Positions 1 through 64,000 of a DNA stretch of 64,000 nucleotides are shown here, in pieces. The notes under the pieces were generated by a model. The model searched no databases, was not told the DNA's origin, and worked only from the letters and a program-made list of their open reading frames with translations. The stretch is from IMG/VR virus record IMGVR_UViG_3300021399_000106, positions 1 through 64,000 of that record, one strand, 5' to 3'. The DNA comes from a virus. Lineage: Duplodnaviria; Caudoviricetes. Position numbers and translations under genes: made by a program. How positions within the stretch are numbered: the first letter of the stretch is position 1; each line of letters starts with the position of its first letter.

Positions 1-55
1 AGGATAGGCAAGATAAAGCAGATAGAAAACAAAAGCAGAAGGGTTGGGACTAAAT

Positions 56-924
56 ATGAAAAAGTATTTCTATGATGAAGCAGTTAAATATTTAGAACAA
101 AATGGAATAGGTTGCGACCCTTGCGAAGATTTAGAGGGTGAATATGTTTGCGACTTATTAGATGATGAATATGATGGATGCGATAATGCAACAGATGAAG
201 TTTACTATTATGAAAAAACATTACAATACATAATTAAAAGAACTCAAAATTATATAAATGAATTAAAGGGAGAAGATTAATATGGATAAAAGATTAAATG
301 ATGTAGATGTTGTAGAATTTGCAGAATACATAGTTGTATTAGAACATATTAAGAATACACCTAGTGGTGCACCTAGATATGAAGCAACAATAATATATAA
401 TGGTCAAGGCAAAGGAATTAATCGAGCTGGACACAAATATAGATTCACAGGTCATTATCTAAGTGAAAGACAAGAAGCTGAATATATTTTAGAACAATAT
501 TTAAAGGAGATGAACTAATATGGTAGTAAAAGTAAGATTCAGAATTAAAATAAATGGTGAATGGATAATTAAAGAAGCTATTGCAGATAATGAAGATTCT
601 ATAAAAGAGTTTTGTAGAAAGAATGATAAAATAGAAGATTGGGAAATTATTTCTACAGAGGAATTGAGTAAATAATATTCTACCATATATATAGTATAAG
701 AAGAAAAGAGGTAATAAAGTATGATGAATGTTTATGAAACTACAAAGATATTAGGTGCAGCTTTTAATGCTGATAAATTTGAACTTTACTTAGTTAATGA
801 AATAGATAAAATAGATGATGAGATGTCTAAGTTAGAACCTAATAATTATAAATATGAGGAATTGAAAATTAGAAAAAATACTCTACAAGAGATAAGGGAG
901 AAATATTATAATTTAAAAAAATAA
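56..924 (+). other. cluster of short hypothetical phage ORFs (56-280, 282-518, 721-924)
   Basis: abutting ORFs with RBS-like purine runs; no recognisable motifs. Confidence 0.6.
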
Positions 925-1013
925 ATTGTATAATTATATGTGATAGAAATATCACACAATCACCTCCCTTTCAGAGATAGGCTCAATTCCTCCTGGGCCT
1001 ATCTCACTTAAAT

Positions 1014-1104
1014 AGGAATATAACACAAAAGGCAGTGTATCGATCCAAGCTCTAAGAAAGTGAAAGGATGCGAGTATGTTGGTTCGAATCCATCTATTCC
1101 TACC
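1014..1104 (+). ncRNA. tRNA-like RNA with enlarged, irregular anticodon arm
   Basis: acceptor AGGAATA/TATTCCT+ACC, D-arm ACAC..GTGT, T-loop GGTTCGAATCC. Confidence 0.55.
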
Positions 1105-1251
1105 TCCTCCTATTAAAACGATTCATATTTTTTGAGAATTAAGTTACTTAAATACTTTTTTATTTAGGTAACTTTTTTCTTTTAGCTCTTTATTTTTCTT
1201 AAAAAATATATTATAATTAATGTGTAAATAATAAATAAGGAGGAATTTATT

Positions 1252-1689
1252 ATGGAAAAAAATTTATTATTAGAGAGTAAGGAAATTATTAAGAAATTCT
1301 TACAACAAAGAAAAATTGAAGTTGAAGTTGAAAATATTGAATATGTAAAATACTTCGATGAGAAAGGTGCTTATTATCATTCTATATATAATGGTCCTAA
1401 AAGAACATTTGGTTTTAGCTTATTTAAAATAGCTAATTCAAATAAACATATTCTACTTGAAGATGAAGATTTTGTTTGGGGAGGAGGAAGAATTCCTAGA
1501 TTTATAGTTCTATTTAATGCTAATGATATTACATTTAGTACTTATCGTTATGGAACAAAAAGTCAAGGTCAATATTTTGATAATGATTATACTTTAATGG
1601 GTATAGATTATGAAAGACTAGATTTAATAAATGAAGTTAAAAATTATCTAATTGAAAATAAATATATAAAATTATATCCAACTAAATAA
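1252..1689 (+). CDS. hypothetical protein
   Basis: ORF, RBS AGGAGG. Confidence 0.75.
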   Translation: MEKNLLLESKEIIKKFLQQRKIEVEVENIEYVKYFDEKGAYYHSIYNGPKRTFGFSLFKIANSNKHILLEDEDFVWGGGRIPRFIVLFNANDITFSTYRYGTKSQGQYFDNDYTLMGIDYERLDLINEVKNYLIENKYIKLYPTK

Positions 1690-1704
1690 AAATTATTTTA
1701 AGGA

Positions 1705-1743
1705 TTGATTTTCAATCCTTTTTATATTATAATATATATGTAA
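1705..1743 (+). promoter_or_regulatory. sigma70/A-type early promoter TTGATT-N17-TATAAT(-TGTAA); copies at 2561, 4248, 5519, 7513, 9155, 9604, 10704, 35795, 39407
   Basis: identical -35 TTGATT and 17-nt spacing at 10 intergenic sites, each before an RBS+ORF. Confidence 0.8.
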
Positions 1744-1763
1744 ATATAAAGGAGGAATAATAT

Positions 1764-2531
1764 ATGAAAAATTTATTTTACAAAGGTGCAATTAATAAGA
1801 GAAGTGGAAAGGCATTATTTAATTTCTTAAACAATCATTTCACTTATTACACAATGAATAGTTGGAATGGTTTAGAAAGTATCGCTAATAAAGTTAAAAT
1901 TTATGAATTAGGTTTAGAAGGCGATAAGTGGTTAGCATTAGGATTATTACAAAATGATGATTACGAATCTCTTAATAGAATGATTTATAATTGGGAAGAA
2001 GAACATCCTAATTACGAAGTTGTTTTTAATGGCAGAAGTGGTGGTTATCTAGTATTAACTAATAAGAATGATAATATAAATGTTATTCCTAATTGGATTA
2101 GTGATTATGATAATTATGAAGACTTCAAAGCTAATGTAAAAGATTATTATGAAACTATTAAAAATTGTTTAGATGATTTAAACTATTATGTAGAGTTAGT
2201 TCAAAGTTTCGATAAGTTATGTGATGAAATTAGAGAATACGTTAACGAGTTATCCTTAACTGATAAAGAGAAGTTAGCAGAAGATGAGTTACAAGGTATC
2301 GTTGATAATTTCAATTATGCTTATGAACAAGATTTAATGAATATGCAAATTGAAGAATTAGAAGTTAGTAAAGATGATAAAGGTTATTATATTGATACAA
2401 ATCAATTAACTAAATCTAATTCATTAAGTGATTGCTTTGATAGATTACTTGACAAATTCGATAACGCGATATCATTATTCAATGCTAAATATGATGAAAA
2501 TAACATATTAAGATTAGAATATAAAGGTTAG
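1764..2531 (+). CDS. hypothetical protein
   Basis: 255-aa ORF, RBS, FNGRSGGYLV motif of unknown role. Confidence 0.8.
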   Translation: MKNLFYKGAINKRSGKALFNFLNNHFTYYTMNSWNGLESIANKVKIYELGLEGDKWLALGLLQNDDYESLNRMIYNWEEEHPNYEVVFNGRSGGYLVLTNKNDNINVIPNWISDYDNYEDFKANVKDYYETIKNCLDDLNYYVELVQSFDKLCDEIREYVNELSLTDKEKLAEDELQGIVDNFNYAYEQDLMNMQIEELEVSKDDKGYYIDTNQLTKSNSLSDCFDRLLDKFDNAISLFNAKYDENNILRLEYKG

Positions 2532-2617
2532 GAGTAATCCTAACTTTTTTATTTTAAGGATTGATTTATTGATTATTTTATTATATAATTATTATGTAAA
2601 TAAGGAGGACATATAAT

Positions 2618-3016
2618 ATGAAAGAAATTAATTATATGAAAGGTCAATTAGAATTAATGAATAAAAAGGAAGTTGAAAATGTTTACTATAATTGGTGTAA
2701 GGCAAATGGAAAAAAGGTAGCAAAAAGGGAAATTAAAGGTTTAACAAAGGAATCAATTATAGATAAGTATATAGTAGCAAGAAATAAAAAGATGATATGG
2801 GGGTAGAAGAATATGGAAGTTAAATTATACACAAAGAAAGAAGCTAAAGAAATAATTAAGAATCATCCAGATAAGACTTTAAGAACAAAATGTGTAGTAG
2901 TAGACCTTGTTCAAGACAACGATGGTATGGACCATGAGAAGAGAATGTATTACATTGTAGAACTTATACGTAAAGGATGTTATATTTATTCAGTTTTATT
3001 TAAGGAGAAAGAATAA
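2618..3016 (+). other. two short hypothetical ORFs (2618-2806, 2813-3016)
   Basis: ORF track, RBS. Confidence 0.6.
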
Positions 3017-3017
3017 T

Positions 3018-3512
3018 ATGGAAAAGACAATTTATGAAAGATATGCAAGTCAAATAAATAACTTACAAGCTCCAGGGATGCCAGATAACAAAGTAGCAAT
3101 ATTCGTTGGAAAAGATGTATATACAGAAAGTGGTAGATATACTCTTGGCATTAGAAAGATAAATGAAGGACCTGATTATTATATAAATAATAGTTTAATA
3201 CCTTGGGCATTCATGAATGGCATTTATTGTAAAGGAATGACTCATGGAAACTTTGTTGTAGAAAGATGTTATGATAAAGTAACTAATATACCAAATAAGA
3301 AAGAAGAAGATTATAGTTTAAATGTAGATGTTTTAAATTATGTAAATGCAGTTATGGTAGCTACTAACTTCTATAATAAAGAAATAGTTTCACATATTAC
3401 AATGGTATACTATATTGGTGAAGCAGATACATGTGGTGTAAGAGAATTTAAAGATGAAGAAGAATTTACAAAGGCAATTAAAGAAGATTTAGAATATTTA
3501 GAAGAGGAATAG
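3018..3512 (+). CDS. hypothetical protein
   Basis: ORF in operon. Confidence 0.7.
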   Translation: MEKTIYERYASQINNLQAPGMPDNKVAIFVGKDVYTESGRYTLGIRKINEGPDYYINNSLIPWAFMNGIYCKGMTHGNFVVERCYDKVTNIPNKKEEDYSLNVDVLNYVNAVMVATNFYNKEIVSHITMVYYIGEADTCGVREFKDEEEFTKAIKEDLEYLEEE

Positions 3513-3515
3513 AAA

Positions 3516-4223
3516 ATGGAAAGTAAATTATTTGAAACGATATATAATAATTTAAAAAGTAGAGTTGATTGGTGTAATAAAACTTTAGGTCCTATAAAAA
3601 GCAAAGCTGATTTGGAGAAGATGAGTTTAAAAAAATATCAAGCTATATTAAAGATGTGTAAAACATTAATGAGTGATATGGATAAAATTTATACAGAGCT
3701 TAATCACATTTATGGAATGGGAAACTTAACAGTTCAGCAACAAAGTAAGTTAATATCCATGATGAGAAAGTTTACAAATTATAGAAGTGATATAAAATGT
3801 TTAGCTTCTCATAAAGATATTAACAGTGTTCCTAATATTCCTTCAACTTCAACTTATCAATTATCAGTATTAGCAGATACAGTATTAAGTAGATCAGTAA
3901 GATGCGATAAGTCAAATAAGGAAACAGATGATACTGAAATAAATAATATACTACCATATTATAGCTTTGAAGGAAGCTCAAAGATGAAGGTTACAGTTGA
4001 TATCACAGATCAAGAGAACATTAAGAACGTTTGGAAAGTTGTTGGACTAGCAATGGAACAAAACGTAGGAACAATGACTCGATTTAGAAATCAGATCTTT
4101 AAACTTGGTGATCATTATGGACTTAAATGGGATTTAGTTTCGCCTGGAAAGATTGTTGGAACACTCGTTAACGATAAACATCAAAGAGTAGCAAGATTCA
4201 GAAGTTTAGTAAAGATAGGATAA
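3516..4223 (+). CDS. hypothetical protein
   Basis: 235-aa ORF followed by terminator hairpin. Confidence 0.75.
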   Translation: MESKLFETIYNNLKSRVDWCNKTLGPIKSKADLEKMSLKKYQAILKMCKTLMSDMDKIYTELNHIYGMGNLTVQQQSKLISMMRKFTNYRSDIKCLASHKDINSVPNIPSTSTYQLSVLADTVLSRSVRCDKSNKETDDTEINNILPYYSFEGSSKMKVTVDITDQENIKNVWKVVGLAMEQNVGTMTRFRNQIFKLGDHYGLKWDLVSPGKIVGTLVNDKHQRVARFRSLVKIG

Positions 4224-4307
4224 AACCTATCTTTTTTATTTTACATCTTGATTTATCATGAAAAACATCTTATAATATAAGTGTAAAAATAAAAGGAGGA
4301 CTTACAT

Positions 4308-4595
4308 ATGGAAAAGAAATATTTAGAATTAACTTATAATGGAAAATTAATTGGAGCATTCGAAGATGTTAAAGTATTCGAAGAAAGAGAAAACGAGATC
4401 TATTTAGAATGTGCAGATGGAAACTTCACAATTCCAAAGAATACAACATTACCTAGCTATTATGGAAAATGGTATAGCCCTCAATTACATTTAGGATTTG
4501 ATGAATACAATCTATGTGGAAGAAGAGCTTTAAGAAGACATTCAAATGATTTAGATAAAAGAATAGTAAAGAGAGTAGATTTAGGAGGTAAGTAA
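4308..4595 (+). CDS. hypothetical protein
   Basis: ORF, RBS, upstream promoter. Confidence 0.7.
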   Translation: MEKKYLELTYNGKLIGAFEDVKVFEERENEIYLECADGNFTIPKNTTLPSYYGKWYSPQLHLGFDEYNLCGRRALRRHSNDLDKRIVKRVDLGGK

Positions 4596-4596
4596 T

Positions 4597-4935
4597 ATGC
4601 CAAAGATTAATCAAGTATTAACAAAAGGTGATTTAAAATTCTTATATGATAATTGGGCAATGACTTGGGAAGGATTAACTGAGGAGTCTTTTGAGAAAGC
4701 ATTAAATCTTTGTGGAGGTGAAAATGCAAAAGGCTATTTAATAAAAGGAAAAGTTATGAATGCTCTTTGTAAATTAACTGGAAGCAATGCATATCCAGAT
4801 GATTTAAACATTTTTGCAATATATCCATTTAAAGGATTAGCAATGCAGTTTGGTGCAAGATGGATGTATGATATAATTGAGAATAATGCTTGGAGAGAAA
4901 ATTATAATCCATTTAATAAGAAGAATAATAAATAA
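4597..4935 (+). CDS. hypothetical protein
   Basis: ORF in operon. Confidence 0.7.
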   Translation: MPKINQVLTKGDLKFLYDNWAMTWEGLTEESFEKALNLCGGENAKGYLIKGKVMNALCKLTGSNAYPDDLNIFAIYPFKGLAMQFGARWMYDIIENNAWRENYNPFNKKNNK

Positions 4936-4969
4936 CTAAATTAAATAAAAGAAAGAAGGATTATAAATT

Positions 4970-5452
4970 ATGCCAAAATATACATTTGATTTTAATCTAC
5001 AAGCCTGGATTCAAAATCTTGAAATTGAAGCAGATAGTTATGAGGATGCAGTTCAAAAGTTAAACACTATGGACATTGACGATTTAATTTCTGATGGTTA
5101 CGTTAAGAGATATGATATCGACGATGTTGATTGTGAAAGTGATGAAGATGATTATGAGGAAGAAGATGAAGAGGAAGATGATTTTCTTGATGATGAAGAA
5201 GACATTGAAAACGAATCCTTAACTGAATCTGTTAAAACAGTTAACAATGGTAAATACACTATCAAATATAACGAAGATGAAATTAATGAGATAGATGCGA
5301 AAGAATTAGTAGATGAAATTGAAAGTAGTTATAGAGATGTTTTCGAAAACGTTAAAGAAGTTGATTTAACTAACGATGAATATTTCGTTATTGGAGATAA
5401 GAAGTATCAATATATTGGTGGAAGACTTTACTACTATAATGATTTAAAATAA
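4970..5452 (+). CDS. acidic protein, possible internal head protein
   Basis: D/E-rich linker, ENESLTES (L-x-E) motif, upstream ACTAAATTA. Confidence 0.6.
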   Translation: MPKYTFDFNLQAWIQNLEIEADSYEDAVQKLNTMDIDDLISDGYVKRYDIDDVDCESDEDDYEEEDEEEDDFLDDEEDIENESLTESVKTVNNGKYTIKYNEDEINEIDAKELVDEIESSYRDVFENVKEVDLTNDEYFVIGDKKYQYIGGRLYYYNDLK

Positions 5453-5572
5453 GAATTAAAATAAAGTGAATAGAAAAATTAGGATAAGAGTGTTCTTATC
5501 CTTTTTTGTTTTTAGAGGTTGATTTTTAAATAATTGTATTATATAATATATGTGTAATTAAGGATAAAGGAG

Positions 5573-6199
5573 ATGTTGTATATGAAAAAAATAACTAAAT
5601 TAATTAATGGAAGTATAGTAGTATTTGTAATTTGCTTAATAGCAGTGTTAACATTAACAAGTTGTGATAACACAAATGATAATTTAAGAAAAGGACAAGA
5701 TACTAACATAACAGAGATACAAGGAGATGAGTGTCAAGTGACAACAAAAGAACTTAATGAAGCAGTTGACTTAAGAGATGAAAATAATTTAAAAATTACA
5801 TTCACAATAAACGAAATACAAAAAAATGAAATTACTATTTATGAGTATAGTGTTTATAACGATAACTTTAAAATGGTATGTAATGGTGATGTTTTTGACT
5901 ATCGTAAAAAGTCAGAAATGGAAACTGTTTTAAATGTTTTTAATATTTATAGTGATAAAATTTCTAATAGTTTAAAATATGATAAAGAAACAAAAAGTTA
6001 CATATGTAAAGACATAGAAATACAAAACTATTATTTATATAATTTTAAAGTAACATTTCGAAATAAAATGTTAGTTGAGCTTTATACGGAAATATATAAT
6101 AAAGAAACAAAAGAATTAATTCAAACTGTTAATACAATTTATGAATATGATTGTGTAGAACCATTTGAAATACCAAATAAAGAAGAAATAAAGGATTAG
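5573..6199 (+). CDS. putative lipoprotein
   Basis: hydrophobic N-terminus ending in lipobox LTSC. Confidence 0.6.
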   Translation: MLYMKKITKLINGSIVVFVICLIAVLTLTSCDNTNDNLRKGQDTNITEIQGDECQVTTKELNEAVDLRDENNLKITFTINEIQKNEITIYEYSVYNDNFKMVCNGDVFDYRKKSEMETVLNVFNIYSDKISNSLKYDKETKSYICKDIEIQNYYLYNFKVTFRNKMLVELYTEIYNKETKELIQTVNTIYEYDCVEPFEIPNKEEIKD

Positions 6200-6219
6200 A
6201 GATAATCCTTTTATTTTTC

Positions 6220-6236
6220 ACTAAATTATTATATAA
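6220..6236 (+). promoter_or_regulatory. ACTAAATTA motif, candidate phage late promoter; also 4935, 11270, 22921, 27461, 34340, 39489, 50423, 51493, 61221
   Basis: recurs intergenically upstream of genes/RNAs, often followed by TTATATA. Confidence 0.5.
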
Positions 6237-6259
6237 TAAGTAAAGGAGTGATTTATTTT

Positions 6260-7480
6260 ATGCCAGTAACAGTAATGGATTGAGATAATAATACAGCTAA
6301 TTGTGTAAAAGGAATTAGTGATTACTCTATGCGTGATGCTTATAAAGATAATAACTTTTCATCATTTTATGATTATTTTGTTTATCCTTACTCTAAATCT
6401 AATATAAAAACTAGTGCCTTTAAATATAAACTTTCAACAGGTGATGATTATGTAACTTATCCTTTGGAGTATAATTTAACCTTAGATAAATATCCTACAG
6501 GTTGAGGAATACAGGAATGAAATAAGGCTATATTACTTAAAAATTTTAAATATAGTAGAACAAATAGTGGAGGAAGTCAAGATTTTTGTCCAGTACTTCT
6601 TGAACCTGGAACTGTTGTTTATGGTGGAACCTCAACTAGTGATACTTGTAAAGTTTTGAAATTTATTGGCGAGGATGTTACAATTGAAAGGGTAGATGAT
6701 TTTACATTAAAAATAAATAACGAACCTTATAGACGTTTACTTTTTAGAGATAGTTGTGTGCCAAAAAGATTGTATATTACTGTTCAAGCTGCCGGTGGAG
6801 GTGGTGGTGGTTCACAATATATGTTTATGAGTACAGGTATGGGTGGCTGTGGTGGAGCCTCTGGTGCTTATGCTTGTATGATTCTAGATTTAACTGCTGG
6901 TGATAGAATTTGACGTATAACTGGTGGAAAAGGTGGGGCCGGTGGTTATCATACTGGAACCAGTGGTAAACATGATGGAACTAAAGGAGATGCTACCTAT
7001 ATATCCTTACAAGTAAATGGGGAATGGCAAGACATTGCAACCCTATATGGTGGTGAAGGTGGATTAAGAGGTGACAATGGTTTTCATCAAAGAAATTCAA
7101 TTCCAGGTAAAATTGAATTCTACAATACAGATAAGAAATGATATTGGTGTCTGGAACATTCTCCTGAAAACACCGATACAGAATCTCCTGGACACGGTGG
7201 AACTGAAGGTAAAAAAGGTTCAGGTATTTCTACAAATGAAATGTTACTAGCTGATAATAGTAATAACATGTCAGGTTCTAAAGTTCAGTGACCAGCAACA
7301 TCTGGTAAAAGTAATAACAAAAAAGGTGGAGGAGGAGGCGAAGGTTTAGTGTCAGGAACAGGATATTTTGGAGGTCTTGGTGATGGTGGAAATGGTGGCG
7401 ATGCACCTGTTTCAAGTGGTGAAGATGGTAGAAAGGGTGATGATTCATCAATAACCATATACCTTCTATATGAAGAGTAA
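6260..7480 (+). CDS. glycine-rich protein, possible virion/tail-fibre-type (TGA=Trp)
   Basis: 406 codons open if 6 in-frame TGA are Trp; AAGGGGGG/GGxGGxG repeats; RBS AAGGAG. Confidence 0.75.
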
Positions 7481-7566
7481 ATAAATATAATAAAATAAAT
7501 TTATTTTAGGACTTGATTTTCAAGTCCTTTTATTATATAATAATATTGTAATAAGGAAATAGGTGA

Positions 7567-7863
7567 TTGGATATGAAGAATAGAAATTGCAAAATAGTAA
7601 AAGCTAGAAAGATTTATAAATGTGATTGTTGTAATTGTATGATTAATATAAATGATAGTTACTTAAGATTAAATATTAATAGAAAAGGTATATTCCATTT
7701 TTGTAAAGATTGTGAAGAGAATAATAAAGGTGGAATAATGCAAATTATAAAAGAAGATGAACTTGAATATAGTGAAGAAAAAGGTTCTGTATATGGAAAT
7801 TCAGCATTCTATGATGAAGAAGGTAAAGACATAACTGAAGACTTTGGATATAATGAATTTTAG
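7567..7863 (+). CDS. small Cys-rich (Zn-binding?) protein
   Basis: KARKxYKCDCC...HFCKDC. Confidence 0.6.
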   Translation: MDMKNRNCKIVKARKIYKCDCCNCMININDSYLRLNINRKGIFHFCKDCEENNKGGIMQIIKEDELEYSEEKGSVYGNSAFYDEEGKDITEDFGYNEF

Positions 7864-8313
7864 GAAAGGAATAATTAGATATGAGAAAGTTATATTATAT
7901 TGTATTTAATAATTGTGAAGGTTCATTTCCTCAAAGAGATAGTGAGAGTTATGACTATGATGAAGTTAAAAGAGAAGTAGATAAACTTAATTCTCAAAAT
8001 GATAATCCTTATTGTAATTACAGTGTAGGACAAAGAGAGGTAATGTAAAATGAAACAAATTAAATTCAAAGCTAGAAAAGTATCTAATAATAAAGTAGTA
8101 AGAGGTAATTGGTTTGTTGAATTAAGACCTAACAATCCACAAAGAATAGCAGAAATGTTAGTTGGAGAGAAACTTAAAAACTTTATGGTAGTTGTTAAAG
8201 ATGTAAAAACAAAGATGATAATGGAGGAAATTTAAATAACTAATTAAATATTAACAATTAAATAAAAAACTTAAAATAAAGGAAATTTGAAAGGTTTAAT
8301 TGTATAATATAAA

Positions 8314-8775
8314 TGTAATCAAGTGAAGCAACTATTAAGGATGTCCACTTCTATTAGGTCTAGCTAACTGAGATAGGTGAGGAAGGAATTAATAGTAGGG
8401 TTTGAAACCGGATGCGAGGCATGTAAGGTCCTACGTCGTAGTTTGGAGCCTAAGAGATGGTCTAGAACATCTTGTGTATCTTACGGTGGAGTCAATTCGA
8501 ATTATACGGCCACTTGGTTCGTCTCTAAGAGTATACAAAGTAAAGCCCTGGGGTAGAGCAATATTAAGAGTATCGTTAACACAACCGAACCGCTTTGTAT
8601 ACTGCTAGAGGCGAATAACCTCAAATTATTGAAATGTTGTTTTTTGAAATGTTGTTTTTCACAATATGAAAACTCTCCTGAACTAATGTAGCATCATTAG
8701 GGAGTGTAAAAACCTCAAGGTTAGTCCTTGTTCAGACTCCTCTGGTATATGGGTATGAGAGAAAAAATATACCAA
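8314..8775 (+). ncRNA. large structured ncRNA of unknown family
   Basis: GC-elevated non-coding stretch after TGTATAAT promoter; helices AGTATACAAAG/CTTTGTATACT, ACTATTAA/TTAATAGT, TGGTATAT/ATATACCA. Confidence 0.55.
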
Positions 8776-8783
8776 TTTAATAT

Positions 8784-8957
8784 GGGGCTACCCAAGAGAG
8801 AGGAGCACACGCTTTTAAACAAGTGGTAGCTAGAACCTTAATGTGGTTATCTACTGAGATATAATAGTATTGTTTGAAGTTCCGGATTAGTAAAACAATA
8901 AGTATGTATTTTGGTTTTTATTTGGTATTGTAAGTGCAAGTCTTACTGGCCCCGCCA
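8784..8957 (+). ncRNA. oversized (174 nt) tRNA-like RNA
   Basis: acceptor GGGGCTA/TGGCCCC+GCCA, T-arm GTAAG-TGCAAGT-CTTAC. Confidence 0.55.
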
Positions 8958-9216
8958 TATAAAAAATTACAAAGATAGAAAGATGCATATGATGATTGGG
9001 ACATTGTTACTTATTCACTAATGAATATCTTCTGTGGAATATTTAATACTTATAACTATACTCCATATTATGAAGAACATCCAGAAGAATTTGATTTCAA
9101 ACCTGTCAGAACTAAAGTAAGTGAAAAAAGTTATTAAAATATTAAAATTAGGACTTGATTTTTAACTAAAATTATTATATAATTAATTGTAGACAATAAA
9201 TAAGGAGGCAAATAAA

Positions 9217-9573
9217 ATGAAATATAATCTACAAGAAGCAATGAAAGAATTGAATAATGAGTATGAAAGAGAAGACATTTTCAGTCAAATTAGAAATGGC
9301 AAATTATTTGATATTTCTTATGAAAGTGGTAATGGAAATGAAGTTTTAACAACAACATTCCTTGCAAATAATGAAGAAGAAGCAAAGAATATGCTAATGT
9401 ATGAGATGGAAGATGACAATATTAACATTGTAGATGTCAAATTAAATGATGATTCAGGTTGGGGAGTTTTTAACGCTATATTAAATAATGTTAGAGACGA
9501 AGATAGAAATGATTTAGAAGGCATTATTATGAGAGCATTATATGATAGTAATATTATATATAAAAAGGATTAA
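9217..9573 (+). CDS. hypothetical protein
   Basis: ORF, RBS AGGAGG, promoter. Confidence 0.7.
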   Translation: MKYNLQEAMKELNNEYEREDIFSQIRNGKLFDISYESGNGNEVLTTTFLANNEEEAKNMLMYEMEDDNINIVDVKLNDDSGWGVFNAILNNVRDEDRNDLEGIIMRALYDSNIIYKKD

Positions 9574-9655
9574 TTTCTAATCCTTTTTTTTTATTTTTAG
9601 AGGTTGATTTAAAATGAATTGTATTATATAATATAAATGTAAATAACAACAAGGA

Positions 9656-10686
9656 GTGATTTATATGAAATTATATATGTTAACTGAATGGAATTCTGAA
9701 TATGGCTATGAAGAGATATGTGCTTTATCTACTAATAAAAAAGATTTAGAACCTTTTGACCCTGAGTATAATTCTATACAAGAGTTTGACTTACCTGAAG
9801 ATGGAAGTTTACATTTAAAACTTGTGTCAGGTCAATTTGAATTAGTGGATAAAGACGACAATATTATAAAAGAGGGAGTTAAACTTACTCATTAAATAAA
9901 GATAAGAGGTGATTGTTTATGACATTAAAGCAATTAGAAGAAATTAAGAAAATAGGAATACCTAGTGAAGAATTATTTCATGAAGTATGTGATGAATTAT
10001 TAAAGTATAAACAATTTGAAGAACAACAAATAGGTTGTCCTATAGAAGTTAGATGTGAGATATTACCTGATAGTTATATTTATACTTTTGGAACAAGTAT
10101 GGATACTATAGATGTTATTACTGGAAGAAAAGTTACTGCTATAAGTAGAGAAGGAATTCATATTTCATATGCTACTGCAAGTGGTAGAGAAAGAGATATG
10201 ACATTACCTTGGAGAGCTTATAAAAAGACTTGGTGGTTAAAATCAGATAGGAGTGAATAGTTATGACTAAATGTGATTTTTGTGTATATCAAACAACTTG
10301 TATATCAGCTGCAGGCAATACTAATTATAGACCCGATAGCTATGTAGGAAGTGAAGAATGTAGAGAAGCTCTTAAATCTTTTACAGAATATGTTATGTTA
10401 AAAGAGAGAAACAAGAGTAAAACAAAAACATATAATAAGAATATCAATTATAAGAAAAGATAATAAGAGAAATAATAGTATGAATAAATATGAAAATGCA
10501 TTAATAGAAATATTAAATGGTTTAGGTAATGGTAATTATAATTTATATCCTATTGAAGTAGACTTTGAACCAAAATATATATTATCTATTTCTACTGACG
10601 TCGATGATGATATAGCAATAACAGTAAGTGAAGAAACTTATAACTTATTAGTACAATTAGATAAGGATATAAATGGTAAGGAATAA
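9656..10686 (+). other. four short hypothetical ORFs (9656-9895, 9913-10260, 10263-10463, 10480-10686)
   Basis: ORF track, RBSs. Confidence 0.6.
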
Positions 10687-10760
10687 ATTATTTAAAATAA
10701 ATCTTGATTTTAATTTAATTTTATTATATAATATATTTGTAAAGGATAAGGTGATTAATT

Positions 10761-11216
10761 ATGTTAAAGAAAGTAAAAGAATTAACTGTAGAAGAACTAA
10801 TGGAATTAGGTAAAGCAGATAATGTAAGAAATTTAAGAATTACTATTCAAGATCCTAATACAGAAAATAAACATTGGGATGTTATTATTGGTGGAACTGG
10901 TTATCAAAGAAAATTATTTCTAGAAGATGAAGTAGAAGTTCCTGATAAGAAAACTAAACAATTAGATCCTTTATCTTATGTGTTAACTTATAGAATGCAT
11001 TATCAATATGGAAGAGTTGAATTTCTAGATAGAAATGATAGGATTATTCAAATAATAAATATTGATGACCTTACAAAAATTTCAGTTGACTTCTATTCTG
11101 AAAAAGTAGAATATAAAGAATTACTTCCTACAGATAATCCATACAGAGATGAAATAGTAGCTTGTATTAAATTTGTGGATAGAACTAAAGAAGAATTATT
11201 ACGTATAAAATCTTAA
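10761..11216 (+). CDS. hypothetical protein
   Basis: ORF, promoter, terminator. Confidence 0.7.
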   Translation: MLKKVKELTVEELMELGKADNVRNLRITIQDPNTENKHWDVIIGGTGYQRKLFLEDEVEVPDKKTKQLDPLSYVLTYRMHYQYGRVEFLDRNDRIIQIINIDDLTKISVDFYSEKVEYKELLPTDNPYRDEIVACIKFVDRTKEELLRIKS

Positions 11217-11311
11217 AATAGGTCTTCATTTAAAGAAGACCTTTTATTATATCCTAATTCACAATTATTACTAAATTATATATAATAATTTAAAATGAGG
11301 TTATGATATTT

Positions 11312-11551
11312 ATGACATATGAATCTACAAAAACTTTTAACTATAATGGTATTGAAGTTAAATATGACGCAGACTGAGATACTGCAAAAGATATAATGGA
11401 ACCAGTAAAAGATATTTATCAACAATATAAAGATAAATTAGATATTAAAGTTATAGACTTTTCTCAATATGATTTGAATTATTGTTTAATAGATGATAAA
11501 GTTTATAAGTTTAATCCAGATGATTATAAATGGTATCCTGAAGAGGAATAA
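11312..11551 (+). CDS. hypothetical protein (TGA=Trp), similar to C-terminal half of 4970-5452
   Basis: 79 codons with one in-frame TGA; RBS GAGG. Confidence 0.65.
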
Positions 11552-11581
11552 ATTTTAAATTTTGTTTAAGGATGTTTTATT

Positions 11582-12751
11582 ATGAATAAATTATTAAGCT
11601 TTGATGAAAAACTATGAAATGAATATTATAACATAGTAAATACTAAAATAAAGGAAATACTACCTGAAATAAGAACTATTATTAAAGAGTCTATATCTAA
11701 TAATTTTGATTCTCTTTCCGATAAAACTATTAGTGATTTATTTGATATTATACTTAATGATTTAATTAAGAGTGGATTATGTAAGAAGAATAGTAAATTA
11801 AAAGGTTATCCTTCCTTAAATATAAAATCAGATAATATATATGTTAAATATCTACCAATAAATGTTGACCTTTATAATTGTAATTTAAAAAATTATTATG
11901 AATCTCTTAGTATGTCATTAATGTTTGAAATTCAATCTACCGCTGGACCTAATGGGGTTTCAGTTGATTCAAATTTAAGTGATCACATATATCAATTTGA
12001 AAAAGAATTACGTAAAAAGGTTTATAAATGTGAATATAAATTAAATGATAATCAAAAACAACAAAGAAAAGATTTTGATATTAAAAATCAAATAATGCAC
12101 GGTTATAATTGTCCACCTGAGTATATAGATGATCTTAAACGTTTAGGTAAAGTAGTTAAGGCACCTAAAAATCCAAATAAGGAATTCCTAGCTTTAGAAT
12201 TTAATCAAAATGATTATTCTAAAATTAAATTATTTGATGCAAATAATGGTTCACTTGTAGGTTATATTGGTGTTAGAGGAAATGGTTTTATTGATGGTTT
12301 AAGAGTTAGTAATATGTATCAAGGATTAGGTTTAGGTAATTGATTATTTGAATATGCTTTAAATCATGGGGCTTATAAATTAGACTGTGCCGGTGTTAGG
12401 GCTATTGAACTTTATCATAAATATGGTTTTTTAGCAATTGGTGTATCATATGATGGAAATTATGATAAAATTAATACAGAGGAAAAATTTAAAGAATTCA
12501 AAGATAAATTTGATAATCGATTATATAAGGATTTCCGAGTAGCACATATGTATAAAAAGGACCACTTAAATGAAGTACCTATAACATTAGAATTGGCTAA
12601 AGAGGTAGATAAATATATTAGTGCAAATTATAAAGGTATGGAAGAGGAAGTACCTATTAAAATAAAAAATAAAGAAATTTTGGAAGAGTGGAATTATAAT
12701 TATTATACTTTACAAAATGGATTAAAGGTTAGATTAAGAAAAAGAGACTAA
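11582..12751 (+). CDS. GNAT-family acetyltransferase domain protein (TGA=Trp)
   Basis: joins 11912-12343 and 12548-12751 in frame; YQGLGLGN(W)LF and AIELYHKYGF GNAT motifs span the TGA. Confidence 0.75.
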
Positions 12752-14256
12752 GGTAATTTTAATAATTACCTTTTTATTTTGCACTTAAAATGTAATAAAA
12801 ATATTAAAAAGTATTAAAATTTATATATTTTGTATTGTATAATAATATTGAAGAGGTGATTATATATGTTTGGAAATTGGACTAGATGGGATAAAGATAG
12901 TTTAAAGAAAATTGTAAAGACAGCATTATATGTTGATGAGGAAGAAATTGTATCTTTAAATTGCGAAGATGAATTTTATGGGGATATGGTAGAGATGTGT
13001 CATTATATTAACTCATTAGGTATTCATTGTGCAATAGATAGAGATAGAGATTCAATTTCATGTTCTACAATGCCTATTAAACAGAAACCTTATCCTTTAT
13101 ATCCTGAACAAGATTATTATGATAGAATATTTAATATAAATATTACTGTTAATTAATGGAGGAATAGTATAATGGATGATAAAACACTATTACAAATATT
13201 TCAAATAATAATCAATAATATTGGTATTGATAAATTTGATATATTTGAAAAAATAGAATTATATAAATTAAGTAATGGAGAATTATTTAATTGTGAAGAA
13301 GTATTACAAATGTTAGAGATACAAAGAAAAATAAAAGAAATGGATGGTAAGTAAAAGAAATGAAAAAAGTTATAGCTTATATTATTTTAGGAATTGTAGT
13401 AGCTGGTTTAATTGCATTAAATATATGGTTTAGTACTTATTGTTATAACTTAAATTATACTTTATACTTAAATGAGTTTAATGCTCAAATAAGTCAATTT
13501 GGATATTATAAAGAAGATATACATTTACTTAATCAGATAAATGAATATAACAAATTTACTGGTTTGTTAATTGTTAATATTATAAATTATATGCTTATAA
13601 TCATTGGAATAGGTATTTCAATATATGTTATTGAAGATGTATTTTGGTGGTAAATAAAGGTTATAGAGGTGGCTAATATGAAAAGAACAATTAAGATTAA
13701 AGATATTGAACATATTTCAACTGTAAATAAAATTTGTAAACAACCTCAAAATAGAGTTAAAGATAAAAAAATTTGTTATGATTGTCCTTTATTTTTAGGT
13801 TTTGCTTGTTATGCAAATATAATGTATTTAATAGACCAAGAAATAGAGGTAGAAGAGGATGAAAAGAAGTAATACCAGTCAAATAACATTTAATGACATA
13901 AGAAATGTTTTCGCTTTTATAAAAGTTGTATGGAATGGTCAAGTTATTTTTGATGATGATTATGATAATGGTTTTTATGACTTAACAGGTATATCTAAAT
14001 CTTGGCTTAAGAAACATACTGGAATAGATGGATTACATTATATAGAAGAAAAATATGGTGATAAGAAAATTTATTCATTTTATGCAATGGTTGTTGAAGG
14101 ACATCATTTTGAATTATATATTGAAGGAGAATAATTATGGATTTAGTATTTGATATCTGTTTTATCTTGTTTATGCTTTGGGCTGGTAGTATGCCATTTC
14201 TTGTTATTTTAATGATTAGAGAAGAATATAAAAATAAGGATAAGAGTGAATAAAAT

Positions 14257-14841
14257 ATGAGTGAATTTTTAAAAACTAAATTTAATTCTAAAATATTAGA
14301 TAAACAAGAAAAGAAAATTGAAACTTATATAGTATACGTTAATAGATGTAGAATTGAAATCACTATTGATGAAAATACTCATTCTTTAACTGTATATTAT
14401 GTTGATTTTAATATTACCTATTCCTATAGATGGAGACCATTTAGTTCAGATAAAACTTTTAAAGAGTTTATAGGCCAACCAGAAGATATTCATTATTTTT
14501 TAAATAAGTTAGGTATTGTAAAAGATGAATTTAGTTTATCTAAAAGTAAAAGAGAATTATATTCTTATAGCCTTCGTAATTTCCATTATGGATTATCTAA
14601 AAAAGAAAGAAGTGAATGGTTATCAAGAATAAATGAATTAAATGAAGAAACATTATTTTATGAAGGAAATGGCGATATTAATTTCTGGGCTTATACCGAA
14701 GGTGGCGGTTATATAGATACAGAGGATATGAATTGTAAGGTTTGTGATTATTCTTATCAAAATTTAATTATCATAAATGGACTTATAAAGGTAATGGAAC
14801 AAATTCAAAAAGAAATATTGAAAAAGGATAAGGATGAATAA
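14257..14841 (+). CDS. hypothetical protein
   Basis: 194-aa ORF. Confidence 0.7.
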   Translation: MSEFLKTKFNSKILDKQEKKIETYIVYVNRCRIEITIDENTHSLTVYYVDFNITYSYRWRPFSSDKTFKEFIGQPEDIHYFLNKLGIVKDEFSLSKSKRELYSYSLRNFHYGLSKKERSEWLSRINELNEETLFYEGNGDINFWAYTEGGGYIDTEDMNCKVCDYSYQNLIIINGLIKVMEQIQKEILKKDKDE

Positions 14842-15212
14842 TATGTATAAAGGAACTGAATTAAAAGGAAAATTAGGACATATTAATAAAGAATTAAAAC
14901 CTTTAAAAACATTTAAACAATTAAAACCATTATATCAAGATGATGATTTAATGGTAACTAGAGATAAGTTAGATTATTGTGAATTATTTTCAAGATCCGG
15001 AACTTTATGGGATGCTTATTATTTAGATGAATATAATAAATATTATAATGATGAAATAATGGAAAATTATAAAGATTATGGATATGATGAAAAACCAACT
15101 TATATATTAGTTAGAAGAAATAAGTATAGATGGATTGTATTTGATTATGAAGATGAGTTAATAGGTAAAGATAAATATGGTAATGGAATAAATGTGTTTG
15201 AGGAGGTATAAG

Positions 15213-15812
15213 ATGAACAAAGAATTAGAAGCATTAAATAAATGGTTAAAAGAATATTTAACTTTATGTGAAAAATTAAATACTAATCAACAAGAGAAAA
15301 TGCTATTAAATAATAACTCTCCTTATAACATTTTAAAAACATATTTTGAATCCATAGACAACACAAATCCTAGTGAAGCATTGGAAAATTTAGAACAATT
15401 AGTTGAAATGGCTGATAAATGTTGGGTTAGTTGTGATGTTCACAAATGGAAGAATACTATCAAACAAGACTTACTAAAAGCACAAGAGCAAGAAAAGAAA
15501 CTTAAAGAAATTAAAAAGAAACTTAAAGAAATTAAAGCTGATTTAACAATAGAGCTACATAATAAGAAAAACGCAATCGAAATGTATAAGCAACAATACA
15601 TATTAAGAGAAAAGCAAGAAAAGGTGCTTGAGATTATTAAGAAAAAGAGAGTTAATGTTGAGTGGTTTTGGAATGACTTTGTAGATAATGGATTTGGTTA
15701 TCATTATTATTTAGAAAAATGGTATAAATATCAAAGCACTGATAAACAAAAACTTACCGAAGAAGAATTTGATTTATTAAAGAGGTGGCTAGGAAAGGAT
15801 AAAAGTGAATAG
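15213..15812 (+). CDS. coiled-coil hypothetical protein
   Basis: RBS GAGGAGG; 21-nt tandem duplication 15495-15536 (KKLKEIK x2). Confidence 0.7.
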   Translation: MNKELEALNKWLKEYLTLCEKLNTNQQEKMLLNNNSPYNILKTYFESIDNTNPSEALENLEQLVEMADKCWVSCDVHKWKNTIKQDLLKAQEQEKKLKEIKKKLKEIKADLTIELHNKKNAIEMYKQQYILREKQEKVLEIIKKKRVNVEWFWNDFVDNGFGYHYYLEKWYKYQSTDKQKLTEEEFDLLKRWLGKDKSE

Positions 15813-18800
15813 TATGTTCATAGCAAAAATTATTATATATACTATTATGCTTGTTATTTTATTAATTATGAGTATTAAATATTTATTTGAAACAATTAGC
15901 GATTTTATTAAAACTATAAGGAGTGAATAGATATGGAATATAATACATTAAAAGTTGAACCATATAAAAATTTAATAATTGAATGTGACCATATTTATTT
16001 ACATCAAACTTCAATAGATTTAGAAATTGGAGTTCCTAATGAAAAAATAGAACAATTTGATTATTTGATTATAAATGGAATTAAGTTTAAGAGAGATAAG
16101 GGTGAGTAGATTATGAAATTAGAATATAGATATGGTCAAGTTTATTACACTGATTTACATCCAGGAGATATGATTCCTGTAACAGCAGATAATTATATAG
16201 TTTTAACTGAGAATGATATTGATGAAAATGGTAATTTAAAACAACCTTTAACTCAAGTATCAAATAGTTTAGAATTTAGTAAGTATAAGAGTGACTAATA
16301 TGAAAAAGAAAATTAAAGATTTGACTTATTTAGAAATAAGAAAAATTTGTGATAAATATTATGACGAGGATGATGACAATTGCAGTTTTAAATGTCCTTT
16401 CAAGTTATTAGACAATCGTTGTAAATTACAAAAAAGCAGTATTGAAGTTGGCAACGAAGAAATTGAGGTAGAAGATAAATAATTATTTTTAGAGATAGGA
16501 CTTGAAATATAGTCCTTTTTTATTTAACCGTAATAAAAAATATTAAAAATTATTAAAATAGTATAAATTATATTGTATAATGATATATAAGAGAGGTGTT
16601 ATTCAATGGCTAATATGGCGAAAATAAAAGATTTAAGTTTTGAGGACATAGTTACTATATGTGAAAGATTTAATGATGCTTGTGAATGTTGTGGTTTATA
16701 TATAGATTCTACTGGTGGTTGTTATAAACGATTATATAAAGAATTAAAAGAAATTGAAGATAGAGAAGTAGACCTAATTAAATTAAATAAGGATAAAGAA
16801 GAATTAAATATTAAGCAAAAATTAAAAGACGTATATGGTGAGGATTAGCATTATGAGAAGAACATTATATATTTATAGATATACAACTGAACCTGAGGCA
16901 ATAAAGGAATTTGGAAGTAATTTCTTTGTTTTTAAAGATAAGATATTAGAAGAAGATGAAAATGAATATATACTTAAATGTTATGACTATATAAGAAAAG
17001 GTATGGTTGATGACCCTTTTGGTGTAATGAATGAATCTACTAATACTGAAATTAACTATACTTGGTTCTCTTTAAATAATAATAAAGAAAGAATGAATAC
17101 GTTTAAAAGATTGGTTAGAGATAAATTAACTCAATATGAAAATAAGGTTTCAGAAGAGTTAAATTATGTAAGAAATTTAATTAGTAATATTAAGGAGGAA
17201 TAGAATATGGAATGGTATCAAATTTTGTTTCTTATAATTTTTACTGAAATAATTATAAATATGTTCGGTGCTGCTATCTATGCTAATTTATATGATAAGT
17301 TGGATGTATTTGTAGCAATGCCAAGTGACATTAAAGATAATACTGATATGAATTGGTTTGGATGTATTGTTTGTTATATATTACTATTTATTTTATTTCC
17401 AATTGTAAATATTGGTAAAGTTATTTATTGGTTATTTCATATTTAAGGAGGATTAATTATTATGGAAAATAAAATTGAACTACAAGAATTAAGTTTATTA
17501 ACTTGGTTAAGTCGCGGTAATAAGGATAAACTAATTGAATTAATGTGTAAATATACTGGTTGTGAACCTGATGTATATACAAATGATGAAATAATTAGTT
17601 TATTTGAACGTGCATTAATTGATATTAGTAGAAAGTATTATATTAAAGGTTTATTAAATGAATATTTTACTGCTAGACATGAGTGGAAGACTTATGCTTC
17701 CATCTATCCAAATAGATACACAGAAATTGATGCTGAAATTGACGCATTAGGAACTGCATTATTCTCAGTTTATCCAAAGGTATTTGATGAAGAGGATAAA
17801 TTAAGAATTGAAGAACTAAGAAAAGAATATATGGAGGAGTAATAATATGGAATTTGATGAATTAGAATTATTATATAATAAATGGCAAGCTAAGCAAAAG
17901 GAAAATTTTAAAATTAAATCTAATCCATATCCCACAGATTATGTTTTTGATGAAGATAAATCTGTTAAATGGAATAGAGAAAAAGTTATTGAAGAAAATA
18001 AAAAGATAGAAGATAATAAAAAAGAATTTAAAAAACAATTAACTGAATCAAGAGAAAAGTTCTATGATGCTTTATATCAATATATTAAAGAAGATTGTGA
18101 CTCAGGTAATGATAAAACTTTAACTAGAAAATTATTTGATATGATTACAAATTATATTTACGAAAATTATGAAGATGACTATTATTTCGAAAATGGTTTA
18201 TATAGCACTGTTTCTAGATATGAAGATATACTTGAATTTATTGATAAAGCTATTTCTATATTAAAGGAGGAATAATTGTATGAATTTTTATGAAGTTATA
18301 GGTATAGTAGATGATATAATAGAAAGAAGAATGCCTGAACATTATATAAATTATGTACAAAGAAACATTGCAGCAAGTGCTTTAGATGCATTATATTTAA
18401 CAGAACAAATAGATTCACTTTTATATAGTGAGTTAATAAATTATTACAATAAAAAGAAATATAAGTAAGGAGTAATAATTATGAAAAGATATAAATGTTG
18501 TAAATGTGATGAAGAAATAAATACAGTATTAACTAGATTCTTTGATCACAATGGAGACGATTATGAAGCTGAAATTAAATTTAAACAAGTACCTAGTAAT
18601 GCAATAGTTTTTGATGTAAGAACTAATTGGGTAGGTTATGGAATTTCAGATAGTTTTGAAGATATTGAAAATATGATTAGTTGTCCTAAATGTCATAAAT
18701 TTCCTTTTAAAGGTAAGGAAGTTCAGTGTTATGAATATTTAGAAGTTGTGTGTTTTAAAAAGTAAAAAAGGAGAAAAAATAATGGGAAGAATATTTTATA

Positions 18801-19997
18801 AACAACCAAATGGATTAATGACTATATTCTCAACTAATAGTGATCGTCCTATTTATTGGAATGTTAATAAGGAAGATTATATTAAGATTAAGTTGGAAGA
18901 ATATAAAGAAGATTTAGAAAGAGATGCTAAAGAAATCTTTGATGATGAAGATCCTTATTATGTTAAAGATTTTGAAGATATGCAAGATCAAATTATTCGT
19001 AACTATGAAGATAAAAAAGCAGACTTTGAACAGTATTTAAATGATGTTGGTTATGAAGGTAATATTGAAGATTTCAAATACTTATATGGCATAAATTATA
19101 AACCTTGGGAAGAAGAAATCGAAGATGAAGATGATGAAGATGACGATTTCAAAAACGATATCTATGATATAAGTTATGCTAGATAAGAAAATAAGGAGAA
19201 AGAACATTGAGTAAAGAATATTTAGATGTAACAAAAGATAATCAACAATATTTCAATATCTATCATATTTTCGTTTCTCATCCTTTTAATGTTGCAGTTC
19301 CTACTGAAAGCAGTATAAATGAAATTTTAGGTAGAAATGACAGAGGTGAATAAATATGGAATTAACAAAGGAAGAGAAAAAATATATACTATCTTTAATT
19401 GATAGAAATACTGAAGCAATATCTCATTTAGAGGGTGCTATAAGTGATGATGAATGGATTTATGAGATCTATGATATGGCTAATTCAATTAGAGAAAAAT
19501 TTAAAAAGGATAAGGATTAATTTTAATTTTATGCAAAGTTTATTAGATGATACTTTAATATATTGTAATAGAGAAAGAACTAGAAAATGTGAGCGATATG
19601 CTCGAAAACATAAATGTTCATTTCTGGAAGCCTATAATATTCTATATAAAACTAATTATAAATATACTTATGAAGAGAAGTTAGAAAGGTTATCATTAGA
19701 TACTTCACTAGTAAATAATAGATAAGGAGGATTAAATTATGAAAAATATTGGAAGAATTAAATTTGTTAAAACAGAAGGCGATGACATATTAAATTGGAC
19801 ATGTATTTGTCCTCATTGTGGTAAAGAAGTTAAATATGGTGATATGATGAAAACATCCGGCATAAATAATTGTCCTAATTGCAATGATGAGGTAAATAAA
19901 CAAATCGCATTTGATAAGAAAACAAATTATGAGGTTTATGTTAGAAAAGCAATTAATAATGAATATGAACCATATATGTATAGAGGTGAATAATTAT

Positions 19998-20612
19998 ATG
20001 ATATTTACATTACATAATCAATCAATTAACCTTGAAGATGGTGATACCTTAACTGTATATAAATATAATTTTGATGAGAATAAAGGTATAACTATTAAGG
20101 AAGAAAATTATAAAGCAAAAATAACAATATTTGAAAGTGGCGATGCTCATTTAGGTTTTGAAAATGATGAGCATTGTTGTAGTGAAGATTATTTTTCAAT
20201 GTGTGTTAACTCTATATATACCGCTTATTATTTAAGTAATGATGAATTAACAAAATCTAGGTTTATTGACAGCATTCTTAAAAAAATTGATAATAGAATT
20301 AATTGGTTAGAAAAAGAAAAAATAGAAAAAGATAATCATTATGATACAGCAATAACAAAGTTATATAATATGCATATAAAAGCTGAATCATTAATATTAA
20401 TGAAAAAGAATAATTTAACTGAAAATAATGTTAAGGAATTATGTAATTTTGCAAATAAGGTTGTTGATAAATTATGTGGCGACCACGCTGTTATAGATAC
20501 AGGTTCTATATTTGATGTTATGAATGTTGTATTAGATGCTTTAAATAATTTAAATGAAAAAGATTTAAATAAGGTTCAAAAAATAGTAATGGGTAAATAT
20601 TGGTTAAGTTAG
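19998..20612 (+). CDS. hypothetical protein
   Basis: ORF; start re-called after RBS GAGGTG. Confidence 0.65.
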   Translation: MIFTLHNQSINLEDGDTLTVYKYNFDENKGITIKEENYKAKITIFESGDAHLGFENDEHCCSEDYFSMCVNSIYTAYYLSNDELTKSRFIDSILKKIDNRINWLEKEKIEKDNHYDTAITKLYNMHIKAESLILMKKNNLTENNVKELCNFANKVVDKLCGDHAVIDTGSIFDVMNVVLDALNNLNEKDLNKVQKIVMGKYWLS

Positions 20613-20790
20613 AGGTGATTTATATGAAGAAGAGATATGTAGATCTCGGTTGGTATTTAAAAAAAGATTCTGAAAAAGTTGAAGTTAGTACGGAGGACTT
20701 TTTAAAACATTTAAAAAGGATAAAAGAAGAAGGTATTGAAGAAAAATACGTTATTTTTGATAGTTATAATTCTATTAAGGAGGAAAATTA

Positions 20791-22575
20791 ATGAGAGATA
20801 TATTTAGAGGAGATTTAATTAATGTAGAAAAAGCATTACATTGTATTGCGTATAAAAAACATTTTAGTGATGAATTTGTTGAAAAATTTATAAAAAAATA
20901 TAAGAATAAAAAATTATATACTTATCGTTGTTATATAAGTGATAAAAACAGTCTAGTACTAGAAAAGAATGATTTTAGATATTATTTAAAGGATGATGCT
21001 TTTAATGAAATATTAAAAGATAAAAAAACTTCTATACGTAAACCTGATTATCAAAATAACCGACAATATTTTAAAGATATGAAATGCTATTATAATCGCC
21101 TTGTTTCAAATATTAATTATGATAAATATATTATCGCGGATGAAAATTTAATTCAAAATATCTATATCAGAACCCAAAAAATTATTGTTAAAGGTCCTAA
21201 TGAGGTTTATTTTATCAATGGTAAGAAGATAAGAAGAATTAATTTAAAAAAGTCACAAAATAATAATCAACAATGGATTAATTATGTACTTTTTGAACCT
21301 ATTGATCACTGGCATAATAATTTAACTAATTACAACTCATTAACTAGAAATATCTATTCTGAAATATTTATGGATAAAATTTTGGATAAGTTAGACCTAA
21401 CAAAGGACACCCTTCCTTATAAAAATGAGAATTTTTATAATAATAACCTTATAGATCTTTCAGACGAACAAATTAATTTGTATCAAAATGAAATTTCAAA
21501 ATTTTTCCCCTTAGTAAAATATACGAAGGAACCATTTAAAATCGTTGGTAATGAGATAAATTGTTTTTCACAGGAAAATGAAATTCCATCATACATAAAG
21601 AAGAAAATTGCTACAAATTATGTACAACCAAAGTTACAGATTAAAGATATAGAATTTATTGTTAGCTATTCTAATCCAAAATTTAATTATGTTAATAATC
21701 AGGAAATATTATGTAGATACGGTGTTTGTAAATACATAGGTTTAAAAGATATTAATATAATTAAACAATTTTTAGATTTGGATATATCTAAAAGTGAATT
21801 ACAATATTCCGGTAACTCTTTAAAATTATATTATAACTATTTAAAGAAATATTATAAAGGCAAGTTAAAAAATATCGAGGTACTATTACTTAACAGATTA
21901 AAAGAACTTACGGATACAAATCATTGTACACTTTTTGATTCCTTACGAATGTTTCAACGTGCAATTTTAGTTAGAAGACGCTATAAGGATAAACCATTTA
22001 AACATTTGGATATGGATTATTTACTAAAGAATGGTTTACGTGATATTCATGATACATTATCTCAGATAAGTAGAGATGATACTAATATTTTAAATTATAA
22101 GGTTTTTGATGATGTTAGCAATTATGAAAAATATGAGTTTACAATTAATGGATACCAATTCCTGATGCCTCGTAATAGTTCAGAATTAATTAGATTAGCT
22201 GATATAATGAAAAATTGTGTAGCATCATATCAATTAAATATTTTATACAAAACTAGTATCATAGTATATGCTACAGATAATGCCGAAATAATTGATTATA
22301 TAAGAAATAATATTGGAGATATAAAAGATTTAACATCTAGGTTAGAGAAAGATGATATACAAAGTCCAGCTTGTATTGAACTTAGGGAACAACATGTATT
22401 AGAATATAAATCTGATGAATCTAGTAACTCTTCAGCGGAGGAACTAAATGTAACACAGTGTTTTGGTAGACATAATCATAGTTTACAAAAAGTTAATCCT
22501 AATTTGTATACTACTTGTGAGAAATATTTTAATAATTTAAATGCTAATTTTAGAGGTGATTCATCATGGTTTTAA
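20791..22575 (+). CDS. PcfJ-like domain protein
   Basis: C-terminal IHD..S...ELIRLADIMKNCVASY pattern typical of PcfJ-like domains. Confidence 0.55.
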   Translation: MRDIFRGDLINVEKALHCIAYKKHFSDEFVEKFIKKYKNKKLYTYRCYISDKNSLVLEKNDFRYYLKDDAFNEILKDKKTSIRKPDYQNNRQYFKDMKCYYNRLVSNINYDKYIIADENLIQNIYIRTQKIIVKGPNEVYFINGKKIRRINLKKSQNNNQQWINYVLFEPIDHWHNNLTNYNSLTRNIYSEIFMDKILDKLDLTKDTLPYKNENFYNNNLIDLSDEQINLYQNEISKFFPLVKYTKEPFKIVGNEINCFSQENEIPSYIKKKIATNYVQPKLQIKDIEFIVSYSNPKFNYVNNQEILCRYGVCKYIGLKDINIIKQFLDLDISKSELQYSGNSLKLYYNYLKKYYKGKLKNIEVLLLNRLKELTDTNHCTLFDSLRMFQRAILVRRRYKDKPFKHLDMDYLLKNGLRDIHDTLSQISRDDTNILNYKVFDDVSNYEKYEFTINGYQFLMPRNSSELIRLADIMKNCVASYQLNILYKTSIIVYATDNAEIIDYIRNNIGDIKDLTSRLEKDDIQSPACIELREQHVLEYKSDESSNSSAEELNVTQCFGRHNHSLQKVNPNLYTTCEKYFNNLNANFRGDSSWF

Positions 22576-22968
22576 ATAAAATTGTGAGAAATAATAAGGA
22601 AATAACTTTACCTAGACAAGTTACTATACCAGATAATATAGGTAATTACAGAGATTCAGATATATGGTTTACTATTTTTGAGGCTGTTATTGATGCCTGG
22701 AATGAAGATTTAAAGGAGAAAAATAAAAATGAAAGCAATTATTAAAGCAGGAAAATATTCCCATATACACACATGCAGTAATTGCGAGTGCGTATTTACA
22801 TTTACTAAAAAGGATTGTATTATGAATATTTCTAGAGGAAATTCTAAAACAGATTATAATATAATTTGTCCTGAGTGTGGAAAAAAGGATAAAGTTCTAA
22901 TTAATTAAACTAATAATTAAACTAAATTATTTATATAGATAACAAAGCATAAATAGAGGAGATAAAAT

Positions 22969-25074
22969 ATGATAAAACTAATTTATGATGAATGTAATCC
23001 TACAAGAGATAGAAGACCTACAACTGAAGAAGATGTTGAAAATGATATTCATGTTGAGGAATTTAATAGTGTGAAGGATTTAATGGAGGAATTAGCCTAT
23101 TTAGCAGGATATGATTCCTTAGATGAATTCCTATATGAAGCTAATATGGATGCTAATGACTCTGATGCAGTAATTTCTGAATTACTTAGCTATTTTACTG
23201 ATCCTGGTGATGGTTCTGCAAATATTTTCTATTTAAATGTAGATGGTAAAGAATTTGATGACGTTATGCCTTATGATTCAGTTGCGGCATTAGATTTATC
23301 TAAAGCAACTAAGGAAGATGTTGTTAATGCTATTTTAGGTGAATCTTTAAATGAGTCTACAGAGAATGGCTATGAAATAAATTATAGTTGTTGGATTGAT
23401 GAAGAAGGTAATTTCGGACTTGAAGGTGATTTTGATACTGAAGAAGAAGCAATTGCTTATTGTAAAGATAATAACTACTATTCAGTAGAAAAACAATATT
23501 TTGATGGTAATGAAAGAGTAAAAACTGAAGAGATATTTATTAATCCTGATTATGTTGATAGCGATGAAATCGCTGATGCATATATGGATAATGATGAATA
23601 TTACGATGAAGAGGCTAAGAACGAAGATCCTTGGTATAAAGGTTCTGATGATGAGGATTACGATATTGAACTTGAGGATGACTCTGATTTAGAATTAGAT
23701 GAAAAATATTCTGACAATTACAAAAATGCTAGATATGAAAAACTAATCGGCAAAAAAATTAGAATCATTGATATAGATGATCCTTATGATGCTAAGGATT
23801 ATAATGGTAGAGAAGGTATAGTAGAATATGTTGCAACAAATTCTTTTGGTGATGTTTATCTTGATGGTACTTGGGGTTCATTATCAATTTATCCAAAAGT
23901 AGATACCTTTGAGTATGTTAATGAAACTAATGAGTGTATTAATAATTCAATAGAAGAAGGTTTATTTGACTCAGAAAAAGAACCCGTAAATTATGGTCAT
24001 AAAGCTTGGGTTTTAAATAAAATAATTTCTTCAATGAATAATGAAGGTGCATATTATGAAACTGGGTGGTTATATATTTGGCCAGATGGAGAAACTGAGG
24101 AAGAATGCGATGATGACTTCGGTGATTACGATTCATTTAAAGAATTAGAGGATGAATTTATTTCAATTTATAAGTATAATTATGATCAAGAAGGTGATGA
24201 TTATAATTTCCATGAAGGTGGTTTATATAATCCAACAAGAGAAGCAGTTGAATTAGCACATGAATATGATAAAAAACTAGGTTTAGAACCTATTGCAGTT
24301 TTAGGAAATGTTAAAGAGTGTGTTGATGATGTTAGATTTGCAGAATCTGTAGAAACTGATAATTTAGAAACATTTGATGATAAAATGGATTTCTTAGCAG
24401 GTGATGAAGAAGAAGCAATTGATGGATATGATGAAATAATTCCTGAAGTTGAAGATGAACATATAAAAGATCAATTAACTCATATTAGAGATGAGGAAAA
24501 AGCACATAAAAAATATTTAAATGATGTTAAGGAAGATCCTTCAATTGATTATGAGGATCCTGAGGAATTAGAGGAAGGTATAAACGAAGATATAAATAAT
24601 TACGAATTAAATTACGAGGATTGCGATTTCGGTCGTACCGATGGTGAATATTACTTCTCTACTAATATTTCACAAAATGATAATGAGGATGACAATTTAC
24701 AAATAACAATAGATTGTGAAACAGATAAGGATGATATTAACTGTTATTATGATGAGATTGAAAAATTTCAAGGTTATTCATATGGAGAAAATGTTGTGGA
24801 ATTAGATCCAAATGATGTTAGAACAGGAGTTATCTATTCAACTTGGGATGATTTTAGTAAAAAATTCACAAAGGATGAAGTTGTAAATGTTTATGGTATT
24901 AGTGCTGAAGATTTAGAGGCATTAACAAAAAAGGCTACAGATGAGGCTGTTGATAAATTTATAGATGATGTTATAGAATATTATTCCGAAAATATGGATG
25001 AGTTAATTCCTGAAGATGATGGACCAGATCCTGATTATGAATATGAACGTTATAGAGATATGAGAGATGAATAA
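22969..25074 (+). CDS. very acidic multi-module protein (DUF4314-like and ferritin-like segments); possible capsid-internal polyprotein
   Basis: modules separated by LGESLNES/IEEG/FAES/LEEG; EEEAIDGY..HIRDEEKAH ferritin-like; IIDIDDPY..GIVEYV..WGSL. Confidence 0.6.
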   Translation: MIKLIYDECNPTRDRRPTTEEDVENDIHVEEFNSVKDLMEELAYLAGYDSLDEFLYEANMDANDSDAVISELLSYFTDPGDGSANIFYLNVDGKEFDDVMPYDSVAALDLSKATKEDVVNAILGESLNESTENGYEINYSCWIDEEGNFGLEGDFDTEEEAIAYCKDNNYYSVEKQYFDGNERVKTEEIFINPDYVDSDEIADAYMDNDEYYDEEAKNEDPWYKGSDDEDYDIELEDDSDLELDEKYSDNYKNARYEKLIGKKIRIIDIDDPYDAKDYNGREGIVEYVATNSFGDVYLDGTWGSLSIYPKVDTFEYVNETNECINNSIEEGLFDSEKEPVNYGHKAWVLNKIISSMNNEGAYYETGWLYIWPDGETEEECDDDFGDYDSFKELEDEFISIYKYNYDQEGDDYNFHEGGLYNPTREAVELAHEYDKKLGLEPIAVLGNVKECVDDVRFAESVETDNLETFDDKMDFLAGDEEEAIDGYDEIIPEVEDEHIKDQLTHIRDEEKAHKKYLNDVKEDPSIDYEDPEELEEGINEDINNYELNYEDCDFGRTDGEYYFSTNISQNDNEDDNLQITIDCETDKDDINCYYDEIEKFQGYSYGENVVELDPNDVRTGVIYSTWDDFSKKFTKDEVVNVYGISAEDLEALTKKATDEAVDKFIDDVIEYYSENMDELIPEDDGPDPDYEYERYRDMRDE

Positions 25075-25397
25075 TAGTAATTTATAGTTGATTTATCAAA
25101 TAAAACCGGACTTTTTATATCCGGTTTTTATTTTTGTATTAAAAAATATTAAAATTCATTTAAGTAGTATTGTATAAATATATAAAGATTATAATGAGGT
25201 GATATATATGAAACAGTACACATTACTTTATATTATGGATGATACAAAGGTAGTTCATAATAAAACATTTTTACAACTTAAAGATTTAAAAGACTTTAAA
25301 AATTATCAATTAGAGTTAAAGGAAGATTTACAACAAGTTGATAAAGATGGTTATGTATGGTTTGTAGAAAATAACTTGGAATAGGTAAATAACAAGT

Positions 25398-26450
25398 ATG
25401 GCGCTTATAAAAAGATGGAATAAAATTAATTATAAATTAAATGGCATAAAGGAAGAAAATAAGGAAGCAATTTATAATTTTAGACAATATTTAGAATTAA
25501 ATAACATTAAAAATATCGCTAGGCGTGAGGATTTTTTATTACGATGTTTTATGGACATAGGTAATCAATATGGTGATTTAGTTAATAAAAATTCAAACAA
25601 CAACGATTATTTACGTAGTTTGTATAAAATACGTTGTTTTTTAATGGATGCTTTTATTAGTGTGGTGGCTAATTTAAAATGTTTAGATTATGTTGATTTT
25701 TGTTTTGATGGTGAGGATAGACAAATTTTACCTAGCTTTGCATCACTTGCATCTGCATCACTTACATTCCCGGAAACAAAATTAGAAGATAATATCATAG
25801 AAAATTATAAAAAAGAAAATATTATCTTACTGAATAGTTATAATTCGTTTTTTGACACCTTTAACGTGGATAATAGATATAATTCATTTTATGGTCACTC
25901 TAATCTAGCTAAGAATATAACCTATAATATAGATTCTTATGTCTTCAGAGAAATATTTAATTATTGTAAGAAAAAAACTAATTTTAAGGTTTTAAATAAT
26001 GAAATGTCTTTTAATCCTATATTAGAAAGAGAACAGTATTTAAAACTTGAAGAATTAATGTCTGAGTGTGATATGAAAATACTTTCAAAATCTAAAAGTA
26101 ATTATTCTAATTTTATATTGACTTCACCACAGGTATTTTCCTTCTTATCTTCCTCATATAACTTTAAAAATAATAATTCAAATTTTGAGTTTGGTAGTTA
26201 TGCTTTAAATGCAGGTGAGTATAAGGATAAGAACGTTTGTGTTTTAGCTGATATAAACGATAAAATGCTAATATTAGGTAATCACTATAGTACATCAGAA
26301 TATTTTGATAGCGATATAGTATTTCAAGTATCACATATAATTAAATTACCAGATTTAACTGATTTAGATATTACACCGGTTTTTATGGAATCTACAGTAA
26401 AAGTGATTAATGATAATTTACAAGTTATAAAGATAGTAGAAAGGAATTAA
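25398..26450 (+). CDS. possible divergent T4 gp23/gp24-like capsid-fold protein
   Basis: NFILTSPQV..AGEY..ILGNH..IVFQ..TPVF layout resembles gp23 C-terminus. Confidence 0.35.
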   Translation: MALIKRWNKINYKLNGIKEENKEAIYNFRQYLELNNIKNIARREDFLLRCFMDIGNQYGDLVNKNSNNNDYLRSLYKIRCFLMDAFISVVANLKCLDYVDFCFDGEDRQILPSFASLASASLTFPETKLEDNIIENYKKENIILLNSYNSFFDTFNVDNRYNSFYGHSNLAKNITYNIDSYVFREIFNYCKKKTNFKVLNNEMSFNPILEREQYLKLEELMSECDMKILSKSKSNYSNFILTSPQVFSFLSSSYNFKNNNSNFEFGSYALNAGEYKDKNVCVLADINDKMLILGNHYSTSEYFDSDIVFQVSHIIKLPDLTDLDITPVFMESTVKVINDNLQVIKIVERN

Positions 26451-26459
26451 AATTAAATT

Positions 26460-26831
26460 ATGAAAGCAAAAGAAGTACTAGAAAAATTAAATATTACAAG
26501 ACCTACATTAACAAAGTATGTTAAACAAGGATTAGTAAAGGTTGACAGCGTAATAAATGGTCAATATAATTATAATGAAGAAAGTGTAAATAAATTATTA
26601 GATGGAAATTGAAACGCTAATTCAACAACTAAAACAATAACTTTAAATAGTGCAAATACACGAATAGTAACTAGAGATAGAATAACTATTGAAAACTTAA
26701 CTGAAATATTAAAAGATACTGTAAATATATTTGATACATTAATTCAGTTAAGAGTATTACCACCAGTTATAAGTGATCAAGTTATTAATATAAATAAAAG
26801 ATGTAACAATATATTAAATGAAAAAGATTAA
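26460..26831 (+). CDS. MerR-like HTH DNA-binding protein (TGA=Trp)
   Basis: MKAKEVLEKLNITRPTLTKYVKQG; TGA at 26610 read through to TAA 26829. Confidence 0.65.
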
Positions 26832-26906
26832 AACGTTTTTATATTTTACTAAAATAAATTGTATATTTATAGGTTATTATAAATAACAAGAAGGAGAATA
26901 TTAAAA

Positions 26907-27194
26907 ATGAGATTAATTAAAATTGAAATGAAAGGTAGAGAATACTCTACAATATATTTTGCAACAAAGTTGGTATCTGAGGTATCAAGATATAGTTCAG
27001 ATGTAATTCTAAAATCAGTTTCAGAGAATAGAATGCCTCAGGAAGTTGATTTAAAATCTATTTTAGGAGTAAGTGCTTTATTAGCAAATAGAGCCGATAT
27101 TCTAGAGATAGAATTAAGAGGTGAGGATGAAATTTATGAAGCCTCACATTTAGAAAAGGTAATTAATAAATTATTAGAAGAATCAAATAAGTAA
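26907..27194 (+). CDS. HPr-like phosphocarrier protein lacking His15
   Basis: VDLKSILGV..LEIELRGEDE HPr signature. Confidence 0.7.
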   Translation: MRLIKIEMKGREYSTIYFATKLVSEVSRYSSDVILKSVSENRMPQEVDLKSILGVSALLANRADILEIELRGEDEIYEASHLEKVINKLLEESNK

Positions 27195-27576
27195 TACAGG
27201 TCACCTTTTCTAAAATATAATTTTAAGAGGTGACATTGTATATGAATAACTTACTATGTAGAAAAAGAAGAATAATTAGAAAATTGGTTAAAAGTCTTAG
27301 CTATGAACAAATACAAGACGAACTTATAAGATTGTACCTTTCGGAGGAAATGACAAGTTTAACTTTATATTATTACAAACTACTACAAAAAGCACATGAC
27401 AAACATATCAAAAAAATAATTAAAAATCCACATATAAACTAATGTGGCATTTTTAATTATACTAAATTATTATATATGAAAGTGTATAATAATTTGTATA
27501 AGCAGTTATCTCCTAGGCTTCGTTAAGTAGAAGAGATTCGTGCCGTTGTACTTGAAGCTTCGGTAATTTTATATAT

Positions 27577-27991
27577 GGGCTTGTTTATGGATTCGCTGAG
27601 AGTTCAGAGAAAAGGTAAGCATACGGAGTAGACTTCGTTACCAACGTCGAGGTTTGAATAAACGCAAACTCAATTAAAAACAAAATCGCAAACTTCTTCA
27701 GAGGCTTTGCTTCTCAAAGAGTTGCAGCATTAGCTTAATTAACGAATATTAAGCAAACGAAAACTAGAATACCTATACTAGTAAGTAGTTACATTTTCAT
27801 AGGGGTAGAGGACCTTTGTATTTATTAGCAGTCGAAAGGAAATCGAAACGACCATAGAAACTAATCGAATTACATTTCTAATTTGCTTATTTACAGATGA
27901 TGTAATTTGTACGAGGATATAAATAAGATAATATGTAGAAAGCCTAATTGAAGGATTTTCATACGGGAGTTCGAGTCTCCCCAGGTCCACC
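27577..27991 (+). ncRNA. ssrA: tmRNA
   Basis: acceptor GGGCTTG/CAGGTCC-ACC with G3.U, GGATTCG 5' motif, T-arm GGGAGTTCGAGTCTCCC, tag 27664-27738 ANSIKNKIANFFRGFASQRVAALA*. Confidence 0.92.
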
Positions 27992-28063
27992 TCATCGGTA
28001 TTTACCTACTTTGACGCAGTGATGAGGCTTTAAACTAAAAGGTAAAATGAATAGGAGTTTGTC

Positions 28064-28420
28064 ATGATAAAAGAAGGATTATTTGATGCTGAAAGCAGTG
28101 TTCAAACACTTGAGGATTTATTTGCAAAATATAAAGATTTAGATAAACCTGAAATAAGTGGTGTTGAATTTTATCAATTTGTAAAGAAACCTGATGCTGA
28201 TTGAGATGATTTAAAAGTTATAACAACAATGGATAGTGGTTTAGTTCCTGGCGATTATACTTGGAGTGGTTTTGATAATGGAGAGTATAATGAAGGTGAT
28301 TATTTATTAAGTTTTCCGGGTAAAGCAAGATCAATGGTATTTAGTAGTGTAGAAGATATTGATAAACACTTACAACAAAATCATGGTCAATTTAAATTAC
28401 CTGGATATAATTATAACTAA
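28064..28420 (+). CDS. hypothetical protein (TGA=Trp)
   Basis: RBS AGGAG; starts MIKEGLFD; one in-frame TGA at 28202. Confidence 0.65.
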
Positions 28421-28471
28421 ATAGTTTAAAGATGATTAATTTCATCTTTTTTATTTTCAAGGAGAGATAAT

Positions 28472-29058
28472 ATGAAAGAAACAGATATTAAAGTATTAGT
28501 ATTTAGTTTGTCTGATTCTTATAAAAAACACTTATTTGACCTACCTATCAAAATTAATGATGATGAATATAAGGTTAGACTTGAGTTTAATGCTGAAGTA
28601 AAAGAAGAATTAGAGGAAAGTACTTTATATGAACATTTATATGAAGGAAATCTTAAAATAGGCAATCTAAATATAAATTTTTATCTATCAATATTTTTAG
28701 AAAAATATCGTATCAATGCTAGATTTGATAAATATTTTTATAAGATAGATAAAATAATTTGTTAAAGATCATTAAAAATGGTCTTTTTTTATTGTATTTA
28801 AATGTATAATATATAAAATAAAGGAGAATAACTATGAAATTACCTGAAATTTTAAGTTTAATTGAAAATGGCGAATTAGATATATATGTTAATTATAAAT
28901 CTAATTATAGAGGAAAAATAACCAAAAATAATGGAAATACTAAATATGATTTTGATGTTGATTCCTATTCTGATTTAAAAGAATTAGAAATTAAAAATAT
29001 ATCTACCGAAACAAATGTTGATGGTAATAGTTTATTAGTAGTTATTTTAAGCGAGTAA
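28472..29058 (+). other. two hypothetical ORFs (28472-28765, 28834-29058)
   Basis: ORF track, RBS. Confidence 0.6.
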
Positions 29059-29072
29059 GGAGATAAAGTAAA

Positions 29073-29603
29073 ATGAAACTATTAGTTGTAGTAGATGTAC
29101 AAAATGATTTTATAACTGGGGCATTAAGAAATGAAGAGGCAATTAATAGAGTGCCTAATATTATAGAAGAAATTCTTGATTATAATCCTGATGTTATCTT
29201 TTTAACAAGGGATACACATCATGAAGATTACCTAGAAACAATGGAGGGTAAGAAATTACCATATCCTCATTGTATTGAAGGCTCTGATGGTTGGCAAATC
29301 GAAGAAAGCGTTATCAATGCAATTAGAACAACATCAGCTGCAGTTAAAATTATAGATAAAAATACTTTTGGTTATGATGGTTGGAAAGATGAATTAGCAA
29401 ATTATGAGGATGATGCAGAAACTGAAATTGAAGTTATTGGTTATTGCACAGATATTTGTGTTATATCAAATGTTTTAGGTATTAAAGCAGTTCTTCCAAA
29501 TGCAAAAATTCAAGTAAAGGAATCTTGTTGTGCTGGTGTTACAAAAGAAAGTCATGATGTTGCCTTAAAAGCAATGCAAAGTTGTCATATCGATATTATT
29601 TAG
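29073..29603 (+). CDS. pncA: nicotinamidase (isochorismatase family)
   Basis: VVDVQNDF, DTH, PHC, K, GYCTDICV motifs; NAD-cluster context. Confidence 0.88.
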   Translation: MKLLVVVDVQNDFITGALRNEEAINRVPNIIEEILDYNPDVIFLTRDTHHEDYLETMEGKKLPYPHCIEGSDGWQIEESVINAIRTTSAAVKIIDKNTFGYDGWKDELANYEDDAETEIEVIGYCTDICVISNVLGIKAVLPNAKIQVKESCCAGVTKESHDVALKAMQSCHIDII

Positions 29604-29612
29604 GTGTTATTT

Positions 29613-29804
29613 ATGGATGAAAAATTATTATTATTAATTCATTTGTTATGTCAAGTTAAAAATGTTGAGATTGAAAATTATTTATGAGAAAAGGTTAAGA
29701 AATTGGGTATAACTGAAAATATATATAACGAAAATTTTACCGATAATAAACAATTTATTAAAGATTGCATTGATGGCAAATATGAATTAATTAAAAAACA
29801 TTAA
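29613..29804 (+). CDS. hypothetical protein (TGA=Trp)
   Basis: 63 codons, one in-frame TGA, RBS AGGTG. Confidence 0.5.
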
Positions 29805-29869
29805 AAAATATTAAAAATTAGAGGTTTTACCTCTTTTTTTATTGTATATTTTATAAAGAGGTGAATAGT

Positions 29870-30700
29870 ATGAGTTTTGATGTAAATAAAACTAAACAAG
29901 AATTAGTAGAATGGGTTAGAAAAACAGTTGGCGACTGCACAGTAGTTATTGGGATTAGCGGTGGTAAAGATAGTTCAATCACTGCAGCTTTATGTGTAGA
30001 AGCATTAGGTAAGCATAAAGTATTTGGTGTATTAATGCCAGATGGTGAACAAAAAGATATTGATAAATCACATCAATTATGCGATTGTCTAGGAATAGCT
30101 AATACAACTATTAACATTCATAGAGCAACAGTTGGTTTAAGAACTGCGATATGGCAAACATCAGCAAGTCATAGTCGTAACAATATATTTGAAAAAGAAG
30201 CTCGTAAGCAATTGTTAACAATTCGAGAAGATGGAAAACAAGAACGTCTTAATGATGTATATGAAACTAATACTCCAGCAAGAATTCGTATGACAACTTT
30301 ATATGGAGTAGCTGCAATTCTAGGCAATTCAAGAGTAGCTAACACTTGTAATTTATCAGAAGACTGGGTTGGTTATTCAACAAAATATGGCGATAGTGCA
30401 GGAGACTTTTCACCACTTGCTAATTTAACAGTTCATGAGGTAAAAGCACTTGGTTATGAATTAGGTTTACCAAAGGATTTAATTGAAAAAATTCCAAGTG
30501 ATGGAATGAGTGGTAAATCAGATGAAGAAAAATTAGGATTCACTTATGATGAGTTAGATACTTATATTAGAACTGGTGTTATTGAAAATCTTGAACACAA
30601 AGAAAAGATTGATAGAATGCACAAAGCTAATTTACATAAATTAAGACTTATGCCAAAATATGAACCTGATGATTTAATGGTTAGTTTAAAGGAGGAATAA
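29870..30700 (+). CDS. nadE: NH3-dependent NAD+ synthetase
   Basis: GISGGKDS, ARIRMTTLY, GYSTKYGD, PSDG, DEEKLGFTY. Confidence 0.93.
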   Translation: MSFDVNKTKQELVEWVRKTVGDCTVVIGISGGKDSSITAALCVEALGKHKVFGVLMPDGEQKDIDKSHQLCDCLGIANTTINIHRATVGLRTAIWQTSASHSRNNIFEKEARKQLLTIREDGKQERLNDVYETNTPARIRMTTLYGVAAILGNSRVANTCNLSEDWVGYSTKYGDSAGDFSPLANLTVHEVKALGYELGLPKDLIEKIPSDGMSGKSDEEKLGFTYDELDTYIRTGVIENLEHKEKIDRMHKANLHKLRLMPKYEPDDLMVSLKEE

Positions 30701-30701
30701 A

Positions 30702-31115
30702 ATGGAATTTGATTTTTCAGATTTAAAAAAAGTTCTAGATGCATTACTAGATGCTGCAAACTGTGAATATGATGATTTAAAAATGTATAAAAATCATTAT
30801 GGAACTACTCAAAGTATATATAAAGATGTACTTTCTAATTATTTTGATGCAAAAGAAGGTTTTTCTTGTAGTTCAGATAAAGCTGGATATGTTGCATCTA
30901 TGATGGTTAAAACTTTAAAAGATGGTAAATATTATCCTTTAAAAGAAACTTATAGAGAATATCAAGCTAATGGTGGTAATATTGGTGGTATTACTGAATT
31001 AGATGAAGTTGCCTTTTGGTGTCCTAAAACAATGGAAACCACTAAAGACGCATTTGATGTATTTGTAAGATGTTTATCTAATATAAATTATAATGAGATA
31101 AGTGGAGAAGAATAA
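30702..31115 (+). CDS. hypothetical protein in NAD cluster
   Basis: ORF, RBS AGGAGG. Confidence 0.7.
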   Translation: MEFDFSDLKKVLDALLDAANCEYDDLKMYKNHYGTTQSIYKDVLSNYFDAKEGFSCSSDKAGYVASMMVKTLKDGKYYPLKETYREYQANGGNIGGITELDEVAFWCPKTMETTKDAFDVFVRCLSNINYNEISGEE

Positions 31116-31220
31116 ATATGTTTTTAAGAATTATAATTACAACAATAATATTAATTACTATAGCAATATTAGGTTTTAAACAAGATAAGTCAGAGTTTGA
31201 GTACAAGGAGAATGAATAAA

Positions 31221-31808
31221 ATGGAACAAAAAGTTTTAAGCGTAGAAAAAAATTATAATACAAAATATTTAAAATTTTATACAGCACATTATAAAACAGA
31301 TGGTAAACCTAGAGATTATTATTTTGTATCAAGAAATGATGAAAAGGATTTAGCAATTAAAAATAAGGAAATAAAACCTACAGCAATTGAGGCATTTACT
31401 TATTATTATGATGAAAATGGCGAAATGCAAGTAGTTATGATTGAAGAATTTAGATCAGCCATTGGTAGATATGTTACTTCTTTCTGTGCTGGATTAATTG
31501 AAAAAGGTGAAGATGTTAATAAAGCAATTGAAAGAGAAGTTAAAGAAGAAATAGGTGCTGATGTAGTTAGAATTAGTTTATTACAGAATTATCCATTATC
31601 AATGTGTGCTGGTATGTGTGATGAAGCAAACTATATGGCAATAGTTGAAATTAAAAATATTGGTGAACAACATTTAGAAAAAACTGAGGATATCAAGGTT
31701 AAGATTTATAATATGAATGACCTACATAGAATGGTAACTAGAAATGAAATTAATTTAACAGCATCAGGATTATTGGGTTATTTAGCTTTATATAATGACA
31801 TGGTATAA
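31221..31808 (+). CDS. Nudix hydrolase, probable ADP-ribose pyrophosphatase
   Basis: Nudix box AGLIEKGEDVNKAIEREVKEEIG, EFR, downstream AGMCDE. Confidence 0.85.
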   Translation: MEQKVLSVEKNYNTKYLKFYTAHYKTDGKPRDYYFVSRNDEKDLAIKNKEIKPTAIEAFTYYYDENGEMQVVMIEEFRSAIGRYVTSFCAGLIEKGEDVNKAIEREVKEEIGADVVRISLLQNYPLSMCAGMCDEANYMAIVEIKNIGEQHLEKTEDIKVKIYNMNDLHRMVTRNEINLTASGLLGYLALYNDMV

Positions 31809-31884
31809 ATATAGATAAATCCTATAAAATTTAATGGTTTTTAATAATTTTATTGTATATTAATTTGAAAGGTAGGTTTATAGT

Positions 31885-33069
31885 ATGAAATTAGAACCAA
31901 TTATTAGAAGTTTATTAGATACAGATTTATATAAATTTACGATGAACCAAGTGATGTTACATCGTCATACTAATTTAACAGGAACTTATATTTTTAAATG
32001 CAGAAATAAGGATGTTAAATTCACTTATGCTATGCTAGATGAAATCAATGAACAAATTGATCATTTATGCACGTTAACATTTACAGATGAGGAATTAAAT
32101 TATTTAAGAAGTATTAGATTTATTAAACCTGATTATGTAGAATTTTTAAGATTATATAGACCAATTAGAGACTATGTTAAAACTGATTTAGATGAATTAG
32201 GTAATTTAACTATTAGAGTTGATGGTCCATTATTTAGTGCAATGCAATATGAAATATATTTATTAGAAATTGTAAATGAAGTATATTTTAGAATGAAATA
32301 TGATTATCAAAAATTATGGTATAGCGCATTAATTAAAGCATCTTATAAGGTTGAGGATTTCATTACAGGTAAATATGATTTCAATTTTGCTGAATTTGGG
32401 TGTCGTAGAAGATTATCCAGAGAATGGCAAGAATATGTATTAAAAGAAATGCTAAAGACTGGACATTGTGTAGGAACAAGTAATGTTTATTTAGCAATGA
32501 AACATAATCTAACACCAATAGGAACTTATGCTCATGAATATGTTCAAATGTTCCAAGGTATTGAAACTATTCCAGTAGCACATTCAAATAGAATTGCATT
32601 AAAAGAATGGTTTGATGAATATAATGGAGATTTAGGTACAGCTTTAACTGATACCTTAACAACAGATTGTTTCTTAAAAGATTTTGATAAGTTACAAGCA
32701 ACAATGTATTCAGGTGTAAGACATGATTCTGGCGACCCTTACACATGGGGAGAAAAAATTATTGCTCACTATGAGAAATTAGGAATTGACCCTAAAACAA
32801 AAACATTATTATTCAGTGATTCATTAAATTTCGATAAAGCACAAGAAATCTATGAATATTTCAAAGGTAGAGGTAAGGTATCATTTGGTATTGGAACATT
32901 TATTACTAATGATACTTGTGAAGAACCTTTAAATATCGTTATTAAATTACAATATGTAAATGGTAGACCAGTAGCTAAGTTATCAGATGTTGAGGGTAAA
33001 TCAATGTCTCAAGATGCAGAATATACAACTTATTTAAGAAGTGCAGTTAAGAGAAGAGTTGAAGAGTAG
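31885..33069 (+). CDS. pncB: nicotinate phosphoribosyltransferase
   Basis: LLDTDLYK, EFGCRRR, GTSNV, GTYAHE, RHDSGDP, FSDSL, FGIGT, AKLSD. Confidence 0.93.
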   Translation: MKLEPIIRSLLDTDLYKFTMNQVMLHRHTNLTGTYIFKCRNKDVKFTYAMLDEINEQIDHLCTLTFTDEELNYLRSIRFIKPDYVEFLRLYRPIRDYVKTDLDELGNLTIRVDGPLFSAMQYEIYLLEIVNEVYFRMKYDYQKLWYSALIKASYKVEDFITGKYDFNFAEFGCRRRLSREWQEYVLKEMLKTGHCVGTSNVYLAMKHNLTPIGTYAHEYVQMFQGIETIPVAHSNRIALKEWFDEYNGDLGTALTDTLTTDCFLKDFDKLQATMYSGVRHDSGDPYTWGEKIIAHYEKLGIDPKTKTLLFSDSLNFDKAQEIYEYFKGRGKVSFGIGTFITNDTCEEPLNIVIKLQYVNGRPVAKLSDVEGKSMSQDAEYTTYLRSAVKRRVEE

Positions 33070-33234
33070 TGAAACAAGATTTTAAGGATTTTTTAAATAA
33101 ATTCAGAAATATTAAATTAGCATACCTACATAACCTATATTTTATATTTACTGGAGATAGAAAACCTTATGATGCTTATATGAAGTATATTGAAAAATAT
33201 GGCTTAGTAGAATTAGTGGATATAGGTAATTTTT

Positions 33235-33840
33235 ATGGATAAAAAGTTTAAATTAGGATTTATGGTAGGTAGAATGCAACCTATCCATAAAGGACATCAA
33301 CAATTAATTGATTTAGGATTAGAATTATGTGAAAGATTTGTTATACTATTAGGTTCTAGTAATGAATCTAGAACTAAAAGTAATCCTTTAACTTTTACTG
33401 AAAGATATGATTTAATTAAAAAAATATATGGAGATAAAGTTGAAATATATCCTATTGTAAATATTGGTATTGGATTTGTGCCTGAATGGGGTAATTATAT
33501 AATGAATACTATGAAATTCTACTGTGATTCTTATCCTGATTTTTATATCGGTGGTGTTGAAGAAGGTAGAAAAGATGTATTTAATAATTATCCTAATCTT
33601 TCAACATTATATATAGGTAGAGATAAAATTGATGTTTCAGCAACTCAAATTAGAGATCTTGTTAAAAATATCGCTTATCCTATGTATATGAATACAGACA
33701 GAATGTTGATTCATATGTCAAATATAGAAGATAGATTAAAACAGTTAATTGATGAAAAAATTGTACAAAATGTTCTAGGGTATAGAGGTGTAATAAAAGA
33801 TACCTACAAAGAAAATAATGGGAAGGAAGCGAATTCATAA
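33235..33840 (+). CDS. nicotinamide/nicotinate-nucleotide adenylyltransferase (NadM/NadR type)
   Basis: GRMQPIHKGH, NPLTFTER, VSATQIR. Confidence 0.85.
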   Translation: MDKKFKLGFMVGRMQPIHKGHQQLIDLGLELCERFVILLGSSNESRTKSNPLTFTERYDLIKKIYGDKVEIYPIVNIGIGFVPEWGNYIMNTMKFYCDSYPDFYIGGVEEGRKDVFNNYPNLSTLYIGRDKIDVSATQIRDLVKNIAYPMYMNTDRMLIHMSNIEDRLKQLIDEKIVQNVLGYRGVIKDTYKENNGKEANS

Positions 33841-33841
33841 T

Positions 33842-34186
33842 ATGGTTTTTAAAATAAATAAATATAGTATAAATAGTGGATTTGATATATTTCTAGTCAT
33901 TGTTAATATTATTTTAATAATTGGACTTATATTCTTTTCTACATTTGGCGAAATGTTATATTGGAATTGGTTTATAACACTGGCTACTGGATGGTCAAAG
34001 ATAAATTACTGGTTAATGTTAGGCATAAGTTTTACTATATCACTAATAAGAGGAACCCTTAGTTCCAATAACTCTTCTAACGAAGAAGGTTGTAGTGCCG
34101 GAGAATTATTAACTAAAATATTTGGATATTATTTAGGTATAGGGTTAATGATTGGTCTTGGTGCACTAATACATTTAGGGGTATAG
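33842..34186 (+). CDS. membrane protein
   Basis: three hydrophobic segments. Confidence 0.6.
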   Translation: MVFKINKYSINSGFDIFLVIVNIILIIGLIFFSTFGEMLYWNWFITLATGWSKINYWLMLGISFTISLIRGTLSSNNSSNEEGCSAGELLTKIFGYYLGIGLMIGLGALIHLGV

Positions 34187-34683
34187 AATAAAATGAAGAC
34201 CAAAAGAATAAAAAAGGAAACATTATTTGAAGTTAAATGTGTTTGTTGTGGTAAAAAATTTAAAACCACAGATCCTAAACAAGATACATGTTTAAAATGC
34301 TCAGTTGAACTAATTGAATTTCTTAGTATGTAACAAATAACTAAATTATTATATAAGGAAAGGTTGAATTATTATGAAAAATAAAAAATATTTAAATAAT
34401 CCAATTCTAAAGAGCGTTAAAGCTGCAAATTTATGCCTAGATGAATGGCATGAAAATTATAATAATCCAGAAATGGTTGAATGTAATCATAACAGAGTTT
34501 TACCTAAAATTGGATTATGTCTAGTAACTATACTGTTAGTAATAACTTTAATTGCAGTATTTTAATTTTTCGATTTAAATAAGTTGTTTTTATATCGTAT
34601 ATAAATTTATAACAACGTTATAAAAACTTCTTAAAATCGAAATTTGAAGGTGTTTACGCTATATTATACTAAGGAGATTCAAT

Positions 34684-35781
34684 ATGATAAAAAAAGAAGG
34701 AAAATATTTTGTTATTGACAAGATAGATGGAATAAGATTAATTGAGGTTATCTTTGCAGGAGAAGAAGATAGACCTCTTTATAAGATTTATGATGGTAAG
34801 GAATGCGTTAAAAAGTGGAGAAGTAAAAAAAACCTTCACGGAATGGCCGATTATGATATCATAGATTCTGATGATTATAATACATACTTGAATTATGTTG
34901 AAGATAATTCTGATAACATAATTTCTTATGATATGTTTGGTTTACCTGATGGCAGTCTTTTAGGAACTAGCAGAGGCAACAGAGAAATACATAAGAAAGA
35001 TAATTCTGAAACACGTACTAATACTAATACACCTTATAGACCTTTTTATGGATCTTTCTATTCTAATTATGAGCCTCCAAAGAAAGAAACCGGCTTTTAT
35101 GATAAATTAACTAAAAGTAATACCTTAGTATTCCATAGAACAGATCCTACAACAACAATGCTTAGTCAGTTATATGAAGGAAAAGGATGGGATGTTCTTA
35201 ATTCGTGCTATAACTTAGACCAAGAGGAATTATTTAAGGTTGTTGACGCACATGAAAGAATAGTTTGTTTAGGTCATGGTTATCCAGGAGGATTAATGGG
35301 AATGTTTGGTCCTGAAATGGCTCCTCATTTTAAAGATAAAAAATTATTTGTAATTTGGTGTAATGCAGATAAATATTTTGACAACGCTGGTATAGGAAAT
35401 GGTCAATTTATAACAGGAAATATTCCTAGCGAAGTTGGCGAGTCAATCGCTGCTGGTTGTGGAAATATTGGAAGACAAGAAATGCTAGATAATATTACAT
35501 ACTGGTCTAAATTATGTGCTGATGTAATCGAAAGATGCCTTGAAGGAGATGTAAAATCTTCCGTTGATTACATTAGAGAAAATTATATTTCTCACTATGG
35601 AACTCATCCTGTTACAAAATATAATGCAATAAGAACAAAAGTTCATGGAACATCTTACGCAGCAAATGAAGCTGAAGTAAACAAAATTTATGAAAGACTA
35701 GGAATAGAAGTTAAACCTGCTGAAAGTAATGGAGGATTTGGTGGTTGGAACCGTGCTTCATTATGGGATAATGAAGATTAA
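34684..35781 (+). CDS. hypothetical protein, possible His/Cys (caspase-like fold) domain
   Basis: IVCLGHG..LFVIWCNA. Confidence 0.55.
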   Translation: MIKKEGKYFVIDKIDGIRLIEVIFAGEEDRPLYKIYDGKECVKKWRSKKNLHGMADYDIIDSDDYNTYLNYVEDNSDNIISYDMFGLPDGSLLGTSRGNREIHKKDNSETRTNTNTPYRPFYGSFYSNYEPPKKETGFYDKLTKSNTLVFHRTDPTTTMLSQLYEGKGWDVLNSCYNLDQEELFKVVDAHERIVCLGHGYPGGLMGMFGPEMAPHFKDKKLFVIWCNADKYFDNAGIGNGQFITGNIPSEVGESIAAGCGNIGRQEMLDNITYWSKLCADVIERCLEGDVKSSVDYIRENYISHYGTHPVTKYNAIRTKVHGTSYAANEAEVNKIYERLGIEVKPAESNGGFGGWNRASLWDNED

Positions 35782-35855
35782 TTTAAAATAAATATTGATT
35801 TTTATTAAATTGTATTATATAATATAAGTATATTAAATGAAAGGAAGATACTTAT

Positions 35856-36146
35856 ATGGTAGAGGTTAGTAAAACTGGTTTTAAAAATTTATGTTTTGAT
35901 TTAATTGGTAGTGAAACAAAATTAGATATTGTTGTTAGAGAAGAAAATGAAAAAGGTATCAGAGCAATATATTGTGAAGTTCCTACATTATCGGAATTAA
36001 AAAAACAATATCCTGATGTTAAAGAATTATATAAATATATAGCAAAACATATTAAAGATAGTTGCTTTCATGTTTGTGAATATAATAAAAAAACACAATT
36101 ATTAATTATAGATGGAAGCAAATATGAGGAAATAAAAATTGTATAA
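35856..36146 (+). CDS. hypothetical protein
   Basis: ORF, RBS, promoter. Confidence 0.65.
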   Translation: MVEVSKTGFKNLCFDLIGSETKLDIVVREENEKGIRAIYCEVPTLSELKKQYPDVKELYKYIAKHIKDSCFHVCEYNKKTQLLIIDGSKYEEIKIV

Positions 36147-36162
36147 TTAAATATAATTAACT

Positions 36163-36726
36163 TTAGTTCTTGAAATATATTGGATGAAAAACTCCTAAAA
36201 GTTAGCTCGATATAAAGAACATAGAATAAGAGCAAATATTTTCCTTATTTAGAAAAATAAGGTGGCGGTGGATGTGGTTTAATCACACACTAGCGGATTT
36301 GATTTTTTCGCTATATAAAATGAAATCTTAGAAGGAAAACTATGTAGTGACTACAATTTAGATGAGAACTCCTGATCATGTGGGATATACATTAATAGCG
36401 TGATAGTTTACAGTATGTTTACTATCCCTAGTATGCGAAGCACCGACTTAGTTTCGGAAAGATTATGTGAGAACCCTAAGTAGCATTTAAACCCGTTTGG
36501 CTGTATTTAGATGTGTCCACCTATTTGGGCCTCTATTTACCTGGTCTACTCACCTGACACGTTAGCAAAGGGAACTCTTGAAATTAAGATAGTAATTTGT
36601 AGATTAATGAGGGAAATCACAAGCGTCGAGTCCAATAAAAAGATGCCTTATGGGCGAAACGATGAGATAGGGATTGGCAACACATAGCCTATCGGTTAAA
36701 AGCCATTGTTGGTTCAAGTCCAACCA
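36163..36726 (+). ncRNA. large structured ncRNA (GOLLD/ROOL-class candidate)
   Basis: ORF-free, GC-elevated; long-range GGTGGATG/TGTCCACC; ends in T-loop GTTGG-TTCAAGT-CCAAC; next to tRNAs. Confidence 0.5.
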
Positions 36727-36771
36727 AATTATTATAATTCAAGACAAGTGAGGTTGAGCCTCACAGCTATA

Positions 36772-36897
36772 TGTTCCAATATAGTTTAATGGTAAAACAA
36801 CAATGACAACCCCATAGATAGAACTATCTCTTGATTATTCAAGGCTTAATGCGTGTATGAGTGACGTGTAATCTGGTTCAAATCCAGTGAGGAACAG
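36772..36897 (+). ncRNA. tRNA-like RNA with expanded anticodon domain
   Basis: TGTTCC/GGAACA acceptor, TAGTTTAATGGTAAAAC D-arm, CTGGTTCAAATCCAG T-arm. Confidence 0.55.
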
Positions 36898-37470
36898 GGC
36901 TATTAGATTAGCAAATGGTTGTATGTTAGCCTGAAAAACATTCATAAACACAAGGTACTCTTAGATGAGTATCTTGTTGAATACAAATTAATAGTGGGAA
37001 TGACGCTTCGAATATCATTCACTTGATATTTACGTCTATTACTGCAACGTTCCGTTTAAATGGTAGCTAATAGATAAGAGCGAAAAAGCACCCTGTTATC
37101 GCTATATAAGGCAGGGTTTTAGATTGTTTACTGATGACAAGGGAAGCTTGGAAGAGGGGTCGGTTAGGTTAGCAATTATCCTAATATGTCAAAAAATTGC
37201 AATTTTATATTGTATAATATAATTGAAGGAAAAGAATATCCAGTGGTAGCGCCCAAACACTAGGACGGCAACCGGTAAGTCGGACGGTCAAGTACGCAGA
37301 ATAAGAGATGAAAATCCTTACAACCTAACTAGAGTGTAGGTTGAGCCAATTAAATAAGTAGAAGCCACTCATTAAGTCGACATTTAGATATCATTCATTT
37401 AGCGATGAAAGTGATCTATTTTTAGCGAAAATGTATCGATGCGCAGCGAGGTTCTTCGGACGTGGCTTGT
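36898..37470 (+). ncRNA. one or two further unassigned structured RNAs
   Basis: ORF-free; hairpins ACAAGGTACTC/GAGTATCTTGT, CAACCTA/TAGGTTG, CCCTG/CAGGG; TGTATAAT at ~37211. Confidence 0.4.
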
Positions 37471-37477
37471 TATATAT

Positions 37478-37553
37478 TGCGGGGTGGAGCAGTTGGTAGC
37501 TTGCAGGGCTCATAACCCTGAGGCCGTCGGTTCGAGTCCGGCCCCCGCGACCA
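37478..37553 (+). tRNA. tRNA-fMet(CAT)
   Basis: cloverleaf, three G-C pairs in anticodon stem, weak 1-72 pair, CCA. Confidence 0.9.
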
Positions 37554-37583
37554 TGTAAAATAAATTAATTTTGTTAAATAAAT

Positions 37584-37691
37584 GATTGAATATGCAATTA
37601 TAAAAAGCAGCCGTTCTGTAACCACGGTGCCTATACAGTATACTAGTTAATTAAAAGGCTTTGCAGGTGTAATTCCTGTCTTCAATCACCA
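37584..37691 (+). ncRNA. aberrant tRNA-Tyr-like RNA (GTA), long variable arm
   Basis: GATTGAA/TTCAATC+ACCA, T-arm GCAGG-TGTAATT-CCTGT. Confidence 0.5.
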
Positions 37692-37813
37692 GGTTACGGT
37701 TTTAAGGACATAAACAAGCCACGGTTAGGAATGTCCTTTTTATTTTATAAAATATATAATTTTTTATATACTAATATTGTATATTTAAATATAAAATATA
37801 ATAGAAAGGAATT

Positions 37814-38125
37814 ATGTTTATGAATACATTGTTTGATGTTTATATGTTACAAGCAAAATTATACCATTGACTTGATGGAGAATATTATAATGTAGCAGTT
37901 GAAAATTATTTAGAAATAGAAAAAGCTGAATTAGAATATGACGATGAAAGAGCAACATTAAGTAATGTTAAATTTCATATTCGTTGAGGTAGATTCTATG
38001 ATAATAAAGAAAAAGAATATTTGAATGAAGAACATAAAACTATTATAGATATTGATATTAAATATTTAGAAAATTATGATTATATTTTAGGAATTTTTAC
38101 TGAATATGCTAAAAAGATAGGATAA
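37814..38125 (+). CDS. hypothetical protein (TGA=Trp)
   Basis: 103 codons, two in-frame TGA, RBS AAAGGA. Confidence 0.65.
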
Positions 38126-38183
38126 TATATTGTATAATATAAAGTAATTATTTCCCGGAGTGAGATTCTCCGTTGATATAGAT

Positions 38184-38259
38184 ACCGGCGTAGCTCAACT
38201 GGTAGAGTCGCGGTCTTCAAAACCGTTGGTTGTGGGTTCGAGTCCTACCGCCGGTACCA
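38184..38259 (+). tRNA. tRNA-Trp(TCA), UGA-decoding
   Basis: 76-nt cloverleaf, anticodon TCA at 38217-38219, short variable loop (not Sec), A73, CCA. Confidence 0.92.
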
Positions 38260-38328
38260 GTCAGTATAATGGTTTATGGATTCATTTCTATAAACCATTT
38301 TTATTTTATATAGGAAAGGAATTAAATT

Positions 38329-39315
38329 ATGCAAAGAATGATAAGTGGTATTAAACCAACAGGAAAAGTAACGTTAGGAAATTATATTGGTGCAATAAAA
38401 CAATTTATAAAATATCAAGATGATTATGATTTATGGGTTTTTATAGCGGATTTGCACGCATTAACACTTCCTATAAGCCAAAAGGAGTTACTCGAAAATA
38501 CGGAGAATTTAGCGGCGATTTATATAGCTGCTGGATTAGATCCTAAAAAGGTAACTTTATTTAAACAATCTAGTATTGTTGGACCTACAGAATTAAGTTG
38601 GTTACTAACTTGTAATACTGTTTTAGGTGAATTAACTAAAATGCCACAATATAAAAATTATTGTGAAAATCATAAAGGTGAAGGTGTTCCAACTGGTATG
38701 TTAATGTATCCTTCCTTAATGAGTGCCGATATATTATTATATGATGCTGATTATGTTCCAGTAGGGGAAGATCAAAAATCGCATGTTGATTTATGTAGAG
38801 ATATGGCTGAAAAGTTTAATAAAAGATATCCTGATAGTTTTAAATTACCTGAAACTATATTAGCTAAACAAGGTGCCAAAATAATGAGTTTATCAAATCC
38901 TACAAAGAAAATGAGTAAATCAGAATCTGATAAAGGAACAATTTATATTTTAGATGATATAGAAATATCTAAGAAAAAAATTATGAAAGCTTTAACTGAT
39001 AGTGAAGATAAAGTATATTATGATCCAATTAATAAACCAGGAATTTCAAATCTATTAACAATTTATAGCTGTTTAAGTGGAGAAGATATTAAAGTAATTG
39101 AAGATAGATATAAAGATGCTATTAATTATGGTATATTTAAGAAAGATTTATGTACATTATTAGAAAAGGAATTATTACCTATTCAAGAAAAAGTTAGAAA
39201 GTTAAAAGAAAGTGGAGATTTGGATTTAATATTATTTAATGGCTCATTATCTGCACAATCAGCTGCAAAAAGAAAAATTACAGAAATTTATAAAAAAGTT
39301 GGTTTATTAGATTAA
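38329..39315 (+). CDS. trpS: tryptophanyl-tRNA synthetase
   Basis: SGIKPTG.TLGNYIGA, ADLHA, YP.LMSADIL, PVGEDQ, KMSKS. Confidence 0.95.
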   Translation: MQRMISGIKPTGKVTLGNYIGAIKQFIKYQDDYDLWVFIADLHALTLPISQKELLENTENLAAIYIAAGLDPKKVTLFKQSSIVGPTELSWLLTCNTVLGELTKMPQYKNYCENHKGEGVPTGMLMYPSLMSADILLYDADYVPVGEDQKSHVDLCRDMAEKFNKRYPDSFKLPETILAKQGAKIMSLSNPTKKMSKSESDKGTIYILDDIEISKKKIMKALTDSEDKVYYDPINKPGISNLLTIYSCLSGEDIKVIEDRYKDAINYGIFKKDLCTLLEKELLPIQEKVRKLKESGDLDLILFNGSLSAQSAAKRKITEIYKKVGLLD

Positions 39316-39531
39316 AATTAATTGTATAATATATTGTTAAAAATTAATAAATATTTAGTTAGATTCAAAGAAAATTATAATTTTATAAAAAAAGTTATTT
39401 TAGGTATTGATTTTTAGAAAAAAATATTGTATAATATATATGTAAAATAAAAATAATTAATTTTAGTAAAAACAGAGAAATTTGTTGTACTAAATTAGTT
39501 AAATAAAAAATTTGTTAAGGAGAACACAGTT

Positions 39532-39699
39532 ATGAAAACATTATTAAGTCTAATAAAATTACATAATCTTAATAGTCAATATCCGTTACAATCATACTGT
39601 GATTACTCTGAACAAATTACAGACAACGCTGTATTCACAAATAAACCATTTGGGTATGAAGCGAGAGAAAATAGCACACGAGGTTTTCCTAGAAGTTAA
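39532..39699 (+). CDS. putative leader peptide upstream of tRNA array
   Basis: 55 codons, RBS AAGGAG, between promoter 39407-39435 and terminator. Confidence 0.55.
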   Translation: MKTLLSLIKLHNLNSQYPLQSYCDYSEQITDNAVFTNKPFGYEARENSTRGFPRS

Positions 39700-39725
39700 C
39701 TGAAACTAATCTTTTAAAATAATTT

Positions 39726-39757
39726 AAGGACTAGCAAAGTTAGCTAGTCCTTTTTTA
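39726..39757 (+). terminator. intrinsic terminator/attenuator before tRNA array
   Basis: AAGGACTAGC..GCTAGTCC+T6. Confidence 0.75.
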
Positions 39758-39771
39758 TTTGTTATTTATAT

Positions 39772-39847
39772 AGGTCTTTAGTTTAATAGGTAAAATGATA
39801 GTCTCCAAAACTATAAGATGTGAGTTCGAATCTTACAGGGCCTGCCA
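39772..39847 (+). tRNA. tRNA-Trp(CCA)
   Basis: cloverleaf, G73, CCA. Confidence 0.9.
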
Positions 39848-39864
39848 TAAAATTAAATATAATA

Positions 39865-39965
39865 AAGACAGTTACAGCAATTCTAAATGCTAGACAAATG
39901 GATAAGTCAATTTCCTGCTAAGAAATCATTTTGGGTTCAAATCCCAAGCAAATAAAACTGTCTTG
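39865..39965 (+). ncRNA. clamp element E1 with acceptor-truncated tRNA-Ser(GCT)-like module
   Basis: AAGACAGTT-ACAGCAA...AACTGTCTTG around D, anticodon and T arms. Confidence 0.7.
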
Positions 39966-39970
39966 TATAT

Positions 39971-40046
39971 GGGGCATTAGCTCAGCTGGGAGAGCGTCTG
40001 TTTTGCACGCAGAAGGTCACCGGTTCGATCCCGGTACGCTCCACCA
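39971..40046 (+). tRNA. tRNA-Ala(TGC)
   Basis: cloverleaf, G3.U70, CCA. Confidence 0.92.
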
Positions 40047-40203
40047 TATAGATTGTACCTGTTACTATAGAACAGTTATGATAAATATAAAGCGTTCATT
40101 TGATAAATGAAAGAAAGATAAAGTGGTGATTTATCTCCTTCCGATATACTGGTGGGATAGCTTATAAGCTAGTGTTAAGCCTAGGACAATTAACACTTAA
40201 AAT

Positions 40204-40279
<76 letters not shown>

Positions 40280-40302
40280 TAAAAATAAATATTTAAGATA
40301 TA

Positions 40303-40420
40303 AAGACTCATACTGCAATTATTCCATTCTAGGATTTTTAGCTCATTTGGTAGAGCGTCAAACTTGTAATTTGAAAGTAGCAGGTTCAAGTCCTGCAGAA
40401 TCTATGATAAACGAGTCTTG
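40303..40420 (+). ncRNA. clamp element E2 enclosing CCA-less tRNA-Thr(TGT)-like module (40332-40404)
   Basis: AAGACTC-ATACTGCAA...AAAC-GAGTCTTG. Confidence 0.7.
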
Positions 40421-40425
40421 TAAAT

Positions 40426-40502
40426 GGACATGTAGCTCAGTTGGTTAGAGCTCCCCGCTCATAACGGGGCGGTCCTAGGTTCGAGACCTAGCTTGTCCAC
40501 CA
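40426..40502 (+). tRNA. tRNA-Ile2/Met(CAT)
   Basis: cloverleaf, GGAC acceptor like Bacillota Ile2, CCA. Confidence 0.85.
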
Positions 40503-40509
40503 GTTAAAT

Positions 40510-40585
40510 CGCCCCATCGACAAGCGGCCTAAGTCATTGGACTTTCTATCCAACATCGCCGGTTCGAATCCGGCTGGGGTGACCA
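40510..40585 (+). tRNA. tRNA-Glu(TTC)
   Basis: cloverleaf, CCA. Confidence 0.88.
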
Positions 40586-40589
40586 TAAT

Positions 40590-40667
40590 CGTCGCGTAGT
40601 GGAATTGGTTAACACACTTGCCTCTCAAGCAAGAGATTTACGAGTTCAAATCTCGTCGCGTCGACCA
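40590..40667 (+). tRNA. tRNA-Glu(CTC)
   Basis: cloverleaf, CCA. Confidence 0.85.
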
Positions 40668-40672
40668 TAATT

Positions 40673-40748
40673 GTTCCCATAGGCTAATGGACTAGACCAC
40701 TAGGCTACGAACCTAGTAATGAGGGTTCGAATCCTTCTGGGAATGCCA
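40673..40748 (+). tRNA. tRNA-Arg(ACG)
   Basis: cloverleaf, CCA. Confidence 0.9.
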
Positions 40749-40759
40749 TTTAAATATAT

Positions 40760-40836
40760 TGGCTGTTAGCTCAATTGGTTAGAGCATCGGACTGTTAATC
40801 CGGGGGTTGAGAGTTCAAGTCTCTCACAGCCAGCCA
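40760..40836 (+). tRNA. tRNA-Asn(GTT)
   Basis: cloverleaf, CCA. Confidence 0.92.
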
Positions 40837-40838
40837 AT

Positions 40839-40913
40839 GCAGGTATAGTATAAAGGTTAGTATTTCAGTCTTCCAAACTGAGGATACGGTTTCGAGATCC
40901 GTTACCTGCTCCA
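40839..40913 (+). tRNA. tRNA-Gly(TCC)
   Basis: cloverleaf, U73, CCA. Confidence 0.88.
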
Positions 40914-40986
40914 TAAAATTCTAAAGAAAGAGGTAATCGCTATGGAATCTGATTATAGCTATTATTACAACTTAATAATTAAATTT

Positions 40987-41071
40987 CGTGGCGTAGTTCG
41001 TTAAAGAGGCGAGGAAGTCCGTAAAACTTTCATCTTAGATCCGCTGAGAGCATTACTCAGAGCCACGACCA
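40987..41071 (+). ncRNA. degenerate tRNA-like RNA (GTA loop)
   Basis: CGTGGC/GCCACG+ACCA, non-canonical T-loop. Confidence 0.45.
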
Positions 41072-41075
41072 ATAT

Positions 41076-41165
41076 GGGTATGAGGCTACTGTCGGTTGCG
41101 TGGCGGCAGACTGTAAATCTGTTACATTGGAAACGTCGTAGGTTCGACTCCTACCATACCCACCA
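41076..41165 (+). tRNA. tRNA-Tyr(GTA)
   Basis: cloverleaf, long variable arm, CCA. Confidence 0.85.
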
Positions 41166-41168
41166 AAT

Positions 41169-41245
41169 GGACGCTTAGCTCAGCTGGGAGTAGCGCTTGC
41201 CTTACAAGCAAGAGGTCACAGGTTCGATCCCTGTAGCGTCCACCA
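41169..41245 (+). tRNA. tRNA-Val(TAC)
   Basis: cloverleaf, CCA. Confidence 0.92.
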
Positions 41246-41330
41246 GCCGATTTTAAGACATAATTGCTTAAAGGTTGTTTGCCAGACTTTAGTAGTAACG
41301 GCATCGAATAAAAACTGGCATTTAATATTT

Positions 41331-41407
41331 CGGGATTTAGCTCAGCTTGGTAGAGCGCTTGGTTTGGGACCAAGATGTCGTAGGTTCGAATCCTATAATC
41401 CCGACCA
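41331..41407 (+). tRNA. tRNA-Pro(TGG)
   Basis: cloverleaf, CCA. Confidence 0.92.
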
Positions 41408-41448
41408 AATAAGTTGTGGGTATAATAAGACTTGAAACCCTCATAAGT

Positions 41449-41524
41449 GGCCCGTTAGTTCAGCGGTTTAGAATCTTCGGCTGTCTCCCGAGGGACACGA
41501 GTTCGAATCTCGTACGGGTCGCCA
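41449..41524 (+). tRNA. tRNA-Asp(GTC)
   Basis: cloverleaf, G73, CCA. Confidence 0.9.
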
Positions 41525-41528
41525 TAAT

Positions 41529-41621
41529 GGTCAGTTGGCAGAGTCTGGTTTATTGCACTGGTCTTGAAAACCAGCGACGGTGATGAGCCGTCCGTGGGTT
41601 CAAATCCTACACTGACCGCCA
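41529..41621 (+). tRNA. tRNA-Ser(TGA)
   Basis: cloverleaf, long variable arm, CCA. Confidence 0.92.
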
Positions 41622-41639
41622 TTAATTAAAATTATATAT

Positions 41640-41768
41640 GCTCACGTTATAGTCACATCAATTTATGGATGGTTGCAAACTGAAATAAGGAGATGAGGAT
41701 GAATCTTGGAGATGGCCACCGAGATGAACGCAATACGGTATTAGGTGCAATTCCTTTTGTGGGTACCA
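41640..41768 (+). ncRNA. oversized (129 nt) tRNA-like RNA
   Basis: GCTCACG/TGTGGGT+ACCA, T-loop AGG-TGCAATT-CCT. Confidence 0.5.
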
Positions 41769-41773
41769 TATAT

Positions 41774-41850
41774 CCAATAGTAGCTCAGTTGGTTAGAGCA
41801 CTCGGCTGATAACCGAGAGGTCGATTGTTCAAATCAATCCTATTGGACCA
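41774..41850 (+). tRNA. tRNA-Ile(GAT)
   Basis: cloverleaf, CCA. Confidence 0.9.
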
Positions 41851-41856
41851 TAATAT

Positions 41857-41943
41857 GCTCCGGTGGTGGAACTGGTATACACGTTGGACTTAAAATCCAA
41901 TGCCTTTACAGGATTGAGGGTTCAAATCCCTCTCGGAGCACCA
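41857..41943 (+). tRNA. tRNA-Leu(TAA)
   Basis: cloverleaf, long variable arm, CCA. Confidence 0.92.
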
Positions 41944-41952
41944 AATATAAAT

Positions 41953-42029
41953 GCTCGAGTTAGTTCAGTTGGTAGAACATCTGATTGTGGCTCAGAGGGT
42001 CAAGGGTTCGAGTCCCTTACTTGAGCCCA
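41953..42029 (+). tRNA. tRNA-His(GTG)
   Basis: cloverleaf with G-1:C73, CCA. Confidence 0.9.
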
Positions 42030-42121
42030 TATAAAATATTAGAAAAAGGAGAACGACGTATATGAAACGAAAATGTAGATGTCGAAAGTGTTGTAGGAAA
42101 CAATTTAATAGATTTTTATAT

Positions 42122-42197
42122 GCGCCGTTAGCTTAACTGGTAGAGCTCTGGTCTCTTAAACCTGAGGTTATAGGTTCAAATCCTATACGGCGCACCA
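42122..42197 (+). tRNA. tRNA-Lys(CTT)
   Basis: cloverleaf, imperfect anticodon stem, CCA. Confidence 0.8.
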
Positions 42198-42203
42198 ATA
42201 GAT

Positions 42204-42279
42204 GTGCCTGTAGCTCAGATGGTAGAGCACTTGACTTTTAATCAAGGGGTCACGAGTTCGAACCTCGTCGGGCACACCA
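42204..42279 (+). tRNA. tRNA-Lys(TTT)
   Basis: cloverleaf, CCA. Confidence 0.92.
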
Positions 42280-42284
42280 TGAAT

Positions 42285-42361
42285 GTGCCGTTAGCTCATT
42301 CGGATAGAGCAACCGCCTTCTAAGCGGTAGGTGATAGGTTCGAGTCCTATACGGCACGCCA
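42285..42361 (+). tRNA. tRNA-Arg(TCT)
   Basis: cloverleaf, CCA. Confidence 0.92.
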
Positions 42362-42370
42362 TTATTTAAT

Positions 42371-42444
42371 GCGTCCGTAGCCAAGTGGTAAGGCAGGAGG
42401 CCGCAACCCTCTGATCACTGGTTCAAATCCAGTCGGATGCTCCA
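42371..42444 (+). tRNA. tRNA-Cys(GCA)
   Basis: cloverleaf, U73, C33, CCA. Confidence 0.85.
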
Positions 42445-42448
42445 TTAT

Positions 42449-42525
42449 CTCCTAATAACCCAATCGGAAGAGGTAGTAAGCTCAAACCTTACAAAGTATT
42501 GGTTCAAATCCAATTTAGGAGACCA
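42449..42525 (+). tRNA. tRNA with CAA anticodon (nominal Leu), short variable loop
   Basis: CTCCTAA/TTAGGAG+ACCA; GTAAG-CTCAAAC-CTTAC. Confidence 0.75.
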
Positions 42526-42554
42526 TATATTGTATAATATTTAGATATAAAGTT

Positions 42555-42629
42555 GCCGCTTTAGTATAAAATCTATTACGATTGAATGGTAATCAATTGA
42601 AGGCGGAGAGTTACCGTCAAGCGGCACCA
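42555..42629 (+). tRNA. tRNA-Thr(GGT), degenerate D/T loops
   Basis: GCCGCTT/AAGCGGC+ACCA; ATTGA-ATGGTAA-TCAAT. Confidence 0.65.
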
Positions 42630-42635
42630 TTAAAT

Positions 42636-42711
42636 GCCACTCTAGCTCAGTAGGTAGAGCGTTGGCCTGAAGAGCCAAGCGTGGTAGGTTCGATTCCTAC
42701 GGGTGGCGCCA
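42636..42711 (+). tRNA. tRNA-Phe(GAA)
   Basis: cloverleaf, CCA. Confidence 0.9.
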
Positions 42712-42714
42712 AAT

Positions 42715-42789
42715 GCGTGAGTAGTATAATGGTTAGTATATGTCCTTGCCAAGGATAAGGTGCGGGTTCAATTCCCGTCTCGCGCTCCA
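42715..42789 (+). tRNA. tRNA-Gly(GCC)
   Basis: cloverleaf, U73, CCA. Confidence 0.88.
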
Positions 42790-42816
42790 GAGTAGATTTG
42801 AAAGGAAGTAATTATT

Positions 42817-43233
42817 ATGAGTTTATATACTAGAGTATATGAAGATTTTATTAAAGCAAGAAAAGATAAAAATGAAGTAAATAAAAATATTTTAGGTTTA
42901 TTATATAATGCTTTAAAAAACAAAGCAATTGAATTAAGAGTTGATGAATTAACTGATGCTGATTCTAGTTCTGTAATTAAGAAAGTTTCTAAACAATTAG
43001 ATGAAGAAATTGAATGCAATGTAAAGGTTAATAGAACTGAAAAAGCAAATGAATTAACTTATCAAAAGAATTTAATTCAAGACTACTTACCAAAACAATT
43101 AAGTGAAGATGAAATTAAGACTATATTAAATACTCTAGAAGATAAAGCTATTCCTTCAGTAATGAAGTATTTTAAGACTAATTATAATGGTCTAGTAGAT
43201 ATGAGCTTAGTTAGTAAGCTCGCTAGACAATAA
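42817..43233 (+). CDS. GatB/YqeY-domain protein
   Basis: ARKDK..LKN..I..LTD..VIKK..KQ..YLPKQLSEDEI..VDM pattern. Confidence 0.8.
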   Translation: MSLYTRVYEDFIKARKDKNEVNKNILGLLYNALKNKAIELRVDELTDADSSSVIKKVSKQLDEEIECNVKVNRTEKANELTYQKNLIQDYLPKQLSEDEIKTILNTLEDKAIPSVMKYFKTNYNGLVDMSLVSKLARQ

Positions 43234-43235
43234 TT

Positions 43236-43310
43236 GCCAGTTTAGCTCAGAGGAAGAGCAAACCGCTCATATCGGTTAGGTCGAGATATCGTAATTCTCA
43301 GCTGGTACCA
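43236..43310 (+). tRNA. tRNA-Met(CAT), atypical T-loop
   Basis: cloverleaf, CCA. Confidence 0.75.
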
Positions 43311-43315
43311 TATAT

Positions 43316-43400
43316 GCCGGTGTGGTGGAATTGGTAGACACCCTAGTCTTAGAAACTAGTGCTGAAAGGCGTGAGGGTTCAAGTCCCTCCACCGGTACCA
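43316..43400 (+). tRNA. tRNA-Leu(TAG)
   Basis: cloverleaf, long variable arm, CCA. Confidence 0.92.
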
Positions 43401-43555
43401 TTTGATTATTCATTTATTAATAGTAAGCGCGGTAGTATTATTAATAAATTTATAATAGTTGCCATTTAGAAAAATGGAGCGTATGACACTGATTGCAAGG
43501 TGTGTAACGACTGATGAAATGTGGAGCCGACAGTATAAAAAAACTCCAACCATAT

Positions 43556-43630
43556 AGGACCGTAGCCAAGTGGTAAGGCAAGGGACTTTGACTCCCTCAT
43601 TCGAAGGTTCGAACCCTTCCGGTCCTGCCA
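43556..43630 (+). tRNA. tRNA-Gln(TTG)
   Basis: cloverleaf, CCA. Confidence 0.92.
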
Positions 43631-43634
43631 AAAT

Positions 43635-43725
43635 GGTTGCTTACTCAAGAGGTCGAAGAGGGTGCACTGCTAACGCATTAGGAGTTTAATCGCTCGCGGG
43701 GGTTCAAATCCCTCAGCAACCGCCA
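43635..43725 (+). tRNA. tRNA-Ser(GCT)
   Basis: cloverleaf, long variable arm, CCA. Confidence 0.9.
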
Positions 43726-43738
43726 TTTGAAAGGAATA

Positions 43739-44284
43739 ATGTTTATGAAAGATTTAGTAAAGGCTAGTAAGTATATTGCACTACTATTAAGGCATAAACC
43801 GGAAGAAGGAGATTTAAATCTCGACAAAGAAGGTTATTGTCCAACTGTTGATTTAATAAGAGCCTTAAAAAGAAAATTTAATTGGTTTACATTAAATGAT
43901 TTGTATGATATTGTAAATTCAGACGAAAAAGGTAGATATTCATTTAATGATAATAAAACCAAAATTAGGGCAAATCAAGGTCATTCAACAAATCAAGTAA
44001 ATATAACATTTAAAGAAGTAACACCTCCTGATATTTTATATCATGGAACAGCAACTAGATTTTTAAATGATATTTATAGAGAAGGTTTAAAACCGATGTC
44101 TAGACAATATGTTCATTTAAGTAAAGATATTGAAACTGCAACGAAAGTTGGTAGTAGACACGGAAATCTATATATTTTAGAAATTGATTGTAAGAAAATG
44201 GTTGAAGATGGATATAAATTTTATATTTCAGAAAACAATGTTTACTTAACAAAATTAGTTCCTAGAAAATATTTTAAAAATTAA
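43739..44284 (+). CDS. kptA: RNA 2'-phosphotransferase (Tpt1/KptA)
   Basis: LLRH, KGRY, IRANQGHS, LYHGT, GLKPMSRQYVHLS, NNVYLT. Confidence 0.92.
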   Translation: MFMKDLVKASKYIALLLRHKPEEGDLNLDKEGYCPTVDLIRALKRKFNWFTLNDLYDIVNSDEKGRYSFNDNKTKIRANQGHSTNQVNITFKEVTPPDILYHGTATRFLNDIYREGLKPMSRQYVHLSKDIETATKVGSRHGNLYILEIDCKKMVEDGYKFYISENNVYLTKLVPRKYFKN

Positions 44285-44347
44285 TTAAAAAATATAATAT
44301 TTTGGTAAAAGATATTGTATATATAATATGTAAAATAAAAATTTAAG

Positions 44348-44410
44348 AGACACAGACAGCAAACAATTAATGCAATCAACTTTTAATTGATCAGGCAAAA
44401 ACGTGTCTAG
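44348..44410 (+). ncRNA. clamp element E3 in 5' UTR of DUF2828 gene, carrying a Lys(TTT) anticodon stem-loop
   Basis: AGACAC-AGACAGCAA..ATCAA-CTTTTAA-TTGAT..AAAC-GTGTCTAG directly before RBS. Confidence 0.7.
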
Positions 44411-44425
44411 AAAGGAAGATTAATT

Positions 44426-46057
44426 ATGGATTTTTATGGAACAATGCAAAAGGTACAAAATAATGTATCAGTAACTGAAAATGGTATGGAAGGATACAAG
44501 ACAACTTTCCACCCATTACTAGATATGAATTTCAAGGTAACTTCATATCGTAAGCTTACAGATAGAGATATCTGTAATGATATTGACCAAATAATTTCTC
44601 AAGCAGAGGATGCTCAATATCTATTAAAATTCTTATTTATGGTAAGAGATGTTAGAGATGGTTTAGGAGAAAGAAGATTATTTAGAGTTGCATTAAAGCA
44701 TCTATTAAATACTGCTAATTTCGATAATAAGACTGAAATAATTTCAGACTTAATTAAAACTCAAATTTCTAATTTTGGTAGATTTGATGACTTATTTATT
44801 TTCGTAGGTACCCCTTATGAAAATATCTTAATTAAAACAATTAAGAATCAATTAAAGTCAGACTATGAGAATATGTTAGCTAATAAGAGCATTTCATTAT
44901 TAGCTAAGTGGATGCCATCTGAAAATGCTTCTTCAAAGGAAACTAAGAAGTTAGCAACAGCAATTAGAAAGGCATTAAATGCAGATTCTAAGACTTATAG
45001 AAAAACTTTATCAGCATTAAGAGCATATTTAAAGGTAACTGAAACTTATACTTCAGCTAATGAATGGGATAAGATTGATTATAATCAAGTTCCTTCTAAG
45101 GCAAACTTAAAGTATAAGGATGCATTCTTAAAGCATGATGAGGAAAGACGTAGAGATTACTTAGCTGCATTAAGAGTTGGTGTTGATAAGGAAGGTAATA
45201 AGGTTAAGATTAATTCTTCAGTTAACTTCCCACATGAAATTGTTGCTAAGTATACTAAGAAAAGCTACTGGAGCTTACAATTATCTGAATATGATGAAGC
45301 ATTAGAACAATTATGGAAGAATTTAAAGCAAAAAGATGGTTTAAATAACACAATCGTTGTTAGAGATGGTTCTGGTTCAATGACTTCAACAATTGGTAAT
45401 GGCGATACAACTGCATTAGATGTTTCAACAGCATTAGCAATTTATTGTTCAGAACATTTAAATTCAGGATTTAAGGATAAATTCTTAACATTCTCAAGTA
45501 GAGCTAAGTTAATTGATTTAAGTGCTGAAACTAATTTACATAACAAATTAAATAAGGTATTTAAAGAGGATGATTGCTCAAATACAAACATTGAAGATGT
45601 ATTCGATGTAATTTTAAATACAGCTGTTAATGGTAATGTTGCACCTGAGGATATGCCAGCACAAGTATTAATTATTTCAGATATGGAATTTGATGGTGCT
45701 TATGGTGGAAATAGATTCAATGGTACAAGCAACGTATTCAAGAAAGCAGCTACTAAGTATGCCAATGCAGGTTACAAGTTACCTAAATTAGTATTCTGGA
45801 ATGTATGCTCTAGAACAAATACTATCCCAGTAACACAAAATGAAAATGGTGTAGTATTAGTATCAGGATTCTCAGTTAATACCTTAAATATGGTATTAAA
45901 TGGAAAGACTTCACCTTGGTTATCATTAGTAGATGAATTAACTACAGAAAAGTATAATTCAATTCCATTATTAGCTAATGTAGTGAAGGCTAATGTAAAG
46001 GTAAATACTACTAAGAGAACCTCTAAGTCAAATAAGACACCTGATTTCTTAAAGTAA
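44426..46057 (+). CDS. DUF2828-family protein (Ro60/TROVE-like helical region + vWA domain)
   Basis: RDVRDGLGERRLFR, LLAKWMPSE, IDYNQVPS, MIDAS DGSGSM, IISDMEFD, PKLVFWNV, LVSGFS. Confidence 0.8.
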   Translation: MDFYGTMQKVQNNVSVTENGMEGYKTTFHPLLDMNFKVTSYRKLTDRDICNDIDQIISQAEDAQYLLKFLFMVRDVRDGLGERRLFRVALKHLLNTANFDNKTEIISDLIKTQISNFGRFDDLFIFVGTPYENILIKTIKNQLKSDYENMLANKSISLLAKWMPSENASSKETKKLATAIRKALNADSKTYRKTLSALRAYLKVTETYTSANEWDKIDYNQVPSKANLKYKDAFLKHDEERRRDYLAALRVGVDKEGNKVKINSSVNFPHEIVAKYTKKSYWSLQLSEYDEALEQLWKNLKQKDGLNNTIVVRDGSGSMTSTIGNGDTTALDVSTALAIYCSEHLNSGFKDKFLTFSSRAKLIDLSAETNLHNKLNKVFKEDDCSNTNIEDVFDVILNTAVNGNVAPEDMPAQVLIISDMEFDGAYGGNRFNGTSNVFKKAATKYANAGYKLPKLVFWNVCSRTNTIPVTQNENGVVLVSGFSVNTLNMVLNGKTSPWLSLVDELTTEKYNSIPLLANVVKANVKVNTTKRTSKSNKTPDFLK

Positions 46058-46069
46058 AAAAATAAATAA

Positions 46070-46230
46070 AAGACACATACAGCGATATTTATATCATGCT
46101 TGAGGAGCCGCCGATGGAGGTATGAAATCCTCCCTTCCCGACCAAGAGCTATTAAGTTTAATTATTTAATAGTTGTTGCTCGGGAAGTAGCTTAATATTC
46201 ATAGAGCAGCGATTGATAAAACGTGTCTTG
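46070..46230 (+). ncRNA. clamp element E4 with circularly permuted tRNA-Pro-like module
   Basis: order T-arm, CTTCCCG-ACCA, linker hairpin, CGGGAAG, D-arm; AAGACAC/GTGTCTT clamp. Confidence 0.75.
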
Positions 46231-46255
46231 TTGACTTAAAAATAAATAACGGTAA

Positions 46256-46396
46256 AAGACATTTACTGCAATTCTAACGATTATCACATGTCAAGTGAGT
46301 GACGGTGGTTCGATTCCATCCTCCCCTGCCATTTATTATAATATATAGGGGAGTAGTTCAGTGGTAGAATGCTAAAAAATCAACCAAAATGTCTTG
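46256..46396 (+). ncRNA. clamp element E5 with circularly permuted tRNA-Asp(GTC)-like module
   Basis: order anticodon arm, T-arm, CTCCCCT-GCCA, linker, AGGGGAG, D-arm; AAGACATTT/AAATGTCTT clamp. Confidence 0.8.
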
Positions 46397-46440
46397 ATTA
46401 CCTTTAAAATATAAATTTAATATAACATATATAAATAGAT

Positions 46441-46573
46441 TAGACACATACAGCAACTTTTAATCTTTTAGATTACTATAGGTTCAAATCCTATCTCAGC
46501 AACATTGCTAAGTGGCGAAAATGGTATACGCAAACTACTTAAAATAGTTATAATGAAAAAGAAACGTGTCTAG
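46441..46573 (+). ncRNA. clamp element E6 with circularly permuted tRNA-Leu(TAA)-like module
   Basis: order T-arm, loop-closed acceptor CTCAGCA/TGCTAAG, D-arm, anticodon arm; TAGACAC/GTGTCTA clamp. Confidence 0.78.
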
Positions 46574-46585
46574 AAATTAAAATAG

Positions 46586-46618
46586 ATTGGTATTTTACTA
46601 GTAATACCAATTTTTTTA
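46586..46618 (+). terminator. intrinsic terminator after clamp-RNA cluster
   Basis: ATTGGTATT..AATACCAAT+T-run. Confidence 0.65.
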
Positions 46619-46647
46619 TTGTATAATTTAATAGAAGAGGTGATATT

Positions 46648-46875
46648 ATGTTATTTTTAGAAACAAGTTCAGAATCTATGACATTATTTACAGCTTTAGT
46701 AATTGTGTTAGTAATAGCATTAGGAATAGTTGTATTATTAATTACATTAAAAACTAATCGATTATTTCCTTTTCATAAAATGCATAAAGAAGATGAAGAT
46801 AATTGTTATGATATGAATCTAAGAAAATCAAGTTCAGTAAAAAAGGATGAAAGAGGAAATAAATGGAAACATTAG
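46648..46875 (+). CDS. small membrane protein
   Basis: single TM helix, RBS GAGGTG. Confidence 0.6.
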   Translation: MLFLETSSESMTLFTALVIVLVIALGIVVLLITLKTNRLFPFHKMHKEDEDNCYDMNLRKSSSVKKDERGNKWKH

Positions 46876-48197
46876 CTAAGTTTAAAGAATTTGTTGATGA
46901 AATTCAACAAAATAATTCAAGAAATTATAAATTAGAAGTTTTAAAGAAATGATCCGATAATCCAATAATTCGTGTATATTTAGATTTTATTTATAATCCT
47001 TATAAGATTACTGGTATTTCAGAAAAGAAGTTATATAAGGAAATTTGAATGGAATCTGAAGAGATTACAAGTATGTATCAGCTTATGGATTATTTATTAA
47101 CTCATAATACCGGTAGAGATGAAGATATTTGTAAGGTTCAGCAATTCAAAGATTTATTAGATGTTGATTATTATGAATTATTTGATGCTATAATTACAAA
47201 ATCATTAACATTAGGTGTTGATGTATTAAGTATTAATAAATGTATGGGAAACTTCATTCCGCAATTTTCAGTCCAACTTGCCAATAAATATTTTGATAAA
47301 CCTGAAATTGTAGAAGGTAAATCATTTGCATTAACTAGAAAAATTGATGGATCCAGAATTATTGCTATTAAAGAAAATGGTGAAGTTACCTTCTATACTA
47401 GACAGGGACAATTATATGAGGGATTGGTTGATTTAGAAAAAGAAATGTTAGAAACTATGCCTGATAATATTTGTTTAGATGGTGAATTAACTATATTAGA
47501 TGCTAATGGTTTAAGTAGTAAAGACCAATATAAAGCGTGTATGAAAATTTCTAGAAAAGATGGAATTAAACATGGTTTAAAAATGTTAGTATTTGATTGT
47601 ATGAATGCGTCAGAATTTAAAAATCAATTCTGTAATAGACCATATAAGAGTAGAAGACAAATGCTAGTTCAAATTTTTAGAAATAATTTTGTTATGGATG
47701 GGGTTAACTATGATTCTGATTTAGCAAATCTAAACCATACTTATTTTGAAATGTTACCTATTTTATATGAAGGTGAAGATACACAACAAATAATGCCTAT
47801 TCTAAATAAAATGGTTGATAATGGCGAAGAAGGTATTATGATTAATATTTTAGACGCACCTTATGAGTTCCGTAGGACTCCGAATTTGTTGAAAGTCAAA
47901 AAAATGCAAGATTTAGATTTAGAGGTAATTGGTTATGAAGAAGGCTCTGGAAACTTTGCAGGAATGTTAGGTGCTTTATTAGTTAGATATAAACAAGGAA
48001 ATACTGTTAAAGTAGGTTCAGGATTGAATAAAGAATTAAGACAAGAAATTTGGAAAGATCCTGATTCATATATCGGTAAAATTATTTCAGTTCAATATTT
48101 TGAAGAAACAACAAATCAAAATGGTGGATTGAGTTTGAGATTTCCAGTCTTTTTAGAGTTTAGAAATCCAGCAGATAAAAACGTAGCAGATTTTTAG
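46863..48197 (+). CDS. ATP-dependent DNA ligase (TGA=Trp)
   Basis: KIDG, LDGEL, EEGIM, LLKVKK, KVGSG, SLRFPVF; N-terminus extends through TGA 46950 and 47046. Confidence 0.9.
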
Positions 48198-48207
48198 GAG
48201 GTAAATT

Positions 48208-48468
48208 ATGTATATAGAGCCAAAAGTAAATGAATTAAAAATTGGAGATAGCGTATATATTAGACAAACTGCACCAATGGACGATGAAGAAGAATATCGT
48301 TTTTATGAATCTATAATTTATAAAATTGAAGGAGATAAAATTTATAGTAAATATACTACAAATAATCTAAAATTTAATTTTAAAAAGGAAGATGTATATT
48401 ACATAGAAGGTAAAGATAAATACTATGTAAATAGATTTGAAACTCGTTGGAATGGAATATACGGATAG
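48208..48468 (+). CDS. hypothetical protein
   Basis: ORF, RBS AGGAGG. Confidence 0.65.
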   Translation: MYIEPKVNELKIGDSVYIRQTAPMDDEEEYRFYESIIYKIEGDKIYSKYTTNNLKFNFKKEDVYYIEGKDKYYVNRFETRWNGIYG

Positions 48469-48479
48469 GGGATAGAATT

Positions 48480-48911
48480 ATGGCATATAGAACTTATATA
48501 AATGGTCATGAATGGTTAGGCAATAACGTATTATATGATGAAATATATGATGAATTAAAAAGACAAGGTTGTCCATTTGATGAAGATTGTTGTGTAGGCT
48601 GAGAAACACCATTTGAGGTTAAGGATTTAGATAGTTTAGTTAAGGCAACAGAAAAAGCTATAATTAACTTATATAACAAAAGAATACAGATAAAAGAGAA
48701 TATTGCAGATTTTTCTGAGTATATTACTCATCCTATTGGTGATCTCACTTGGCAATTACAAGAAGCTAGAGACTATGGTTACATATTTATAAGTGCAATG
48801 TTATTAGAATATGTAGGAGAATGTCATAAACAGTGGGATTTCGAATTTACTAAATCAGGTATGAAATATGTACTAATTAATGATGGTAAATGTTTATTTT
48901 CTGCTTATTAA
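48480..48911 (+). CDS. hypothetical protein (TGA=Trp)
   Basis: 143 codons, one TGA at 48600; fills the gap between neighbours. Confidence 0.7.
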
Positions 48912-48922
48912 GGAGGAGTAAT

Positions 48923-49429
48923 ATGAACTATAATTTTGATAAAGATATATTATATCAAGTTATGACCGAAGGAATATGGTATTATAATAAATTAGGAGAA
49001 GTAGGTCATAATACAAACGTAAAAGTAGATACACATTATATTAATTTTAAAGTTTTTGGAAGAAATATGGGTTTTAATTGGAAAGATTTAAATATAAAAT
49101 TCTTTTTAACCAAAAATGAAGCTGAAAAAGCAGCTAAAGAATATTTAGATTATCTACTAAAATATGTTGATATTAGTACTCTTAAAAAGATAGTTAATTT
49201 AAAAGAAAATGATGAAATAGTTGAATTAAGTTCTTCAAAACATTTATTTCATAGAACAGTTGAACAGTATTCTTACTGGGATAAAAAGAGAAAAACATTT
49301 ATTATTGTAAGTGAATATGATGACGATTATGGTGGAGGATATGATGAATTTGAATATCCTATTCATGAATATGGTCATTCTTGGTTTTTAACTGAAAAAG
49401 ATGCAAAGGAACATATTTATAATTCGTAA
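48923..49429 (+). CDS. hypothetical protein
   Basis: RBS AGGAGG; start re-called. Confidence 0.7.
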   Translation: MNYNFDKDILYQVMTEGIWYYNKLGEVGHNTNVKVDTHYINFKVFGRNMGFNWKDLNIKFFLTKNEAEKAAKEYLDYLLKYVDISTLKKIVNLKENDEIVELSSSKHLFHRTVEQYSYWDKKRKTFIIVSEYDDDYGGGYDEFEYPIHEYGHSWFLTEKDAKEHIYNS

Positions 49430-49461
49430 TAATTGTATATTTATAAAAGGAGAATTAGATT

Positions 49462-49881
49462 ATGAGTGATTTAAATTCGTTAGTTTTTAGTAAAAAAGAG
49501 CAAGAATTAGGATTGCATTTAGATTTTATAAATACATTATTAAAATTAAATAAAGAAAGTACAGATCATTATATAGAATTTTTAGTTAGACAAGAAGAGG
49601 ACTTTGTAATTATAGAATGATGTCAAATTAATTATCATTGTGAGGATTGTTATAGTCATTTTAAATTAGTTGAACCTGACCAAGTAGTTATGCTAGAATA
49701 TAGATTTCCTGATAACCACACTGAATATGTTTTTAGTGAAGAAGAAGGAAAAGAATTATTGGACGAATGATTAAAGGAAAATCCTGGTTGGGAAAAAGGT
49801 CCTTATGGTACTTGATATAATAAAATTGAGAATGATAGATTAAGAAAAGAATTTGGTTTAGATAAAGAAGGTAACGAATAA
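49462..49881 (+). CDS. hypothetical protein (TGA=Trp)
   Basis: 139 codons, three TGA; RBS AAGGAG; stop overlaps next ATG. Confidence 0.7.
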
Positions 49882-50417
49882 TGGGAAGAGAAATTATCGT
49901 TCAAATAAGAGATAGAAGTAGAAACTTTCAAGTTATGGATGAAGATTATGTTTGTGGTAGAGATGATGCTACAAATTATATTGCTCAATTAATTTATAAT
50001 AGAAGAGAAACTTTACCTGAAGTAGATGAGGATAATTTAGAAGGAAGAGAGTTAAGTGACAGATATTCCTTAATATTTGATATAAGTAATAAAGAGCAAT
50101 TTCATGAATTATCCGATATTTGTAACAGATTAAAAGAATATGCTGATGAAGATTATGCTGAAATAAATAAAGCAAAAGAAACATTAGCAGATTTAAAAAT
50201 TGCAAGAAGAAATTGTAGTATATATGAAGAATTTGAAAAATTTTCAGAAGCAATTGAGACAACTCAGGAATGGTTAGATAATGAAGACTATTCTAGAGCA
50301 GGTTCGTTATTAGATATGATTAATGACTGTAAAAGAATGATAGAAAATCAAAATACACCGGAAAGTAGTTTACCTTCTAATGGAAAATATGAAATTGTTA
50401 TTATTTTAAGCGAATAA
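49881..50417 (+). CDS. hypothetical protein
   Basis: 178-aa ORF. Confidence 0.7.
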   Translation: MGREIIVQIRDRSRNFQVMDEDYVCGRDDATNYIAQLIYNRRETLPEVDEDNLEGRELSDRYSLIFDISNKEQFHELSDICNRLKEYADEDYAEINKAKETLADLKIARRNCSIYEEFEKFSEAIETTQEWLDNEDYSRAGSLLDMINDCKRMIENQNTPESSLPSNGKYEIVIILSE

Positions 50418-50487
50418 TTTTAACTAAATTAATTGTATAATATATATGAGGATAAAAAATATCCTTATTCCTATTATAAATAATGGT

Positions 50488-50578
50488 TAGTTACACACAG
50501 CAATTTAATAATACAAATACATGAACAACATTTATATCATTGTTTGGATACGAAAGTAATTAGTAGGTTCGTAACTAG
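50488..50578 (+). ncRNA. clamp element E7 (non-tRNA cargo)
   Basis: TAGTTAC-ACACAGCAA...C-GTAACTAG. Confidence 0.55.
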
Positions 50579-50710
50579 AAAAAAGTAATTTACTAATGAG
50601 GAATAGTATCGCGGCGCATATAAGTCACCTTGATGACAAATATTATATGTAGCTGTAATTATAGTTAACGCTATAACAATTCAAAGGAGTTGAAATATCC
50701 TTTAATAAAA

Positions 50711-50835
50711 AGTCGCATACAGCAAAATAAAAAATCTTTTAAAAAGAAGACAAATAATACAATCAAAAAAATTATTTTGATAGTTATGGCGACTGTGAAT
50801 GCCTATATATAAAAGACAATAGCGAAAGCGACTAG
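50711..50835 (+). ncRNA. clamp element E8 (non-tRNA cargo)
   Basis: AGTCGC-ATACAGCAA with GCGACT partners at 50789 and 50828. Confidence 0.55.
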
Positions 50836-50992
50836 TAAATTTAAAGCATTGTTTAGTAGTATATAAGACTAGATCAGTCCTAAAATTTAATACCAATGTG
50901 CATAAGCACCTCAGTTATGTTATCATTGATATCAAATTAATTGGAAACAGGATTCCAAAATATGATATTATAATTAAAAGGAGAATTAGAAA

Positions 50993-51428
50993 TATGAGAA
51001 CATTATATGAATCTGAATTAAAAGAATTACAAGGAAAGACTTTTACTGATGTGAAGGAGCTTGAAAAAGCAGAAGCTGAAGTAAAGGAAAATGCAACAAA
51101 AAAAGAGGTAGCGTTAGCAGAAAAGAAAGCCGATTTAGCTAAAATTAATGAATCAGCAAATAAATATTTAAAGCTAGTTGAAGAAAATAATAAAAAGCGT
51201 GAGGAATTAAGAAAAGCTGAACAAGAAGTTTATGAGGCTTATAAAAAGGAGTTAGATGATTTTGCTGAAAAACATCAAGGATACCATTTAACTTATCGTA
51301 AAGATGGAGATAATGTGGAATTCCAAATTGAGGAAGCTAAACATCAAACACTAGAAAATTATTATAAGGAAACTCAAGAAACCTTTAATAAATTATTTAA
51401 TAATTTTTTCAATTCATTTTGGTTTTAA
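50993..51428 (+). CDS. coiled-coil hypothetical protein
   Basis: RBS AAGGAG before MRTLYE. Confidence 0.7.
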
Positions 51429-51523
51429 TAAATAGATTGAAAATTTCTGAGGTATAATAAATAAGCCGATTATATATCGGCTTTTATTTTTTACTAAATT
51501 ATAAAAAGAAGAGGTATAATAAT

Positions 51524-51757
51524 ATGTCACAAAGAGTTGAAAATTTAGTTCAAATGTTAGATACTTATGTATCAGATGGTGGATATCACTTAAATGTAAA
51601 TGTATTTAATAGAGAATTATTATTAGACGCACAACAACATCCTGAAAAATATCCACAATTAACAATAAGGGTAAGTGGATACGCTGTCAACTTTGTAAAA
51701 TTGACAAAAGAACAACAGAACGACGTTATTTCAAGAACTATCCACGAATCTATGTAA
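51524..51757 (+). CDS. grcA: autonomous glycyl radical cofactor (PFL C-terminal domain)
   Basis: [35 protein letters not shown]. Confidence 0.88.
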
Positions 51758-51982
51758 ATGTATAACCTACAATTAGGTAATAACCTCTTTGTAGACATAG
51801 GTGTAGGAGATATATTCATTTACAAATATAAAGAAAATTGTTTTGCAATAAAAGATGTAACTGAAAATTATAAACCTGAATTAAATGAATTTACGATTGA
51901 AATATTATCTTTTTATAGCAAAAGGCATTTTATATTTAAAAGAGATAATGGATATTATTGATGAGAAGAAACTAAATTTTAA
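51758..51982 (+). CDS. hypothetical protein (TGA=Trp)
   Basis: tandem TGA TGA read as WW before TAA. Confidence 0.5.
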
Positions 51983-52062
51983 TATTTTTTAATATTTTTT
52001 ATAGGAATACAGTTGTTATTCCTATTTTTTATTGTATAATTATATGTAACTAGGAGGATACT

Positions 52063-53193
52063 ATGGAATTAGCGTTATTAAAATTTATAAAAGAACATGA
52101 AAATTGGGAAGAATTATTAACTAGAGACCCATATAACCTAAAAATAAATAGAGATGGTAAATATATTATATTTAAATATAATCAATTATGTTCTGATTTT
52201 AATTTACCAGAAGTTCAAGAAGCCCGAGGTATAATTTTTAGAGAATCAGATTGGAAGTGTGTTTGTCACGCCTTCAATAAGTTTGGAAATTATGGTGAAT
52301 CATATTGCCCTGAAATAGATTGGTCAACTGCATCTGTTCAAGAAAAAGTTGATGGTTCATTAATGAAAGTTTGGTATGATGAATATTGGCATATATCAAC
52401 TAATGGTACTATAGATGCTTTTAAAGCACCATTAGAATGTGCTAATAAAGAAATAACTTCTTATGGAGAACTATTCTTATATTGTTTAAAAGAAAATAAA
52501 CCTTCATTTCCATTTCAAGATTTTATTTCATTTTTAGATAAAGAATATTGTTTTATGTTTGAAATGGTATCACCTTATAATAGGGTTGTTATTGAGTACC
52601 TTGAATCTAAGTTATATTATTTAGGATGTAGAAATATGAGCACTCATCAAGAGTATGGTTTTGCAGATTATTTTCATATTCCATTTGTTAATGGTTTGGG
52701 TAATATATTAAATATGCCAAAACTATATCCATTACATACCTTAAAAGAAGTTCAAGAAGCAGCAAATGCCTTACCTTGGAATGAAGAAGGTTATGTAGTA
52801 TGTGATGCTAATTTCAATAGAGTTAAGATTAAATCTCCAGAATATGTTTTAGCGCATCACGGAAGAACTAATGGTAATATTTCTATTTCAAGATTATTAG
52901 AAATAATTTTAAATAATGAGATAGATGAATTCTTAATTTATGCAGATGAATATAAAGATAAAATAAATAATTTAATTGCTGAAATGGAATTATTTAAAAC
53001 TCAAGTTAAATTAGAAATTATAAATCTAGCTCCAGCAAATTATACTTCAAGAAAAGAATATGCAGAAGTAGTTAAGAGATACCCAGCATATATGCAATAT
53101 TTCTTATTTAGATATAAAACTATTAATGAAGAATTTAAGAAAATAAATATTTCTGGTTGGAAAAAGATATTAAGTGCGAGAGGCATTATTTAA
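52063..53193 (+). CDS. T4 Rnl1-like RNA ligase
   Basis: EARG, KFGN, EKVDGSL, FEMVSPYNRVV, EEGYVV, RVKIKSPEY. Confidence 0.85.
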   Translation: MELALLKFIKEHENWEELLTRDPYNLKINRDGKYIIFKYNQLCSDFNLPEVQEARGIIFRESDWKCVCHAFNKFGNYGESYCPEIDWSTASVQEKVDGSLMKVWYDEYWHISTNGTIDAFKAPLECANKEITSYGELFLYCLKENKPSFPFQDFISFLDKEYCFMFEMVSPYNRVVIEYLESKLYYLGCRNMSTHQEYGFADYFHIPFVNGLGNILNMPKLYPLHTLKEVQEAANALPWNEEGYVVCDANFNRVKIKSPEYVLAHHGRTNGNISISRLLEIILNNEIDEFLIYADEYKDKINNLIAEMELFKTQVKLEIINLAPANYTSRKEYAEVVKRYPAYMQYFLFRYKTINEEFKKINISGWKKILSARGII

Positions 53194-53217
53194 AAATAAT
53201 TAAGGAGGAAATACTTT

Positions 53218-54763
53218 ATGCAATCAACTATAATTTTTGAACGAGAATCAACTTATAAACCTAATTTTAAAATTAGAACGGTTAAAGTTAAATTTGAAGA
53301 TACAGATAATACTGTTTTATACTTTTCCCAAGTTCTTAATGGGGATTCAATTATATTTCAACAAACGTATAAAAATAAAACTTACGCTATAAGTAAAGCA
53401 AAACAGTTTGATGATGATTTGGCTTGGCATAAAGATATAAATATATTAAATTTATTATATAATAAACAAGAGAAAGAAGGACTGATTAAAAATGATTAAA
53501 ATAATAAAAAATGGAAAATTACCTAAAGAAGATAAGGTGATATTTAGAACAAAATGTGATAAATGTAATTGTGAGTTTAAATTTGAGCAAGAAGATTTTA
53601 CTAAAATTGAGAGACGTATTGATGGATATTATTTTATAGCCTGCCCATGTTGCGGTTATGAAATTGTCGGTAAATATGAAGACTTTAATCCTCAAGTGAT
53701 TAAAGTAGATACTAAGGAGGAATAGATTATGAGTTGTTATATTAGAAGTAAAGATGGTATATTTGGCGTATTGAATTTAGGAGAATTCTATACTGATAAT
53801 GTAGGAGATTATCCTTTAGAATATGCTTTAAAAACCGCTAGTAATCCAATAGAATTATGTGATGGTTTTTATATTGATCATGAAGATAGTAAGTTTAGTC
53901 TAACAAGAGTTTTTTCAGATTTTGACAAAGCAAAAACTTTGTATGATTCATTTAAAAAATTAGGAATTAAAGTAAAGTTAATCGGTTTTATTAAGACAGA
54001 TAAAGGTTTATTATTTTGTCTTATATATGACGATGAAGATAATAGGTTTTTTACTTTGTGGGAAAATATAGATTTTAAATATTACAATAAATGGAAAGAT
54101 AGTGTAATTAGAGGTGAATAAATAATGGAAAAAGAAAAAATGCCAATGACGTTGTGTGGTTATCAAATACCAAGCAAAGATATAAAAATTAGGAAAAAAT
54201 ATTTGGCTTCTGATGGTTGGAGATGGTATATAGAAGTTGCCGATTATGGGTGGGTTATATCTAATGCACCTGGATATGAAACATATACCAAAGACGGTTA
54301 TAAAAACAACTTAGGTTATGAAAAGAACTTTGAAGAAGCATATCAGTGGTTATTAGAAACATGTAAAAGAAATGACTGGACATTAAAAGAGATAGGAACT
54401 TCAGAAGAAGAAAAAGAAGTTTTGGATGATGAAGAATGTAATTTAGATATAAATAAGTCTTTATATAATATTGAAAATAGAAAAATATATGAATATGATG
54501 ATGACATCGCTATTTTATTCTATAAAGGATATAAAGTAGCAAAAGGAACCGTTGAAACATTTAGATGTAATTGGTGTGAAGAAATGAGTAATTGTAAGGA
54601 TATGAACGATTTTCTAGATGATATTGGTGTAGAACTTGTCGTAGAATTAGATGATGAGGATGTTAAAGATAATTGGGAACACATTTGGGATGAGTTGGAG
54701 TGGAATGAAGAAAGTAAATCGTATAAATATAAAAATTGGGAATGGATTGTATTAGATCTTTAA
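53218..54763 (+). other. four hypothetical ORFs (53218-53499, 53492-53725 Zn-ribbon, 53729-54121, 54125-54763)
   Basis: ORF track, RBSs. Confidence 0.65.
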
Positions 54764-54809
54764 TTTTTAATTGTATTATAATTATATTAGAATAAACAGG
54801 AGGTAACAT

Positions 54810-55835
54810 ATGATAAAATTTATAATGTTAATTGGTTTACCAGGAAGTGGTAAATCTACCTACGCAAACAAATTAATAGATAATAATACCGTATGGTTAT
54901 CTTCTGATAAAATAAGAGAAGAAATTTATGGAACTGAAGAGGAACAAAAAAATCCAGCATTAGTTTTCTCAATTATGTTTGATAGAACAGTTGAAAATCT
55001 AAATAATAATAAGAATGTTATTTATGATGCTACAAATATTAATAGAAAACTTAGAAAAGATTTATTAGATAGATTAAAAAGAAAAGTAAATAATGTCTAT
55101 TATGAATGTGTGCTAGTATATACAAACTTAGAAGAATGTAAGAAAAGAAATTCAAAAAGAGATAGAAAAGTTCCTGAATCTATAATTGATAAAATGGTTA
55201 AAAATTTTGAAGTTCCTGTTAAAGGAGAAGGTTGGGATAATATTGAAGTTAATTATACAACTAAACCATCAGTACCTTATGATAAAGTTATTGATATTTT
55301 TGTAAGTAAAGAGCCTCATGATAATCCTCATCATAATATGGATATTGATTTACATATGTATGCTGCTTGGGATTATTATGTAACACATTATGAATATGGT
55401 ATAGATAATTATTTAAAATATGCCATCTTATTTCATGATATAGGTAAGAAATTCTGTAAAACATATTATAATAGAAGGAATGAATTATGTGAAAAGGCAC
55501 ATTATTACCAACATGCAAATGCTGGAGCATATTTCGCTTTTGATATAGATTTTTCTAATTATAATGACCCTTATTTTGATGGAATATATCAAGATAAAGA
55601 ATTTACAGAAAATGATAAATACAATATGATAATATTAATTAACTATCATATGAGACCTCTAGAAGCTTGGAAGGATTCTAAAAAATCTGAAAATAAAGAT
55701 AAACTAATTTTAGGTGATAAATTATTTAATTATCTTGAAATATTACATGATTGTGATAAGAATTCTGAAGAGGATGAAAAGTTTGTTAAATGGTTTCTTG
55801 AAAAAATGGTTAAGGTATATAGAGGTGAAAACTAA
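54810..55835 (+). CDS. polynucleotide kinase-like (AAA_33 P-loop) fused to HD domain
   Basis: GLPGSGKST, SSDKIR, YDATN, RN..R; H..LFHDIGK..H..HM..D. Confidence 0.82.
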   Translation: MIKFIMLIGLPGSGKSTYANKLIDNNTVWLSSDKIREEIYGTEEEQKNPALVFSIMFDRTVENLNNNKNVIYDATNINRKLRKDLLDRLKRKVNNVYYECVLVYTNLEECKKRNSKRDRKVPESIIDKMVKNFEVPVKGEGWDNIEVNYTTKPSVPYDKVIDIFVSKEPHDNPHHNMDIDLHMYAAWDYYVTHYEYGIDNYLKYAILFHDIGKKFCKTYYNRRNELCEKAHYYQHANAGAYFAFDIDFSNYNDPYFDGIYQDKEFTENDKYNMIILINYHMRPLEAWKDSKKSENKDKLILGDKLFNYLEILHDCDKNSEEDEKFVKWFLEKMVKVYRGEN

Positions 55836-56602
55836 TGTCTGATTATATAACTATTGTAGATTATAATAAAAGATTTAAAGAAGCTGATATTAAGTTAAAA
55901 GATTATATGCAATCATTTAATCCTAAATCAGCCACATTTGTTAAAATTGATGATGAATTAATTCAAATAACCAAAGTGGATAAGAAATATTATGATTGTA
56001 TTGTAGATCACCTAAGTTTAATACCTATGGGTGGAGTTATATATTTAAAAGATTAAAGAGGTGATTAAATAAATGCCAAAAAAGATTAATAATAAAAATC
56101 TAGTTCCTAGAAAGCGTAAATTAGTTGCACCAAAAGCATCTTTAATTTATAGTTCTGATTTTGTTGCAATGTTATATAAAAAATGTACCAGATATGAAGA
56201 AATGGAAAATGGTTTAAATATTGATTTAGAAACTTTATTTAATGCCATTGCAAAAGGAATATATTGTAATAATAAATTTATTCAAGTAAAATTAGGTGTA
56301 AATATTAATGGACAATTCGTTTTATATGGAAATGATGGTTCTATTTTTAAATTAAGCGATTATAAAAAGATTTGGTTTTTAAAGAAAGATAAGAGTGAAT
56401 AGATATGAAAAGTTATTTTGATGAAGTTAGATATGATTATGGTGAGTTTAAAAGTTTAAACGATTTTTCAGATTTAGGTCAAGAATGGGCTGAAGAATTA
56501 GCAAACTATTTTGATGATACAAATAAAGCACAAATGGAAAGTTTATTAATGTTACTTAATATGGCTTATGATTTAGGACTAAAGAAAGGTAAGAGTAAGT
56601 AA
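55835..56602 (+). other. three short hypothetical ORFs (55835-56056, 56073-56402, 56405-56602)
   Basis: ORF track. Confidence 0.6.
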
Positions 56603-56603
56603 T

Positions 56604-56897
56604 ATGGAAGATATTAAATTAGAAAATAAAGAAATGGAAAAGAATGTAAACCATCCAGACCATTATAATACACATCCTATGGAATGTATTGATGAAATGG
56701 TTGTTGTTTTTGGTTTTGATGCTGTTATAGATTTCTGTAAATGTAATGCTTGGAAATATAGATACAGAGCTGGTAATAAAGATGATATTAAACAAGATTT
56801 AGCAAAGTCAGATTGGTATCTAAATAAAGCAAAAGAGTTACAATCTATGAAAAATGGAAATCCTTATTATGATAGTAGAGGAGTTAAATTACTATAA
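56604..56897 (+). CDS. DUF3310-like phage protein
   Basis: VNHPDHYN, ECID, NAWKY.YRAG.K, DLAKS.WYL. Confidence 0.75.
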   Translation: MEDIKLENKEMEKNVNHPDHYNTHPMECIDEMVVVFGFDAVIDFCKCNAWKYRYRAGNKDDIKQDLAKSDWYLNKAKELQSMKNGNPYYDSRGVKLL

Positions 56898-57202
56898 TGG
56901 TTGATAAAAATTTTAGAGACAGATTAAATTATTATTGCGAAATTAATGAAATTGATGATGAGGATAGACCTTTAATTTTAGATAATTCAGCATATGATAA
57001 TTCAATAATTGGTATTAGTAATGATAATAGATTAATTTATGATTATGGAAAAATGCTTGTTGAATATTCTCAAGATAATAAATGCACTATTGAAGAAGCA
57101 ATGGAATGGATTGAATATAATACTATAAGAGCAATAGCATATAATAGTGATGAGCATAAACCAATTATAATTTATAATAGACAAGTTATTGAGGAGATAT
57201 AA
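56897..57202 (+). CDS. hypothetical protein
   Basis: YDNSIIG..IYDY..EEAMEWIEYN. Confidence 0.7.
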   Translation: MVDKNFRDRLNYYCEINEIDDEDRPLILDNSAYDNSIIGISNDNRLIYDYGKMLVEYSQDNKCTIEEAMEWIEYNTIRAIAYNSDEHKPIIIYNRQVIEEI

Positions 57203-57759
57203 TGATTGATAAACAAGATATTAAAGTTGAAATATTAAAATATCCAACAGAACAAGATTGGCTATGGGCTAAAACTTGTACTTTAAATACTGTAGGTAAA
57301 AAATTAAAATCTTCAACAAAAAGTGTTGATAATGAATATAAGGCAAAATTATTAGCATCTGAACATAGTCCTATTAGAGAATTATGATTTGGTATTAGAT
57401 TAACAATCCCATATTTCATTTCAGTTCATATAGTTAGACATCATATTGGTTGTAACCATTATGTATCAACCCAGAGAGATGATAGACATCCTGAAAGAGA
57501 AATATCAAGAGAGGATTTACCACAAGGACAATTCGTATCTCATATTTTATCAATTAATGCACAGGAATTAATGTTCTTTATGCATAAAAGATTATGTAAT
57601 CAAGCAGATCCTATAATGAGATATGTAGCTAATATGATAAAGAAAGAAGTATTAAAAACAAATCCTGAATTTGAAGGATTATTAGTTCCTTTATGTGAAT
57701 ATAGAAATAATAAATGCACAGAAATGTTCCCTTGTGAAAAAGCTAAAACTTTTAATTAA
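57202..57759 (+). CDS. thyX: ThyX-like flavin-dependent thymidylate synthase (TGA=Trp)
   Basis: EHSPIREL(W), VHIVRHH..VSTQR, INAQEL..KRLC..A; TGA at 57385 joins two ORFs. Confidence 0.75.
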
Positions 57760-57790
57760 TTGTATAATTTATATATAGGTGGTGATATTT

Positions 57791-58582
57791 ATGGCAAATA
57801 TATTTAAGAGATTATGGCATAAAATAACAAGAAAGCCATATTGGTATCCTAATAAAGAATCTCAAAAAATGTTAAGAAAAGAAGCTGATGAGTTAATTGG
57901 TTGGGATAAAAGCATAAATCCATGTTGGAATAAATCTTGGAAATATTTTATTAAAAGACAATATCCTTGGTATGGCTTACTTGAATTATGTCAATTCAAA
58001 ATAATAGAAATGAGAGATTATATGCAAAATCACTCTTTTATTAATGAAGAAGATACTCAAAAACAAATAAAACAAATGACTGAGGTTATTGAATTAGGTA
58101 AAAAAATATTAGCAGATGAATATGAAAATGCTGCTTTCCAATGGAATAGAGATAATGAGGTTGGTATTACAATAATTTATAAAAAACCAGATTATCCAAA
58201 AAATGCCACATTTAAAGATAAAATTTCTTATAATAAGAAAAGAGAGGAATTAGGTAGATTATATAATACCGGAATTTTTGAGGAAATTATTGGAAACTCA
58301 GATTTCTATGATGAACGTTTATCTGATGAGGGTAAAACTAGATTATATAACTATGTTAAGGATAAAGATACTAGAAAATTATCTGAATGGTTAAAAGACA
58401 ATAATTTAACTGAAAATGATATAGAAACAGCATATACTTCTGAATATACAAATGGTTTAAGTGAGGAAGAAAATCATAAAATATCAACACAAATGTATGA
58501 AGAGGCTTGGCAAGATAGGAGAAATGATATCGCTAAATACTTTGAATGTATTGGTGAATATGAATATACGTGGGGTGATTAA
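57791..58582 (+). CDS. hypothetical protein
   Basis: Trp-rich ORF, all Trp as TGG. Confidence 0.75.
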   Translation: MANIFKRLWHKITRKPYWYPNKESQKMLRKEADELIGWDKSINPCWNKSWKYFIKRQYPWYGLLELCQFKIIEMRDYMQNHSFINEEDTQKQIKQMTEVIELGKKILADEYENAAFQWNRDNEVGITIIYKKPDYPKNATFKDKISYNKKREELGRLYNTGIFEEIIGNSDFYDERLSDEGKTRLYNYVKDKDTRKLSEWLKDNNLTENDIETAYTSEYTNGLSEEENHKISTQMYEEAWQDRRNDIAKYFECIGEYEYTWGD

Positions 58583-58584
58583 TT

Positions 58585-59082
58585 TTGGGAATTAAAGAAT
58601 TAATTGAGGAAAGAAAAAAAATCAAAGAAAATAAGAAACTAATAAAGGAATTTCCGTTTTTACTCCCTAGAAATGTATGGACAGGAGAGGCAATTAGTAA
58701 TTATGACTACTCATTTACCGAATTAGACTCTATGCCTGATGGTTGGCGTAAATCATTTGGATTGGATATGTGTAAAGAAATTAAGGAAGAACTTTTAAAA
58801 TACAATGCCTTAGATGATTATAGAATAACACAAATTAAGGAAAAGTATGGAAGTTTAAGATGGTATGATAATGGGTATCCAAAAGATAGTAAAATAGGGG
58901 ATATCATTGAAAAATATGAAAAATTATCTGAAGAAGTTTGTATTAACTGTGGTAAACCTGCAAAGTACTATACTAAAGGATGGATTTCTTTTATTTGTGA
59001 GGATTGTAAAAATAAAATTATTAAGGAAAATAATTATTATTCCGAAGATTCTTTTGCATTAATTGAAGAGGAAGGTATATAG
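58585..59082 (+). CDS. conserved phage hypothetical protein
   Basis: PDGW, QIKEKYGSLRWY, CINCGKP..CEDC. Confidence 0.7.
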   Translation: MGIKELIEERKKIKENKKLIKEFPFLLPRNVWTGEAISNYDYSFTELDSMPDGWRKSFGLDMCKEIKEELLKYNALDDYRITQIKEKYGSLRWYDNGYPKDSKIGDIIEKYEKLSEEVCINCGKPAKYYTKGWISFICEDCKNKIIKENNYYSEDSFALIEEEGI

Positions 59083-59280
59083 TAGTATGGAAGTAAATAA
59101 CAATTTATTAACTTTTTTTGTTAACTTATTAGAAGAAGACTTTAATAATGTCGATGCATTATTAATGTTGAAAGAATGTGCAATGAATCAATGGAAGAAT
59201 GGTGAATTAACTGATTCTCAACACTGCGATATCGAGGCATATTTAGACTATAAATTAAGTTTATTATAGGATGTGATAAT

Positions 59281-60285
59281 ATGAAGTATTTTGTTGTGAG
59301 TGATATTCACTCATTTGGAAATATTTTAGAAAAAACTTTAAAGAAGTGTGGTTTTAATAAAAGAGATAAAAATCATACTTTAATTGTTTGTGGAGATATT
59401 TTTGATAGAGGACTAGATACAATTAAAGTTTATAATTATTTAAAATCCATTCCTAAGAAAAGATGTATTTTAATTAGAGGAAATCATGAATCTCTTTATT
59501 TTAGTTTATTAAATAAGTATTATCCTGAATCACATGATTTTAGTAATGGTACCGTATCCACTTTTGTTCAAATAGCTGGATATGATTTAGATGTTCAATA
59601 TGACTTGAGATATGGATATCATATGTCCTATGGTTCATATTTTGAGTATGAACATATTGACCCTGAATGTAAAGATAAATGGAGAGATATTAAGAAAAAG
59701 GTAAAAGAGTCCGAAATTACTAAATGGTTACAATCTAAACAATGGATAAATTATTATGAATTAGATAACTATATATTTGTTCATTCATTTATTCCTTTAA
59801 AATTTCATGAAGAAGATTATAGAGGATTTAATGAAGATTATTGTATATATTATGGTTGGGTTCAAGCATTTGAGGAAAAACCTAATTGGCGTGAATCTAC
59901 TAATGAAGAATGGGATAAAGCAACTTGGGGTTGTGCATATACATTCTTTGATGCTGGTTTATTTAATCAAGAAAAAGTTAAAAATAAAATATTAGTTTGT
60001 GGACATTATAAATGTTCTGCATTTAATGAACATTATCTTAATATAGAAACAGATGATATTTATTATGGTAAAAATTTAATTGCAATTGATGCTACAACCG
60101 CTTTAAGTAATAAAATAAATGTATTAATAATAGATGAGGACGGAAAATGTTATGACCAAAATGGTTTATTGAAATATAAAAAACCAATACCCATTATAGA
60201 AACTGTAACAGTAAGTCCAGAAGAATACAAAAAATTGGTTGAAGAGGAATATCAAAAATATGCTAATGATGTAACAAATTCTTAG
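59281..60285 (+). CDS. calcineurin-like metallophosphoesterase
   Basis: SDIH, GDIFDRG, RGNHE, FVH, CGH. Confidence 0.85.
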   Translation: MKYFVVSDIHSFGNILEKTLKKCGFNKRDKNHTLIVCGDIFDRGLDTIKVYNYLKSIPKKRCILIRGNHESLYFSLLNKYYPESHDFSNGTVSTFVQIAGYDLDVQYDLRYGYHMSYGSYFEYEHIDPECKDKWRDIKKKVKESEITKWLQSKQWINYYELDNYIFVHSFIPLKFHEEDYRGFNEDYCIYYGWVQAFEEKPNWRESTNEEWDKATWGCAYTFFDAGLFNQEKVKNKILVCGHYKCSAFNEHYLNIETDDIYYGKNLIAIDATTALSNKINVLIIDEDGKCYDQNGLLKYKKPIPIIETVTVSPEEYKKLVEEEYQKYANDVTNS

Positions 60286-60304
60286 AATAGAAAGGAGTGA
60301 TATA

Positions 60305-61225
60305 ATGCCAAAATTTAATTTAAATCCTAGTTTTAAACACTGGGAAAAGTATGATAATATCTTTATAATTAGTGATACCCACTTTGGTGATATAGTAACT
60401 GATACCATAAATGGAAATGATTATAGAGAAAAAAATACTGGTATTAAAACTCCTACTATTGATGAACAAGTTGCAAAAATAAATAAAATTTGTCATAAAA
60501 ATGATTTATTAATTATTTTAGGAGATATTGGTGATATTGAACCTATTAAGAAAATTAAAGCAGGTTATAAAGTATTAATTATGGGTAACCATGATCAAGG
60601 TAAATCTAATTATGAAAAACATATAAAATTAAGACCAGCTACCTATGAGGATATAAATGATAAATCTAAATTAATTTATAATTTCACCCCTCCAGTTGGT
60701 ATAGATACAATGAGGTGGTTAAGATTTGCAAGTATGGAATTAAATATTCCTTTATCAACTATTCATGAATATTTTAGAAATCCTAATAATTATGTGGAAT
60801 TAAAGCCAGATAAAGAAGCAATTTGTGGTATACAGGAATGTATAGCTGTTGTTGAAGTAGAAAATAAAGGTTTATTTGATGAAGTATGGCCTGGTGTTTG
60901 TCCAATAAAGGAAGATATAGTATTAAGTCATGAACCTTATGATTCTAAATATTGCTTAAATATTCATGGTCATGACCATAATTGTCAACTAATGAAGGAT
61001 TTAATTAAAGGAAAGGAAATTAAACCTGAAGAATATTTCGATACACAATTAAGTTATTGTAAGGATGCAAAACGTTATTATCTTAATGTTTGTTCTGAAT
61101 GGGTTAATTATGAACCAGTAAACCTAAAAAACATTATAAAATCCGGAATTTTAAAGGAAATACCTAATATTCATAGGGAAGCTATAGATAAGCAAATAGA
61201 AAATCCTGTTCATAATAAACACTAA
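60305..61225 (+). CDS. calcineurin-like metallophosphoesterase
   Basis: SDTHFG, LGD, GNHD, LSHEP, IHGHDH. Confidence 0.85.
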   Translation: MPKFNLNPSFKHWEKYDNIFIISDTHFGDIVTDTINGNDYREKNTGIKTPTIDEQVAKINKICHKNDLLIILGDIGDIEPIKKIKAGYKVLIMGNHDQGKSNYEKHIKLRPATYEDINDKSKLIYNFTPPVGIDTMRWLRFASMELNIPLSTIHEYFRNPNNYVELKPDKEAICGIQECIAVVEVENKGLFDEVWPGVCPIKEDIVLSHEPYDSKYCLNIHGHDHNCQLMKDLIKGKEIKPEEYFDTQLSYCKDAKRYYLNVCSEWVNYEPVNLKNIIKSGILKEIPNIHREAIDKQIENPVHNKH

Positions 61226-61393
61226 ATTAAATAGATATTATTTTTACGCAAACTTTTCCTTTCATAGCGTTTAAATAATATCTTTTTTTATTGATTATTG
61301 TATATTTAATTAGCAGAATTTAATAAGAATATTTGAGTTTATATTATATAAAATACTCTTTAAATTGTATATTAACGTAAAGGAGTTGATTAA

Positions 61394-62068
61394 ATGTCTT
61401 GTTGACTTGAAAATGAGTGTAAAAAACTTCATTGTAATGATAAAAATGGTTGTATGATTCAATATAAATTAGATTATTTATTTAATGAAGCAGGCATACC
61501 TTTAAATAGAAGAAAATCTCAATCCTTAGTAACAGATGCAGATGGCACTGACAGAGAACAATTTATTAAATTAAAATCTATTCAAGATAATATTCTAGAT
61601 TTTGTAAATAATGGTGATAATTTATATATTTATAGTATTCAAGCAGGTAATGGTAAAACATCTTGAGCGATAAGATTATTACAAAGCTATTTTAAAAAAA
61701 TATGACTTAAAACAGAATTAAAATGTAGAGCTTTGTTTATAAATGTTCCAAGTTTTCTACTAGCATTAAAAGCGAATATTAATGAACCTAATGAGTATTA
61801 CAAACATATAAATGAATATGTTTTAGATTGCGATTTAGTTATTTGAGATGATATTGGAAACAAGGTAGGAACTGAATTTGAAATCTCTCACCTTTTAAGT
61901 ATTATTGACACAAGAATAAATAGTGGAAAAGCAAACATTTATACATCAAATATTCTACCTGAACAATTAGGTAATTTATTAGATATTAGATTAGGTAGTA
62001 GAATTGTAAATGCATCAGAATGCATTCAATTTAAAGGCGGAGATAAAAGATCTCTTAATTTAGAGTAG
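61394..62068 (+). CDS. DnaC/IstB-like helicase loader ATPase (TGA=Trp)
   Basis: Walker A GNGKTS(W), Walker B LVI(W)DDIG, YTSN, RLGSRI, GGDKR; four in-frame TGA. Confidence 0.88.
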
Positions 62069-62085
62069 CAAGGAGTTATAAGTAA

Positions 62086-63351
62086 ATGGTACAGTTACAA
62101 ACATTAAATAAAATATTACAGGATAAAGATCCTTCAATAATAACTTTAAATAATTTAAATGCAGATTATTTTCCAGAATATATTCCTGAGTTTTACTTTA
62201 TTAAAGAGCATCTAGATAAATATGGTTGTTTACCTGATATAGAAACATTTACAGCTAAGTTTGAGGATTTTGATGTTATTGAAGTTAATGAGCCTACAGC
62301 ATATTTGTTAGAGGAACTTTATAATGATAAAATTAGAAGAGATTTAACTAATGGATATAATCAGTTAAGACCCCTATTAATTAATGGGGATAAAGATGCT
62401 ATTGATAAAGCATTAATGCTAGTTAAAGAAACTGCAGAGAAGTCCGCTCAAGCAATAAGTTTAAATTGTGTTAACTTGTTTGAAGACACAAGTAGATATG
62501 ATGCTTATGTAGAAAGAACTGAAAATTATGATAAATATTTTATAACTACAGGATTTGATGAGTTAGATAAGGTTATTGGCGGTTGAGATGTAAAGGAAGA
62601 ATTAGCTACTATAGTTGCAAGAACTGGTATAGGTAAATCATGGTTTCTTATTAAATCTGCAACGGCTGCTGCATTACAAGGAAAAAGAGTAGGTATATAC
62701 TCAGGTGAAATGTCTGCTAATAAAGTTGGTTACAGAGCGGATACCTTAATAAGCCATTTATCAAATGGAGCATTAATTCATGGTGGTGCAAGTGTTAAAA
62801 ATGAATATAAAAGATTCTTAGATGAATTAAAGGAAAAGAATTTAACTTGTTATGTTTTAACACCAAAAGATGTTAATGGAGCAGCAGGTGTATCTGCATT
62901 AAGAGCATTTGTTGAAAAATATAATTTAGATGTATTATATATTGACCAACATTCATTACTTGATGATGATAGAAAAGCTAAGAATCCTGTTGAAAGAGCT
63001 GCAAATATATCTAAAGATTTAAAGATATTACAGGTTACTAAACAAATTCCAATTATTACAGTATCACAACAAAACAGAGAGCAAGTTGAAGGAAAAACAT
63101 TTGATACAACTCAATTAGCTCAATCTGATAGAATTGCTCAAGATTCAACTATTATTATATTTATTGAAAGAAAAGCTGATTTATTTAAATTACATTTAGT
63201 AAAATCAAGAGATACAGAAAATGGTAAGGTATTATCATACAAAGTTGATTTAAATACAGGTACTTTTCAATACATTGTTGAAAATGAAGATGGTGAAAGC
63301 ACTCAAGTACAATATGGAGATACCACTTATTCAGAAGACGAGGTATTTTAA
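62086..63351 (+). CDS. DnaB-like replicative helicase (TGA=Trp)
   Basis: TGFDELDKVIGG(W)..ARTGIGKS, SGEM, YIDQ, SQQNR, SDRIAQD, KSR. Confidence 0.92.
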
Positions 63352-64000
63352 TGAATAACTATATTGAAGTTAAACGTAGACGTATATATACTCCTTTATG
63401 GGATATTATTATGGATATTAAAAGACAACTTCATAATGGTAAACTTAGAGAAGTTAGAACACCTAAGGATAATAATATTAGAGTAACATGTCCACATCAT
63501 AAAAATGGCTTAGAATCTGATCCAGATTGCAATATTTATATTGGTCCTGATATGAAAGATGCGTCAGGTAATCTTATTGTAGCTTATGGAACAGCTAACT
63601 GTTTTGCTTGTGATTTTAAAGGTGATTTTGTAAAATTTGTAGCAGAATGTTTTGACAAAAGTTATGAATGAGCAGCAGATTGGCTTATCGATAATTACTA
63701 TACTGGATCTTATGTTGAAGATATTGAGCTAGAACCTATTATATTAGCTAAATCTAAAAGACAATATCTTCCAGAATCAATTCTAAATGAATTTGAAGAT
63801 TTTCATCCATATATGTTACAAAGAAAATTAACAAAAGATGTAATTAAAGAATTTGAAATAAAGTATGATCCAAAAACAGAATGTTTAGTATTTCCTGTTA
63901 GAGATGAAAAAGGTAAATTGTGAATGCTAACAAGGCGTTCTGTTAAGGATAAAAAATTCATAATAGATAAAGAGAAACAGAAACCTGTATATTTATTATA
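63351..64000 (+). CDS. DNA primase, partial (TGA=Trp)
   Basis: CPHH..CFAC zinc finger, YMLQRKL, LVFPVRD; TGA at 63669 and 63921 read through. Confidence 0.85.

What the first reader, a model, noticed from the sequence alone, without database searches (positions are those of the whole stretch)
46070..46573. Three tandem circularly permuted tRNA modules with different breakpoints
Seen: E4 reads T-arm > CTTCCCG-ACCA > linker > CGGGAAG > D-arm (typical Bacillota tRNA-Pro acceptor). E5 reads anticodon arm (GTC) > T-arm > CTCCCCT-GCCA > linker > AGGGGAG > D-arm. E6 reads T-arm > loop-closed acceptor > Leu-type D-arm > anticodon arm (TAA). Known: permuted tRNA genes occur in some algae/archaea, and YrlA has a permuted tRNA-like domain. 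Inference: these fold as L-shaped, non-chargeable mimics that keep an anticodon loop, or are processed/ligated (phage Rnl1, Tpt1, kinase-HD) into real tRNAs. They could derive from the 3'-half/spacer/5'-half junction of tandem tRNA duplicates.
Basis: partly seen in the sequence, partly recalled or inferred. Interest (0 to 1): 0.88.

Follow-up and report, generated by a model that had tools for sequence, protein, structure and literature searches.

The report
Permuted tRNA mimics on Y-RNA-like handles
The three elements are real, conserved small RNAs in which a tRNA body is opened at three different places and tied shut by one shared "handle"; they lie right behind a phage gene for a Ro60-shaped protein and look like an undescribed relative of the Ro60/Y-RNA particle, probably used in the phage-host struggle over tRNAs.

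Summary
Observation confirmed. E4 (46070-46230), E5 (46256-46396) and E6 (46441-46573) are rearranged tRNA bodies. Rejoined in silico, E5 scores as tRNA-Asp(GUC) and E6 as tRNA-Leu(UAA). E4 does not score, but keeps a Pro-type acceptor with ACCA, an anticodon stem formed in trans and an anticodon-type loop.

Each module is closed by a 7-bp covarying stem followed by an unpaired ACAGCAA-type motif, with a conserved 3' G. This handle occurs 219 times on the gene strand and 0 times on the other strand near DUF2828 genes in 117 sequences. All 10 phage records I found through the handle alone encode DUF2828. The DUF2828 gene directly upstream (44426-46057) is predicted to fold like Ro60.

The topology is that of YrlA Y RNAs, but the binding motif, the protein family and the modular cargo differ. 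Helices covary in relatives, while anticodon triplets are swapped between close relatives. That argues against true decoders and against debris.

Most likely these are partner RNAs of the Ro60-like protein that display tRNA mimics. Binding and function are inferred, not shown. I found no paper or Rfam family describing them. This scan has already noted the same handle family in 117 findings from at least 86 genomes, including other elements of this window.

The parts
43727..44284 (+). Tpt1/KptA RNA 2'-phosphotransferase gene (context)
   Evidence: Pfam PF01885, E 5.8e-48
44346..44410 (+). Handle RNA carrying only a Lys(UUU)-type anticodon arm, in the leader of the Ro60-like gene
   Evidence: Read. 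Handle model R1 gives 36.4 bits, E 5e-7.
44426..46057 (+). Ro60-like protein gene (DUF2828 + DUF7788, vWA domain with DxSxS MIDAS motif)
   Evidence: Pfam hits. AlphaFold model pLDDT 84.8. All of the first 12 Foldseek PDB matches listed (ranks 1-13) are Ro60/TROVE, best E 1.7e-9, TM 0.52-0.55. D314, S316 and S318 are invariant in alignment A1.
46070..46230 (+). E4: handle plus degenerate Pro-type tRNA body opened at about position 31/32. Handle 5' strand 46070-76, motif 46077-85, anticodon-type loop inside 46098-108, T-like hairpin 46116-33, acceptor 3' strand plus ACCA 46134-44, linker hairpin 46145-80, acceptor 5' strand 46181-87, D-like hairpin 46190-207, handle 3' strand plus G 46223-30.
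   Evidence: Relatives in L088, L090, L091 and L093.
46256..46396 (+). E5: handle plus Asp-type tRNA body opened at 26/27. Handle 46256-62, motif 46263-71, anticodon hairpin (GUC) 46284-98, T arm 46304-20, acceptor 3' strand plus GCCA 46321-31, linker 46332-46, acceptor 5' strand 46347-53, D arm 46356-70, handle 3' strand plus G 46389-96.
   Evidence: ARAGORN on the rejoined sequence. Rfam YrlA local match at 46300-46370, 21.6 bits. Covariation in alignment A4.
46441..46573 (+). E6: handle plus Leu-type tRNA body opened at 43/44. Handle 46441-47, motif 46448-56, variable-arm hairpin 46462-74, T arm 46478-94, loop-closed acceptor 46495-512, D arm 46515-31, anticodon arm (UAA) 46533-49, handle 3' strand plus G 46566-73.
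   Evidence: ARAGORN calls tRNA-Leu(taa) in 411 of 572 variants. Covariation in alignment A3. The anticodon stem is fully compensated in L088 with the loop unchanged.
46587..46617 (+). AT-rich hairpin followed by a T run; likely end of the transcription unit
   Evidence: Read directly. The simple terminator scan did not call it because it has only 2 G-C pairs.
39865..39965 (+). Further family member: handle around an unpermuted, reduced tRNA-like body with anticodon GCU
   Evidence: R1 gives 36.1 bits, E 6.3e-7.
40303..40420 (+). Further member: handle around a complete tRNA(UGU) body with no encoded CCA
   Evidence: Rfam tRNA 68.8 bits. R1 E 4.7e-4. The orthologue in L089 has UCU on the same body.
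50487..50578 (+). Further member of the handle family
   Evidence: R1 26.2 bits, E 2.8e-4; read.
50709..50797 (+). Further member of the handle family
   Evidence: R1 22.8 bits, E 0.0023; read.
52063..53193 (+). T4 Rnl1-type RNA ligase gene (context)
   Evidence: Pfam PF09511, E 4.4e-14
54810..55835 (+). P-loop kinase gene, AAA_33/KTI12-like; candidate polynucleotide kinase (context)
   Evidence: Pfam PF13671, E 3.7e-23

Best explanation
E4, E5 and E6 are three members of a family of small non-coding RNAs built like Y RNAs.

Each consists of two parts. The first is a handle: a 7-bp stem joining the two ends, an unpaired ACAGCAA-type motif just after the 5' strand, and a conserved G after the 3' strand. 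The second is a cargo derived from tRNA.

The handle is most likely the binding site of the Ro60-like ring protein encoded directly upstream. The cargo would then project from the ring as a tRNA look-alike. E5 and E6 keep a full elbow. All three keep an anticodon-type loop.

The three are probably transcribed with the protein gene and end at the hairpin at 46587-46617.

E4 and E5 keep a 7-bp acceptor, a discriminator base, CCA and an AU-rich linker. They are therefore likely cut by RNase P and trimmed back to CCA, giving two-piece RNAs, as shown for M. smegmatis YrlA.

By analogy with Y RNAs, which tether Ro60 to other factors, the cargo would recruit or bait proteins that read tRNA shape and anticodon loops. 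This would happen in a genome region devoted to tRNA supply and repair.

Shown here: the structures, their conservation and covariation, the handle-DUF2828 association, and the predicted Ro60-like fold of the protein.

Inferred: binding of the handle by the protein, processing, and the biological role.
For: Handle and strand bias:
- A strict scan of 117 sequences (836 kb) found 219 handle modules on the gene strand and 0 on the opposite strand. Shuffled sequence gave about 10 per replicate for both strands together.
- The terminal G is 94% conserved although the scan did not require it.
- The closing stem covaries. In 36 short members, 51 cells have both sides changed, against 9.8 in shuffles. 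Sliding the partner columns drops pairing to 27-51%.
- A covariance model built only from other phages finds five further modules in this window at E <= 0.0023, all on the + strand.

Association with the protein:
- In most of the 88 sequences scanned first, handle modules flank the DUF2828 gene on its own strand.
- I tested 10 whole phage records found through a 15-base handle pattern alone. All 10 encode PF11443.

Protein fold:
- All of the first 12 PDB matches listed (ranks 1-13) are Ro60/TROVE, including the Thermus phage Ro60.
- The MIDAS residues are invariant.

Cargo structure:
- Rejoined E5 and E6 are called tRNA-Asp and tRNA-Leu, with no calls in any control.
- In 12 diverged members with YrlA topology, 15 of 20 consensus pairs show double changes.
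- The E5 acceptor is fully compensated in L088.
- The E6 anticodon stem changes three pairs in L088 while the loop stays the same.
- Rfam YrlA aligns locally to E5 in the order T arm, acceptor, D arm.

Precedents from papers:
- Y RNAs lie next to Ro60 genes on the same strand and mimic tRNA. M. smegmatis YrlA is cut by RNase P and receives CCA (PMC4201824).
- A Thermus phage Ro60 binds Y-like RNAs encoded upstream of its gene (PMC12135203).

Genome context: 31 tRNA genes, tmRNA, TrpRS, Tpt1, an Rnl1-type ligase and a P-loop kinase.
Against: - No experiment or prediction here shows that the protein binds the handle.
- The motif differs from the GNCGAA motif of known bacterial Y RNAs.
- The protein does not match Pfam TROVE at E <= 0.01.
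- The YrlA model scores only 21.6 bits against a gathering score of 69.
- The handle model R1 recovers E4-E6 only in part, because their cargo is too long for it. Their membership therefore rests on my pattern scan and on orthologues.
- Part of the stem statistics is circular, because modules were picked for having a closing stem.
- Expression is not shown. RNA-library contigs cover only part of E4, and E6-type modules of relatives, and they may come from DNA.
- No promoter or terminator passed the simple scan.
Confidence: 0.7

Rival explanations
1. Bait or decoy reading. This concerns function and is compatible with the best explanation. The modules are exchangeable cartridges that present copies of tRNA anticodon loops to host tRNA-cutting defence nucleases or toxins. 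They would soak these up, or report and channel the damage to the phage's repair enzymes through the Ro60-like ring.
For: - Anticodon-type 7-nt loops are enriched in cargo: 61 observed against 13-14 in shuffled cargo. A few loop types dominate: Lys UUU in 13 distinct modules, Ser UGA in 6, Asn GUU in 5, Ser GCU in 5 and Leu UAA in 4.
- Many members carry nothing but an anticodon arm.
- Triplets are swapped between close relatives on an otherwise conserved module: E5 GUC vs GCA; E4 class GAG, CAG and UGG; the 40303 type UGU vs UCU; the 39865 type GCU vs UCC; L012 vs L014.
- The locus sits among Rnl1, a kinase and Tpt1. T4 Rnl1 with Pnkp is the classic answer to the anticodon nuclease PrrC, which cuts tRNA-Lys (my own knowledge; the general point is in PMC7824862).
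Against: - No nuclease, host or cleavage is known for this phage.
- About half of the modules show no anticodon-type hairpin under my criteria.
- Loop enrichment could simply reflect descent from tRNA.
- Triplet changes could be drift in a loop that is under no selection.
- I found no paper describing such decoys.
Confidence: 0.3
2. True permuted tRNA genes. The ends held by the handle would be cut and joined by the phage ligase with Tpt1, the linker removed by RNase P and 3' trimming, and working tRNA-Asp, tRNA-Leu and perhaps tRNA-Pro would result, as for permuted tRNA genes of red algae.
For: - Rejoined E5 and E6 score as tRNAs.
- CCA and the discriminator base are kept in E4 and E5.
- An RNA ligase, a kinase and Tpt1 are encoded nearby.
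Against: - Orthologues swap the anticodon without changing the acceptor or discriminator, for example GUC vs GCA with G73 in both.
- The E6 acceptor is closed by a 4-5-nt loop, has a mismatch and has no CCA.
- The E6 orthologue in L089 has no anticodon arm at all.
- E4 has no canonical T or D loop and does not rescore.
- Anticodon-arm-only members cannot yield tRNAs.
- The phage already has standard genes for the same anticodons.
- The handle is a plain 7-bp stem with a one-sided conserved motif. It does not look like a bulge-helix-bulge splice site (by inspection only).
Confidence: 0.07
3. A processing or stability signal that does not depend on the Ro60-like protein. The stem plus motif would mark sites for a host or phage RNase, or protect the 3' UTR and tRNA-operon transcripts. 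The link to DUF2828 would then be mere co-inheritance.
For: - Some handles enclose complete tRNA bodies inside the tRNA array (40303-40420).
- One handle abuts the ribosome-binding site of the DUF2828 gene.
- E4-E6 lie in what looks like the gene's 3' UTR.
Against: - All 10 records found through the handle alone carry the protein gene.
- The handle's architecture matches the Ro60-binding end of Y RNAs.
- An invariant unpaired motif next to a freely covarying stem is what a sequence-specific protein site looks like.
Confidence: 0.1
4. Neutral debris from rearrangement of the tRNA array.
For: - The modules lie next to a 31-gene tRNA array.
- The T and D loops of E4 are decayed.
Against: - The modules are conserved, with compensatory changes, in phages whose Ro60-like proteins are only 44-80% identical.
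- Strand bias is absolute.
- They are not similar to the phage's own tRNA genes.
Confidence: 0.02

Closest known systems
YrlA-type bacterial and phage Y RNAs with Ro60/Rsr (Rfam RF02553; Chen et al. 2014, PMC4201824; Thermus phage phiLo Ro60 with Yrl1/2, PMC12135203)
   Same: - The small RNA is encoded beside the ring-protein gene, on the same strand.
- The two ends are joined by a stem that carries a conserved motif near the 5' end.
- The distal domain mimics tRNA in the order T arm, acceptor-like stem, D arm.
- Some members have a 7-bp acceptor that RNase P can cut and that carries CCA.
- The locus is associated with RNA repair genes.
   Different: - The conserved motif is WACAGCAA, not GNCGAA.
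- The protein belongs to Pfam DUF2828/DUF7788, not TROVE.
- The cargo is modular: an anticodon arm alone, bodies permuted at three different points, or whole unpermuted tRNAs.
- Anticodon loops are displayed and swapped between relatives.
- Genes come in arrays of 3 to 10 per phage.
- The Rfam score is far below threshold.
Circularly permuted tRNA genes of Cyanidioschyzon and other algae and archaea
   Same: The 3' part, including CCA in E4 and E5, lies upstream of the 5' part with a linker between them. Rejoined E5 and E6 score as tRNAs.
   Different: - No sign of a bulge-helix-bulge junction.
- The anticodon is not tied to the identity of the body.
- Some members cannot yield a tRNA.
- The elements are found in a phage, next to a Ro60-like gene.
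Two-piece (permuted) tmRNA (Rfam RF04321 and relatives)
   Same: The acceptor 3' strand with CCA is encoded before the acceptor 5' strand, and the linker is expected to be removed, giving a two-piece tRNA-like molecule.
   Different: There is no tag reading frame and no pseudoknots. The Rfam match is only 14.7 bits against a gathering score of 47.
Class I RNAs of Dictyostelia (Rfam RF01414; Kjellin et al. 2021, PMC7919456)
   Same: These are RNAs of about 60 nt with a short covarying stem joining the ends, a conserved unpaired motif right after the 5' strand, and an otherwise variable interior. The Rfam consensus printed contains the same UUACAGCAA core and ends in UG.
   Different: - The phage modules do not reach significance with that model: 15.6 bits, E 1.8, and no significant hit in this genome.
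- Class I RNAs are eukaryotic, have their own promoter element and are known to bind an RRM protein.
- Any tie to DUF2828 is untested.

Membership tests
YrlA Y RNA (RF02553) | Encoded within a few kb of a Ro60 orthologue, on the same strand | tested here: met
   E4-E6 start 13 nt after the stop codon of the Ro60-like gene, on the same strand. The protein is a structural relative, not a Pfam TROVE member.
YrlA Y RNA (RF02553) | GNCGAA(N0-1)G motif near the 5' end (the Rsr-binding module) | tested here: not met
   The conserved motif is WACAGCAA in 172 distinct modules. The YrlA motif is given in PMC4201824.
YrlA Y RNA (RF02553) | tRNA-like domain in the order T arm, acceptor-like stem-loop, D arm | tested here: met
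   Local alignment to E5. Consensus fold with covariation in 12 members.
YrlA Y RNA (RF02553) | Reaches the Rfam gathering score (69 bits) | tested here: not met
   21.6 bits, E 0.065, on E5 only.
Ro60/TROVE proteins | HEAT-repeat ring followed by a vWA domain | tested here: met
   Foldseek: the first 12 matches listed (ranks 1-13) are Ro60/TROVE over 507-591 alignment columns, with probability 1.00. This is a predicted model, not a solved structure.
Ro60/TROVE proteins | MIDAS motif in the vWA domain | tested here: met
   D314, S316 and S318 are invariant in 38 sequences.
Ro60/TROVE proteins | Sequence match to Pfam TROVE or to solved Ro60 chains | tested here: not met
   Pfam gives only DUF2828 and DUF7788. 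A profile search of PDB sequences finds no Ro60.
Ro60/TROVE proteins | Binds Y RNA through a stem near the RNA ends | not testable with these tools
   The complex predictor offered here takes proteins and small ligands only.
Circularly permuted tRNA genes | The rejoined sequence scores as a tRNA | tested here: inconclusive
   Met for E5 and E6. Not met for E4, with 1 of 1012 variants called.
Circularly permuted tRNA genes | The product is a working decoder, with anticodon and identity elements kept together | tested here: not met
   The anticodon is swapped on an unchanged body in orthologues.
Circularly permuted tRNA genes | Circular or rejoined RNA intermediate | not testable with these tools
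   Only contigs of RNA libraries were available. They showed no joints in E4-E6.
Dictyostelid Class I RNA (RF01414) | Reaches the Rfam gathering score (41.5 bits) | tested here: not met
   The best phage module scores 15.6 bits, E 1.8. The best hit in this genome has E 1.77 and is not at a module.
Dictyostelid Class I RNA (RF01414) | Short terminal stem with a conserved unpaired motif next to its 5' strand | tested here: met
   The architecture is described in PMC7919456. The shared core is visible in the Rfam consensus line.

The most novel reading that the evidence does not exclude
The handle-plus-cargo RNAs are a cartridge system. A Ro60-like ring holds interchangeable copies of tRNA anticodon loops or whole tRNA bodies as bait for host anticodon nucleases or other tRNA-reading defence proteins, and the displayed anticodon is swapped as hosts change. 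E4 and E5 would in addition be opened by RNase P into two-piece, CCA-ended molecules. The same handle core in the unexplained Class I RNAs of social amoebae would mean that this kind of particle also exists in eukaryotes.
Probability: 0.25. Interest if true: 0.9.

Novelty: new variant of a known kind. Interest (0 to 1): 0.78.

Why it matters
Why Y RNAs of bacteria mimic tRNA is still an open question. This family makes the question sharper and testable.

- The tRNA-like part is clearly a swappable cargo. It can be reduced to a bare anticodon arm, or opened at any of several points, while a fixed handle stays with one protein family.
- That points to tRNA-reading partners, and to the anticodon loop itself, as what matters.
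- The protein family is large: more than 7,900 database proteins and more than 500 IMG/VR contigs.
- It occurs in cultured Bacillus phages, so binding, processing and defence-related tests are within reach.
- It would also assign a role to a widespread domain of unknown function.
- It may give a lead on the Class I RNAs of Dictyostelium.

Tried and rejected
- **Closer relatives:** I could not fetch the closest relatives, whose proteins are 80-89% identical (P0002-P0011). I used one metagenome scan instead.
- **Rfam:** at gathering thresholds the window yields only tRNAs and tmRNA. The weak miRNA and snoRNA matches on the E4 linker hairpin are chance.
- **Single-sequence folding:** it supports E4 (z -3.98) but is not significant for E5 (z -1.71) or E6 (z -1.55). 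The evidence is comparative.
- **Handle model R1:** it does not span E4-E6 because their cargo is too long.
- **Promoter and terminator scan:** nothing above the shuffle level.
- **RNA libraries:** only contigs were available. One run from the likely source sample has an exact contig over 45915-46140. Two other studies hold short contigs (160 and 198 nt) of E6-type relatives. No ends, strand or processing can be read from these, and DNA carry-over is possible. E5 had no cover.
- **Own tRNAs as recent parents:** rejected, since the best match is 57 of 82 positions.
- **Reverse-complement control for anticodon-type loops:** uninformative, because the loop pattern is symmetric.
- **First literature search:** wasted on the ordinary word 'trove'. 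Searches for DUF2828, YrlA with phage, Ro60 with phage, permuted tRNA with phage, and anticodon-nuclease decoys found no description of this family.
- **Protein atlas:** added nothing on eukaryotic members.
Full report
**What is there**

The window is an AT-rich phage record of 166.5 kb. It reads TGA as a sense codon in several genes, so ORFs had to be read with code 4. It carries a tmRNA gene and an array of 31 tRNA genes at 37.4-43.7 kb.

The stretch 46070-46573 begins 13 nt after the stop codon of a 543-aa gene (44426-46057). It holds three modules on the same strand. Exact coordinates are and in the parts list.

**Do they look like rearranged tRNAs beyond chance?**

I cut each module at its acceptor, removed the outer stem, and rejoined the halves over a grid of junction choices.

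| Module | ARAGORN result |
|---|---|
| E5 | tRNA-Asp(gtc) in most of 91 variants; 83 of 91 get some call |
| E6 | tRNA-Leu(taa) in 411 of 572 variants |
| E4 | called in 1 of 1012 variants at default stringency |

Controls gave nothing: 300 shuffles of each best variant, the reversed sequences, and the region as encoded all produced 0 calls.

E4 fails because its T-like and D-like loops lack the canonical residues. It still keeps:
- a perfect 7-bp acceptor of the Pro type with ACCA;
- an anticodon stem formed between the stretch after the D arm and the stretch before the T arm;
- a 7-nt loop with U33 and a purine at 37, carrying the triplet GAG.

In tRNA numbering the chain is opened at about 31/32 in E4, 26/27 in E5 and 43/44 in E6. 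The claim of 'different breakpoints' is therefore correct.

**The feature this finding left out**

Each module is closed by a 7-bp stem between its two ends. The 5' strand is followed at once by an unpaired motif of the ACAGCAA type, and the 3' strand by a G.

The same handle closes five other elements of the window, at 39865, 40303, 44346, 50487 and 50709. A covariance model of the handle, built only from other phages, finds those five at E between 5e-7 and 0.0023, all on the + strand. It matches E4-E6 only in part, because their cargo is too long for the model.

**The neighbour gene**

The 543-aa protein matches Pfam DUF2828 and DUF7788. It has no sequence match to solved structures.

An AlphaFold model built on 38 relatives has mean pLDDT 84.8. 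Its 12 best listed Foldseek matches in the PDB (ranks 1-13) are all Ro60/TROVE proteins, including the Ro60 of Thermus phage phiLo. The matches cover 507-591 alignment columns, with best E 1.7e-9 and TM 0.52-0.55. The vWA MIDAS residues are invariant.

So the protein is Ro60-shaped, although Pfam does not file it under TROVE.

**Relatives**

I fetched 116 loci around homologues of the protein, from viral and metagenome contigs.

- A strict handle scan over these loci plus the window (836 kb) found 219 modules on the gene strand and none on the other strand. Shuffles gave about 10 per replicate for both strands together.
- The stem covaries at every variable position, including G-U pairs but no A-C pairs.
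- The terminal G is 94% conserved although the scan did not require it.
- In the other direction, I searched viral contigs for a 15-base handle pattern. Every one of the 10 whole records I then tested encodes DUF2828.
- The cultured Bacillus phage vB_BanS_Skywalker has three such handles, behind a consensus promoter. They lie in the unannotated gap between its 22-tRNA array and its DUF2828 gene.

**Are the tRNA-like parts under selection?**

Yes.
- Orthologues of E4, E5 and E6 occur in phages whose Ro60-like proteins are 70-80% identical (L088, L089/L001, L090, L091, L093).
- The E5 acceptor differs at three pairs in L088, all compensated, and the discriminator G and CCA are kept.
- The E6 T stem and acceptor show compensated changes.
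- The E6 anticodon stem differs at three of five pairs in L088, while the loop is unchanged.
- In 12 diverged members with the order T arm, acceptor, D arm, 15 of 20 consensus pairs show double changes.
- The E4 class keeps its trans anticodon stem, with a G-C to C-G exchange at the outer pair.

The modules are not recent copies of the phage's own tRNA genes.

**What the cargo looks like across the family**

Of 172 distinct modules:
- 41 contain a T arm;
- 58 contain an anticodon-type hairpin;
- 43 of those 58 have the hairpin and no T arm.

Anticodon-type loops are about four times commoner than in shuffled cargo. They are dominated by the loops of tRNA-Lys(UUU), Ser(UGA), Asn(GUU), Ser(GCU) and Leu(UAA).

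Close relatives often carry the same module with a different triplet:
- E5: GUC here and in L088, GCA in L089.
- E4 class: GAG here, CAG in L091, UGG in L090 and L093.
- The handle-enclosed whole tRNA at 40303: UGU here, UCU in L089.
- The 39865 type: GCU here, UCC in L091 and L094.

In each case the acceptor and discriminator stay the same. This is not expected of true decoders. It fits a display function, although drift cannot be excluded.

**CCA and processing**

NCCA follows the acceptor 3' strand in all E4- and E5-type modules of this lineage, with AU-rich linkers of 7 to 36 nt. It also survives inside the short acceptor loops of two distant members (L018 1369, L053 2794).

It also matches the one characterised precedent: M. 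smegmatis YrlA has a 7-bp acceptor, is cut by RNase P and receives CCA in vivo (PMC4201824). Processing of E4 and E5 into two-piece RNAs is therefore a reasonable inference, but it is untested. I would not call them non-chargeable.

**Context and mechanism**

The locus is flanked by Tpt1, an ATP-dependent DNA ligase, an Rnl1-type RNA ligase, a P-loop kinase, TrpRS, the tRNA array and tmRNA.

Published work places Ro60 with a tRNA-like partner RNA on RNA-repair platforms (PMC7824862). It also shows a phage Ro60 binding Y-like RNAs encoded next to its gene (PMC12135203).

The best-supported reading is that E4-E6 are partner RNAs of the Ro60-like protein. The handle would be the protein site. The tRNA mimic would be the effector end that recruits or baits tRNA-reading factors. 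The bait reading is attractive but unproven.

**Comparison with known families**

The topology and genomic setting are those of YrlA. The binding motif, the Pfam family of the protein, the modular cargo and the Rfam score all fail membership.

They are described as roughly 60-nt RNAs with a short terminal stem and a conserved 11-nt motif next to the 5' strand (PMC7919456). The Rfam consensus shows the same core and a 3' UG. The model does not reach significance on phage modules or on this genome. This stays a resemblance, not a membership.

**Novelty**

None of my literature searches and no Rfam family describes the handle family. This scan has already reported it repeatedly: 117 findings in at least 86 genomes, including other elements of this window. 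The present finding adds the three permuted members and their break points. It does not add a new family.

**Limits**

- Expression, ends, processing and protein binding are not shown.
- The RNA-library data were contigs only and say little.

Noticed in passing
window 40303-40420: A complete tRNA body (Rfam tRNA 68.8 bits, anticodon UGU, no encoded CCA) sits inside a handle. Its orthologue in L089 5403-5520 differs in the anticodon (UCU) on the same body.
   Followed up: partly
window 39865-39965: A handle-enclosed reduced tRNA-like RNA that ARAGORN calls tRNA-Ser(gct). Rfam's tRNA model does not pass it at the gathering score. Orthologues in L091 and L094 show UCC instead.
   Followed up: partly
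L117 (Bacillus phage vB_BanS_Skywalker, OK499994) 3038-3488: Three unannotated handle RNAs lie behind a TTGACA-17-TATAAT promoter, between the 22-tRNA array and the DUF2828 gene gp50. This makes a cultured phage available for testing the family.
   Followed up: partly
L062 4571-4629; Rfam RF01414: The consensus of the Dictyostelium Class I RNA family shares the stem plus UUACAGCAA core and the 3' UG with the phage handle. The scores are not significant (15.6 bits).
   Followed up: partly
window 46619-46627 and 44315-44327; L001, L088, L091, L093 downstream of their arrays: A TTGTATAAT-type extended -10 motif recurs just after the RNA arrays and before the Ro60-like gene's leader. It is probably the phage's promoter type. 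The simple sigma-70 scan did not single it out.
   Followed up: no
window 38184-38259 and ORFs such as 46863-48197: A tRNA with anticodon UCA, together with in-frame TGA codons in several genes, indicates that TGA is read as a sense codon.
   Followed up: no
own genome G000:C1:144336-144395 (-): A weak extra hit of the handle model (20.9 bits, E 0.019), far from the cluster and on the other strand.
   Followed up: no
L012 vs L014, 4608-4673: Nearly identical phages differ by two adjacent bases in the displayed loop of one anticodon-arm module. The Lys UUU loop becomes a GUU triplet with C at position 33.
   Followed up: no
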